The notes: generated by a model not told the origin, from the sequence alone. A DNA stretch of 64,000 nucleotides from Hyaloraphidium curvatum SAG 235-1 (GCA_025558095.1 JAIVFI010000031.1:496001-560000); one strand, 5' to 3'. Numbered from the stretch's first letter, positions 1 to 64,000 are shown. Numbers and translations are program-made.

Positions 1-2721
1 CCGGAGCCGCCGGTCTTGAAGAGGTTGTGGAAGGAGGAGTTGGAGTGCCAGAAGTGGAAGGCGTGCGGGGAGAGGTACGGCGAGAGCTGGGTTTCGAGGA
101 GGTGCAGGAACTCGGGGTGGTAACCCTCGCCGAAGATCTTCCAGAAGTCGGCGTAGGGGAGGGCGGAGATGCCGGCGAGCTTGAGCTCGAGCATGTTGTT
201 CTGGCACGGGTTCATGTCGACACAGTGCACCCTTCGAAAAGCACAGCGTGAGCGAACAATCGACGGCCCGAGATGCAAACGGCCCACCTCGCAACACCCT
301 CAAGCACGTACTCGAGCGCGTTGCAGCCGCCCGAGGTGATGACCATCATCCTGTCGTCGGGCCTGAGCTCCATGACCCGCAGGTCCTCCCTGGGATCTTC
401 CCAGGCGAAGGCGTAAATGTAGGTCGAGAAGGACGGGATGCACGAGGGGTCGAAGGGCATGCGCCACTTGACGCCCTGCCCGTGGACGTGGTTCGCCGAC
501 ACGAGACCCAGGTCCAGGTGCGGCACCTCGTCCTCGCCCTCCTCGTCGTCGTCGTACAGGGTGGCGGCGAGCCGGGGCGAGTCGGCGGCGATGCTGGCCG
601 TGTCGAAGTCGCCCGAGTTGGTGACGAGCATCTCGACGGCCCCGGATCCCTCCACGTCCACCTTCTCGGTGCCGCTGGCGGCGACCGTGGCGGCGGTGTA
701 CTCGAGCTGGGCCAGGGTGATCTCCTCGTCGCTCATGGAGCGGGCGGGGGCGGGTCGGGTGGGGGTGCCTTCGGGGGCGTCGAGGTGGAAGTCGAGCACG
801 CCGTCGCGGCGGGCGCCGATCCAGACGTAGTAGGGGATGCGGACGACTGGAGAGGGCGGAACAAGGTCACGATCCCAATCCCGCCAGCGTCCGAACGAGC
901 ATCCACCCACCGGGCTTGATGAACTTGTTGATGGCGTTCAGGCTCTTGATGGTCGCGAACTTGTGCTCCAGGTACTCGCGGCGGTAAGGGTGCAGGTACA
1001 CGTTGTCCGCGTCGAACCACATCTGCCAGAACCAGCGCGAGAACCACGAGAGCTGGCGCGTGGGGTCGTGCACGGGCGCGCGCTTGGGGGAGGAGTAGAA
1101 GTCGGCGACGCCGACGATGCCGGTGGAGCTCAGGACGTCCGAGAGGCGGTCGACGACGGGGTAGATGTTCTCCATCATCGAAACTGCGCGCGACCATTGT
1201 CAATGGGTGCGATCAGGGGCTGCATGCCTGTGCGAGACACCCACGCGAGTAGCTCATGGTGACCAGCGCGACATCGACGCCCTCCGGCCCGCCGTCCTCC
1301 TTGGGGATAGCGAACTTGGCCGCGTCCATGCAGAGCACCCGGACGTTGTCCCAGCCGAGGCGGCGGAAGCGCTGCTTAGCGATCTCGCACAGGGAGGGGG
1401 TGATGTCGACCATGTAGACGACGTCAAAGTTGGAGACGGGGTAGAACTCGTTCATGATCTCGACATTCTCGCCCGTGCTGTTGGAGAGTTGTCAGTTGGA
1501 ATTGATTCGGTGGCGCGGTCCTGTGACCTACCCGCCACCGATCTCGAGCCAGACGATCTTCTTTGGTCCCGACGGGGAAATGCCGTTGCCGGTGACGGGC
1601 AGACGAGGGCTCGCCGGAGGCGTCTGGATGGCCTTGCCCACATCCCCGTTCATGGCCGGTGGCTTGGCCGCCTCGGCCGCCCGGACGACCGGCGACCTCG
1701 ATCCGCCTTGGACGACGGGCGCGTTGCGCTGCCGCATGATGAACTCGGCGAGCGACGCCGGCGACTCGCCGGCGCCCTTGACGGGGTAGTGCTGCCTCAG
1801 CTGCGCGGCGCAGAGCTTGAGCATGGTCGTACGGCCGCGGAGAAGGCGCTTGCGGGTGATGTCGTAGACGCCTGGGGTCGGAAAGGGCGGGGATCAGGTT
1901 CGGCGACGGTGACCGAAGAGTGGCCGCTACGAACCGGCCTGGCCGGCGTAGAACTCCTCGAGGCGATCTTGGTGCTCCTCGTTCCTGCTCTTCTTGCCGG
2001 CAACCATTTTCCACACGGGCTTGACGAAGCAGTTGTACGCGAACACGAGCCCAGGCCGGACGCCCTTGTACGTCATCTTGAGCCCGGCGCCCAGGAACGC
2101 CAGGGTGAGCACAACGGCAATCAGCGCCATCGGAGACACTTGGGGCAGGCGGGCGCCCGGAGAGAACAGGTAGGGGTACAGGTAGGCGGCCATGACGGCG
2201 AAGCAGAGTGCCGCGAGGGAGTAGAACGTGATCCTGCGGCGGGAGGGGGATCGGGGGGTCAGAGCCCGTCGGAAACCGCGCAATCGGGGCCGATCATGGG
2301 CGGAAAGCCAAGTCGAATGACTTGGAGGGCACCTACGAGGCCCCAGCACGAAGCCGACGGGTGTGGCGCCCGGGGACGGGAGCCCCAGCACTTCCCCCTC
2401 CCATCCCCCATACCGCCATCGCGCCTGATGGCCGGCACCGACTCAGCCGCCCGCTACGCACCTCCAAATCCACTCGGCGACCTCGTCCTTGCCGTCCTTG
2501 ACCATCTTCTTCTTGCGGTCCCACGCGCGGCGGCCCTTCTCGGGGATGCCCTGCGTGGCCTTTGCGCGCAGGCCGTTGAGGCTCGCGGCACTCGTTGTAC
2601 GCGCGAGCGAGGGCTTCAGCGGCGGCGACGGTGTGCGCGAGGCCTTGAGCTCGGGCGACGCGCCGTTCGCGCGTTTTTCTGCGGGAGGCCCCGGCACCGG
2701 CGCGGCGATTGGCGCGCTCAT
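1..2721 (-). CDS. BTA1: Betaine lipid (DGTS) synthase, fused methyltransferase + BtaA/DUF3419 domain; multi-exon, 3' end runs off the window
   Basis: Spliced exons give [22 protein letters not shown] (SAM motif), [52 protein letters not shown] and [12 protein letters not shown], as in fungal/algal BTA1. Start MSAPIAAP at 2721, followed by hydrophobic N-terminal exons. Confidence 0.9.
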
Positions 2722-3358
2722 CGCGGCGGCGGGGGCGCGGCGGGGGGCGGGCGGGCCGGGCTGAATGCGGCGCGTTCGCGCTGCCGGGTCTCCCGGTGTT
2801 GGTGACGGGTTGCCGAGCGCGTCAAGAGGTTTTGGGGACGGGATGCGGATTACCTCAGCGGGCGGGCTGGTTCTCCCACGAGGTGCCAACGCTCCGACCA
2901 CGATGAGAATCAGAGTCCAAGTTCCCGTGGACGCGTCGCACACCTTTCCAGCTGGGGATGCACAACGAAGGAACCACCGCATGCCTGGCACGTCGCATGG
3001 GTCGTTGCTCGTGGTGTACCTTCTGGCGCCCCCGGCACGTGACGCTCCCCCTCCGTGCCGGCGTTCCCACCATTCCCTGACATCAGCGCCCATAAGCATG
3101 GGAATGGGCATATTTTCCGGCCCTCTCGATATACACCGACAGCTGGACGCGCACGGGATCGACTGCGGGTCATGACGGGCGGCGATGGCCGGACCTCTGA
3201 CTACCTCAGCACCGCTATCGAACCTGGCATGCGGCTCAAGCAGTGAACACGATATCTACTCAAAGATCGCCGGCATTCTATCCGCGCTTTAAACCGGACC
3301 GAGCCCAAAGCTTCCAAAGTCAAAACTGCGCCCCAGGTCCCGAAGATGTGATCGCCGT

Positions 3359-6300
3359 TCAGCGCTTGCGGTAGTTGCGCGAGAACATGAGGCCGGTCTG
3401 GATGGATACGATCAGCTGGACGCCGGGAGGAAGGAACAGCGGTTCCGAAGCCCACCAGCGACATGAGCGCGAAGAAGACGAAGAGGGCCATGTTCTGCGA
3501 AGGCCGGCGGTCAGGAACCGAAGTCAGCGCGGCTCGAGGCGGGAACTCACGACACCGTAGGCGACGTTGGTGGCGGCCGGGTTCTCGGGCGACACGTCCC
3601 TGTACTTGAGGATGAAGTCCCTGCCCTGGCCGACCGGGCAGTAGTACCCCGGCGGGAACAGGCTTGGGTCGGTGGCGAGCTCGTTGGACACCGTCGACGC
3701 GTTCTGGTACATGGGGAACGCGGCCATGGCGGCGCCGTACTGCGAGGGGTCGGTGAAGTTGGAGGGGCTCGAGGAGATGTTGGCGATCTGGCCCGCGAGG
3801 GCGCCATTGCCGGCAATCAGGGCCTCGCGGACCGCGCCGGCCGAGGCGTCGGTGCCGGCCGAGAAGGCGTTGGAGGACATGATGCGCACGCCCTCCCAGA
3901 AGGCCGAGACCTGCACCGCGTTGCCGGGGTTGCCGACGAAGGTCTTGTTGACGCTGCCGACGAAGCCGTTCGCGACGGGGCCCGCGAAGACGGCGGAGGG
4001 GATGAGCGGACACTGCATGATGTCTGCGATCGGAAGACGAGGTCAAGGAAAGTCATGCATTCGCCCGCGACGTTCGGCTCACAGTTTTCCATGATCTGCC
4101 AAATCTGCGGACGAAGAATAGAGATGAGTCAAACCCTCCCGGCACGCCGCTTCGTGAACTACCCACCACGAACTGCAGGGTCCAGCGCCAGTAGTTGATG
4201 TCCGCGATCCACCTGAGCCCCGGCGAGAGGGTGCCGAGGGCCGCCTGCGTCCCGGAGAAGGCGTAGAAGATGAGGCCGGCGGCCCAGAGGGCCGTGTAGG
4301 TCTGCACGAGGCTCTTGGACCACGCCGACCACGCCTGCGACACGGCGGTCGCGAGCCACATCTGGACGAGCATCATGGGGTAGATCTTGCCGAAGTCGCC
4401 GGTCGCGAAGCCCGCCATGAAGTAGATGATTATGATCTGGATGGTGGTGATGACGACGTTGAACAATCCTCTGCAGAGAGGAGGGAGCGGGTCAGAAGGA
4501 ACGGAGGCACCGATCACGCCACGTCCCACTCGATGATGAGGTAGGTGAGCCAGAAGGGCACCGTGCCGTAGAACGCCGTGTCGAGCTCCTGCAGGTACAG
4601 CTCGCGGTCCTCGAGGAACTGCGGCACGGCGGCGACGGCGACGAAGATGGGAAGGAAACCGAAGGTCGACGTCACCGACAGGCGGTTGCGGATTCCCTGC
4701 ACGTCGTTTTGCAGCTGGATGGGCGAGCCAGGTGAGCGACGAGCATTCGATGAGGCGGCAAGAAGCTCACGTTGTAGAACAGGCCGCCAAAGAGCAGACC
4801 GAGGGCCGTGAACATGAAGAGCCTGCCCCACGAGGTCGACGGGTTGCGCCAGTAGCGCAGCAGGCAGCGGTGGCCGACGAGGGCGATCTGGTTGTACCAC
4901 GGCCGCTCGACGATGTACCTGGAGTAACGCACGGATCCGTACTGCTGCGCCCTGAGCCGGTGGATCTCGTCCATGTTGGCGGCGGCGAGCGGCGAGCGGT
5001 CGTAGTACTGTGAGGCGGCGAGGGCGTTGGCGGAGATGACATCGACTGCAAATCAAATGCGAGTGTCAGAAGAGCGGGCGCGGATCAGGAGGCAAGCGAC
5101 CCACGGTAGTGTTCAATCGGGTTCTGCAGCCTCGGCGTCGGGTAGCCCATCGTCGTAAAGTACGACTCGGCGGCGGCGACGGGTCCAAAATAGCAGGTCC
5201 GACCCTCGCAGATGAGCAGCGTGTTGTCGAAGAGCCTGAAGACCGACTCGGCAGGCTGGTGGATCACGATGACCTGTAGGAACATCGAGGTGAATAAGGT
5301 GACGGAGATGCTTCCGTGCAGCGCAGACGACTCACGACGCAGACGTTCTCCGCTTTGACGTACTTGAGCACGAGCTCCATGGTAAAGCGAGCTCCGAAGT
5401 CGTCGAGACCGCTGCAGGCAAGGCCGCGGTGAGCGAGTTCCGTTCGAGACCGTGGTCAAGTATGAACGCACGAAGTCGGCTCGTCCAAGAACAGCATCTT
5501 GGGCCGGGCAATCATCTCGGTGGCGACCTCGGTGCGCTTCTTCTCGCCGGAGGAGACACCGCGAATGAGCTCGTCGCCGACGGGCGTGTTCTGGGCGTTG
5601 GTGAGCTTGAGGCCGGCGATGACGTCGTCGACGCGGGCGATGCGCTCCTCCTTGGTCGAATGTCTCGGCATGCGGCACTCGGCGGCGAACATGAGCGTCT
5701 CGCGCACGGTCATGGTCGGGATGTGGGCCATCATGGTGGTGATCTGGCCCAGGCGGCGCTTGAAGAAGATGTCGGGCTTCTGGCCGTTGACGAGGATCTC
5801 GCCGGTGACATCGCCGAGGGACTTGCGCTGCGACAGGATATCTGGCAGGCGGCGGCGGCGGTAAGCATGCGAGAACGCGAAATGCGAGAAGAGGAGTGGG
5901 ACGCCGGCACCATTCGACGTTCCCATGCCTTCGAGCTCCTCGCAGCCGTTCAGGGCTTTCGCCATCGCCCGCTGCAGCAACTCCCGCATCGTGCCGCCAA
6001 GATGTGCGGACGCGCCCCTCCGGCCGGATCCCGAGCCGGCGATGCCGCGGCCCTCGAATGCTCACCGAGCAGCGTGGTTTTGCCGGCGCCCGACGGGCCG
6101 ATGATGGCGAGCGACTCGCCGGGCCGTGCGAAGCCGGTCGAATCGATGAGCGAGTGCACGACCTTCTTGGTGCCGAACAGGCCGCTGGACTTGAGGCGAC
6201 AGTTCACGTCCGTCCATGTGACCTGAGGGGAGCAGGAAGGCTCGGAGCCGCCGCGGAAATAGCTGCGTGCCGAGCTCACGGTGTAGCCCTGGTGCTCGTC

Positions 6301-6360
6301 GGCCATCGCCTCGGCGGAGTAGCGCGCTTCGGCCGCAGCCTGTGCCTTGGCGTCGGTCAT
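3359..6360 (-). CDS. ABCG (White-type) half transporter, NBD-TMD, multi-exon
   Basis: Walker A GPSGAGKTT, signature VSSGEKKR, Walker B MLFLDEPTS, H-loop IHQP, TMD with YWRNP and FLEDRELYLQE. Last exon ends FSRNYRKR* at 3359. Start MTDAKAQ at 6360. Confidence 0.9.
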
Positions 6361-6628
6361 CTTTGGCGGTCTGCTCAACTGCTTCCGCGCTTCGTGGACT
6401 GCGTCTGGTGCTTCTTTGGCTGTTTCCGTGGCGAGCGGCGAAAGCACGGCGCTTTTCCTGCTCAGGATGGGGTGTGCGGAAATGGCTTCTTTTCCGCGAG
6501 TGAATCGAAGCGGGGGGTGCTGACGTGGCCCTTTGCCACGTACCCCCATCCCGGTTGCGGAATCCGGCCCGCAAAACCGGCAGACTCCGCTCCAAACCGC
6601 ACCGCCTGCTCGGAAACAACCCGTCGCA
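6361..6628. promoter_or_regulatory. Putative bidirectional promoter and 5' UTRs shared by two ABCG genes
   Basis: 268 bp between the divergent start codons at 6360 (-) and 6629 (+). Inferred from geometry only. Confidence 0.55.
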
Positions 6629-9463
6629 ATGGAGGCCAAGCCGCAGTCGGGCGAGATCGCCACGGGCGAGACGTCCATCGTCCTCCCCAAGGCCGGCGAG
6701 AAGATCTCCCGGCTCGAGTCCTGGGCCGTCACGGACCCGAACCAGTTGAACCCGGCCTTCTTCTCGTTCAAGGACATCAGTTGCGTGCTCAAATCCGATG
6801 GCAAGCCGAAGGTCCTGCTCGACATGGTCTCGGGCTACTGCAAGGTGCGCGACACCGTGCCGGCGCGGCGACACGCGTGACCGTGTCCCCCACCGCAGCC
6901 GGGCGAGACTCTGGCGATCATGGGGCCCTCGGGCGCCGGCAAGTCCACCCTGCTCGACATCCTGGCCTTCCGCAAGACCACCGGGAAATGGACCCAGGAC
7001 ATCCGGCTCAACGGCGCCCTTCTGTCCAAGCGCACCTTCGTCAAGGAGTCTGGCTACGTGACTTCGGACGACTTGCTCACTCCCGAGCTCACCTGCCGCG
7101 AAATGCTCAAGTTCGGTGCCGCGCTCCGCCTTCCGCGCAACTACAGCGAGGCTCAGCGCAACTCGCGGGTGCGTCTTGACGCCTCCGCATCTCCGGCTCA
7201 ACTGATCGTTATCTCGCAGATCAACGACGTGCTCGAAGTCATGCGCCTCGGCTACTGCGAGCACCGCAGGATCGGCGGCGCGCTGCAACGCGGCCTGTCC
7301 ACCGGCGAGCGCAAGCGCCTCAACGTCGCCATGGAGCTGCTCCCCGTCGCCTCGGTGCTCTTCCTCGACGAGCCCACGACCGGCCTCGACTCCAACACCG
7401 GCCGCGAGATCATCGCCAACGTCGTCGAGGTTACCCGCCTGCGCAAGCTCGCCTGCGTCGCCACGATCCACCAGCCGTCGTACACCATCCTGTCGCAGTT
7501 CGACTACCTGCTCGCGCTCGCCAAGGGCAAGCTCTGCTACTACGGCCGCATCGCCGACGCCATCCTGTACTTCGAGAACCTGGGAATCTCCATCGCGGGC
7601 AACCCTGGTAAGGATGCTGCTTTTCCCTTGCGGTCGCAGCATTCTGATTCGCTTCTGGACATCTCCAGCCGAGATCTACGCCACCGCCTTGGCCGCCGAG
7701 CCCGATCGTCTTGCGGATGCGTGGGAGAGCTCGCCCGAACGCACCATTCTTCAGAAGAAGGTCGAGGCGATCCACTCCGGCCAGGGCTCCATCAACGACG
7801 TCGTCGCCAAGGCCGACGAGACCCCGACCCTCTTGGACCGGCTCGGATTCTACCACCAGGCTCCCATTTGGACCCAGTTCTGGCAGCTTCTCTACAGGCA
7901 GATCCTCGTCTACCTCCGCAACCCGATCATGTCGACTTCGCGCTTCCTTGCCGCCATCTTTACCGCCCTCTTCTTCGGAGGCGCATTCTGGCAGCTCAAG
8001 CGCACGGCGTGTGGGTGTTCGATTGTTTTGATGCTCGCCTTTCCTCACCACGTTGCTTGCAGCCGGTTACGATGCCCGCTGCGCCGAGGCTTTTGCATTC
8101 AAGCTCATGGTTCCCGGCTACGGCTCCGCTGCCATCGCGTACTGGCTCGAGAAGCGCAAGCAGTACTACCACGAGGAGGCCGCCGGCTACTACCACCGTC
8201 TCGGCCATCTTCTGGTGATGTTCTTTGTCGAGTGGATCTTCTTGTCGGCCATCATGGTGAGTCGCTGTGCTTTTGTCGACCTGCCGCCAAGCCTGGCATG
8301 CTCACTTGATTGCCGCAGACCGTCGTCGCGGCCATCATGTTCCCCATGTCGGGCTGGGTTACCAGCAACATCGGCAGGTACATCGGCTACATGATCTGCG
8401 AAGCGTTCTCGTCGACGGGCTTGAATCTCGTGTGCGCGTACACCGCGGCCTCGATCCCGTACGCCAACGCTATGTTCACGCTGCACTACTTCTACGGCAT
8501 TCTCCTCGGCGGCTACTACATCACTGATGTCTTCCTGTTCACGCGTCATCAGTCGGTCAGGGCTTTCTGGCAGTGGTTCTCGTGAGTTTCATCTTCCCGC
8601 GGTCTTCTGGATCGCATGCCTAACCGCATGCATCGGCCGCAGGTACGACCGCCTGTGGTTCATTCCCACCATCCGCGACGAGCTCTACGGCTACCCGCTG
8701 ACTTGCACCGAGATCGAGAAGTTCCCGTTCGACATCACCGGCATATCGAACCGCGGCATCGGCGGTGCGGCCAAGAACCTCACGACGCAGGCCGTCGCTG
8801 CCAACCCCAGCCTCGTGGCGGCCATGAACTCGTTCGACATCTGGCAGAACGCCAACGCCGACGTCAACGCCACTGTGCTCTCGCTCTACCGGACCGCCAA
8901 CGCCTTCCAGGCTCTGCAAACCTCGCGCAACTTTGCTCAGGCTACTCAGCAGCCGGCCAACGTCGTCGACAGTCTCAACACCCAGGTTGCTGCTGCGCGG
9001 ACCGCCTTTGCTTCGGCCGTCGGCCTGCCGCCCACCAGCGACGCCGTTTCGACCGCTCTCAACCAGACCATCAGGGCCGCCAGCATGTTCGGCTTCTCCA
9101 ACTACCTGGTCGCCAACCCGCTGCCGTCGGTGCTGACCTGCTTCTACGCGGATGGGGAGGCCTACATCGAGAACGCGCTGGCCTTGTGAGTGACTTTCGC
9201 TGTTCGCAAGCCGGAGTTGGTACTGATCGGTTTCGGCAGGGAATGGGTCTTCCGGAACCCGCAGGGAGCGATTTCCGGTTATGGCATCGACCACTTCAAC
9301 ACGACGTCGACTGGCTTCTACCTCGCTGGTGAGAAGCCGCGTTCGGCCTTCGATCGGGGCAGGTTCTCATTCGTCCAACCCCGCAGTCGCCTTCATCACC
9401 GGCATCGGCTGGACGATCGTCGCTTACTTCGCACTTTGGTTCTGCAACTTCAGGCAGAAGTAG
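6629..9463 (+). CDS. ABCG (White-type) half transporter, NBD-TMD, multi-exon
   Basis: Walker A GPSGAGKST, signature LSTGERKR, Walker B LFLDEPTTGLD, H-loop TIHQP, TMD with YLRNP and EKRKQYYHEE. Ends WFCNFRQK*. Confidence 0.9.
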
Positions 9464-9910
9464 ACGGCGACCGTTGGGAGGAACGGCAACTTCAGGTAAG
9501 GCTTGGTGGTGCATGGATTTCGGCGCATTACTGATGTTATCCTCCGGCAGGCAGTAGAGGGAGATCTTGGGTATCTTTGCAGCGTTGGAGTCTCTTCGCA
9601 ATAGAACGCGGTTTTGGCAAAGTGCGCAAAGAGGAAGAGGACGATCGGGGGGATCTTGAGCTTTGAGCAGCGCGTCAGCAGCCTCGGGCCAAGGGGGAGC
9701 GAGGGACTCCTCGTCCCCCAAGCCGAATCCCACGCCGGACGCGTGGACACTCGCTATCGTCGCAGCACATCGTGCTTGGCGCGTCCTGACTTGAGGGCAA
9801 GACGCTTGCTGGTCTGGAAAGACGGAAGGACGTGCCTGGTTGCGCGAGGGCCACGCCAGCTTCCTTGCACCTTCATTCATGGGGCCGGCCAGAACATCTG
9901 TCATCTCGTC

Positions 9911-11188
9911 ATGCGTGCAGGAAAGAACTTGATTGTCTATGTCTTCGTGACCGGCGCTCTCGTTCTGTTCCTCGGGCGGTCGCAACCGGACCCGAGGTCT
10001 TCTCGAGACAACCATGGGGTCCATGAAACGACTACGGACCGCGCTGCTCCGCCTCAAATGCAGTCTGCTGCATCCGTGGTGGTCGAAAGGGACGACGCCG
10101 ACGCCTCTGGTATTCCCGAAACGGCAACGGCGGGAAGCCCGAAGCTGTACGCGTTCTACAACGTCTTCGTGTCCGAGAGCCGTGGACCGTATCGGGACAT
10201 TGTCCAGGATCAGATGAATGTGCTCAACGCCTCCGGCACTCTGGCTCTTTTGGAGAGACTGTTCTACAACGTTGTGGGACCGGACGGGGCCAACTTCTTC
10301 GTTCCCGGCGGCCCGAAGGCAGAGCGAATGAGGTACATTCCGGAAGGGCAGGAAATTGACACTCTCGGAGACCTCTGGGACTTCTGTCGTGCCAACCCCG
10401 ACGCTCGAGCTCTCTACCTCCACAACAAGGGCTCCGCAAACCTCTACGGAGTCAATGAAAAGTTCAGGCGCGCGTTGGACTGCACCGTGCTAACGCCGCG
10501 CTGCATCTATCTCCTCGACAGCTACGACCTGTGCAGCATACGGCTTTCCGTAGTCCCGTACCTCCACGTGAGCGGCAATTTCTTCTGGACGACGTGCAAG
10601 CATGTTGCGCGGCTGGTGGATCCTCGGATCTTTCGAAATGCGTCGTTCAAGCTGGCCCACGACCAAGAGATGAAGGCGCATCGTATCGAATTGTGCGAGG
10701 ATTGGGCCACTGGCGTCGAACGCTATTGGGCCGAGGCATGGGTCACATCGCTGCCGGATTTCAAGGTTGCGGACTGCCTCAATGCCAGCGTTGCCGACAA
10801 TTACGTATTTGGCTTCCCCACGGACGCCATGTTGCGCAATATGCGGCCCACGTGCCCAAGCGTCCTGCCTGGGTGGGCCCAGCAAATGGAAACCCACCGG
10901 GAGCTTCTCTGGGGCATGCGATGCGGAAATGCATCGCTGATATCCGAGCCACGAGCCTACGGTGGGTACGGCTTTCGAAGGCCCCAGCAATTCGGGATCT
11001 GCGACAGCCTTACGGTGATCAACGCCAAGACGCGGATTCTGTACGGCGCTGACCACTCACTGGCAATTCGCGCGCGTGCGTTGTATGGCGAAGCATGGCC
11101 TCCTCGACGTCCTTTAAGCGCTGCCAAAGAACTCGAGTCGTTCGGGTTGAAAAAAGGGGCCTTGGAGGTGTTGCGGAGATCAGGCTGA
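9911..11188 (+). CDS. Intronless type II membrane protein, putative glycosyltransferase-like/glycan-modifying enzyme
   Basis: N-terminal anchor (LIVYVFVTGALVLFLG), a stem region, then TLGDLWDFC, LYLHNKG, HVSGNFFW and RYWAEAWV, motifs I recall from uncharacterised algal and giant-virus proteins. Confidence 0.6.
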   Translation: MRAGKNLIVYVFVTGALVLFLGRSQPDPRSSRDNHGVHETTTDRAAPPQMQSAASVVVERDDADASGIPETATAGSPKLYAFYNVFVSESRGPYRDIVQDQMNVLNASGTLALLERLFYNVVGPDGANFFVPGGPKAERMRYIPEGQEIDTLGDLWDFCRANPDARALYLHNKGSANLYGVNEKFRRALDCTVLTPRCIYLLDSYDLCSIRLSVVPYLHVSGNFFWTTCKHVARLVDPRIFRNASFKLAHDQEMKAHRIELCEDWATGVERYWAEAWVTSLPDFKVADCLNASVADNYVFGFPTDAMLRNMRPTCPSVLPGWAQQMETHRELLWGMRCGNASLISEPRAYGGYGFRRPQQFGICDSLTVINAKTRILYGADHSLAIRARALYGEAWPPRRPLSAAKELESFGLKKGALEVLRRSG

Positions 11189-11257
11189 GGCCCAGCCGCC
11201 GGGGGGGCTTCTTGACCGGTGACGGTGTAACCTCCAACACCTCACGACCGCGACGAA

Positions 11258-14120
11258 ATGGCCGAAACACTGGTCAGCAGCATGCAGCAAAGCGGCATGA
11301 AGCTCGAAATCCCGCCGGTGCCGTCTTTTGGTGCCGTGGCGGCGGGCAAAGGTCTCCCGAACCGGGCCGTCCTCCGACTCCTCGTGGTCGGCCCGCCGCC
11401 CGCACCCACCGGCACAGCGAGCTTACCAAAGCTTTCGCTGCTTCCGGTGGTGCTCGCTCGTGTACGGCCGCCGCCGTCGAGCTCCGCGCGAGTTGGGGCA
11501 AGCTTCGCGGACGGAGCTCCGGTCGTCGTGTCGCCAACGTCGCCGGACTTTTGGCGGTCTCCAACGCCTCCGACGCCATCACCACCTGCCTGCGAGACTG
11601 TCGTCGTCACCCGCCGCCTTGACTCGGGGCTCGTCGACGGCGCTTCACTGCTGCTCGCCACGGGCTTTCCGACTTTCGTCCAAGGCCTTGCCGCCTGCGA
11701 AGTCTCGGAATCAGACCTCGGTCTCTCGCCGTACGGCAACTTCGTGACACCGGTGGCGCCCCCGAAGCCTGGCATGGACAGCTGTGTGCTCGCTGCCTGC
11801 GTTCCGGATCCTGCTTGGATGTCGGCCGCCCTGGCGCGCAGGTGCATCGAGCTGGCCCGTCGGAAGCGGCACTTTTCGAATCCTTACAGGCATCATCGTC
11901 GCGGCGATACGCCCTTCCGCACGAGTCCGGGAACGTCGCCGTTCGGACGCGAGATCCAACCGACGCCCGATCCCGAAGATCAAGAGCCCTGGGCCGCGCT
12001 TGGCTGCCTCACGGACTCGAACGTCGAGTACATGCGGGTGTGGAGGAAAGAGAAGAAGGACAGGACTTCTCCGGGGGTCGAAGGTGGGTTGGTCAAGCTC
12101 TCCGTCTGATTTTTTTCTAACCGTCCTGCAGCCAACTTTCGAATGCTTCCCGACTCCTTTGCGATCGCGGAGCACACGCCCGGAGAAGGTCAAAGCAAGA
12201 ATGGGAGCATGTTCCAGACGCCTGCCGCTGCCGAGGAATGGGAGGTGCGATGCAGCTGGGTGTGTTTCGGGATCGTTCGCTTGATGCTGGATTGTTCCTC
12301 ACGGGAGCCGTCGCAGGACATCCTGGGCCCACTCACGGAGCCCTATTTCCTTCCCCTGCACATTGCTGACCGAAGTCCTCAACCAAGCGTCGACGTTTTG
12401 CACGGGGATGGTCCTCCATGGTCCTCCTCCGCACTTGCTCTTCCGTTCATCTCGGATGATCCCAGCTCCTATCCGGCCGGCATTGTTTCGCTGATCAACT
12501 TGCTCCGCACGCATCGTCAGCTTGAGCTCGACCTGTATCTTGCCATCCCGGCCGTGCAGCGTGCCAATGTCGCCTCAGCATGCGGGGACGTGCTTGAGAC
12601 ACTCGCGTCCGCTCTTGTCATCGATGGCTCCAGCGCATCAGCCAGAACCGCTGGCTATCTGACTCGGATCGCATGTCTTGAGGGGCCGATGCTGCTGGAT
12701 CCTCAGGCGCGAGACGCGACGGAGGAAGAGATGCTGGAGAGGGAAATGCGGGCCGCTGTTTCGTTTCTCGAACTGGCTGGGAAGCTGAGGAGATCCTTGG
12801 GAAGGAAATGGGAAGGGAGCGTTGAGTTGCTCGGTGCGTAATGTTCCGTTTTGCGCTCTCGTTCCCTTCTCACGCTTCTCGTTATTCTCCTTCACTGTAC
12901 TTCGCAGCTCAAGAACTCAGTCAGATCCGCCTGCGGCAACAGGAGATGCGCTTGAGCCCCGCTGTCGAAGGAATCGCGGTAGGCGATTCTGCTCGCGGCG
13001 ACGATGGAAGCGTGGAAAGGGCGGCCGCTTTCAGGCGTTGGCAGTTGAAGAAGGTAGCAACCGCGGCATCTTCTGGTGTCGGAGAAGCTAAAACTTTTGC
13101 CTTTTACAGATCGGCGAGCGCACGCAACAGCGTTGTGCGAGGCTTGTCACTGCTTACTACGCTTCGCTCCGCTCTGGCGCTCCAATCAAGCTCGACGACC
13201 TCACCTTCGAATCGGGACCACCGAGCCCGGGCATGGGCCTGCTCAGCCCCGGTCCGCGCCTCGGGGACTTCGTGGACTACATGGGACAAGCCGCCAAGAC
13301 GGACGAGGTCGCTGGCGGCAAGCAAGTGGCGTTTCATGAGGCCGGGCCCGACATACTGCCTGTTCTGCCGAACTATTGGGTCATGGGCGAGGACGAGATG
13401 CCGCCAAACTTTCCCCAGCGCCCGGAGGAAGAGGGGATGGCGGGGACCGCAATGAAGCTCCCGCACCCGAGCCCCGGATCCGAAATCTCGACGGGCTCAT
13501 CGGGCGCGTCTTCTTCTCCCGCAATCTCGGCAGCTGCCTCGTCGGACCGCGAGATGCCGCCTCCCCCGCCTGCGAAAGACCCCCGATCGCCGATCACGGT
13601 CAAGCGCCTCTCGGAACTCCTCTTCAGAAGCTCCCCTGCAGCGAGCAGCAAGTCGGTTGGCTTCCCATCTGCAGAGGCCGAGGATGTTGCAGCGAGCAAG
13701 CCCAAGCGCCGTCCCCCGCCGCGATCGGAAGCCTTCAGCGCGTTGCTCCGCTCCCTGTCGAACCCGGCGCCTTCGCTGCCGAGCCCGGGCACCCTCATTG
13801 CGACCGCCAAGACTCCGTCTGCGTCCGAGCTCCCGGCTCTCGCAGGGCAAGTCGGGCGGCTGCATGCGGAGCGGCGCGGGGAGATGGGCATGCGCACGCC
13901 TTTCGTCGACATGTCGAAGGCCACCGAAGACGAGGAAGAGGATGAGGAGCAGACTGGCGGAGAAGAGAGGGCGAAGAGCGAGCGTGGGCGACCTGGATTC
14001 CCTGGTGCGGGGGGGCGGGCTGTCGGTGAAAGGGTCAAAGTGGAGAGGGGAGGCCTGAGGGCTGGAGCGAAGGCGCTTTTCGGGCTCGGAGGCGGCGGCA
14101 AGAAGGGTGCGGGAAAGTGA
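11258..14120 (+). CDS. Hypothetical protein, 5 exons, with disordered Ser/Pro-rich C-terminus
   Basis: ORFs at 11258, 12143, 12841 and 13233 join in frame through four GT-AG introns (junctions ..EANFRML.., ..EEWEDILG.., ..LAQELSQ.., ..LKKIGERT..). No family recognised. Confidence 0.65.
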
Positions 14121-14627
14121 AAATGGGTGTCTTTTGGTTATGATCGTTCTACTTTCTTTCGCGACGGAGTTGCTGGTGTACGTCTGTCTGTAGCCTTCTC
14201 TCCTTCCCATCGATCGCGCCCGCCAATCTTAGCTCGTTTGATCGCAATGCAAAGTGAAATGCAAAGAGAGTCTGCTCATTACCATGGGACATGAGCACGG
14301 GATGCTGTTAACCGCACAGTTGTTCCGGAGGCTCGCGCAGAGTACGGCGGGGCTTGGTCGGGGCACAGCGCCATTTCCCGAACGCAACGCCGCCGACGGA
14401 TTGCCAGGCCGCGCGGTCTCGAAAGGCACGGAGATTGTGTCAGACAAGGCGCTCGGAAGTACTCCGGGCATCTGCTCTCGGCCGCTGCCGCACATCGAAG
14501 GTCGGCGGCGAGTTCCTGTCGACCCTGTGAATCACCCCCGGGGCCCGTGGGATCCCCATCGCCGTCGGAACTGCACTCCGGAGCACCTTTTCGGCATCTG
14601 TCTTGCTCGAACTTTATCGTCCGTGCC

Positions 14628-15532
14628 ATGGACTCCAGTTCCGGGCCGTGGGCGGCGACGGACCGCCCTCCCGTTTCCCGAAGGCCGCGCGCCCTCGGAT
14701 CTATTCTCCCGGCCGCCAACGGCGCCGCGTTCCTCCTCGCCACGCTGTACATGCTCACGTCGGTGGCGGCGCAACCCATTTCGTCCCCCGAGGCGCCTGC
14801 AGCGACAAGCACCACTTCGACCTCGACCCTGCCGCCATCTCCGACGGCAACGCAGTCGCAAACGCCCATCCCGACCATGACGAGGACCTCTTTCGCTTGC
14901 AACACGATTTGTGGGTTTTCTTGTCCTTGTTGCGGGCTCATCGGGATACGCAGGCTCGTCCCGGATCTCGGGAAAGCTGCGATCCCATTGCGCCTTATCT
15001 TCGCCTGATCTTTCGAGCTGACCTTCCTCCCTTCGCAGTCTGCGGCTACAGCATCTACTACTATCTGGTGTTCTTCCTCGTCTTCTTCTGCCTCTCCATC
15101 CCGTGCGGCCTCCTCGTGCGCCGGCGGGCCAACCAGCTCCAGCGCGAGGCGGCCGCCCGGCGCGAGGCCGAGCGGGCGAGCTACGCCGGTACCCAGGGAT
15201 ACTGGGAGCTCCAGCGCCGGGACGACGGCGCGGAGGAGCCGCTGCCGATGTACGTGGCCGAGGATCCCTGGAAGGCGCCGAACCCGGATGCGGGGAACGG
15301 CGCCCCCGTGGATCCGCCGCCGCCGGCGGATGCGGGCGGCGAGCAGCCGGGACAATCTTCTTCGACGGTGGGCGCGGATGTGCCGCCCCCGCCTGCGGAC
15401 TATTCGGACATGATGAGGCGGCCCGCGGGTCCTTCGGTGGCTTTCCCGGCGCCCAGCGTGGTTAGCAGCGGGTCGCCGCCCGTCGGGCGGATAACGGTGC
15501 CCGATGCACCTCCGCCGGCGTACACAGGATAG
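14628..15532 (+). CDS. Single-pass type I membrane protein with cytosolic PY motifs (Rsp5/Nedd4 adaptor-like)
   Basis: Signal-like segment, Ser/Thr-rich ectodomain, intron 14911-15038, TM (IYYYLVFFLVFFCLSIPCGLLV) followed by RRR. Tail carries LPMY, PPADY and terminal PPPAY. Confidence 0.7.
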
Positions 15533-15811
15533 CGGACGGACGATGGTGGAGCTGATGAAGCATGATTGTTCGATTATCACTCAATTTTGATCAAGGAATG
15601 GTGGTCAGGAAAGTGAAACTTGAGCTCCAGCCCGACCCGATATGTCCTTCCTGCAGAGGATCACGTTCGATCTCGGCCGTCCGTGCAGTGTTGCCGATCA
15701 GGAGGGGATACGCCGGCGCAGAGCTGCGCCCCGACTCATCAGGGTCGAAACAGTCGCGGTACCGAATCATGAGCGCCTGAGGGCTGAATGAGCAACAAAC
15801 GGTCATTGTCG

Positions 15812-16654
15812 ATGCCATGCCGTAGCGGATACCGCGTCCGCCGGGGTTTACTGCCCTTGGCGCTTCTCCTGGTCGCCTTCATGCTCCCTGGAGCGTCTGC
15901 CTCTTTCCTGCTCCTCGTTCGCCAATGGGGCCCAACTTTCTGCTCAGGCACGCGGTGCAGCGTTGATCCTCCTTCCCGCTTCACGCTGCATGGTCTCTGG
16001 CCGCAGCGCGACGACGGGACGTATCCCAGTTTCTGCTCGAACGGAAAGTTCGACGCCAACGCGCTGCCGTCGAGCCTGAGGACCAGGATGTCGTGCGAGT
16101 GGCCCTCCTTTACCGGGACATCGGAATCGTTCTGGGGCCGGGAATGGAAGAAGCATGGGACGTGCGCGCCCGATCTGTTTGCTTCGGCTGAGGACTACTT
16201 TCGGAAGACCCTCGAGTTGAACGCGGGCTACAGGGTCGAGGCGGCCCTCGAGCTGGCAAGCATTGAACCGGAAGGCTCCGTGTCTCGGGCAAAGCTCGCG
16301 GATGCCTTGGATGGCCGGTTCGGAGCCAAGAATGCTCTGAAGTGCCGAGGCAGGCAACTATCGGAGATTTGGACGTGTATCGACCCGGAGACGATGTCGG
16401 CCATGGACTGCCCGGCGGATATGCGGACGGGCTGTCCGTCGGAGGTCCGATTTCCTGACGGCGGTGAGACAGAGGAGGCGTGCGAGGTGTTTTTCGACGC
16501 GCCGACGGAAACGACTCGGACACCGGCCGCGACGCAAACGCAAACGCGGCCGATGCCGATTTCCCGGACGCCGACGGGCGACGTCGATCGGCTTGACGTG
16601 CCGGTCGCCCTGATGGCTGCTGGAACGCTGATGGCTGTTGGGCTCGCAGAATGA
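15812..16654 (+). CDS. Secreted ribonuclease T2 with Thr-rich linker and hydrophobic C-terminal tail
   Basis: Signal peptide, QWGPTFC, CAS I FTLHGLWP, CAS II FWGREWKKHGTC, LSEIWTCID. Intronless. Confidence 0.92.
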   Translation: MPCRSGYRVRRGLLPLALLLVAFMLPGASASFLLLVRQWGPTFCSGTRCSVDPPSRFTLHGLWPQRDDGTYPSFCSNGKFDANALPSSLRTRMSCEWPSFTGTSESFWGREWKKHGTCAPDLFASAEDYFRKTLELNAGYRVEAALELASIEPEGSVSRAKLADALDGRFGAKNALKCRGRQLSEIWTCIDPETMSAMDCPADMRTGCPSEVRFPDGGETEEACEVFFDAPTETTRTPAATQTQTRPMPISRTPTGDVDRLDVPVALMAAGTLMAVGLAE

Positions 16655-16888
16655 TCCGCTCGATCGATGCTTCACCATTACCCTCGAGGCGACATCAATA
16701 CCCTCCTTTAGTTTTGATTGCCTATGTACTGATCACTGATTCGTCATTATCGTTGGCAACTGGCAAGGATCTCGCTGGTCGTTGCGCAAGCCAGCAGCAA
16801 TCGGGTGGAGCGGGGCCTGGGGCAACGTGTCGATCCTCCACCACTTTCGGCCACCCCGCACACCCCCGCGCCCGCCGCCGCCGCCGCC

Positions 16889-18250
16889 ATGTCCGCGCCG
16901 TCCGCCTCCGCCGCGTCCGCGCCGCCGCGCGCGCCGGTCTACGTGTTCGGCTTCGACGTCGCGCCGCACATCGAGAAGCTGCCGCCCGCGCTGCGGCCCG
17001 CCGCGCAGACCGCGCTCACCGCGCAGTTCGCGTGGTTCGTCGGCCATCTGCTGACGGGTGCGTGGCCGAAGGCCCCCGCCCCCGCCCTCCGCGCCTGACA
17101 CCCGCCATTTAAGTCGTGCAGACGCTGCTCTTCATCGTCTTCCGCCGCAACTCGCCGGCCGGCGCGAGCTCCTTCCGCTGGGCGCTGCTCGGCACCGTGC
17201 TGTCGTACGCCATCGTGCTCTACAAGGCCCACGTGAGCGGGTACATGCGCGGCCTGTCGCAGGGCAACGTGCGCGACGCCCGCCAGGTCTTCGAGGCCCT
17301 GGTCAAGGATGAGAACGCCCAGTACGGAATGCTGGCCGTCGCGTGGCTCTGGAACCCGGCATACACGCGTGAGTATCGCATCGGAGTGCGAGTGGGCGGG
17401 GTTGGCGCCGGAGACGGCGGGCGCGATCCGTGGTACCGGGGCACGTGATCCCACCATCGGGGCCCTTTTCGGCGCGATTCGTTGCCGAGAGCTTGTTGCT
17501 TTCGGGCATTCGTCCTTTCTGGGCGGGGAGCGCGGCGAGATCTTGGCAGATCCGTGGCCGCCGTGCGCGGAATCAACCCTTGAAGAGATTAATCGTCTCG
17601 GTGATTTTACGGGCGTGGGAAGAAGGCACATGTGTCGCTTTCCTTCTTTCTGGATCTTGATCTTTGCCCCTTACACCACCTTTTCTTGGTTCTAACCATT
17701 TTCGTTCCTCTTCCCATGGCATCCTTATTTGCTCTCAACCTTCACGCTCTCGAACTCCGACCACCTAGCCCTCTTGATCCCCTACCTCACCTTCTCCCTC
17801 TTCCACGTGGCCACCTACACCCACAAGTCGCTGGTCAAGCTCCTCCCGGCCTCCCTGCACTCGCTCGCCCCCCCGCTCAAGTCGTTCGTCGACAACTACC
17901 AGCAGCCCGCGCTCAACTACGTCGCCTACTACGAGGCCGCGGTGCTCCCCCTCGCCCTGCTCATCGGCATCTTCCCGCGCTGGGTGCGCATCCTGTCCCC
18001 GCTGGTCTACGGCCAGTTCCTCCTGCAGCGCTACCGCACCAGCGGCACCACCAAGCGCGCCTTCAGGAGCCTCAGGCTGACGGCGGACAAGTACCTGGAC
18101 GTGCCGACGGTGCCGCAGGGCGCGAGGAACGCGTACCTGGCCGTCAGGAGCGCGCTCGAGAAGCTGGGCGGGCCGAGGGCCGCCGAGACGCCGCAGGGGG
18201 CGACGAGCGAGGGGCCTGCGGCCTCCGCGGGGGCGGACAAGTCGCAGTGA
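16889..18250 (+). CDS. POM33: Pom33/Per33/TMEM33 (UPF0121) ER and nuclear-pore membrane protein
   Basis: QFAWFVGHLLT, SYAIVLYKA, DENAQY, LIPYLTFSLFHVATY and YGQFLLQRY match the family. Two introns. Confidence 0.85.
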
Positions 18251-18487
18251 GCGGGGCCAAGCATCTTGGGGAATGGCTGTGGATCAAATGGATGTGCTGT
18301 AGACGTAGCATCGAAGGTTCTTGCCTTGACAAGAGATGCCATCAAGTTCTCATCGTGCGACGGTAGCTTTGTCTATCCAATTCCAACCAAAACATGTCAG
18401 CTTCTATGTGGGGCAAGATTGTACCGATTCTGTCGTTTGGGAATGTCGTCGAGTCAATATGTACAACCGGACGAATCCGGTCCGGTA

Positions 18488-19546
18488 TCAGGCCGAGTAC
18501 GCCGGAAGCCCGCTCAGGGTCTGGTCGCCGTCCAGCATGGCCACATCATACGTCGGAAGGCCGAACTCAGGGGTCGAGAATCCAAAGTCCATGTGCGCGT
18601 TCGCAATCTCCCACGTGAAGGGAAGGTGTCCGAAGTTGAACGCCAGGATTGCGCGCCCCGTTGCACCGCAGGCCACGTGCAGCTGCTTCGACATCAGCGG
18701 CGAGTACCTGCCGACGACCGCAGCATCCAGCGTCTGGGCGCGGCCGAATCCGTCGGCGGCGATGAGCACCCCCTCGCGCGTGAAAAAGACGCCGGCCGGG
18801 CAGCCGTTGGCGTCCAGCGATACGCCGCAGCCGATCGTCGCACCCGCCCTGCCCGGTGCGTACGGCGCGGACCACTTGGATCCGGAACCGTTGATGTGCA
18901 GGAAGCCGTCGTCGCCGGTGTGGGCGATGGAATTGACCTCGATGCCCGGCAGGCGCATGTACGGGTACGGCTTGGTGGCCAGGCCGACCGAAAGCCGAGT
19001 AAGAGGATGGATCTCGCAGATCGTCACCTCGTAATAGAAGAATCGCGGCTCGCCGGGAATCTTGAACATGGGCATCTCCGAAAGTACGGTCCAGGTGTCC
19101 CGCTCCCTTTCGGCCGTGCGCTGCACGAAGGGAAACCGCAAGATTTGATGCTTGTAGAAGCCCTCCGAACCAGGAGGAGCGTCCTCGTCCGGCCCGACGT
19201 GCATCACCACGGGATCATGACGATTCTCCTGATCCCGCGGCGCAACGCCCTCGAACGACCACGCCGACCCGATGCTCGCGTCGTTCATGTTCGTGATTTT
19301 CGCCATCACGACCGGTTCCAGGGGCCACGGCGCGCCGGCAGAATGCGGCGACGCGCCGTGTGAGGCGTAGAACATTCGTGCCGAGTCAATCGCGCGGCGC
19401 TCGGCGCGCTCGTCCAGCAGCACGAGCTCCCGCTCGCGGTCCGGGGGGGTCGTCGGCGACCGCGAGAGGCCCCTGGTCGGCGCGTTAACCGGCGGCGTCT
19501 TGACGCGTCCGAGGCTCGGCAGGCTGATGGTGCGGAAGAAGCTCAT
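18488..19546 (-). CDS. Ssh4/Ear1-like SPRY-domain protein with C-terminal PY motifs
   Basis: FYYEVTI, SVGLATKPYPYMRLPG, SIAHTGDDG, TIGCG and VFFTREG. C-terminal LPTY and LPAY. Confidence 0.85.
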   Translation of the reverse strand: MSFFRTISLPSLGRVKTPPVNAPTRGLSRSPTTPPDRERELVLLDERAERRAIDSARMFYASHGASPHSAGAPWPLEPVVMAKITNMNDASIGSAWSFEGVAPRDQENRHDPVVMHVGPDEDAPPGSEGFYKHQILRFPFVQRTAERERDTWTVLSEMPMFKIPGEPRFFYYEVTICEIHPLTRLSVGLATKPYPYMRLPGIEVNSIAHTGDDGFLHINGSGSKWSAPYAPGRAGATIGCGVSLDANGCPAGVFFTREGVLIAADGFGRAQTLDAAVVGRYSPLMSKQLHVACGATGRAILAFNFGHLPFTWEIANAHMDFGFSTPEFGLPTYDVAMLDGDQTLSGLPAYSA

Positions 19547-19858
19547 CGCGATTTCGGAGCCGCGCCGCGCGGAGCGCCCGCGGCAACCTGCTTCGCGAAG
19601 AATGAGGAATATGGCGCACCGATAGCGGGCGGCTGAACTCACTCACCCCGTGGCAAACACATGACATGATCTCATCGCCGACGATTCACGGAGCAAGCCG
19701 GCAATGTCTTTCTCTTAAGAAAATCGCTTGGAGATCTTTGATTGTCTGCTGCGGCCTGTTTCTAGCCACCCGGTCACCCTACAGGGGAAAGCCTCAATTA
19801 CTGTATCACCATCGAAACAGTTCAAACACATCAATAGCTACATCGGATTAAGTCGAGC

Positions 19859-21268
19859 CTAAGGGGAGCCACGGGAGTCAGGCGACGCCGGTGTGCCGCT
19901 GAATGTCGCGGAAGAAGGCGAGCTCGTCAGCAGCTCATCCACCAGTTGAAGGAGCCGCTCGTGGCGGCCATACAGCTCCCTGTATGCCATCGCCAATGTT
20001 GCAGTGCCTTCCTCGAAGCTGATAGGGTCCGGAAGCTGCGCTGAATGTGGACCAAGCTCCCCATCCCTCCTCTTCTTCGTCGCCGGAACGAGCATGCCAG
20101 GAGAGATCGGAGAGCGTGGATGCTTCGAACCACATGCGGCAAGAGGCGCAGTGTCCACCGGCATTACTGCCGTCGTCGCGCCTGAAGGCGTTGGAGATGG
20201 CGGACCAAACAGTTCGGGCTCGGGAAGACCGAGCGAACCAACGGCGATGTTAAGGCCATCCTGATACGCCGCCCTTTCGATATCCGACGGCTCTGAAAGC
20301 GTGTCTCTGGAAGACACTGGCGGTGTTTCAGCTCTCGGCCGCCGATTTTCAAGCTCCACGGTTACGTCCGATCGGTCCGTCTTTGTCTGCGCCGGAGGCT
20401 CCTCAGACGAATCGTGCCATTCGCCACCAGTCCGTTCGTCTTCGCCGTGCGACGAAGACGGTAATCCGGCAATAAGGCTAAAGTCCTTGAGTGGCACCGG
20501 GCCCGTGGTGTCCACAGTGACCTCGCGTAGAGGCGCTGCGGGTGCTGAAGACGGGTGGTGAAACCAACGCACCGCTGCCTCCCAAGATTCTCGGTACTCC
20601 TCGACCTCGTCGAGGTCCTCAAGTATAAAGTGTTCGCCGGGACCACACAAGGGCTCAAGGGTGAGGATGCGGGGGTCGATTGGATAGGCGGCCTGCAGTT
20701 TGGACGGAGCCTCGCTCTCCACCGATGGCAATAGCGTCGTACATCTAGCCAGGGTAGGAGGAGTCAGCACGGCAGGCTGTCGTAAACCTTTCTCGGCTCA
20801 GAAGTACCTCGTGTCCTTCTCCCTAACAAGGAGCTCCACCGTTATTCTGGGCTTTTCAGGGAGGTCCTCCACCTTTGTCACGACAGCAGGATAGAAGGCC
20901 TTGGTCCCTGTTTCCCCGGGGCGACGAACCATGTAGAAGAACTTCAGACTGTTGTCGCGAGCGAAAAGACGCTGAGCACGTCGATGCGCTGGCACAAGGA
21001 GGTCCAATGCGGTACGGTCCAAGCGTGTGAGTTGCTTGTCAGGTACAACGGGTTGGAGGAGGAAGGTGGAAGGGTGGGGGACCGCGAGGTGGTCCTCGTC
21101 GAACGGAACTCGAATGGTTCGGGCGTGCCGGAAGAAGTACACGTTGGCGGCCTCGCCATTATCCAGGATCCGTTCCAGCACTCCGAACGAAGGGCCGAAC
21201 TTGTCAACACGCGCGATGACGATGTCGTTCGGCTTCAAGCCGGGTTCGGACCGCAAAGGGGCCGCCAT
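19859..21268 (-). CDS. Hypothetical protein with Tudor/PWWP-like N-terminal beta domains and disordered C-terminus
   Basis: Two ORFs join in frame through an intron at ~20746-20807 (..DTR|CTTLL..). PNDIVIARV..ANVYFF and FYPAVVTKV resemble Royal-family barrels. TKKRR is NLS-like. Confidence 0.55.
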
Positions 21269-21460
21269 CGGAAGGTCCGCGCACACGAAACACGACTCAG
21301 AGCATCAGCCGGCGCGCACGTGACGTGAAACTGGGTTGGCGGTCAGGAGAGGCCCGGAAGCTCCGGCGATCCCCCTCTCGTCTTGTTTGTGATTGTTTGC
21401 TGACTGATCGGTCGGAGTTCAACGAACGACACTACGCTCCGGGAAACGCACAAAGCACGA

Positions 21461-22762
21461 ATGCCAGCCCAGTACACTTCTTGGGAGTCCTTCTTTGCGG
21501 CCTACCCGGGCGCGACCGAGCTCGAGCTGGGGCGCCACGCCGCGGCCTTCGACAACCCAGCGATCCTCCGGACTTACCTAGAGGCATTGGGGGATGACGG
21601 CGAGCTCTTAGTTCGCCAAGTCAGAGGACGTTACTACGATACAGTGGAGGAACTGGCCCTGGACCGGGACTCGGAGGCGTTCCTTCGGTGGTCGCACGAA
21701 AAGTTCGGGCCCGCGCGGGACATGACGAAGTTCTGCGTCGACGTCTTCCTCGCCGGCAAAGAGAGGATCCTGTCGTGGATCACTTCTGACGAAAATCTTA
21801 GGAGGCACCTTCTGCGCGGCATTGGGCCCGTCGATTTCCGTGCTGTAGCGGTCATGTTCTTCGACTGGCCAGCGGAACATGCCCAGGAAAAGGTGGTCCG
21901 TCTCCTGAATCTCCTTCGGCCGGTTATCGCAGAGATTCCAGGATTCCCTCGCGAAGACGATTGGAGCTTCGTCGGCGACTTGGATCGGGAGAAGAGGCCG
22001 TTCGCTGTGCCGCTGTATCCGTTCGTCGCTGAACGGTATCCCTGGTTGGCCCGAACCTTTGCCGTGGATTGGGGCTTGGGACCCAACCTGCACCGGAAGC
22101 GCATTCTGGGTTACCTGTGCCTGCGAGCCTCCCAGTGGCGCTACGAGACCATCCCAATGGACTTTCTCTGCTGCCTGACAGCACCTTCGATGACGGCCCA
22201 GGATTCTCGCGCGATCATTGTCGAGTACGCTGCCGAGATTGTGCACAGATTCAAGGACGTTCGTTTCTGGAAGCATGCCCTGGACCACGGCTGCTTCTTT
22301 GGTGCCGATCGAGACATCATTCGGGGCCTCCTTTCCTTCCGTGGTGATTTTGATCCGGCCTACGAAGATATCGAATACGCACGCCGAGCTAGCGAAAGCG
22401 TGCGCAGGAACACGTACCGCTCGATCCGCATGCTGCTCGCGTCGGGCCGCGCCCCCATTCCCTCGCATCTCGCAGCTGCAATCAGTCTTGCCGAGGGCGA
22501 CACCTCGATCGCTCCGGGAGCCCCCTTGCAGGGAGCCAGGGGCTTCATCCGGCTGCTCTTGCACTTTGGTGCGGATTTCTTGACCCGGCCCGTCCGACGG
22601 GCGGTTCGCAGTGGTCCTCGTGGGACTGGGGGGAGGCTTGCAGAGGACGTGAAGGAGGTCAGGGCGTGGAGGCGCTGGGGCGAGACCGGTGTGCTGGGTG
22701 GGCTGCCGGCGGAGCTGGTGGAGGTCATTGCGCTGGAGCACTGGGAGGACTGCTGCGTTTAG
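21461..22762 (+). CDS. Intronless hypothetical helical-repeat protein with C-terminal F-box/PRANC-like motif
   Basis: 433-aa ORF with normal protein composition, ankyrin-like fragments (IRMLLASG, IRLLLHFGAD) and terminal LGGLPAELVEVIA. Confidence 0.6.
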   Translation: MPAQYTSWESFFAAYPGATELELGRHAAAFDNPAILRTYLEALGDDGELLVRQVRGRYYDTVEELALDRDSEAFLRWSHEKFGPARDMTKFCVDVFLAGKERILSWITSDENLRRHLLRGIGPVDFRAVAVMFFDWPAEHAQEKVVRLLNLLRPVIAEIPGFPREDDWSFVGDLDREKRPFAVPLYPFVAERYPWLARTFAVDWGLGPNLHRKRILGYLCLRASQWRYETIPMDFLCCLTAPSMTAQDSRAIIVEYAAEIVHRFKDVRFWKHALDHGCFFGADRDIIRGLLSFRGDFDPAYEDIEYARRASESVRRNTYRSIRMLLASGRAPIPSHLAAAISLAEGDTSIAPGAPLQGARGFIRLLLHFGADFLTRPVRRAVRSGPRGTGGRLAEDVKEVRAWRRWGETGVLGGLPAELVEVIALEHWEDCCV

Positions 22763-23050
22763 GGCTCATATGCGTGATCGCGATGACGCGGGGGCGCAGA
22801 CAGGGAGAGGGAGGGACAACAATCAAACAACAGCGTTGGCGCTGGTCCATTTTCCGGCCGTCCCAGCCGTTGGAGCGGACCGACGACTTCTCGCGTCTGC
22901 TAGCAGTGTGACAAAAGCCGCCCGGGAACCGTCGGAACCGGCGGCGCGGCCCCGTTCGGGTCGCCTTCCCGCTTTTCCCCTTTCTGCGGGCCTCCCCCTC
23001 GAACCCTCCCAAACCTCCGCCGGAACCTCTCTCCCACCCCTCTTTCCAAA

Positions 23051-26042
23051 ATGGGCCGCTCGAAGAAGCACGCGAAGGGCCGTTTGGACCGGTACTACCA
23101 CCTGGCCAAGGAGTCGGGCTACCGCGCCCGCTCGGCCTTCAAGCTGATCCAGCTCAACAAGAAGTACGGCTTCCTCCAGAATGCCCGCGTGCTCATCGAC
23201 CTCTGTGCCGCGCCGGGCGGGTGGCTGCAGGTGGCGGAGAAGTACATGCCCGCGGCGACGCCCGACGGGCGGGGCGGGAGCGTGATCCTCGGCGTGGACC
23301 TCGAGAAGATCAAGCCCGTGCCGAGGTGCAGGACGGCGGTGGAAGATATCACCAAGGAGAGCTGCAGGAAGTGGATCCGCGGGGAGCTCAAGGACTGGAA
23401 GGCCGACGTGTGGGTTTCTGGTTGGGCGGTCCTCCTTCCCGCGATCTTGCTGACCCGTCCCGGACAGCGTCCTCCACGATGGCGCCCCCAACGTCGGCAC
23501 CTCGTGGACCTCCGACGCCTACCAGCAATCCCTCCTCGTTCTCTCCGCCCTCTCCCTCGCCGTGGCCTTCCTGGCGCCCGGCGGCACCTTCGTCACCAAG
23601 GTCTTCCGCTCGCGCGACTACAATTCCCTCCTCTGGGTCTTCCACCAGCTCTTCGACCGCGTGGACGCCACCAAACCTGCCTCGTCGCGCAACGTCTCGG
23701 CCGAAATCTTCGTCGTCTGCCGCGGGTACAAGGCCCCCTCGCGGGTGGACCCGCGGCTGCTCGACTTCCGCCACGTGTTCAAGGAGCTCGACGACGACGA
23801 GGACGCGACGCAGGAGGCCAAGGACGCCGAGAAGCGCACCATCAACTCGCTCGTCAAGCCCGAGGCCAAGACGCGGCACAGGGACGGGTACGCGACCGGG
23901 GACTACACGCTGCGCAAGGTCGGAACGGTGCGCGAGTTTTTGGCGAGCAAGGACCCCGTGGGGGTGCTGGCGTCGAGCACCGAGCTGGTTTTCGGGGCGG
24001 CGGAGGAGGCGGAGCGGAAAAAGGCCGAGAGCAGGGCGCGGGGCAAGCCCGCCGCCGCGCCCGAGGCGGAGGGGGACGACGAGGACGGGGAAGGCGCGGC
24101 GCCGATCCCCGAGCGCATGGTCGGCAAGCCCGCCGCGATCCCCGACGACGTCGACCTCTCGGAGCACGTGCCCGCCGAGGTCGCCGCGCTGCTCTCGGAC
24201 CTGAGGGTGCTGGGCAAGGCCGAGTTCAGGCAGCTGCTGCGGTGGCGGGAGCAGGTCCGCAAGCGGCTCGGGCTGGAGCCGTCCAAGGCGAAATCTGCCA
24301 AGGCGGAGGACGAGCAGGATGCGGAGGAGGATCCAGAGGACGCGCTGGCGGGGCAGATCGCGGAGCAGCAGCGCCTCGCCAAGCAGGAGCGCAGGCGGAG
24401 GCTTGAGAGGAGGAAGAGGGAGCTGATGCGGTTCAACCTGGGCATGTCGGCGCACGACGACATTGCGCAGGATGCCGAAGAGGGCCTGGGTTTCGACTGG
24501 GGCCGGGATGCAGGGGACGAGGACGGGAAGGAGGGCGGTGACGAGGTGGCCGACGCCGACGGGAAGGACGACGGAGAAGAGGGAGACGAGGAAGTGCTCG
24601 ACGACGAGGAGGAGGAGCAGGCTCGTCTCCGCGAGCTCGAGGAGGAGATGGACACCATGTTGGTCTGCCGGGTATCGGTGCCCGCCGTCTTCTGACTCCG
24701 TTTGTTCCAGGTACGACGTCTATCTCGAGCGGCAGCTCTCCAAGGACGCCAAGGCGCGCGCGCGCAAGCGGCTCGAGGAGGAGAAGAAGGGCCGCGATCC
24801 GGCGGCGGAGCCCTGGTTCGGCGTGGAGGAGGAGCTGCGGCGGATCGAGGAGAAAAAGGCGGAAGAGGGGCTGGGGTCGGATTCGGACTCGGATTCGGAG
24901 TCGGATGAGGACGAGGCCGACGGGGAGGGCGAGGAAGACGGCGAGGAAGGGGAAGGCTCGGGTTCGGAGGCCGGCGAGGACGCGGACGAAGAGGCCGGCC
25001 CCGACTCGCGGCGCGAGGACACCGCCGACGCGCGGCTCTCCCGCCGCGCGCGGCAGTTCTTCGACAACCCGCTGTTCAAGGACGTTCTGGGTGACCTCGA
25101 GGCCTCGCGGGCGGCCGAAGCCACTGCGGCCCCCGCGGGGAAGCGCGCGCGGGAAGCAGAGGCCGAGGCGCCCAAGAAGCGGCGCAAGGGGAAGGACACG
25201 GAGGTGGTCGGCGCCGCGGATCCGGAAGAGGATTCGGACGAGGAGTTCATCCGCGCGGCGAGGAAGAACCGCAAGGAGCTGCGGCGCGCCCGCAAGGCGG
25301 GTGAGGCGACGGAGGAGGGCGACGAGGGCGGCAAGCAGACCTTCGAGACGGTGCCCGCGGAGCCGGATCCGGTGTTTGACGGCGAGAGCGGGGACGAGGA
25401 CGCTCTTGCGACCGCCGAGGGCGTGACGGCCGCGCTGGCGCTGGTCAAGGGGGGCGCCAAGGCGCGGCGGGACCTGGTGGACGGGAGCTTCAACCGGTAC
25501 GCGTTCAACGACCCCAAGGGCTCGCTGCCGAGGTGGTTCGCCGACGATGAGGGCAAGCACAACAAGCCGCAGGCGCCCATCTCCAAGGAGGCGGTGCTTC
25601 TGATCCGCGAACGGGCGCGGCAGCTCGACGCGCGGCCGATCAAGAAGATCGCCGAGGCCAAGGGCCGCAAGAAGATGCGGGCGATGCGCAGGCTGCAGAA
25701 GCTCAACGCCGAGATCGGCAAGATCTGGGACGACGAGGATCCGGGGACGACCGAGATGCAGAAGCTGCGGACGATACAGAAGGTCGCGGCCAAGGCGGCC
25801 AAGGGCAAGGGGGGGCAGAGCAAGAAGGAGAAGCCGAAGCTGGTGGTGGCCAAGGGGACGGCCAAGGGGGTCCAGGGGCGGCCCAAGGGGGTCAAGGGGA
25901 GGTACAAGGTGGGTTGCAGGGTGGCCCGGTGGACTTGATCGGCGCTGATCCTCCCGGGCAGATGGTGGATGCGAGGATGAAGAAGGAGCTGCGCGCGCAG
26001 AAGCGCAAGGCCAAGGCGAGCAAGCCCAAGAGGCGGAAGTAG
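23051..26042 (+). CDS. SPB1: AdoMet-dependent pre-rRNA 2'-O-methyltransferase Spb1/FTSJ3
   Basis: [87 protein letters not shown] and [11 protein letters not shown]|MVDARMKKE. Three introns. Confidence 0.97.
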
Positions 26043-26795
26043 GGGACCCATCTGTTCGCTTGGAAGACAGAGTCGCCCCGGGCCCATCCCACTCGGAATC
26101 CGTCGCATCCCATCGCAATCCGCACGCATCCCGCGCGCAAACGAACGTACTGCATTCCTCGCCCGTCCGACCGGCCACGCTGTCGTATGGAGGCATCCGA
26201 TCCCCGTGGCCACCGCAACGCCACCGCCCGCTAAGGCACCGAACGGAACGGCCGCTTTTCGAGGGCCGAGGAGCCGCCGGCCTTGCTTGTTGCGGCCCGC
26301 GGTCTGGGCGCAAAAGATTCGCTGGAATGAGTCAATGCCGCTCCCGCCCGCCTTGCTATCTGTTTTGGGGTCCGCTTCGGGTCGTGCCGCCGCCGCCGGG
26401 GAGCGCCAAGGCCCGCCTCCGACGCCGCATCCCGGGAAGCCCGGGGGCGGAGAAGCGTCATGCAATTGCCGCGGCGCGGATCCGATGGGTTCAGGGTCCC
26501 GGCGGGCTCGGAGTGACTAACGCTGAAGGGCCCATTCGGTGGGACGAGAGACGCGGGGCTGGACCCAAACGCCCGAAAAAATACCGGCCACCATCCGGTG
26601 CCCTCGCGCAGATCAGGGGCTGCTCGGAAGGAGGCGTGTGGAGAAGCCCGAGGGCGATTTTGGAGACGGGCTTGCGGGATTGATCCGTGCCGATCCGCGT
26701 CTCCATCCCAGCTCGTTTTGGCTTTCGCAGTTGCGGAGTTTTCCAGCCCGGAAGGTCGCGACTGCCCGACCCATCGCAGGAAGGGCACCGGGGCG

Positions 26796-28826
26796 ATGAG
26801 CCGCACGACCGGCGCGCCCGCGGCACCATCGGGCGGGGCGAAATCGCGAACGATGGCGAGCCGCAGCCCCGGACGCCGGCGGTCGGCGGGGGACGCGGCC
26901 GAAGCCCGGGGCGTCCTGCCGGTACGGCCGCTGCGCCATGCGGGGTCGGCAGCCGACGCGCTGCCCGAGGGCCGCCTGGCCGCCGCGCCGCACGGGGCGC
27001 CCGCCGGGGGGCCGCACGGGCCGGGGCCGCCCCCGCTGCGCGTCCCGCCGGGGGCCGCGCCCGGCAGCTCCTCGCCCCCGCTGCCGTCGCCCGCGCCCTC
27101 GCCGGTCTTCGCCTCGCCTCGCGGGCGGCTCGCCCCCTCCGGCCCCCCCGCACCGGGCCCCGCCTCGCCCGTGCCGGTCTTCGTGGTGCGGCTGACGCCC
27201 CACGAGCTGGACCCGCCCGCCCTGGTCGGCCGCTGCCTGGACGCCTTCTGGACCACCGTGCACCCCGCCCTGCCCGCTGTGCACCGCCGCTCGTTCGGCG
27301 ACGCCATGCACGGCGCCGATCACAGGCTGTTCGGCCCGCGGACACCCACCGCGCTCGCGTACGCCATGGCCGCCAACGCCGTGCGCGCCGTGCCCGGCGT
27401 GCCGCCCGAGGACGTATCCCGCATCCAGCGGCACTACCTCGAGGGCGCAAAGGAGCGGCTGCTGGCGCGTTTCTTCCGCGCCCAGCCGCACGCCCGCCAG
27501 ATGACCGACCTCGAGTGCGCAGCCGCCATCCTCTTCATGTACCGCGCCCTGGTCGAAGAAAGCATGGCCGGCGAGGCCCTCGTGCTGTTGCAGCGCGGCG
27601 CCGAGGTGCTCGCCGAGGCGGCCGGTGCCAGCAACCCCGCCTCCCTGCTGTGCCCGCAGCGCGAGCCCGCCTCGGCGGTGCACTGGGTGCGCTCCGAGAT
27701 GTTGCGCCGCCTGTGGATCGCCTACGCCAACCTCGACGCCGAGTGCGCCTACCTCTCGGGCCGCGAACTCCTCCGGGACTGGTTCGACCCCCGCATCGCC
27801 GTGCCCGTGGGCGAGCGCTTCTTCGACGCCGACGGCACTGAGGACGCCTTCCGGGCCGTCTTCCGCCCCCCGGACCGCCCCGAACAGACCGCCCTGGACC
27901 TCTCGGACGTCCCCCTGGAAACCGGCTCCTGCCGCGGCCTGGTCGAGGCCCTCGTCCCGCCGATCTTTTCCGGCCACGCCTCGCTCCTTGCCGCCCTGCA
28001 CCTCCTCACCTTCCTCCGCTCCCTCCGCCTGCGCATGCGCCGCCTGTGCGCCGCACACCCCCTTGACCCCGCCGCACTCGCAGCTCAACCGCCGGAGCTC
28101 GACTCCCGCCCGGAATCGGGGTACCGCCTCCTCTGCACCCTCGTTGACGTCCTCGCCAGCGAGCTCTCCGCGTTGCTCCCCGCCCCCGCCCCGCACGCCC
28201 TCTCATCGGGCGACCTCTCATCCGCCCTGCGCGCGCTGTCGCCGCACCTGGGCAGCGACCGCGCCGCCGTCTTTGCCGCAATGTACCTCCGCGCCCGCGT
28301 GCTCCCGATCGAATCCTGGGCGCCATCCCCAACCTCCCCCGCCGACCCCGGCAGGGACTTCTTCGCCTCGCTCCCCTTCCTCCGCGGCCTCGAAGCCGCC
28401 ATCTGCGCGCGCTCGCTTTTGGGGGCGCAGCTCCCCTGCGCGGACGTTTTCGCGGCCGTCGCGGCGGCGAGGGCGGGGGGGATGCACGCGGCTGTGGCCG
28501 CGAGGTTGGGGCCGCGGGCGGAGGGCGGGGGGGCGGGAGGGGATGCGGAGGGGGTGGCGGGGTGGTTGGAAGCCAAGGCCGAGGGGGCCGGGGCGCTCGG
28601 TGGGTTCCCAGCGTGCGCGATCGCGAGGTGATGGTGCTGATCTGTCCTTCGAGCAGTCAAGGACATCGCGGCGAGGTTCAGGCTGTTGGTCCAGCGCACG
28701 CTCGACGGCGGCGTCGGGGACGCGGAGACACCCGGTACCCTTGCCGACCCGCTGGACGGGGACGCGGGGGGGTTCAGGGGCGCGGTGATGGCGGCCGAGG
28801 GGTGGGCGGGGAGAGCGTTCGAGTGA
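26796..28826 (+). CDS. Fungal transcription-factor middle homology region (Fungal_trans-like) protein with no evident Zn2Cys6 domain
   Basis: CLDAFWTTVHPALPAVHRRSF, LAYAMAANA and SEMLRRLWIAYANLD. A short last exon follows an intron at ~28600-28656. Confidence 0.7.
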
Positions 28827-29114
28827 TATCGTGGCGGGGGAGAGGGGGGTCGTGTCGATGTGCTTGCTTGAGCCATGTGTATGCTTGGTCTGCTCGGATG
28901 ATGATTTGCTGCTTTCCATCGCTGGCGCCGGACACGTTGCGGGAGCAAGCCTGGGCTCGGTGACGCGTTGCCGTTCGAACATCCCCATTTCCCCGTCCAG
29001 CACACTCCTGCCCAACGCAATCGCTTTCCCCGCCCCTCCATCATTGCGTCCCCGGCCAACGGCGCGTCCGAGTCCCCGTCCCGAACCCCCTTCGACGTGT
29101 GCCCCACGCGTCCA

Positions 29115-29483
29115 TCAAGCCCTCCTGAACCCGTCCTCCAGAATGAAGAACTCGGCCCCCAGCGGCTCCAGCGCCTTCCTGACCTTCTCCACCTCCTTCT
29201 CCGGCCCGTGGACCTCCACGCGCGCGATGCTGGCGACCCCCAGCGCCCGCTGAAGGCACGAATCGACGTTGGTCAGGTGGGCGAGCAGCGCCTCGCCGGA
29301 ATCGTAGCCCTCGCGGCAGTAGGCCGTGTTGCCCGAGTAGGAGAAGGCGTAGTGCGAGCAGCCGGGCTCGGTACGCGTGGCCTCGACGAAATCCACCGCG
29401 ATGGCCTTGAAGTCGTCCAGCTTGCCGTCCGGCACGGTGAAGTACGGGTGCAGGGTGATGACGGCGTCCTTCGGCTGCGACAT
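29115..29483 (-). CDS. Small dimeric alpha+beta barrel (ABM/quinol monooxygenase-like) protein, bacterial type
   Basis: 122 aa, intronless: TLHPYFTV, FVEATRTEPGCSHYAFS, CREGYDSGEALLAHL, VEVHGP. Confidence 0.8.
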   Translation of the reverse strand: MSQPKDAVITLHPYFTVPDGKLDDFKAIAVDFVEATRTEPGCSHYAFSYSGNTAYCREGYDSGEALLAHLTNVDSCLQRALGVASIARVEVHGPEKEVEKVRKALEPLGAEFFILEDGFRRA

Positions 29484-30218
29484 GGTGGGATTCGGAGGGT
29501 TTGGAGGCGCGATGGCGGCGCGGAACGCGCGAGACGTGTGGCAGATGGACGGGCGCCGAGCGGCACCACTGATCGGGCACTTCCCAGCCGAAGCTTGGTA
29601 AATGCTCGACAGCGGACTCGTTTTCGGGCGTGGCCTCGGTCGGATGGACGCCTCCGAGCCTCGTCGGCTTGCCCCGAGTGCGCGGCCATCGCCATGGCAC
29701 ATCCTGTTCCTCCAAAGCGATGGGGTGCGTTCGTGGATGTGTTGGCGGATGCTGGATAAAGAATCCGATAAGTCATCTTAGTTTTCGTGTACACTCGTTG
29801 TGAAGGAGGGACACTGGGAAAAAAAAAGGGTGGCCCGGCGAGGATCGGGTTTGGTTGAGCTTTGGGAAAACTCGGATCCCCGCCAGATGAAGTACAGTCG
29901 TTGTTTCGGAGCATGTTGCACCGCTTGTTGAATCCAATGGCAGTCGTGCCCACACCATCTTGCCGGGAGCGCATGTGCCGCTGCGGGCTTCGGTGCGGAC
30001 CCCCACTGTGTGGAGGCGGCAGGTGCAAGGGACGTCAGGGGAGCGAGGAAGAATGGAAGCTGTTGGCGATGCTCGGCTGGTGGATCGCCGTGCCCCCGTG
30101 GAGATGTTTTGGAAGCGTAAGGGAGCAAGAAACGCGTGCGGACCCGGTCAGCCAGCCGGACGGCGATCAGCTGCACCCACGAAGACCACGCCCATTGGGG
30201 CACATCGAAGAACCAACG

Positions 30219-30902
30219 ATGCCCCTCCCCGGCGTGCTGCCCGCGCTCCTCGCCCTCGCCTTTGTGGCACTCGCTGCCGCCGACTCGTCCGTCGCGCCCG
30301 TGCGCGTGGGCGCCGCCGAGCGCATCGTCGACTTTATCGCGCCGGCGCGGGACGGCTACTGCGGCGCCTTCGCGTTCGACGTGCCCGCCGGCGCCGCGCT
30401 GCGCATCCGGCTGAGCTGGACGCCGCCGTTCGCGGGCGCCGTCACGTTCGCCGACGCCGACGCCGTGCCGGTCGGCGCGACCCCGGCGAAAGTGACCTGC
30501 TACGCCCCGCCGTCGGTGCCCCAAGGCGGCGGCATCCAGACGCCCGAGCTCCCCGAAGAGCCCGTGAACGGGAGCAGCACCTCCTCGTTCGACGTCCGCA
30601 TGCTCGTGGCCTGCTACGACCGGCCCGCGACCGTCTTCATTTCGTACGCGACGCGGTGGGCCGGGCCGGACCCCTCCCTGTTCAACGCTACGGAACCGCG
30701 CACGCTGAGCTTCAACCTCACCACGGATGCGCCCAGGGACCCCTGTCTGCCCGTGGTAAACGGCACGGCCTCGACCACCCGAACGGCATCGGCCACGGCG
30801 ACGGCGACCACCCCCAGGCCCGGCGCCGCCGGCGGGCTGCGCCGCTGCGCGTGGACCGTGGGTATCGGCGCCGCCGCCGCCGGCGCCGCATTGGCCTGGT
30901 GA
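30219..30902 (+). CDS. Small secreted, probably GPI-anchored, Cys-containing protein
   Basis: Signal peptide MPLPGVLPALLALAFVALAAA, beta-rich domain with 4 Cys, Thr-rich linker, hydrophobic C-terminus. Confidence 0.7.
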   Translation: MPLPGVLPALLALAFVALAAADSSVAPVRVGAAERIVDFIAPARDGYCGAFAFDVPAGAALRIRLSWTPPFAGAVTFADADAVPVGATPAKVTCYAPPSVPQGGGIQTPELPEEPVNGSSTSSFDVRMLVACYDRPATVFISYATRWAGPDPSLFNATEPRTLSFNLTTDAPRDPCLPVVNGTASTTRTASATATATTPRPGAAGGLRRCAWTVGIGAAAAGAALAW

Positions 30903-31191
30903 TTGGGACGGAGGAGCAGATGCGCTCCGAAAAGGACTGGTTCGAGGCACAACTGGTGTCCGTTTCGCGGTTCGGATTCAGAATTCAGGCAATGTTTGCC
31001 AGGCTCGCTCGTCGATGTATTCGGATCGCATCAGCTCCCTCCTGGAGCAGCCTGGGAATCCGTTACGCCCGACTGCATGGTACGAGCCATCAAGCAGCGT
31101 GCCGTTCTTTGACCGTCCGTTGTCCTCCCTTTGTCCGATGATCCCGAACCTTGCCGTCCTCCGACCAATCACTCACGCATCACCGCGCAAG

Positions 31192-31822
31192 ATGGAACAA
31201 GCCCAGCTCCGCACCGCCCTCCTCCCTTTCCCCGCCGACGGCATCGTCCGCCCTTCCGTCGGCGGCACGCTCTTCGAATCCGCATCGGCCACGCTCCGCG
31301 GCGCAGAGTACTTCGACGCCCTGGCCCGTGGGGGCCACCCGACCTCCTTCCTGCAAGACAGCGGCGCGTTCTTCGTCGATCGCGACCCCGATCTGTTCGC
31401 CAAGGTGCTCTCGTGGCTTCGCACAGGGAGGGTCGGCGACCTGGGCGACGGGGAAAGGAAGAGGCTGCGCGCCGGAGCCGAGTTCTACGGCGTGCCGGAG
31501 CTGGCCGAGCAGCTGCTGCCCAAGGCGCCCGCCGCGGTGCCCGTGCGGCGCCGCGAGGTCGCCGAAGCCGACGTCGAGGAGGATCTGCCGGGGATGCTCG
31601 GGAAACGGCTGGTCGGTCGCGGCGCAGTACAAGAGGAGGGTCGAAAGGTACCGCTGCCCGCGCGGGATCGGCGAGCACTCGTCGCCGGGCCGGTGCGGAC
31701 GGGCGTGCGCGCATGCGGGCGGGGGAACCACGGCGGAGGAGCGCAGGGTGTTCGCGGTCGTCTACAGGGACAGGGAAAAGTCACCCGTCCAAACGTGGCT
31801 TTCGGGCCATCGCTCGGACTGA
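31192..31822 (+). pseudogene. BTB/POZ (KCTD/T1-type) protein with an apparent 1-nt frameshift
   Basis: VGGTLFES, YFDAL, FFVDRDPDLFAKVLSWLRTG, AEFYGV. The protein-like C-terminus (GNGWSVAAQY..YRCPRG..CGRAC) lies in another frame after ~31603. Confidence 0.6.
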
Positions 31823-31909
31823 TGTTCTGACTTCACTTTTTCACACGTCGTTGTACAAAGACGTTTTGGTATCGCATCAAGACCGTGCCGCAGCCGCCTC
31901 GCAGAAGCT

Positions 31910-33112
31910 TCACATCCCCCTCAGCACCGCCTCGAACCTTTCGATCACCTCCCCCACGGTCCACCTCCTCCCCGGGTCCCCCTCCCAGCACCCCGCCACT
32001 GCCTCCCACACCGCCTCGGGCACCCCGTCCGGCCTCGCGGGCCTGGTCCCCTGCGCCACCATCCTCGCGATCGCCCGCACCGAATGTCCTTCGAACGGGT
32101 ACCTGCCCCCCGACAGCGCCTCGTAGCACGCCATCCCCAGCGCGTACACGTCCGACGCCGCGCTGGGCGGGCGCCCGGCGAGCACCTCGGGCGCGACGAA
32201 CCCCGGGGTCCCTCGCGCGGCGGCGGACCGGTCCGCCGCCGCGTCCCGCGCCAGCCCGAGGTCGCCGAGCCGGCCGCGCCCGCGGACGACGAGCACGTTG
32301 GAGAGCTTGACGTCGCCGTGGGCGAGTCCGAGGGCGTGCATGGATGCGAGGCCGCGGGCGGCATCGAGGAGGAGGGAGAGGGCGGGGGGGAGGGGCCAGT
32401 GCAGGGAGGAGAGGTGGTCCCGCAGGTTTCCCCCGTCCGCGAGCTCCGAGACGAGCATCGGGGGGTCGACGCAGACGGCGAGCAGGTCGAGGATGTGCTC
32501 GCTGCCGCGGGCGCGGGACCAGGTGGCCGCCTCGCGGGCCAGGCGGGGGGCGGGGACCAGCTTGGCGGCGGCGGGGCGGCCGCGGAGGGTGCAGGGGTGC
32601 ACCGTGGCCGAGGAGCCGCGGCCGAGGATGCGGGCGGTGTCGACGACGATGTCGCAGGGGGGGACGAGGAGGGAGGGGGGCAGCGGGGGCGTCGAGGGCC
32701 GGGGGATGGCCGCGCGGTGCGGCGGGATGAGGGAGGCGAGGCTGCCTGCGCGCAGCACGGGCGCGAACGACGACGCCGCCGAGACGGACGTCATGCCGCG
32801 CTCGCCGACGGTGCTCTCGCTGCCGCGGTCCCGCTGGCGGTGCAGCACGGCGAATCCGAGCGCGAGGCCCACGACGACCATGCCGCCCAGCACGCCGCCG
32901 ACGATGGCGACCAGCGGCAGCGAGTCCGGCGCCCGCGGGGGCGGCGCGGCGGCGGCGATCGTCGCGGAGGGCGTCGCGGAGGCCGGCGTCGCGACGAGCG
33001 GCACGGCGGCGGAGGGCGTCGGCCCGCCCGGCAGTCCGTCGCCCGCGGCGCCGCTCTCGGCCGCAGACGCCACGGCGACGAGCAGCAGGAGCGCCAGCGC
33101 CGCAAACAGCAT
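31910..33112 (-). CDS. Receptor-like TKL protein kinase (signal peptide, short ectodomain, TM, kinase)
   Basis: MLFAALALLLLVAVASA; TM LVAIVGGVLGGMVVVGLALGFAVL; LGRGSSATV, AAAK, HGDVKLSNVL, DLG, GTPGFVAPE, SDVYALG, CWEGDPGRR. Intronless. Confidence 0.88.
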   Translation of the reverse strand: MLFAALALLLLVAVASAAESGAAGDGLPGGPTPSAAVPLVATPASATPSATIAAAAPPPRAPDSLPLVAIVGGVLGGMVVVGLALGFAVLHRQRDRGSESTVGERGMTSVSAASSFAPVLRAGSLASLIPPHRAAIPRPSTPPLPPSLLVPPCDIVVDTARILGRGSSATVHPCTLRGRPAAAKLVPAPRLAREAATWSRARGSEHILDLLAVCVDPPMLVSELADGGNLRDHLSSLHWPLPPALSLLLDAARGLASMHALGLAHGDVKLSNVLVVRGRGRLGDLGLARDAAADRSAAARGTPGFVAPEVLAGRPPSAASDVYALGMACYEALSGGRYPFEGHSVRAIARMVAQGTRPARPDGVPEAVWEAVAGCWEGDPGRRWTVGEVIERFEAVLRGM

Positions 33113-34229
33113 GGGATTGCCACGGAAGGGGGCGGAAGCGGCTCCGCAGCCCGCCTCCCGCCGGCCCCGCCGGCGGCCCCCCGTGCCGCGCAGAGCGGGT
33201 GCGCGCTCCAGCGGCCTCGCGGCGGCGCTCATGGCGGTGTCCTGGCAGGCCCAACGGCCGCCGAACCGCTGGGAGACGGCGGACAAGCCCGTGCGGAAGT
33301 CGAAGCCCGATTGGTGTTGCGCCGGTCGCACGGGCCGGCGCCGATCCGGCCCCCGCCCGCGGGTCCCCCCGAAAGTTGGCGATCGTCCGAAAGTGGCGGG
33401 AACGGTTGCCAGGAGAATCTGCAAGACCGTCTATCTGCAGTGCCGATCCGTGGGCTGCGGACTTCGCGGACGCCGCCATCAAGCCTGTTCGTTTCCCAGC
33501 TGCCCTCGCACGCTACATCCCGTCTGGGCTCCACATCCAATAAAGTGATGCCAAAGGAAAGTCATCGCGTCGCAGGCCAGCCCGAGCGGAAAAGACGATA
33601 CGAAGCTCACAAGCGCCGATTTCGTGCTCATTCGCCGCGGAAAGCCCATCGACTCAGCGAGCGCTGTGCTCTGTGCGCCATCAACAACAGTGACCGCGCT
33701 CTAACAGACAGGCAGGGCATCTCCGCGTCCGCGGTGGCCCCCTTCGGATTGGGCGACCGCCTCGCGGCCAGGAAACGCCTCGCTCGGTGCTCCGCCCCGC
33801 CCCGGCCCGCCGCGCCCACCTGCACCTGCGGTGCCGGCGCTCCACTACCGCCCCATCGACCTCGGAAGAAGCGATGCCGAGCCGGGCGCGGACGAGGGGA
33901 AGATCGGAACGGACCCGCCGGTGCGTCGTGCGTCGACGTCACCTCTGCGGATCTGGCTGTGCTTACCAACCCAATGGCCCACGGGGCACATTCTCCATTT
34001 CAAACCCGGCGCGTGCGGCTTCGGATGGCCGCAGTCGCCCGACGCAGTTCTCTTCTCGGGGTTGCGGGCTGTCGGGCGCTTTTTGGGAGATCTTGGGTGA
34101 GCACCCGAGTGAGACCCTTGAATTCCAGGATCGACAAGGGACGCTATATGTAGACCAGGGACGCTGGCCCGCACCCCCCAAACTCTTTCCCTGACTAACT
34201 AGCTCTCTCCATACATCTCTCCCGACCCG

Positions 34230-36826
34230 ATGACCCGACAATTACTCTTCCCCGCCGCGGCCTTTGTGGTCGCGCTCGCGGCCGCTGCGGCGCCGGCCGC
34301 AGGGCAGGCCCTGTTCGGCGTCCCACCTTTCGCCCCCGACGCGCCGCCCGGCGCCACGCCCGACCCGTGGACCTCGCAGCGCTTCTCGGCAACCGTCGAC
34401 GCGGCGCTGCTCGGGGCCGCCGGCCCGCGCGAGATCGCGCTGGACATGTTCGGCCGGCGCGTGGTCGCCGTGAAGGACCGCTCCGAAACCGACGCGAGCA
34501 CCGGCGCCGTCTCGTACTTCGGCACCGTCGCCGGGGAGCCCATGTCGTCGGTGGTCTTTGTGGCCGAGCAGGACGGCCGCGTGGCAGGCACCGTGCGCAC
34601 GATGAACAAGTCCTACGCCGTGCTGCCCCAGGACTCGTCGATCCACTCGGTCGCCGAGCTGGACGTGCGCGCCTTTCCCGCCGAGGCGCACCCCCTCGTG
34701 CCGCAGGAAGACCTGCCGCCCGTCCCGGCCCGCTTCTGGACCGGGCGCCGGCTCTCCGCGCGCCAGGTCGCCACCATCGACGTGCTCGTGGTCTACACCC
34801 CGCAGGCCAGGGCGGCCGTGGGGGGCACCGCCAACATGGAGGCCCGGATCCGGCTGGCCGTGGCCGAGACCAACCAGGCCTACGCCAACTCCCGGATCAA
34901 CATGGTCATGCGGCTCGCGCACGCGGCCGAGATCGGCTACGGTTCGGGCGGGGACATGTACCAGGACCTGGACAGGCTCACGGCCACCTCGGACGGGTTC
35001 ATGGATGAGGTGCACATCCTGCGGGACAACTACGGCGCCGACGTGGTGTCGCTCTGGGTCTCGGTCGGCTCGTACTGCGGCCTCGGTGCGTCCTTCGCCC
35101 TCCCCGCCTGCCCGCTGATCTCACCCGTCACCTCCCTCGCCCCGGCCCCAGGCTGGCTCATGGGGGCCCCCAGCCTCGGCTTCGCCAGCTACGCGTTCAA
35201 CGTGGTGCACTACTCGTGCGCCACGGGCTACTTCTCCTTCGGCCACGAGGTCGGGCACAACATGGGCGCCAACCACGACCGCGCAAACAGCGGCGGCGGC
35301 CAGTCGTACCCGTACTCGTACGGGTACCAGGAGCCCACGGGGCTGTGGAGGACGATCATGGCGTACGATTGTCCGAAGGGGTGCGCGCGGCTGCAGTACT
35401 TTTCGAACCCGGCCGTGACCTACAACGGGCGCGCCATGGGGATCGACTCGACGCAGGCCAACGGGGCCGACAATGCGCGGACGTTCAACAACCACGCGCA
35501 GATCATGGCCGCCTGGCGCGCGGAGGTGACCAACCCGCGGACCTTTACGACGTGGACGGCCAAGACCACGACGTCGCGCACCCGCACGTCCTCGACGTCG
35601 CGCACCTTGACAACGTCGACCACTAGGACGGCGTCGACGACCCTGACCACGGTTGGTCCCTCCGCGCTGCGTTCGTTGCTTCCCCGTAGTTAAATCCCCG
35701 CATCCAGACCTCCCGCACGACCACCACCCTCTCCCCCAACGCCTTCACCCGCTGCGGCGGCTCCTTCCCCATCGAAGACCTCCTCTCCACCAACTCCTCC
35801 CTCATCTCCGACATCCCCACCTCCCTGACCCGCCTCGCGGTGCGGATCGACATGCAGCACACGTACCTCTCGGACATCGAGATCACCCTCGTCCGCGAAT
35901 CCGACGGCCTCTCGGCGGTGCTGTACCAGTTTGCCGGCTGCGAGTTCACCGCCTACGAGGGCGCCTCCTTCTCCTTCGACGACGGCGAGCCCGCGCTCCT
36001 GGGCGACGCCTGCGACGGCGGCGGGTTCAGGCCCGCCGAGGGCTTCGCGAGGTTCCTGGGCGGGCCGGCGGGCGGGAAGTGGACGCTGTCGGTGCTGGAC
36101 GGGTGGCAGGGGGAGACGGGACAGGTGTACGGGTGGTGCATCGAGGGGGAGGCGGCGCCGGCCTCGTCGACGGCGACCGCGACGACCGAGGCGCGGGCGA
36201 GCACCACCGGGACGGCGAGCACGACGCGGACGACGACGTCGCGGAGCACCTCGAGGACCGAGACCACGGTGGGTTGCATGCCTGCGGTGCCCGATCGCGC
36301 GGCTGACGATGCCGGTTCCGCCTGCAGTCCAGGACGAGGACGACGTCGACGTCCCGCACCCGTACCACGACTACATCAAAGGTTGGCTTATTCCTCTTCA
36401 AGGCGCACGCTGCAGCCGCTTACCTGCCTTGCCGCCCGGCAGACGCGCACTACGACTACGTCGAACACCCGCACGACGACGACTTCGAAGACCCGCACGA
36501 CGACGGACACGAAGGTGGGCTTCCCGCTGCCAAAGTTTCTGCGAAGGCGCTCACCTTTCCGATCGCAGACGCGCACCTCGACGACGACGAAAACCGCCAC
36601 CTCCAGCACCACCCGCGTCGCGCGGACGACCAGCGCCCCCGCGCAGGACGGTTCGCGGCGCACGACCAGCAGGCCCGCCGCGCTACCTGCCAAGTCCACC
36701 ACCCGCGGGCCGGCAGGGGACGCGGTCCGGAGGCCCACGACGCGGAGGGGGAGGAAGGCGACGACGAGGCGCAGGACCACGACGAGGAAGGCGAGGGGGA
36801 GGGTGGGGGCGTTCCAGTGGGGCTGA
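34230..36826 (+). CDS. Secreted metzincin (reprolysin-like/peptidyl-Asp metalloendopeptidase-like) with proprotein-convertase P-domain and Thr/Arg-rich tail, copy A
   Basis: Signal peptide, prodomain, IDVLVVYT, ETNQAYANS, RDNYGADVV, zinc motif HEVGHNMGANHD, Met-turn RTIMAY. P-domain QHTYLSDIEITL..GKWTLSVLD. Several introns. Confidence 0.9.
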
Positions 36827-37393
36827 TTGCACGGGCTGGATGGGGACGACGAGAGAGGAAGGGCCCGCATGGAAGGGGCGTGTATATTCTGGAAACGCTG
36901 AACATCTGGACATCATCGCAGCGGTCACGGCTACCGGATTTCGCCGTGAGACGTGGACTCACCGCAGTAGTCGGGGCCCCGACGCCCCGATCGGCCACTG
37001 ACTCGACATCGCCGTCGTCCGCCGGCGACCCCGAGGGCTCACGTCCCCTCCTCACTCGGCCACAAGCATGGATTCTGAGGATTCTTGGGGCCGCATGGCG
37101 GGTCGATCGGGGTGGGTTGCTGCCGCGGCGGCCTGACGGACAGGCGGGCGTCCCGAATCGGGCTGTCTCCCACCGACGTCCCCGAAACGCCGCAGAACGC
37201 AGTCCGAGGGCGCCCACGCGGTCCCACAGCGGCGCTTCAATGCCATCCAGTGGCATCACTGCCCGCACCGGGGTCCCGATGCACGCCGTGCATCCCCGTC
37301 CCCGCGCAGATCGCCAGGGTTCTTGGACCCAGAACCGAGTCAGCGCCCGCCCCTTAGCCGCTCCCCCTGCCACACCCCCCAAACGCAGTAGCC

Positions 37394-37849
37394 ATGCCCC
37401 CCGTCAAGCCGCACCCGCGCAGGGCGTCGCGGCCGTCGCCCTCTGCCTTGCCCGCCCGCGCCGGGGAGGCCCCCGTGGCGCCGAGACCGACGCCCGCCGC
37501 TCCGGCCATCTGGGTCCTCCTGCCGCTCCCTCCCACGCCTCCGCCGACTACCGCCAACAAGGCGGCATTGCCACGAGCTCCGACGCCCCCGGGGGCGTCC
37601 GCCGCCCTCTTGCCGGCGCATGCCGCGCCACTCCCCGCCGACGGCGTGTTCCTCCCATCCCCCTGCGGCCCGGCGTCGCCGCTGCTTGCCGCTTCGGAGG
37701 GGGGCGCGGGGGACGGGTGGTCGTTGGCCTCCGAGGACGGTACTGGGGGAACGGAAGGGGAGAAAGGGGAGGAGGACAGGGAGGGGGAAGGGTGGGAAGG
37801 GTGGCCGTTTGGGGAGGGGGGGTTCGGGGAGGCGCTCGAGTGGGATTGA
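37394..37849 (+). CDS. Small orphan protein: basic, then Pro-rich, then acidic/Trp-rich C-terminus
   Basis: 151-aa ATG-initiated ORF showing the C-rich-to-G-rich gradient seen in real genes of this window. No family recognised. Confidence 0.4.
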   Translation: MPPVKPHPRRASRPSPSALPARAGEAPVAPRPTPAAPAIWVLLPLPPTPPPTTANKAALPRAPTPPGASAALLPAHAAPLPADGVFLPSPCGPASPLLAASEGGAGDGWSLASEDGTGGTEGEKGEEDREGEGWEGWPFGEGGFGEALEWD

Positions 37850-38271
37850 TGGCAAATGGAAGGGTCGGGATGGGCTCCAAAGGGCACTTATAAGCAGGCT
37901 TGATTGGGTCGGACGGTCGGCCAAAGCGGGTAGTTAGGGGACGTCCCCAAGGATACCATGAGTCACGTTTGACAAAACACAGTGTTACGCGCTGCAGGGG
38001 CGCATAGATACACAGTCCATCCATCAATGAGGGTTGCGATGCCGCAGTAGGTGGTTTTTCGCGGCGGTCCCGGACCGCCTGAACGCAAAACAGTCAGAAG
38101 AGTCACTCGTCCGACGAGGAGTCATTCGCCGACAGTAGGAAGTGTCATCCAGCCGCGTCCTTCCGGGCGACGCGGGGGCACAGAGATAGTCATAGGCAAT
38201 AGAGCACGCGACAAGGGCTGCGGCGGAGGGCAGGAGGCAGGCGATGGGCGGCAACGGAGGCAGAGAGCCCA

Positions 38272-38839
38272 TCAAACCGAAGCGGCCTCGATGTCGAGGT
38301 ACTCGTCGAACGCCCACGGCGCATCGGCCTCGGGGGCAAACAGCGGCACCCCCCGCGCGTCCTCGACGTCCAGGGGCGACATCAGGTCCACGATCTCGGC
38401 GAACAGCGAGTCGCCCCTGACGGGGGTCCCCGAGGCCAGCAGTGGGGCATCGGCCCACAGGTCGTGCTCAAAGTCGGCCAGCGCCGAGGAGGGCGATGGA
38501 GGGACCTCCGACAGCGCGAGGTCGGGCAGGTCGATGTCCGACGTGGGAGAGCCCTGCGAAAGCGGGGTCCACACTGGCGCGGGCGGGTCGGGGTCCGCGG
38601 CCGCCGGGGCCGGCGGGGCCGTGCGGGGCGCCGCACCCGGCGCAGTCCACTCGGTGGTCGCGTCCCACAGCACCGCGCGCGTCGGAAACACGATGTTGGC
38701 GAGCGACGGCGAGCGGCCGGCGGGCGGCGGGCTCGATTGAGAGAGCGCGCGCGCGCGCCGCGGCGACGGCGGAGGGGCGCGCCCGCGGGCGGGCGACGAC
38801 CGCATGCGGCGCGCGGGCGAGGGCGGCGAGCGGGCCATG
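38272..38839 (-). CDS. Small orphan protein: basic, then Pro-rich, then acidic/aromatic C-terminus
   Basis: MARSPPSPARR.. to ..PWAFDEYLDIEAASV. The tail resembles an acidic activation domain. Confidence 0.45.
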
Positions 38840-39620
38840 GCTGCCGGAGGTGGGATGGGACGTCCCCGGTGAATGCGAGTTCGGAGGGAAGTGAGGGGCT
38901 GGTCCCTAGCTCGCCGACCATGTGCTTTCCACGCCGAAAGTTCGACCCCAATCACGCGGGCGCCGCCTCCGGACTCCCAAATAGAGCCTCCAGGCACGTT
39001 CCGCCGGCCGGATGGACACCTTCGGCGCCGCCCTGGCCCCGCCCCGGTCCCCGATTGCTCGTTTGTCTCCCCCGGCGCCTGAACTGGCCAGCGGCCTGGG
39101 CCCTACCAGCACAGCGATCGCGCTCCCCTGGAATCGCACGTATCTCCGTCCCCATCGCACACCGGGTCTCCGCACCAGCACATCGTGGGTATGCAAATCA
39201 GATCCAAGATTCTCCGGTCACGGATGGCTCCCTGCGCCGGGGTTGAGTCCCCGCCTGGTTCGGAGACCGCCCCGCCGGCTTCCCGCCTCGCCGACCTGCC
39301 GCATTGCCGCTACTCTCTTCTGTTCCCCCGGCGACTCCTCCGGCACCCGACGACCCTCTCGGCCCTGCGCATCCGATGGCCGGCAAGGGGCCTGCGCCCC
39401 GCGGCAGATAGACTTAGCGCGTTCGGGTCTTCCGGGACGCTCCGAAAGGCTGCGGCTGGCCGGCCGCCGGCCGGCCACCAAAAAGCCGCGCTCCGACGCT
39501 CCGACCGATCGATCCGATGCGCGATGCGATGCCAAGTGCTCAGCATTTCCAGGGTATCCCTCACATGGGCCCGGATCCTCCGGCCCTCTAGCTCTCTCCC
39601 GCACCCATCCCGCCCCGCGC

Positions 39621-42361
39621 TCATCCCCACTGCAACGCCGCCACCCTCCTCCTCGCCCCCCGCGTCGTCGTCCTCCGCCTCGTCGTCTTCCTCCTCACCC
39701 GCCGCGTGGTAGCCCTGGCGTCCGCCGCCGGGGCACGCGTGGTCTTTTTTGCGGGGAGCACGGCGGCGCCCTTGCGCGTGGTGGCCTTGGACACGTCCCG
39801 CGCGGGGACCGAGGTGGTCCAGCGGCCTTTGCGCGTGGTGCGCACGGTGGTCGTGCGGGTGGTGCGGGTGGTGCTGGTGGTTTTCGTCTGCGGATGGGAG
39901 GATGAACATCGTTGAAGCCCGCACATGCATGGCAAAGCATACCTTCGTGTCCGTCGCGGTGCGGGTCTTCGTCGTCGTTTTCGTGCGGGTCTTGGTGTCC
40001 GTGGTCGTGCGCGTCTGCCGGACGGCAAGTTAGGTGAACGGCCGCCGCTGCGCGCCCCACGAAGAAGCCCACCTTTGTGTCCGTGGTCGTGCGCGTGTTG
40101 GAAGTCGTCGACGTCGTTTGCGTGCGAGTCTAAGGGGGGGGGGGGACGGGAATGGCACCGTCAGCTTGCGATCGGGCCCGTGGAACCAGACAACCAACCG
40201 CGGTCTCGGTCCTAGTGCGGCTCGCAGTCTCGGTCCTAGTGCGGCTCGCGGTCTCGGTTCTAGTGCGGCTCTGCGACGTCGTCGACGCCGTCTGCGTCGC
40301 CGATGCGGTCTCGGTGCTGCTCTGCGCCGGCGCTGTGGTGGTGGGCGCGGGCTGGGTCGTGCTCGCAGCCCGAACGGTCGTGCTCGCCGCCGGGACAGTC
40401 GTGCTCCTCGCAGGCGCCGTGGTGCTCTGCGCCGGCACCGTCGTGCTCTCGGCACCTCCGGCCGTCGACGTGGCCGGCGCCGCCTCGCCCACCATGCACC
40501 AGCCGAACACGGTCCCCGTGTCCTGGCTCCACGAGTCCAGCACCGACAGTGTCCACCTCCCCGCGGCCGGGGCGCCCAGGAACCGCGACAGCGCGTCAAG
40601 CGGCTTGAACACGGTGCCGGTGCAGCTCGTCCCCAGCGGTGCCGATGCCGCGTCGTCAAAGGCAAAGGTGACCCGGGTGGTGGCGTACGGGATGCACCCG
40701 GCGCTGCGGTACAGCACGGCGGCCAGGCCGTCCGAGGCGCGGGTGAGGGTGATGGTGAGGTCTGAGAGATACGTGTGCTGCATGTCGAGCTGGACCGAGA
40801 GGCGGGTGAGCGGGGAGGCGAGGTCCGCGTCGAGGGTGCTGTTGCGCGAGCCGAGGTCGACGATGGGGAAGGAGCCGCCGCAGCGGACGAAGCCGTTGGC
40901 GGGGATGGTGGTCGTCGTGCGCGAGGTCTGCATGCAGATGCGTTAGGAGGGGAGGCAAGGGGTCGCGGCGGGAGCGTACCGTGCTCCGGGTCGTCGAAGT
41001 CGTCCGGGTGCGCGAGGTCGTGGTCGTGGGGGTCTTTACCGTCCACGTCGTCACCGTCTGCGGGCTGGTCACTTCGGCACGCCACGCGGCCATGATCTGC
41101 GCGTGGTTGTTGAAGGTCCGCGCGACGTCGGCGCTGTTGGCGAGGGTCGAGTCCACGCCCATGGCGCGCCCGTTGTAGGTAACCTCGGGGTTGGAAAAGT
41201 ACTGCAGCCGGGTGCACCCGTTGGGACAGTCGTACGCCATGATGGTCCTCCACAGGCCCGAGGGCTCCTGGTACCCGTACGAGTAGGGGTACGAGCCGCC
41301 GCCGCCGCCGCTGTTTGCGCGGTCGTGGTTGGCGCCCATGTTGTGGCCGATCTCGTGGCCGAAGGTGAAGTAGCCCGTGGCGCACGAGTAGTGCACGACG
41401 TTGAAGGCCCAGCCGGCAAAGTCCAGGCTCGGGGTGCCCATGAGCCAGCCTGCGGGAACGGAGAGGGTTAAGAGTTGGTGCATTTGCCAGCAGGTCCAGA
41501 CGAACCGATGCCGCAGTAGGCGCCGACCGAGGTCCACAGCGAGACGACGTCGGCGCCGTAGTTGTTGCGCAGGATGTGCACCTCGTCCATGTACCCGTCA
41601 GAGACGGCGGTGAGCCGGTCCAGGTCCTGACCCATGTCGTTGGCCACGTAATTTATCTCCTGCATGTACGCCAGCCGCATGACCATGTTGATGCGGGAGT
41701 TGGCGTAGGCCTGGTTGGTCTCGGCCACGGCCAGCCGGATCCGGGCCTCGATGTTGGCGGTGCCGCCGACCGCCATCCTGACCTGCGGGGTATACACGAC
41801 GAGGATGTCTATGGTGGCGACCTGGCGCGCGGCCAGCCGGCGCTCGGTCCAGAAGCGCGCCGGGACTGGCGGCAAGTCCGCCTTCGGCACCTGAGGGTGC
41901 GCCTCGGCGGGGAAGGCGCGCACGTCGAGCTCGGCGACCGAGTGGATCGTGTCGTCCTGCGGCAGAACGGTGTACGACTTGTTCATCGTCCGCACGGTGC
42001 CCGCCACGCGGCCGTCCTGCTCGGCGACAAAGACCACCGATGACATCGGCTCCCCGGCGACGGTGCCGAAGTACGAGACGGCGCCGGTGCTCGGGTCGGT
42101 TTCGGAGCGGTCCTTCACCGCCACGACGCGGCGCCCGAACATGTCCAGCGCGATCTCGCGCGGGCCGGCCGCCCCGAGCAGCGCCGCGTCGACGGTTGCC
42201 GAGAAGCGCTGCGAGGTCCACGGATCGGGCCTGGCGCCGGGTGCGGGGTCGGGGGCGAAGGCCGGGACGCCAAAGAGCGCCTGCCCGGCTGCGGGCGCCG
42301 CCGCCGCCGCCGCGAGCGCGACCACGAAGGCCGCGACGGGGAAGAGTCTTTGTCGGGTCAT
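39621..42361 (-). CDS. Secreted metzincin with P-domain and Thr/Arg-rich tail, copy B (inverted paralog of 34230-36826)
   Basis: MTRQRLFPVAAF, near-identical pro and catalytic domains, HEIGHNMGANHD, RTIMAY, QHTYLSDLTITL..GRWTLSVLD, ends LQWG*. Same intron positions as copy A in the catalytic/P-domain region. Confidence 0.9.
40203..40447 (-). repeat. Coding tandem repeats in the protease B stalk
   Basis: Three copies of a 24-nt unit (SRTRTETA) and about six degenerate 21-nt units (STTVPAQ-like). Confidence 0.8.
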
Positions 42362-42944
42362 TGGAGGTTCAAGACAAGGTTCCGAAGGCGAAAAAGGTAT
42401 CCCCTTGACGGCAAGCACTGGTTCGTCAGCAGCCTTGACGGCTGGAGATGCCGCAGTTAGGGACTGGCTGTGCTCGAACCTTTGCTCGGAGGCCCCGCGT
42501 GCGGGGGTTTTTCGTGGAGCAGCCAACAGTGATGCTCAGTCTGGCTCCGGATCACCGGCAACCTGTCAGGTGTGGTCGTCGTGGCGCCGGGGTTGGTTTC
42601 GCGTCCCTGGGACGCTCGGTCCAGGCCGTAGGCGGTCCGCCGTTCCGATGCCGCCCGGCGCGCTCACTCAAAGAACTTACTCACATCGCCGCACTCAACC
42701 TTCTCAAAAGGTTTCACTGGGAGCATGATACGTAGCGGACCCGGCCGGACCTCGCCCGTGGGCATCCTCCGGTCTTGTGACGGCGCAAAAGGTCCAAAGG
42801 CAAGGTGACGATCCGATGGAACGATTTCTTAGCGGTGGCGAACTGTCTGAATCGACCTTGTAGTATCGTAGCACGGCCTGACCGCCCTAGCACAATGTCC
42901 ACGACCCGTTTGTCTGCCTGATTCAACCCGGTTGACCGTCCGAA

Positions 42945-43966
42945 TCACGCCCTCGACTCCCACGCCTTCCTCCAGAAAGACCTGCCACGCTCGGAACCGC
43001 CCTCGGCGACAAACTCCTCGAGATTCTCCGCCTCCTTGATCGCTTCCCTGGCCAGCTTCGCCTCCTCCTTCCCGTGCGGCACGTGCGCGTTGAGCAGCTG
43101 CAGTGCGCGGACGGACTTGGGCACACCGAGGGCGATCAGCTCCGCCGGATCCCAGAAGTCGACCTCGAGCTCCTCGAAGGAAGAAAGAAGGAGGGGGGGG
43201 GGGAGAGGGAAGGGGGGGGGGGGGGGGGGGGGGGGGGCAGCGTGCTGACCTCGCTTTCCACGGAGCGGATGAGGGAGGCGAGGCGGGGGTAGGCGCCGAT
43301 GTCGAAGCATCCCAGGCCGTCACTTGCGAAGTGGACCTCGGCGAGGCAGGGGAGGCCTTCGATCTGCCTGAGCAAGGGGGCGACCTCCCGGGCGGCCTGG
43401 TCGCTCCTGTCGTCCCCGTAAGACATTTCAAACTTGATCTTGAGGTATTCGAGCGAAGCAGGGGGGTGGAGTGCACCGCACACTCGATCCCGGCCCGAGT
43501 CGATCGCCACGTCGAGCACCTTGAGGTTGCCGAGCGCCCCGATCGCGCGCACCGCCCGCTCAACGAGCCCGTCTTTGCCCGAAAAGAACTCGATGGAAAG
43601 AGTCTCGAGGTTCTTGCAGCCCCCCAGGATCCGGACTTCGGCCTCAATGAGCTCGTAACCGCCGCCAACGCCCCGCAGCTCCTTGGTCGCCTCGAACTTG
43701 CCCAGCTCCAGCGCGTCGGCGCTCATGGCTTCGACCTTTTCCTTGGCCACTCTAAAGACGGTGTCGCTGCTTCCGAGGTCGATACGACGGTAAAGCTTTG
43801 GCACGACGGCGACCAGGAGGGCGCGGCAGCTGGACCCGAGGCGGAGCAGCGAGCCGAGCCGCTTCCTGGCCGCGAGGTGGTCGATGACCAGGTCGAAAGC
43901 GGTGAGCATCGAGAAGGACATGGGCTGCTGGTGTTCGGCCATCGTTGTGTGTGGATGGGTTGACAT
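42945..43966 (-). CDS. F-box-like/LRR-like protein, 2 exons
   Basis: FDLVIDHL..LLRLGSSCRALLVAVVPKLYRRIDL, then LRR-like CKNLETLSI, LGNLKVLDV and SLEYLKI. The in-frame intron contains a poly-C tract. Confidence 0.65.
43193..43237 (+). repeat. Poly-G tract (intronic; poly-C on the sense strand)
   Basis: G11-agagggaa-G26 read directly from the sequence. Confidence 0.9.
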
Positions 43967-44194
43967 CGTGGCGATGGCGATAGCGGGGCTTCCCGCACGC
44001 AACCACACCATGAAGTGCAGTCATGAAATCGGCCCTTGAACCTCTTCTAATCAAGTATCCTCTCACTCGGTGCTGCTTTCCCAAGAATAAGGAAGCTTGG
44101 CGGAATAGGAAGCGGAAGCGCAATGGCGAATATCGATGAATGCATTGCAAATGATCAGAGCAAACGAAATACAATTGAATGAACCCAGCGTCGT

Positions 44195-47100
44195 CTATGA
44201 AACCATCCTGTGCATCTTGAGCTTTAGCAGGCCGTAGTACACCAACCTCGTGGCCACCGTGATCGCCACTAGCACCCCCAGGTTGACCCCCAGGTTCACG
44301 TCGGCCAGGTCCAGCGTGTTCAGCACCTGCTCCCCCGTGGAGATGATGCAGGTGCCGTTGGGGTAGGCCTGATCGGGGGTGGGGGCGCAGGAGAAGGTGG
44401 CGCCGGTGAACTCGAGGTTGGTGAGGACGGGGATGCCCCAGCGGAGGGGGCTTATGTACTGCGGGTCGAAAGGTCAGGGCCCCGTTGGGCGGGGTTGCGG
44501 GCGCGGAACCCACGTTGATATAGTACAGGAAGGCGGGGATCGACTGCGCGCCGATACCGCTCATCATGATAAACACCGAGTTGATGGCCGAGGCGACGAC
44601 CAGGCCCAGACCGATGTCCTGCGGAGAAAACATCAGATCGGGCGGCGGTTCCCGGTTCCCGCACGCAAGCAACCCACGTCCACGAGGGTGAGGATCGACA
44701 GCCCGATGCTGGTCCCGCAGATGAGGAAGCACGTCGTCACGAGCAGGTTGGCCGCGAACGCCGCGCCGAACCCGATCTGCATCCCCGTCGCCGTGGTCCC
44801 GAGGAGCACCCAGAGCAGCGCGCCGCCGACCATGAAGGGCAGCTGCACGACGAGCTGGGTGAAGGTGAAGGATTCGACGCTTGTGACGCCGTCGGCGTAC
44901 TCCCGCGTGAAGAAGGCACGGTCGGGAGGGTAGTGCGCGGCTGAGCCGAGAAGGCCCATGAAAAGAAGGGAGGGAATGCTGAACGGAAAGTCAGTCTGGT
45001 GGAGAAAGCGCGAGCGTCGGAGACCTTACTTGAATAGCAGGCCCAGAGTCTGCAAGGCGGCAGGTAGGTGAGCGATTGCACAACCACACAGGACCCGAAG
45101 CACCAACGTTCTGCACCGATTCAAAGTTCGCGACACGGATCGAGTTCTGGTAGAAGACGAGGGTGACGAGGGCGAAGCCGCCCGGCATGACGAGAAAGTC
45201 GATCGGTTCGGCGGGTTTCCTGCGGAAGTTGCGCATCGTGCGGGCGTAGAGCACCGGCACGCTCTTGAAGAACGGCGTGCGGTGCTTGATCTCGGCCGTG
45301 TCGACGGCCTTCGCGCTCGCCGGCCCGTCCACCGCCGTTTCGGCAACGGAGCGGGCACCGAACGACTCGGCCGCCGCCACCCGGTACGACTCGACGATCC
45401 CCGCCACGCGGGCGCGGGACTCTGCCTCCGCGGCGTGGTTCCGCAGGTCCACGCTCGATAGGTCGATGACGTAGTCGGCGGGCTGGACGAACTCGGGGAT
45501 GGAGAAGCCGAGGCGTTCGAAAAAGGGGACCATCTCAGTGCGGGGGCCGGCGTAGGCGACCTCGCCGCCGCGGGAGAGCAGGAGCACGTTGTCGAACTGG
45601 TTGAAGGCCTCGGGGCGCGAGGTCTGCTGCGAAGTGAGGATGACTGCGGGCATCGTCGATCATCAGTCACCGACGCCTCGAAGACATTCGCGAGGCGTCA
45701 CCTGTCCTTCCAGTGTCGGCGATCTTGCGCAGCACGGTGATGACGGTCAAGGCTGCGGAGCTGTCCAAGCCCGTAGCCGGTTCGTCGAGGCAGAGCACTG
45801 CGACCTCCTCCTCCAGGATGCCCAGGGCAATGCAGACCCTCCGCTGCTCGCCGCCGCTGATCCCCTTGAGGTTCGCGTCGCCGACGAGGGTATTGGCGCA
45901 ATCCGAGAGGCCGAGAGTGCGGATCACGTTCTCGATGCGCTCGCGGCGCTGCTCCTCCGTCATGTTGTACAGCCGTAACTTGGCCGAGAACATGAGGGTT
46001 TCGCGCACGGTGAGGGTCGGGTAGAGGTTGTCGTTCTCCTTGCGGACGTAGGATGCGTAGCGCACGACGACGCCCGAGCTCGGGTTGCGCACCGTGCCGA
46101 AGCTGACGTTGCCCGTGCGGGCGGTCTTGGTGGACAAGCTCGCGCCAGGCTTGACGTTGCATATCGCGTTGAGCACGCTCGTCTGTGGCGGCTAAGTTAG
46201 AGCCACGAGCGCTTGCGGCGGTCCGTGCAGCCGTACCTTTCCGCTGCCGCCAGAGCCCATAATCACGGTGATCTTGCCGGGCTCGAACGCCATGGTGATG
46301 CTCCGCAGGATCTGCTTGCGCTGCGACTTGAGCGTTATCCCGACCGATTGCACCTCGAGCGCCAGGTTCTCGGCTAGAATGTGGACCTGGTGTTCCTCCG
46401 CCAGCGTGCGGTGGCCGAGGTCCGTGCCGATCTTGACCGCGACCTCCCCGTCGGCTGCAGCACCGTCCTCCCCTTCGAACCGCACCGCGTGCGTCTCGGC
46501 GGCAACGACGCCCGCGGTCACGGGCTCCTTGGTGACAAGCAGCAGGGCGGCGCAGGCGGCCAAAACCCAACCAATGACGGAGGCCGCGCTGAGCCCGATG
46601 AGCGAGGCGAGGTTCGTGTTGGGGTCGAAGCCGAACTGCTGGATGATGATGTCGCCGCTGTATGCCGCGCACTGCGCGTTGCCCGGGGGGTAGGGGCAGT
46701 CCAGCATGCGCCCGCGGTACTGCGAGATGTACATCATCTGGTACGCGTAGTAGGTCGTGACGATGTATCGGGTCCAGGCAATCCAAACGGGCATGGTGGA
46801 GATAACCATATTGAAGCCCATGGCGTAGTTGGGGATCATGGCGAGCGAGTTGGCGGTCACGGACGCCGTGTTGAACTGCCGGGTGAGGGCGACGCACAGG
46901 AAGGCGATGCTCCAGTAGCCGAACACGGTGGAGACCTGCGCGGCAAAGGCCCTGGCACGCAATGTTCATCAGACCACCTGAGGCCCTCGGCAACAGCAAC
47001 GAGAATAACCAACCACCCAAATTGCCCTGCCCGGAGGCCAGCCATGGCGTACACCACACCCGAGTAGATCAACGGGCAGACGACGAAGAACGGAAGATGG

Positions 47101-48828
47101 CACAGCATGCGCGACACGACGTAGCTTCCGACCCCGACCACGCCGTCTACCCGCTCTGCGTCGAAAAGCTGCACGTCCTTGGAGAGAAGGTAGAGGAAGA
47201 GGATCATCTGGCGGGGAGCGGGGTGCATGAGAGCGTCAAACATGCACGAATTCGCGCACACGGCCGCACGAACCATCAGATAGCCCTGCCCCGAAACGCA
47301 AACAAGGATCAGCGTCTGCATCGACCGCACGGATGCGAGGTCGTTGGGCAGCTGGAAGAATATGGCGCCGATGAAGAGTGCAAAGATGGCGGACTCGCCA
47401 AAGATGCCGAACAGGGAGCCCTTGTCTCTCCACGTGTTGCGGTATCCGCGCCGCGTCATGGTGCTCAGCTCGACGAGGAACCTCGCGGCGGGGTTGGAGG
47501 CCGGCACTTGCTGCTCCTGCATGGTGGACTCGCGGTCGGGATGGTCCGATTTGACGTTGGCAGGGATGGCGCCGGCGAGGTCCCGCGCGGCGCGCTCCTT
47601 CCACACCGCGGCGAGCATCTCGAGCCGCTTCTTGCTCGCCTCCTCCGCGGCGGGAGAGCTGTAGTCGACCGACGAGAGGTCCAGGATCCAGTCGGCAATG
47701 TTGGTCTCGGGGTCCATGCGGACGCCGAGGAGGTCCTCGAAGTAGGTCCTGACTTCGGAGGCGGGCTGCGGTGAACGAGATCGGGTCAGAGCGGGCCTAG
47801 GCTTGTTATATGCATTCAGGCTCACCCCAGAGTAGACCAGGTGACCGCCCTTGCAGAGCAGAATCAGGTTGTCGAAGAGTTCAAACGAGCTGTACCGCGG
47901 CTGGTGGACCGAGAGGATCACGGTGCGCCCGTCGTTGGCGATCGTCTTGAGCGTCTGCACGACCGCGGAGGAAGTGAACTGCAGGCAGAACGGTGAGCCT
48001 AAGCCAAATTGAGCGAAAAGCAAACGCTTTGCGCACCGAATCCAGACTGCTCGTGGGCTCGTCGAGCAGGAGGAGAGAAGGCGAGGAGAGCAGCTGGATC
48101 GCGATCGAAACCAGGCGGCGCTCGCCCGACGAGCAGCCGCGGGAGGACGAGCTCGTCGACGAGGGGTTTCCGACCATCGTGTCGGCACACTCCTTCAGGT
48201 TGAGCTCCAAGATCACGTCCTCCACGAGCCTATGCTTCTCCGCCGTCGCCATGCCTGTCGGCAGCCTGAGCTCTGCGTTGTACCGCAGCGTCTCGCGCAC
48301 GGTGAGATACGGCAGCAGCGTATCCTCCTGCCTGACGTAGGCGCAGCGTCCCCCGCGGCCTTTCTTGCGGAGGGGGACCACGTCGACCCCGTTAAACAGG
48401 ATCTGGCCCACAGGCCGGGCGGACCCCGAGAGCCGCGCGGCGATGGCGTTCAGCAGCGTCGTCTTGCCCGCACCGCTCGACCCCATGATCGCGGTGACCT
48501 TGCCCGCGGGTATCGCGGCGCTGACGTTCCGGACGAGGCGCACGGAGTCCCCTGCCGGGGGTGAGGCGGAAGCGGCGCCTGCCTCGAGCTCCACGGCGTC
48601 CGCCGCCCCGGGGCCGGCGGGTTTGGCGGCCTTGGCCTTGCCGTCGAGGCCGAGCTTCTTGGCGATTGCATTCAGCGGGCCCGATTCCCGATCCACGTCC
48701 ACGGAGAGGTCCGCAAGCACGACGGTGGTCGGCGCGACGCGGAACCGCGGCGGGGCGGCCTGGCCCGCGGGCACCGTGGTCGCGGAGGTTTCAGAGGGGC
48801 TGGGCGGCTCGTCCTCGGCAGCGGACAT
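44195..48828 (-). CDS. Full-length ABCG transporter, (NBD-TMD)2, YOL075C-like
   Basis: NBD1: GSSGAGKTT, CSSGERR, LLLLDEPTS, VHQP. NBD2: GSGGSGKTS, ISGGEQRR, LCLDEPAT. Two TMDs (LFDAERVDG, FFTREYADG). Many introns. Confidence 0.9.
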
Positions 48829-49608
48829 GGCCGCGATTCAACAGCGACGGATCGAAACGTTCGAGCGAACAATCGCAGGCGTCACGCGCTGCACAGCCCA
48901 CCGAGTTTCGCCTATATTCTGGGCCGCCCGGTGAAGCAAGGGCCAACTACCTCTGGAGGCTACGAGAGCCCCGCGAAGTAGCTGAATTCAACTCTGCGTA
49001 CTCTTGCATGCCGAACGGGCTCGAAGGGTTCATGAAGCACTTGGAACGCAGTTCCGGCTTCGGCGGCTGATGCTGTTTGCGAGTTATTGCGTACGGCCAT
49101 CGTATCCGCGATTGCCGGATACACGCGGCGAGCGTCAATTACTAATGGATTTGTATCGACAGGCGTTGTACTGCCGACGGGATCAGTGCGCGCCACGAAT
49201 CCGGGCGACCGTCTCCGGTCGCGTGCTGCACATGCCCTCGAGCGCACGGCCACCGAGATTACTCGGAATCTCGGTGGTAGGCAGCACATGACAGGGTATC
49301 CCATTGGTCGAGACGTTGTGCCGTTTTCGAGTCGCTAGTCGCGGCGGTGGGCAGCCAACGACACCGAGGCCCAACTTAGACGCGTGCATGCCAGAGGTTG
49401 GCCAGAAGCAACGGTCTCCCAGTGTGGATCAGCAGGAGCTGGATGGCCTTCTTTCCTCCCGCGTAGCAGAAGTGCGTGCGATCGTGTTCGCTCTGACGGG
49501 CTGCGGGCTCGAGCATCGAACCGTCCTTTCTGGTCCCCTGCCACAGCGGCCCTCTCGCCGTCTGATATCGGACGGAAAGTGCCCAGACACTTTTCTCCCC
49601 TTTTTTGC

Positions 49609-50502
49609 ATGGCATCCCCTGCGCGGACGTGCCTCTGCGGCCTCCCCTTGGGCGAGCCGCGGACCGTCGCCAAGAACGGACCGAACCACGGCCGAAAGTT
49701 CCTCGGCTGCCCGCGCTTCAACACGGACGAGCACGAGGCTCGCTGCAAGTTCTTCGAGTGGGTCGACGGCGCGTCCGGAGCCCCACCTTCGTCGCGCGGC
49801 AGCCAGCCCACCCCCGCCGCGTCCCCCGCGGCCCGCTCCGACCCCGACGCGCCGGTCGCCTCCACCGCCCATAAGTTCTACCGTACTCCGTCGCTTCCTG
49901 TTCCGCAAGAGCCGACGCCGCACCGCACGCTGCCCCAAACCACGCTGCCGTCCTTCGGCGCGCGCCTGGCCGCCCTCTCGCCGCAGTCGCCGACCCCCGC
50001 CGCCGCCGACCCGCCCGCCTCGCCCCTCGCGGACGACGCCTACCTGACCCCGCTGGACGCCGCGCCGCCGTGGACGGGGATACCGCCCCCCGCACCGAAG
50101 AAACGGCCGCGCGAGGTCGACCAGACCCCGGACGTGCGCCCGCGGAGGCTGTTCCCCGAGGCGTTCGCCGACGGCGCGGACGAGGAGCCGTCGAACAACC
50201 CCGTCAGCTCCACAGAGACTAAATGGGCCGACAGGGCCGGTGGGAGGGTCAAGGTGACCAACATTGGGGTACAGACGCCCCGCTCGTTCGCCCGCGCGGG
50301 CATGACCGCCGAGGACGCGGTGGCGGTGATCAGGGCCATGGAGCAGGAAGCGACGCGGAAGGAGCGGCAGCTCAAGGCCGCCAAGAAGCGAATCGACGCC
50401 CTGCTAAAAGACAGAAACGGGGGCGGATCGCTGGCGACAACGCAGACCGACAGCCCGGACCGCGATTTAGCAAAGTGGGACGTGTTCGGCTTCGGAAGCT
50501 GA
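49609..50502 (+). CDS. GRF zinc-finger protein with disordered middle and C-terminal coiled coil
   Basis: CLCG..RTVAKNGPNHGRKFLGC..CKFFEWVD is a GRF finger. Confidence 0.85.
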   Translation: MASPARTCLCGLPLGEPRTVAKNGPNHGRKFLGCPRFNTDEHEARCKFFEWVDGASGAPPSSRGSQPTPAASPAARSDPDAPVASTAHKFYRTPSLPVPQEPTPHRTLPQTTLPSFGARLAALSPQSPTPAAADPPASPLADDAYLTPLDAAPPWTGIPPPAPKKRPREVDQTPDVRPRRLFPEAFADGADEEPSNNPVSSTETKWADRAGGRVKVTNIGVQTPRSFARAGMTAEDAVAVIRAMEQEATRKERQLKAAKKRIDALLKDRNGGGSLATTQTDSPDRDLAKWDVFGFGS

Positions 50503-50621
50503 TGCCATCTACGTTGCACTTGAACGATGTTTTGATTTCCACAACCACTTGGAACGAATGACACTCTTGCTCCCGCGTTGGAACCCTGCCATAGCTGCCT
50601 CCTCCCCTATCCGGTCCGACC

Positions 50622-51828
50622 TCACAGCTTGGCTGCCGCCTTGCCTTCCTCCATATCTTTCCGAACCAACCAACGGTACCCGCCCGGCACTCGGGGGTCG
50701 ACGCTGCGGAGCGGGTTCATGCCATCCACGTTGCCGACTGCAATCCGGTTAGCCAAATGGCAGCGCTCAAGCAACGGATCGACTCACTGTTCGGCGGGTG
50801 AATCGAGCTGCAAACGACAACCACAATATCAAGCAAGCGGTAGTCTGTGGAATCGCGCGGACTCACTATCCTAACAACCCCTGCAGCCTCGGCGGCAGCC
50901 TCGCCGCCTGCGCCGGGCTCAGGCTCCCAAAGTTGTTCTCGATCGTCCGCACGTACGGCTCGCCGTAGTAGGCGATCGTGCCGAGCCGCGGGTTAGCCGA
51001 GTTGTTGGCCCCGCCGGCGTGCCAGACCGTCGAGACGAAGAGCGCGACACTTCCTTTCGGCATCACCAGGCGGACGACCTCGTCCCGCGCGGGGTCGGGA
51101 AACCGGTCGGGACCCCATTTGTGGCTGCCGGGGATCAGGTGCGTCGCGCCGTTTTCCTAAGACGCCGAAGCAACGTCAGGAGGACGGGAGGAAGGGGAGA
51201 CGCGGGTGGGCGCACCAGGGTGAAGGCGTCCAACGCCCAGAAGGCGTTGACCCCCGTGTGCCGCCGCGGTCGGGGAACCATAAACCACCCGTCATCCGTG
51301 TGGTACGCCTGCGCATCCTCTCCAGGCTGTAACTCGATCGCCTGTAGCACCGGGGCCGTCACATCACCCCCCGCGGAACGCATCCCGGCGGCCCGACCCC
51401 ACCTGGCACAGCGACAGTAGGTAGTTCGGATGCAGCATGCAGTCCATGATCTTGATCACCCGCGGGTGTATCAGCAGCCGGTCCATCGCCGAGGTCTTGC
51501 CGACCAGCGCCTGCGTCCGCCTGCTTTTGAGCCCCTCGAACTTGTTCCTCCCCAGCGGCCTGTGCAGCTCCCTTATCGCCGCCGCGACCCCGTCCGCCTC
51601 CTCGGGTGAAATCACGTTCTTCAGAACAACGAAGCCGTCCCGCTCCAGGGCCTCGACGGCGGCCGCGGTCTCGGGGTCCGAGGGGCGCAGCGGGCTCTGC
51701 GAGCCGAAGGCGTCGCGGATGACGGGGTGCAGCGGGTTCAGGGCCGTGCGCTCGGAGGAGGCGTCGAGGGAGGAGCGGATGCGGTCGCGCGTGCGAGCGA
51801 ACTCGGGGGCGTCGGCGTTGGCGGCCAT
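50622..51828 (-). CDS. Phytanoyl-CoA dioxygenase (PhyH) family Fe(II)/2OG dioxygenase, peroxisomal
   Basis: ALERDGFVVL, QAYHTDD (HxD), WALDAFT|ENGATHLIPGSH, WHAGGAN, PRLG. Splicing through a 20-nt exon gives LLGYSIHPPNIGNVDG..AAAKL*. Confidence 0.88.
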
Positions 51829-52091
51829 GGCGGGGCGGCCGGCGGTGCAGCGGGGTAGGGAGAGCGTTTTCGGCACGGTCGGCGCCTCGCAAATCGTCCG
51901 CCTCGGTCGGAAAGGCGCGGTGCGCGAGGGAGACAAGAGGTGTGGGAGGTGGCAAATGCCCCGGCGACGAGCTGAAGGAGATCGAACAACGGAAGAGGAG
52001 TTCGCTGCACGACCATCGGCGAAAACGACGCAGAATCAAGATCAACGAGCCTACGACCATGCTACTAGCCCCAAAATCCGCATCCTGCTCC

Positions 52092-52887
52092 TCAGCCCTC
52101 GACGACGAACCAATCCACTCCCACGACGCCCATCCCCTGCCCCTCTGCCCACCCCCACACGTCCCAGCGGCCCCTTCCGCCGGGTATCGCCTCCTCAGCC
52201 GTCCCTTCGAGCAATACGGCGACGTAGCGGTGCGCGCCGGTGCCCTTGGGGGGGGTCGGAGGCGCCCAGGGGGTCAGTTCGGCCGAGTGGTGCGAGGAGG
52301 AGGAACGGTGCAGGTTCGAGAGGACGAGGTGCCTCCATTGGGGGACGGGGGTGGAAGGAGGGTTGGGGTTGCGGCGCGGGGCATCTGGAAAGACAAGAGG
52401 ATGAGGGCGGAATTTCGAGACTCGGGCAGGCGAGAGTGCTCACCGGGATCGACGAAGGCGAGCGTAAACCGCTTCTGGTCCTCGTCGGGCGAGCCGTAGT
52501 CCGGCTGCGCGAGGGTCCACGAGAAGTGCGGCATGTCGTGGCCATCTTGTTTCGGAGAAGAGATCAGCCAAGGGCCGCGAGACGTCGGGAAGCGGTTGCC
52601 AAGGACGGACCTTCCCGTTGGACGCGGTTGCCGTCGCCCGCATAGTCGCCGTTGGCAAGCTTGATGCTCAGCTTGTACCGCAGGTCGACACGGTCCATGG
52701 CTCCGTACGGAATCACTTCAATCAAGAGGCACTTCAGCCTTCGTCGCTGCCGCGAGCCGGTTCGCCCACCGTCCGGGATGATCCCCGCGGCCTCGAGCTG
52801 CTTTGCCCGGTGCTCCCGGAACCCTTCGCCGCGCACGTTGGAGGCGAGCGACATCGCGATGACGAGGAGGGCGAGGATGGCAGACAT
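52092..52887 (-). CDS. Secreted phosphatidylethanolamine-binding protein (PEBP family)
   Basis: Signal peptide, GIIPD, FTLAFVDP|DAP, QWRHLVLSN and TPWAPPTPPKGTGAHRYV. The last exon is missing from the ORF track. Confidence 0.85.
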
Positions 52888-53171
52888 TGCGGAGCAGAAG
52901 TTGCTGGCGTGTCGGCGGTGAATCATCGCGCGCCGAGCGCGGATTGCCGCGCCGCGGCGGCGGCCCGCGACGTCCCGGAACCGGAAAGCGAGGGCTCAAA
53001 ATTGCTCCGCTCGAACGAGCCTTCCGGCGACTTCACGGCCGTTTTCGATGCGCGCCTTGGGGACCTCTCAGAGGCGCCCCGGCGCCGGCGACCGCGCGGT
53101 GCAACTCTCGCCGGCGCGTCTCCCACGTTCTTCTTTTCGCCGGAACCGTCTCCCACGATCTTGTCGCGTCG

Positions 53172-54035
53172 ATGGCCCCTCAAGTGACTGCGATTCCGCC
53201 GGGCGATGGCCGCTCCGTGCTGATTGTCACGGCGCACGCCGACGATGCGGCTCTCTTTCTGGGAGGCACCGTCGCGATGTGGGCGGTCCGGGGCTGGCGC
53301 GTCGTCCTCGTGCGCGTGACGGACGATCGCTGGGATTCCGTCGGCATCCCGGAGAAGGAGACGATCGAGGCGAACCGTCGCGAGTTTGAGGCGGCGGCCC
53401 GCGTCCTGGGTGTCGCCGAGACGGTGCACCTCGAGTACCCGACCGACACGCTCGGGGACGCGTCCGAGGTGCAGCTGCGGGAGAAGATCATCCGACTAGT
53501 GCGCACCCACCGACCGTACGCGTTGGTCACGTTCGACCCGTACTCGCACTACGGGGAGGACAACTACGATCACAAGCTCGTCGCGGGCGCGACGGACGAG
53601 GCCTTCTGGACGAGCCAGTTCGACAAGCACCACCCGGAGCATCATGAGCAGGGGCTCAAGCCTCATGGCTGCTTCGAACGCTGGTATTTCGGACGGAGGG
53701 TGACGGAGATTACCGACGTGATCGACATTTCGGAAACACTGGACCGCAAAGTCGAGGCGGCGAAATGCCACCGAACCCCTATGCGCAATTTCGTGAACCA
53801 GCTGCGGCTACAGGCCGACACGGGCGGATGGGACGTTCCCCTGTTGGACGAGGCCATGAAGGACGACGAAAAGCTGGACGCGCTGGTCGGGATGCTGTTC
53901 AGGGCCGGCAGCGAAAGAACGGGAGCCAAGTACGAGCTGCCGGCGGCCGAGGAGTTTCGGGTGGTTCGATTTGGAGGGCTACAAGGTCTGCTCGACATGT
54001 TCGGCGTAAAGCGTGCACAACAAGATCGTGTGTAG
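53172..54035 (+). CDS. PIG-L/LmbE-family deacetylase, bacterial type
   Basis: VLIVTAHADD, REFEAAARVLGV, LVTFDPY, NYDH, DISETLDRKVEAAKCH, AEEFR. Intronless, no TM. Confidence 0.85.
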   Translation: MAPQVTAIPPGDGRSVLIVTAHADDAALFLGGTVAMWAVRGWRVVLVRVTDDRWDSVGIPEKETIEANRREFEAAARVLGVAETVHLEYPTDTLGDASEVQLREKIIRLVRTHRPYALVTFDPYSHYGEDNYDHKLVAGATDEAFWTSQFDKHHPEHHEQGLKPHGCFERWYFGRRVTEITDVIDISETLDRKVEAAKCHRTPMRNFVNQLRLQADTGGWDVPLLDEAMKDDEKLDALVGMLFRAGSERTGAKYELPAAEEFRVVRFGGLQGLLDMFGVKRAQQDRV

Positions 54036-54067
54036 CGACGAGAGACATAGATAAACGATTTGGTGAA

Positions 54068-56015
54068 CTAGTAGTGCTCCCACCATCCCTCCCACGGGTG
54101 CGAGATCCTGTACCCGCCGCGCCCGTCGATGACGCCCATGTCGTCTAAGTCCGCCACCAGCTCGGCTGCCTCCGCGGGCGTCGCCGCCGCGCGGTAGTCC
54201 CTGGCCGTGCCCTCCTCGAAATGGCGGTGCTCGAACCACTGGATGCCCCGCAGCAGCGGCATCTTCTTGAAAGTCTCGGGGTTGTACACCTGCCGCCGCC
54301 ACAGGTGCATCAGCTGGCCCCGGTTGGGACCCGTGGCATTGGCGGCGGTGAAGTAGGCGGCCGAGGTCTCGAACACGAAGAGGGGAAGGTTCTCGCGCTC
54401 GGCGAGCTGGTAGATCCCGTGGCCGTTGGTCCCGTAGGTACCCAGCAGGGCATCCGCGAAGCGCGTTGGCGGCGGAACCTCGTTGACGCCCCACGGAAAC
54501 TCGATGCCGTAGAAGTACAGCGAGATCCCGATCCAATCCACGTACTCGCGCCCCGGGAAGTAGGGCGTGTACGGGTTGTCCGTCGGATCCAACACCCCGT
54601 TGCCGTTGGTGTCCAGGAGCGGGTCGTAGGCGAGCGCGTCGCTCCAGTAGACATTGGCGCTGTTGAGCAAGAGGGCGACCGCGGTCTGTTTGGTGCGCCT
54701 CTTTATGGCGAGCGAGGTTGCCCGGAAGAAGGCCGTGTAGTTGGCAGGCTGGTGGCCATACTTATACCCTGGACGGATGTCAGCATGCTCCAGTGGCAGA
54801 GCTGGACAGAAACTCACAGAAGCCGTTCGGCTCGTGCCCGAGGGTAACGACCACGCCGACGCCACGAAGATTGACCTGCCGCATGCACTCAGCCAGGCCC
54901 TCCATCGCATACGGCGTCACCCTCGCCAGCCCCTCGGCGGGATCGCCCGGGCTCGCGGGTTCGTTGGGCATGGCAAAGAGGTTGAAGATCGGCGGATCCG
55001 TGGCGTTCACCTCCAGCAGCTGCGATGCCCACTGGTGGATGAGGTCCGCGCGGGGAAACCCGCGTCCAAAGACAATGTACGAGTTCCAGAGCGTCGGGAC
55101 GACATTGCCGGCCAGCTTCTCGACGTAGCCTTTTGGCGTTTCCTCCATCCAGTCGATTGAGGCGCCGTAGTGGAACTTGCCGGCCCCGGGATCGAACAAC
55201 GTGAGGCCCCTGGGCGGATCCGACGTACAGTTGGCGAGCGGGGAACCCAAAAGCACGACGTCCTTGATGTAAACCTCAGCGTTGGGCGGGAAGCCTTCAA
55301 AGGCGATGTGGGAGAGCCTGGGGTGGTAGTTGTCGTCGCCGTAGATCTTTCCGAGGTCCACGTAGACATTCTCCGTGAAGAGCGTCGACGTGGTCGCCGT
55401 TTCCGAGATGTTCGGGTTGACGCCGACGAATGTCGTCTCGCCGTGACGGACCGGATACCAATAACTTATGCCCGGTGCCGGCGGCGACGTGGAGTTGTCC
55501 GACGAAGCATTGACCGAGGACGGGCAGTTCCCCGTCAAGAAGCTAACGCCGTAGTTGACGTTCCAGGTGGTCGTGATTGTGAAGGCGAGCGCGGAGAAGT
55601 TCCGCATCGGGATTCGGCAGTTGAGTGGCGTCAGGAACCACGCCTTGCCTCCCGCAGTCTTGGGTTCAAGCTTCAACGCCCTCGAGGCGCCCGCAAGGTG
55701 ATAGGTGCCGGCCACGGCGTCGTCCGCGGGCGCCGACGCCAGCCTCATGTCCGAACCGTCGCGGGAATAGACCCACGGCAACCCAAGGCGGTTGGTGACC
55801 TGGGAAGGCGAATCCGATCCCGGCGACGAGGGAGGGGCGTAGTCCGGGAAGCTATCGAGGATGAAGTCGCGGCAAGGCGCGGCGGCCACGAGCGAGAACC
55901 CTGCGGCAGCGAGGGACGCGACCGCGACAGCGGCGAGCGTCACGCGGGCCAGTGTCCGAGCCTTGGCCGACGACAGCGCAGGCTGTGGTCCTCGCCGACC
56001 CCGGCTGGAGCGCAT
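54068..56015 (-). CDS. Secreted GH26-family glycoside hydrolase with N-terminal beta (CBM-like) domain
   Basis: Signal/anchor, acid-base HEPNG, YGHQP, PYTPYFPGREYVDWIGISLY, nucleophile region LFVFETSA. One intron. Confidence 0.8.
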
Positions 56016-56666
56016 CGTGGCCTATAAACGCCGCTATGGGCCCCCGGGACGCTGTCCGGATTTGTCGAGTCTAGTGTGGCTGGTTGACTTCGTTGCCGAC
56101 CCGGAATGGCAAGAAGAGACGATACCTACTCGACAGTTCGCTACGACGCAAAGCGCCAAATTCATCAGATTGCTGCTTTCATTGTTAAGATGCGAGCCCC
56201 GGCACTTGAACCACGATTGTGGGAGAGACTCTAAGGTCTCATCCTCCTGTCTTCGGCTCGGACTCCGCCAGACAAACGCTAGATAAGAGACGGATGGATG
56301 TGCTCCTTGTCGACCTTATGCTTTTCCGAGAGCTTTGCTGGCCGGAAGCTCCTGCTTGCGATCGCTCAATAGCTACGATCTCGGCTGATGCACGGACGGT
56401 CCTGTCCGCTTCGGCGCAAGAATCTGGCCACTCGTGATCCGGGTACCTCGCTCAGAGAGTTCGCTTTCCAGTGCAAGCCGTAGAGATCCCTCTGCGATAT
56501 GAGAAAGGGGTTGGCGGGAGACAGGTTCAATTGAAACAGGAGCCCGTTGCATCTCGTCCGCCTCCTCGCCGCTGTCCCCGGGCAACGCGAGAACTCACGT
56601 CACTCTCCACGCGAAAGAAGCGACGGAACACGTGAAGCCGGACCGCCTGCAGCAACGTGACCAGCG

Positions 56667-58163
56667 ATGGTGTTCTCGCCGGCGGAGCAGCTCTCGCTCT
56701 TCCCGGCTCTGGGGCAGCCTGTGCCCGACGCGGCGCCATGGCTCTGCGCCTCGCGTGCCGAGCGGGACGCGGCCGAGGCCGGACGCACGGCCCGGCCGCT
56801 GACGGTTCGAGGGCTGCGCGCCGCACTGGACGTTGTTCCCCCGCTCGGCACGCTGTTAGCGCTCGCCGAGGCGCTCCGCGATGCGGTCGGACGGCTGGCG
56901 GTGCGGCTCTTTGCCTACGACGTATTTCAGCTGGCCGTGTTTGCGTTCCTGTGGGCGTACGGCTTGCCGCTGTTCGGAGCCCGCAACCTGGCCGCCGCAC
57001 AGGCCGCGCATGTAATCAGGGTGGCCGGCTGGACTTTACCTATGTTTACCGTGGGCGTCCGCATGTGGTCCTTGCGCGACGCGACGGGGCACGCCGGAGA
57101 GCCGACAGTCGACGGCCACGGCTATGCTGGGCTTGCCAGATATGTTCAACTGACAGGACTGGATCGAGGCACATCAGGAGCCAAGGACGACCCGGAGAGT
57201 TCTGCTGGGCAAGCAGGCGCCTTGCTTGAGCACGACCCGGCAGACGACCTCTGCCCATGCCCAGTCTGCGCTCGCAGTCTGCTCGGGCGAAGCCGGACTT
57301 TCCTTCTGGGGCTTCTGGCCATAAACTTCCCATTGCTATCATTTGCTTACGTCCTCGCGGTGCTTTGGACGCCAGCAGTTACACTAGCTCCATCAGTGTG
57401 GGCTTCCGCGTGGTCGATTGGCCTGTGCGCGGTCTGTGCGGCCATGATCTTTCTACTTCTCGAGATGCAGATTCCCGTAGCATCCGCCGGCGTCCGCAAC
57501 GTCAATACCTTGGATCTCGAGCTCCGCCTTCGGCACCGCGCCGTCACAATCGCCCTGGACGACCTGCATTCCCGGCTCGCCCTCGCCGCATCTGTCGAGC
57601 CTGAGTCGGAACCCATCCTCCCACGCATCGACGAGGAGCCGTACGTGTCGCTGCACGGCCAGCTACTGTCGTCCTGGCGCACCGGCGCTGCCGACTTCTC
57701 TGCCCAAAACCGCGTGCACCTATCCGCCCTCGGAACGGAAGCGTTGGCCGCCATCATCTGCGCCGCGGCTGGAACATGCATCCCAGCAACCTACGTCGCT
57801 GGAGCCGCCTTCTGCCTCTGGATGCTCGCCCTCGCCGCGTACGGGGTCGCCGCCCGCAACCAGCAGCCCGAACGCGCCGCGGCACAGTACCGCACCGTCG
57901 CGCAGGAGCTCCTCGTGCTCTCCGCCTCTGTCCCCGCCGGCCGCGAGCGTCTCCGTGGGCTACTCGCCGCGCACGGGGGCATGCTGGCCTCTTTTGCGGG
58001 GCAGGAGGGGGCCAGGGCGAGGTTCTTTGGCGCCCACGTGACGTTCGGGTCCCTCAGGGGCTTGTTGGTGGGCTGTTTCACCGTCTTGGCGGGCTTATGG
58101 ACGCTGCTGCGGGCCGCGGGCGTCGGGTTGACGATGGATTTGGCATGTAGGGCGCCGAGCTGA
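56667..58163 (+). CDS. Intronless 7-TM membrane protein, candidate gustatory-receptor-like 7TM ion channel
   Basis: Seven hydrophobic segments, a long loop between TM4 and TM5, CPCPVC in the TM2-TM3 loop, C-terminal ARFFGAHVTFGSLRGLLVGCFTVLAGLWTLL. The CDS is confident; the family is inferred. Confidence 0.6.
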   Translation: MVFSPAEQLSLFPALGQPVPDAAPWLCASRAERDAAEAGRTARPLTVRGLRAALDVVPPLGTLLALAEALRDAVGRLAVRLFAYDVFQLAVFAFLWAYGLPLFGARNLAAAQAAHVIRVAGWTLPMFTVGVRMWSLRDATGHAGEPTVDGHGYAGLARYVQLTGLDRGTSGAKDDPESSAGQAGALLEHDPADDLCPCPVCARSLLGRSRTFLLGLLAINFPLLSFAYVLAVLWTPAVTLAPSVWASAWSIGLCAVCAAMIFLLLEMQIPVASAGVRNVNTLDLELRLRHRAVTIALDDLHSRLALAASVEPESEPILPRIDEEPYVSLHGQLLSSWRTGAADFSAQNRVHLSALGTEALAAIICAAAGTCIPATYVAGAAFCLWMLALAAYGVAARNQQPERAAAQYRTVAQELLVLSASVPAGRERLRGLLAAHGGMLASFAGQEGARARFFGAHVTFGSLRGLLVGCFTVLAGLWTLLRAAGVGLTMDLACRAPS

Positions 58164-58338
58164 ACCACCTGACATGGTATGGCGAGCAGCCGGTGACATC
58201 CAGTCGATCTAAGCTCAGTCACCTTTCTTTTACGGCAGCTTTGGTGTGGGTCGGCCAAACGGCCAGTTGGTCCGACCCCGGCCCGACACGTTTCCCAAAT
58301 TCTGACGCCCTCTGCGGCCATCGCAGCCCCGACGTCCA

Positions 58339-60640
58339 ATGGATCCGCCGTATGCTCTTTTTGACGCGTCTTCCGGGGCTGACGGCCCCCGGCACGGGTT
58401 GGCCGCGGCCATGCCGAACCCCGGCGAAGGCCTGGTTCCCGACCTCCTGCCTTCGTTGCCGGCGGTCTCGACGGTCCAGCCCGATCCCCACTTCCGGCGC
58501 TCGCAGAATGGTTCCAGTCTGGCCATCAACATAGGGGAACAGGAGGAGCCGAACATCGCGAACGACGTGGTCCTGCGCACCGCCGACTCGGTCCCGGTGC
58601 TGAGGAAGCGCAAGCCTTCGCTGGTTCCCCCGGGGGGCCGCTCGGAGGACGAGGACTCCCCCCGGACGGCCTTACATTGCGCATTTGCAACGGAAGCGGG
58701 GAAGCCCGCCTCGCATTTGCAGGACCCAGGGACTCCCTCGCCCGAGGCGTCGGACTCGGACAGCTCGGACCCGGAAGCCGAGACCGCGCACGATCTGGCC
58801 CACCGCCCTCTCACTGCCGGTCCGAAGAGCACCTCCACAAGCAGGTCGGGCGGCTCTTTGGCTTCCACCGAGGGCGCCGTCCTTCGAGCGCACCGCTTCT
58901 TCCAGCGCCGCCTCGACTCCTTCCTCGCCAGCGACCTCTTTGCCAGACTCTACTCAATCTACTCGTCTGTGCGCGTGTGGGTTTGGCTGTGGACAACCCT
59001 ACACCTCGCGGTTCTCTCCGGCACGCTAATCCTCCTTCGCTTCGGCATCGGCATCACCCTCCCCGGCCTCGGATCCTTCAACCTCCTCCACGCCGCCTTC
59101 GGATACATCGGCAAGCTGTCCTTTACCCTCGCCGCCCTCTCCTGCCGCGCGACCGCCCTCTCTCACACCTCCTTCGCCCTCGTCTCGCGCCGGACAGGCG
59201 TGCCCCTGTCCGAAGTCGCCCGCCCCGCGTGGTCCCTGGATCCCGACGCCGGCCGCACCCTCCGCAGGCTCTCTCTGGCGTCGGTGGTCCTCCTAGAGAT
59301 CGCCCTGCTCGTGTTGTGCTATTTCCTTGAGTGGTTCCCGGCGGATTCACACTTGGGCCACTTTCCCTGCACAACGGCTTCTTACCCCGAAGCCCCGCAG
59401 TTCGAAGCGAGCCTGGGGGATTTCCTTCAGGGGTAGGTTAGCACTTTTGCTCCCCCAGAAAACGCCTCACGCTTCGCATCCCACAGCGACACGGACTTTG
59501 CGACGGTCTACAACTACGAGCTTCCCCTGATCGATGGGGTAGCGGGGGCCTGGGGTAGCGGGGGCCTGGGCTGCATGGCCCCTTTCTGCGCCCTCCTCAT
59601 CGTTTTCCGTCTCGGGGAGAGGGGTCGCCTACGCAGTCGGGGCGATCTGCACGGATCCCCGGCCCTCGGATGCGCCCCCTGGAAACGGGACAGAAGAGAC
59701 CAGGTTCTGGATCACCAACTCCCAGGACTGGGGCTCAATCTTCGTCGCCGATGTCGGGATCAAGATGCCGGCCGGGTCGCACTCTGTTCTTGCATGGGAG
59801 GACCGGGTGATCCTTCAAGCATGCCGCGTGACTATCGTCAGCGGCCGGGCCGAGTCGCTGACGTTTGCCTTTGTCGCCGACGAGTGGCAGATGGTCACGG
59901 GGGGGCAGATGCGGGAGCTCCGGGTGGGCGAGATTGCCATGACGCAGCGGATGCCGCCTCGGGAGCAATTTGCGTTCACCGAGGTGGCCGCGGAGCTCAG
60001 CGCAACGCACGTGGAGTGGTCCAACGTCACCGGGTGGATCGGCCGCGCCGTGCTCAACGTTTTTTCGAACGCGTCGTACGCTTCCACGCAAGGGGCAACC
60101 TTTTGCAACGTCCTGCAGTGGGCGACGCTGCCGGACGGGCTCTATCACCCCGAACTCACCTTCCGCGGGATCACGGCGGCGGTGGCCGCCCTGGGACACT
60201 ATGTGCTAATGCAGTACGACGGCTCCGTCGTCGGGGAATGCGTTTATTTTGGCGCCGACGGGGAAGGCGTCGTGGAAGTGCCCGCCTGGATCGGAGGCGT
60301 CACGACCGCCACCGTGGTCCTTTGCATGGTGGTCAGCGCGGCACAGTTGTTCTGGTGGATGGTGAGCTCGCAGGGTGGGCCGAGGTACGACCGAGCAGCG
60401 AGGCTGCTTTCGAGCCCGCTCCGGCTTCTTTACGACGCAAGGGAGTGGGTGCCGCGGGGCATGTCGGAGCTGAAGGACGAGGGGGTCGGCGAGGTGAACC
60501 TGACGCGGCGCTTCGGCGAGATCTTTGTGCGCTTCGGCGAGGACCGTCGGGCGCGGGGTGAGGACATCGGGAGGCTCGTCCTGGACGAGCCTAGAAGGGT
60601 AGTCGGTATCTCGACGAGGCGGAGCTACCGCAGCATGTAG
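58339..60640 (+). pseudogene. Multi-pass membrane protein with large extracellular domain, frameshifted by a 16-nt tandem duplication
   Basis: Exon 1, intron 59433-59486, then tggggtagcgggggcc twice (59535-59566). Removing one copy joins it in frame to ORF 59765-60640. Confidence 0.7.
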
Positions 60641-60804
60641 CGGCTCCGGCGGAGAAGTCCTGAGAATCATCTGCGCCGCATCCACTTGACTTCTCGCGAA
60701 AGGTAGCCGCTGTTTCGTCTTGGCCGGCCAAGTCGGTGATCCGCCTGCGAATCGCGAAACTCCGTCCTGCTGTCTCCCAGCTCACCTCGAGTCTCACCTC
60801 GAAA

Positions 60805-61892
60805 ATGCCGAACGCGCGCCGCGGTTCCGGCCCTGCGGCGCCGCTCGATGTGGTTCCCACGTCGCAGTCCGCGCTGCCGCTCTCCGACTACAGCCTGGGC
60901 ACGCACGCCGGCTCCGGTCGGCTCAAGGGCAAGCGGGTGCTCATCGTGGGCGGCGGCCAGCGCAAGTCGGGGCCGGCGCCCGAGGTCAAGGACGCGGCCG
61001 GCAACGTGATTCCGGTCATCGGCAACGGTCGGGCCGTCAGCCTGCTGGCCGCACGCGAGGGGGCGAGCGTGGCGGTCGCGGACAGGGACGCGTCGCTCGC
61101 AAAGGAGACTGCGGATCTGTGCCAGCGCGAGCACGGCGCGTCAAATCAGTGGTAAGCTTCCTAGGTTCCCGTCAGAAGCTTCAGGCGCGCTTTGCTGACC
61201 TCGAACGCGTGCCAGGGGCTCGCGGCACGTGTCGATTCAGGTCGACGCGACGGATGAGCGCGAGGTGGAACGAATGCTCGCCGAAGCGGTGCAGAAGCTG
61301 GGCGGGAAGCTCGACGGCATCGTCTGCAACGTCGGCGCAGCGTGGGGCGGTGGCCTCGGCGGAACGAGCGTCGAGCTGTGGGAGCGAACCATGGCCACCA
61401 ACCTCAAGTCGCATTTCCTCGTCTTGAAGCACTGCCGCAAGCATCTCAACTCCGACGCATCCATCATTCTGATCTCCTCGACTGCCGCCATCAGCCCCGG
61501 ATCCGGGTATCCCGCTTACCATGCCTCGAAGGCCGGCCTCAAAGGACTCCTGCTGCACGCTGCATCCGAGCTTTCCAACGCGGGGCTGAGGATCCGAGTC
61601 AATACGGTGTTGCCCGGCTTGATCGACACTCCCCTAGGGAGGGTCGGAAGCTCTGCTCGGCCGGAACGGGCTCGCACGGGCGTCCCCCTCGGACGCCAGG
61701 GCACCGGTTGGGACGTTGCGTGGGCCGTCTCGTGGCTCTTGTCGGGCGAGAGCAGCTACATCACCGGTTGGTCTGTCCGGTCGACTCCAACGCGCGCTCC
61801 TTACACTCCGGTGAAACTTCTCAGGCATCGAGCTCATCGTCGACGGCGGACTTTCGTCTATCGCACCTCGCGGAGTTCCCACGAAGCTCTGA
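60805..61892 (+). CDS. Short-chain dehydrogenase/reductase
   Basis: RLKGKRVLIVGGG..IGNGRA, CNVG, ISS, YHASK, RVNTVLPGLIDTP, PLGRQGTGWDVA, YITG|IELIVDGG. Ends PTKL*. Confidence 0.92.
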
Positions 61893-61964
61893 TGAATGGT
61901 ATCAGGAAGGCCTTCGGGCCTGTGGATCTGCATTTGTACATTCTTGACAAAAGTGATCTGAAAT

Positions 61965-63021
61965 TCATAGCTTCCCCCACTGCGCGATCGCCGTCGTCTT
62001 CCCCGTCCGGTGGTCGTAAACGTCCGTGCCTCGCGGAACAACCCTGATCGTTTGGCCTGCCATGGACTCGTCCTCAATGGCTCTGACCATCGCCTCGGTC
62101 ACAGCGTCGATAGTGACCATGTGCTTCTCCATCATCTTGGCGAAATCCGAGCCGAGGCCCCGAAGGAAGATGGGCGTCGGTGCGGCATTGGGGAGCACCA
62201 CGTTCACGCGAACGGCAGGGGCCAGATCGCCCAGGCAACGCGTGAAATGGATCACGGCGGCCTTGCCAGAGGCGCTGAAGAGCATAGGGCTTCTTCAGCA
62301 CCGGGCCGAGAAGAAAGCTCGAAAGCTACCCACTAAATCGGCTCCTTCTGCGGGATCAATCCGGCCATGCTGGCCGTGTTCACGACGACGAGCTTGGTGC
62401 CTCTCTTCTTTGCCTCGATGATGGCCAGTTCCGTCGCGTAAACCACGGCGTGGTAGTTGATCATGGTCATGCGGACAGCAGCGTCCGGTGAGACCGAGGT
62501 GTCCAGGTTGTCGACCGAGCGAGGCCAGCTGTCGTCGCCGATTCCGGCGTTCTGATTGAGATGAGAGCAACCGAGGAAGGTCAGCGCGTTAGGGATGAAA
62601 TGGGAGACAGAACGGAAACAGAACCAACATTCACGAGAACCTGAGCCCGGAAACGTCCCAATATCGGGTACCGCAGGGAAGAGCGGTAAAGAAGAAAGCC
62701 GTCCATGAGCGATGTCGGTCGCTAGCGGCGGCGTGGAAGACCCACGTCGAGGCCGCCAAAGTCCCGAACAGTTCCGAGGACCATCTCCTTCACTTCATCC
62801 ATTTTCGAGAGGTCCACCTTGCGGAAGTGGGCACTGCATCCCTGCTTCGACAGTTCCGCCGCGACGCCCTTCCCCAGCTCCTCCTGGACGTCCACGAGCA
62901 CGAGCGACTTCGGACTCCGTTTCGCGAGCTTCCTCGCCAAATCGGCACCGAATCCTGAAGCTCCACCCGTCACGACTATGACCTTGCCGGCCACATCGTA
63001 CTTCGATTTCAAGGAGGTCAT
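61965..63021 (-). CDS. Short-chain dehydrogenase/reductase (15-hydroxyprostaglandin dehydrogenase-like)
   Basis: VVTGGASGFG, NAGI, NTASMAG, catalytic YASGK split by an intron (TA|C), VRVNVVLP. Ends WGKL*. Confidence 0.9.
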
Positions 63022-63151
63022 GTCTGGAAGACGGGGGTGGTGTTTGGGAGGCAGCCGCTCGAAACTCGCCACCAAGGTGGAGCAATGAATGGAGATTGCA
63101 GAAGATTCATCAAAGACTACAAGAGGGCTACTGAAGATGGTTTAAGAACGA

Positions 63152-63883
63152 TCACTCGAGGTCCTTGGCTTCCTCGGCGACCTCCTTGATGACTTCTTCC
63201 TGCAGTGCGAACAGATCATCAGCTTCCGGGGCACGATCGCTGCGACACAACGTACCCCGACGTCTTCGTCCCCCTCGTCTTCCTCCTGGTCGTCGAAAGG
63301 AGCGCCTTCGTCCTCCTCGCCGAGATCTTCTTCGCCCACGGCGATGTCGAAGGCGGCACCTTCTTTCGCGGCGCTCTGCCCGGCCACCTTCTCCGATCTG
63401 GCGCCGGACGGCCCGCCGGCACGAGCATTCTTGGATCCACTCTTGCTTTTGCCTCCCTTCTTTCCTCCGGCACCGCCGGACTTGCCGCTGGCCTCGGGGT
63501 AGTTTTCCTCGCGTTCGACGGCCTCCTGCGTGATCTCGAGCGCCTTTCCGGTCCTCTTTTCGTGAATCTCCGAGGCCTGGAGGCGATGGAAGCCACGTTA
63601 AATCGTGACGAGTGGACGCCATCCATGGGACGCGACCTTCTGCGCCGACTCCATGCGCGCCTCGATAGAGCGATCGCCACGGTGCGAGGCGGCGACGTAT
63701 GACCTCTCGCGGTTCTCGTCCTTAGTCCTCTGAAGGCACGACGGCGTGCGGTGAGGCTGATGGCCGGATGGAAGGACTCCGCCGCGCCACCTCTTCGTTC
63801 CTTTTCCCCTCGGCCGTTGTCCCGCGCGCGACCGTGGAGGACTCGGGCCCGACTTCCTCGCCGTAAGCCTTCTCGCCGCTCAT
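63152..63883 (-). CDS. Small conserved fungal hypothetical protein, 4 exons, acidic tail
   Basis: Spliced product MSGEKAYGEE..RTKDENRERSYVAASHRGDRSIEARMESAQKASEIHEKRTGKALEITQEAVEREENY matches a motif I recall from uncharacterised fungal proteins. Confidence 0.7.
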
Positions 63884-64000
63884 GTTTGCGTTGACGATGC
63901 TGCTGCTGCTGCTGTTGAGGGCCTGAGGGCGCGATGGATGTGTCCCGTGGTGGACCGATGACGGTGCGTGCAGTCAACATATTATGACCCTCGTCCCGAC

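Follow-up and report, generated by a model that had tools for sequence, protein, structure and literature searches.

A head-to-head pair of ABCG half-transporter genes, conserved across chytrid classes, that encodes a candidate heterodimer

Known ABCG systems

Among ABCG heterodimers, the textbook example of an obligate one whose genes form a divergent pair is ABCG5/ABCG8, a sterol transporter whose subunits must pair to leave the ER. Other ABCG halves also form heterodimers, with alternative partners, such as Drosophila White with Scarlet or Brown and plant ABCG11 with ABCG12 and others. The genes of these partners are not known to form conserved divergent pairs, and one subunit is common to several partners. 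ABCG2 and ABCG1 are encoded by single genes and homodimerize; they have the Q-loop glutamine, an SGGE signature, and a short EL3 loop with conserved cysteines. In the full-size PDR/ABCG transporters (Pdr5, Cdr1, and plant PDRs), two non-identical NBD-TMD halves cooperate within a single polypeptide, and one ATP site is degenerate. Human ABCG5 and ABCG8 are separated by a spacer of 374 bp; the Walker A motif is degenerate in one subunit and the signature in the other, with a single active site in the dimer, and an ISTGE motif has been described in ABCG5 (PMC6824678).

The pair described here, genes A and B, is found in Hyaloraphidium curvatum SAG 235-1, in a window of 64,000 nucleotides (GCA_025558095.1, JAIVFI010000031.1:496001-560000). 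It resembles vertebrate ABCG5/ABCG8 in the head-to-head order of two paralogous halves, a spacer of a few hundred base pairs (268 bp versus 374 bp in human), a non-consensus STGE-type signature, and a heterodimer as the likely working form. Unlike ABCG5/ABCG8, it has a consensus Walker A in both halves, deviations in both signatures and both Q-loops, and an extracellular helical insert of about 160 to 180 aa in each half, and the pair has been multiplied up to 14-fold. It shares the use of two non-identical halves with the PDR proteins but is encoded by two genes. With ABCG2 and ABCG1, it shares the domain order, the length class, and an EL3 loop with conserved cysteines, and it differs from them in the Q-loop, the signature, and the size of EL3. 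No description of this pair was found in the full-text literature searched. It appears to represent a second, independently evolved case of a divergent ABCG pair beside ABCG5/ABCG8, set apart by a large two-part extracellular domain and by ATP sites of another kind: both are mildly degenerate, whereas in ABCG5/ABCG8 one is dead.

Gene models and the spacer

The main features of the locus are as follows.

3359..6360, minus strand: gene A, A-type ABCG half-transporter (NBD-TMD), 12 exons, 729 aa, same as NCBI protein P0002
Gene A exons, minus strand: 6360-6280, 6222-6066, 5841-5472, 5411-5336, 5273-5105, 5045-4771, 4714-4530, 4470-4167, 4104-4083, 4023-3551, 3494-3456, 3397-3359
6361..6628, no strand: divergent intergenic region common to A and B, 268 bp, presumed bidirectional promoter
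6629..9463, plus strand: gene B, B-type ABCG half-transporter (NBD-TMD), 9 exons, 793 aa
Gene B exons, plus strand: 6629-6844, 6899-7168, 7220-7607, 7669-8010, 8063-8256, 8319-8581, 8643-9185, 9240-9328, 9387-9463

The spliced translation of the 12-exon model of gene A, with GT-AG introns of 56 to 62 nt plus a single intron of 224 nt, reproduces P0002 exactly. The 9-exon model of gene B, with introns of 51 to 62 nt, aligns with the annotated paralogue P0273 at 82% identity and with 1 gap across 785 aa. In each gene, the N-terminal exons encode the ABC_tran domain (Pfam ID PF00005) and are followed by exons for the ABC2_membrane domain (PF01061 and PF19055). The gene models and Pfam thus agree with the initial annotation, which had proposed two NBD-TMD halves on opposite strands with start codons 268 bp apart (ATGs at 6360 for A and 6629 for B). 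The similar C-terminal ends that it had noted are both present (NYRKR in A and NFRQK in B, each directly before the stop codon). The view that the two halves are too divergent for a recent duplication also holds: the proteins are ancient paralogues, 30.7% identical over 489 residues.

The spacer is presumed to serve as a bidirectional promoter. Its sequence is not conserved, as the spacers of the three closest paralogous pairs gave no meaningful alignment; a scan of it for sigma-70 promoters and terminators, which is not applicable to a eukaryote, returned nothing.

In searches of the PDB, the best matches of gene A are the C-terminal halves of Cdr1/Pdr5 (265 to 281 bits) and ABCG2 (232 bits), followed by ABCG8 (181 bits) and AtABCG25 (175 bits). 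Gene B was searched exon by exon or via its annotated paralogues, the joined model being used only in alignments and trees. The C-terminal halves of Cdr1/Pdr5 are the top PDB sequence matches for B too, and its NBD matches Cdr1/Pdr5, AtABCG25, and ABCG2 at 139 to 150 bits. The best NCBIfam model for both proteins is TIGR00955 (pigment precursor permease, White subfamily), whose curated cut-off of 736 bits is reached neither by P0002 (302 bits) nor by the B NBD (206 bits). Full-size (NBD-TMD)2 proteins, which make up most of the top matches of an exhaustive profile search, were considered as A-B fusions and rejected: the halves of those retrieved are 25 to 31% identical to A and to B, none of them is specifically A-like or B-like, and the proteins rank high only because their two NBDs sum their scores.

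ATP-site motifs

6073..6099, minus strand: A Walker A, GPSGAGKTT (consensus; motif table)
5705..5749, minus strand: A Q-loop region, GQITTMMAHIPTMTV, without the conserved glutamine (table of 69 ABCG halves)
5534..5560, minus strand: A signature, GVSSGEKKR, with SSGE instead of SGGE/Q (motif table)
6923..6949, plus strand: B Walker A, GPSGAGKST (consensus; motif table)
7052..7093, plus strand: B Q-loop region, GYVTSDDLLTPELT, with Ser for the conserved glutamine (aligned to GFVAQDDLL of AtABCG25; family table)
7292..7318, plus strand: B signature, GLSTGERKR, with STGE, a deviation as in ABCG5 (motif table)

Walker A, Walker B, and the H-loop are consensus in both proteins. In the motif table, which comprises 69 ABCG halves, the Q-loop glutamine is absent from all 42 A/B-type sequences in which the region is aligned, and their signature reads SSGE (A) or STGE (B); among the outgroup halves, nearly all retain the glutamine, and most have SGG. 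This motif comparison reveals no catalytic asymmetry of the ABCG5/ABCG8 type, as neither ATP site alone is degenerate. Since both signatures and both Q-loops deviate, the two ATP sites of A/B seem equivalent, in contrast to a live site paired with a dead one. With complete catalytic motifs in A and B, neither is expected to need its partner for ATP hydrolysis as ABCG8 needs ABCG5.

Extracellular inserts

3551..4023, minus strand: A exon for a large extracellular insert of about 160 aa, located between TM5 and TM6 (AlphaFold2)
8643..9185, plus strand: B exon for a large extracellular insert of about 180 aa, located between TM5 and TM6 (AlphaFold2)

AlphaFold2 models both inserts as helical bundles, with a mean pLDDT of 86.4 for A (P0002, residues 532 to 716) and 87.8 for B. 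Foldseek searches of the PDB with the two inserts found no fold match, only generic helical-bundle rows with E values of at least 0.15. The A insert is the most divergent part of its protein (52% divergence among paralogues, compared with 48% for the B insert). Between paralogous pairs, the cap that the inserts would form diverges by about 50% and the NBDs by about 10%.

Copies in the Hyaloraphidium curvatum genome

The H. curvatum genome encodes 14 head-to-head A/B pairs. The A and B trees agree in topology for the 11 distinct ingroup copies (Robinson-Foulds distance of 0, all 8 splits in common; p <= 5e-5 in 20,000 label permutations), and the A and B distance matrices are correlated, with r values of 0.98 to 0.99. 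The identical topologies indicate that the pair duplicates as a unit. Mirrored trees arise from the shared history of one duplicated segment, so that this congruence is evidence for linkage and not for contact. Purifying selection acts on both partners, with dN/dS values of 0.00 to 0.28 for the NBD and 0.09 to 0.39 for the TMD in seven paralogue-pair comparisons, and all 14 pairs keep both members undegraded despite protein divergence of up to about 60%. Some copies are identical or almost so: C5a and C5b constitute an inverted repeat of identical sequence, with about 15 kb between them, and C9 and C36 closely resemble both. Copies C18 and C40 are down to 40 to 60% identity and are still arranged head to head.

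Distribution in other species

Outside H. curvatum, the head-to-head arrangement is found at 7 loci in four species, where the partners were confirmed to be A-type.

Synchytrium microbalum: three head-to-head loci; consecutive gene numbers imply another three pairs
Gonapodya prolifera: two head-to-head A/B loci
Zopfochytrium: one head-to-head A/B locus
Chytridiales sp. JEL0842: one head-to-head A/B locus

The synteny check in related zoosporic fungi that the initial annotation had called for came out in favor of a conserved order. The exceptions are three Chytridiales species (Dinochytrium, Phlyctochytrium planicorne, and Irineochytrium), which keep both genes but have lost their linkage. The copy numbers of A and B are nearly equal (14:14, 6:6, 2:2, and 1:1), with 1 A and 2 B genes in Irineochytrium; among the species found with either type, A occurs without B only in Phlyctochytrium bullatum. 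Judged from these sequence comparisons, the A/B pair forms a unit that is old and conserved in Chytridiomycota and has been co-duplicated repeatedly.

Phylogeny

A tree of 72 rows recovers A and B as sister clades, with an SH-aLRT support of 100 for each of the two and for A+B. A Corallochytrium member is basal in each of them, and the subclades are mirrored. The tree includes ABCG8 but no ABCG5 sequence; eel ABCG8 (P0094, with a score of 922 bits to human ABCG8) is placed outside A+B. This position of a true ABCG8 indicates that the likeness to ABCG5/ABCG8 is convergent. By sequence, the A/B family is a lineage of its own, not orthologous to ABCG5/ABCG8. The layout had been called either ancient or convergent; it appears to be ancient within chytrids and independent of ABCG5/ABCG8.

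A candidate heterodimer

We consider it probable, on comparative grounds, that A and B assemble, as unlike subunits, into a single heterodimeric ABCG exporter. Co-duplication, conserved head-to-head order, and co-occurrence are what a comparison of genomes would be expected to show for a co-expressed heterodimer. In addition, the TMDs of the closest paralogous pair (P0377, residues 320 to 718, and P0273, residues 372 to 812) were modeled as a complex with an ipSAE of 0.70, compared with 0.00 for the best of 3 controls, in a test that does not separate a heterodimer from homodimers. The model has a confident ABCG-type membrane-domain interface, with agreement between runs in at least 55% of contacts and a partner pLDDT of at least 67. 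Among microbial proteins, 51 of 78 solved complexes reach the mark used, as do 2 of 108 mismatched pairs; among eukaryotic ones, it is reached by 39 of 65 solved pairs without a like complex among older structures and by 2 of 126 unrelated pairs. Since ABCG dimers are already solved structures, this pass may reflect the predictor's prior exposure to them. The heterodimer proposed in the initial annotation gains from co-duplication, synteny, co-occurrence, and the interface model. The hallmark of ABCG5/ABCG8, a single degenerate site, is absent.

Alternative explanations

A and B could instead be separate homodimeric transporters that are adjacent only through shared regulation and do not pair with each other. 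The consensus Walker A, Walker B, and H-loop in both proteins, with no asymmetry that would force a partnership, fit such a reading, as do the dispensable linkage in the three Chytridiales species and the PDB entries in which ABCG2 and ABCG1 function as homodimers. We nevertheless regard it as improbable, given that A and B co-occur at near-equal copy numbers in almost every species examined, that every duplication carried both genes and all 14 pairs retain both of them undegraded, and that common regulation by itself seldom suffices to keep a divergent pair together across chytrid classes. The adjacency might also have arisen by chance, through recent segmental duplication or during assembly, and lack functional meaning, as the identical or nearly identical copies (the C5a/C5b inverted repeat and the similar C9 and C36) would allow. 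This deserves almost no credence: C18 and C40 keep the order at 40 to 60% identity, dN/dS is well below 1, and the order recurs in other genera and classes, so that cross-species synteny contradicts it.

It is also very improbable that the pair is the fungal orthologue of the animal ABCG5/ABCG8 sterol exporter, with a layout inherited from the opisthokont ancestor. Orthology would account for the short spacer between head-to-head genes (374 bp in human, PMC6824678, and 268 bp in this pair), for the STGE deviation that B has in common with ABCG5, and for the presence of both types in the holozoan Corallochytrium. However, the names of the two Corallochytrium genes point to different scaffolds, Cdr1/Pdr5 and ABCG2 outscore ABCG8/ABCG5 for both A and B, Walker A is not degenerate, and both signatures deviate instead of one. 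Eel ABCG8 is excluded from A+B at an SH-aLRT of 100, in the tree without an ABCG5 sequence.

Proposed function of the pair

If A and B form a heterodimer, the spacer, acting as a bidirectional promoter, would supply both halves together. These would pair via the usual ABCG TM2/TM5 interface, yielding two equivalent, non-canonical ATP sites, and the two extracellular helical bundles would build a cap. As the fastest-evolving part, this cap would probably adjust, in each of the 14 paralogous pumps, what is released from the cell or met outside it.

A stronger version, that the A/B clade is an undescribed lineage of obligate ABCG heterodimers with two equally non-canonical sites and a two-bundle cap, whose pairs are tuned and co-evolve pairwise, is possible but rather doubtful. 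If true, this lineage would be at least as old as the chytrid crown group, and might date from the opisthokont ancestor if the Corallochytrium members were inherited vertically; the 14 pairs would then be diversified surface-facing exporters, each for a different substrate, acceptor, or environmental challenge. With 14 pairs in H. curvatum and 6 in a second genome, the family offers natural replicates, which, along with its distinctive features, make ABCG partner choice, bidirectional co-regulation, and NBD degeneracy testable by comparison.

The neighboring gene

215-910, minus strand: DUF3419 exon of a betaine-lipid synthase-like gene beside A (Pfam)

The initial annotation had placed a DGTS synthase directly beside the pair and proposed a sterol or lipid exporter. 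The synthase-like gene does adjoin A, on the minus strand. A search with its DUF3419 exon shows that it is single-copy and borders 2 of the 14 pairs, both on this contig. Its absence beside the other 12 leaves a functional link unsupported, and there is no indication that the substrate is a sterol or another lipid. The plus-strand open reading frame at 1165-2805, which is antisense to this gene and has no Pfam match, appears to be spurious.

Annotation of B genes

The NCBI model of gene B in the window, P0284, comprises only 425 aa. It is truncated because it reads through intron 4, and the 9-exon model corrects this public record. One of the B genes of S. microbalum is divided between two annotated models.

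Gene pair and its structure

The region of the window discussed here has a GC content of 59 to 70%, and its genes carry short GT-AG introns. It contains the following features:

215-2400, minus strand: betaine-lipid synthase-like gene next to gene A (DUF3419 exon at 215-910)
6360 to 3359, minus strand: gene A, 12 exons, 729 aa; translation identical to NCBI protein P0002
6361-6628: 268-bp spacer between the two ATGs
6629-9463, plus strand: gene B, 9-exon model, 793 aa, introns of 51 to 62 nt

The introns of gene A are 56 to 62 nt long, with one additional intron of 224 nt. Both A and B contain an ABC_tran domain followed by an ABC2_membrane domain (Pfam, exon by exon), and their PDB matches are exclusively ABCG proteins. 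The exon models and these matches confirm the initial annotation of two head-to-head ABCG half-transporters with ATGs 268 bp apart. Its description of two strongly diverged proteins with similar ends also holds: A and B share 30.7% identity across 489 residues and terminate in NYRKR and NFRQK, respectively.

The gene B model is 82% identical to the annotated paralogue P0273, with a single gap across 785 residues. The deposited model P0284 (window 6920-8218) is a truncated version of 425 aa: it begins at an internal ATG at 6920 and, with intron 4 left unspliced, runs into a stop. Database queries for B were single exons or annotated relatives; the spliced B sequence was joined for local alignments and trees. 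On the minus strand at window positions ~45778-48504 (C31:541778-544504), additional ABC ATPase-like matches, with 39 to 44% identity to the A and B NBD exons, are part of another ABC gene.

Paralogous pairs in Hyaloraphidium curvatum

A six-frame search of the whole assembly of this monoblepharid chytrid with the B NBD and one A exon reveals 14 A/B loci, all head-to-head, with A-B distances of 0.25 to 1.3 kb. They are located on contigs C5 (two), C9, C10, C12, C16, C18, C31 (two, one in the window), C32, C33, C35, C36, and C40. None of the 14 pairs has lost a member. Four orphan fragments, A-like on C39 (265500-274000) and C21 (456500-465000, with an in-frame stop) and B-like on C27 (446500-455000) and C34 (394500-403000), have no detectable partner within the fetched stretches and probably represent copies of the pair that have decayed.

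Paralogue trees built from exon-anchored alignments of A and B share 8 of 8 splits among 11 distinct ingroup copies (RF 0; P ≤ 5e-5 in 20,000 label permutations), differing only in the attachment point of the long-branched C18 and C40 pairs. The A and B distance matrices are correlated as well (r = 0.98 to 0.99), indicating at least 13 duplications in which A and B were copied together.

The two C5 pairs (572567-580367 and 588726-596426) encode identical proteins, are mutually inverted, and lie ~15 kb apart; the inverted duplication is very recent or, alternatively, an effect of the assembly. Intron presence differs among the paralogues; for example, B intron 2 is missing from the copies on C35, C9, C5, and C36, and the A gene on C40 has no introns across 710 codons (positions 1277-3406, minus strand, of the fetched stretch L013).

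Distribution in other species

Relatives were collected by an exhaustive profile search with B-type NBDs and by word searches with a Synchytrium B and the window A. Both types are found in Gonapodya prolifera, Gonapodya sp. JEL0774, Synchytrium microbalum, Zopfochytrium polystomum, Chytridiales sp. JEL0842, Blyttiomyces sp., Irineochytrium annulatum, Dinochytrium kinnereticum, Phlyctochytrium planicorne, Chytridium lagenaria, and the holozoan Corallochytrium limacisporum. In Phlyctochytrium bullatum, the same searches detect an A-type protein and no B-type.

Linkage in related zoosporic fungi is seen in some species and not in others. Fetched contigs show the head-to-head order, with spacers of 246 to 1625 bp, at seven loci in four species: three in S. 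microbalum (g00983/g00984, g04082/g04083, and g04537 with a B gene split into two models), both pairs of G. prolifera, and one locus each in Zopfochytrium and JEL0842. The partners are A-type, as judged by tblastn and protein ids. Consecutive gene numbers point to three more pairs in S. microbalum, for a total of six. In Dinochytrium, P. planicorne, and Irineochytrium, by contrast, no ABC gene lies next to B, and A is on a different contig. The Blyttiomyces contig stops 279 bp upstream of B and is uninformative about linkage. The unlinked B genes of Dinochytrium and P. planicorne have common downstream neighbours (DEAD_2 helicase, WAPL, and Pex16), so that the unlinked state appears to be inherited within that group.

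Two annotations deserve comment. The split S. microbalum B gene (QEAO01000031.1; 3196-6390 of stretch L029), the head-to-head partner of g04537, is annotated as a 344-aa ABC_tran and a 399-aa ABC2_membrane protein. The JEL0842 B-type (7426-13782 of L020) carries a 1756-aa annotation that fuses it to a RasGEF protein; two gene models have probably been merged here.

Phylogeny and relation to ABCG5/ABCG8

In an IQ-TREE phylogeny (LG+C20 PMSF, quick search; 72 rows, 608 columns), clades A, B, and A+B all have an SH-aLRT of 100. A and B each have a single Corallochytrium protein at the base, and two matching chytrid subclades recur in both. Head-to-head loci occur in both subclades, and the arrangement is therefore older than their split. 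The A/B pair is real and ancient and acts as one selectable unit.

The outgroups comprised plant WBC-type halves, PDR and dictyostelid full-size halves, oomycete and amoebozoan proteins, and an eel protein that is an ABCG8 orthologue (922 bits against human ABCG8). All of them, including eel ABCG8, fall outside A+B in this tree, which contains no ABCG5. For both A and B, moreover, Cdr1/Pdr5 and ABCG2 give better match scores than ABCG8 or ABCG5 does. Accordingly, the pair is not an ABCG5/G8 orthologue; of the initial alternatives for the similar layout, ancient or convergent, the arrangement is old within chytrids and convergent with respect to ABCG5/G8.

Predicted dimerization and ATP sites

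For the closest paralogous pair, on C33, the two membrane domains (P0377:320-718 and P0273:372-812) were folded together, giving an ipSAE of 0.70 (best of three controls, 0.00), at least 55% of contacts agreeing between runs, and a partner pLDDT of at least 67. In microbes, the mark used for such models is attained in 51 of 78 cases for solved complexes and in 2 of 108 for mismatched pairs; the corresponding eukaryotic figures are 39 of 65 for solved pairs that resemble no complex among older structures and 2 of 126 for unrelated pairs. The confident contacts link TM1/TM2 of one chain to the TM5 region of the other, the pattern of solved ABCG dimers; few involve loops. The model supports a predicted ABCG-type dimer, but it may echo already solved ABCG structures and does not distinguish hetero- from homodimers.

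The most likely reading, with reasonable confidence, is that A and B are co-regulated and form a heterodimeric ABCG exporter belonging to a chytrid/Corallochytrium lineage not described before. The main rival explanation, two co-regulated homodimers, appears rather unlikely. The heterodimer part of the proposed heterodimeric lipid/sterol exporter is retained; the sterol or lipid role is without basis.

Walker A, Walker B (D-E), and the H-loop His match the consensus in all A and B proteins with the region aligned, including those of Corallochytrium. All of them lack the Q-loop glutamine (GYVTSDD in B, variable in A), and their signature reads SSGE in the A type and STGE in the B type. Among the outgroup halves, the Gln is present in nearly all and SGG in the majority. 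Degeneracy of Walker A in G8 and of the ISTGE signature in G5 leaves one ABCG5/G8 site inactive (PMC6824678), whereas both predicted composite sites of the A/B pair deviate alike, suggesting that it would have no built-in catalytic asymmetry.

The extracellular inserts of B (window exon 8644-9183) and A (P0002:532-716) are modelled as helical bundles (mean pLDDT, 87.8 and 86.4), both bracketed by conserved cysteines; neither model has a significant match in the PDB.

Genomic neighbourhood

The suggested link to betaine-lipid synthesis finds no basis. The betaine-lipid synthase-like gene, which sits between the window pair and the second C31 pair just upstream of the window, is single-copy and missing at 12 of the 14 pairs, and neighbours in other species are unrelated among themselves. 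Lipid-related genes near one S. microbalum pair (a glycolipid transfer protein and two P450s; L018 344-1264 and 11542-17034) and near an Irineochytrium B gene (an ERG4/ERG24 reductase; L019 1-926) are anecdotal and not consistent across loci. A plus-strand ORF at 1165-2805 (546 aa) appears to be spurious; it has no Pfam match and is antisense to the real betaine-lipid synthase-like gene.

Divergence by domain

Mean protein divergence among 12 ingroup copies
NBD: 10-11%
Membrane domain: 26-31%
TM5-TM6 extracellular loop: 48-53%

Pairwise dN/dS values are 0.00 to 0.28 for the NBD, 0.09 to 0.39 for the TMD, and 0.05 to 0.72 for the loop, indicating that A and B are both functional genes with the loop under relaxed or diversifying pressure. 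Between paralogues, dS is lower in the NBD exons (5474-5839 and 7220-7606; ~0.1 to 0.4) than in the loop exons (3551-4021 and 8644-9183; ~0.2 to 0.9), which hints at gene conversion among NBDs or stronger codon constraint.
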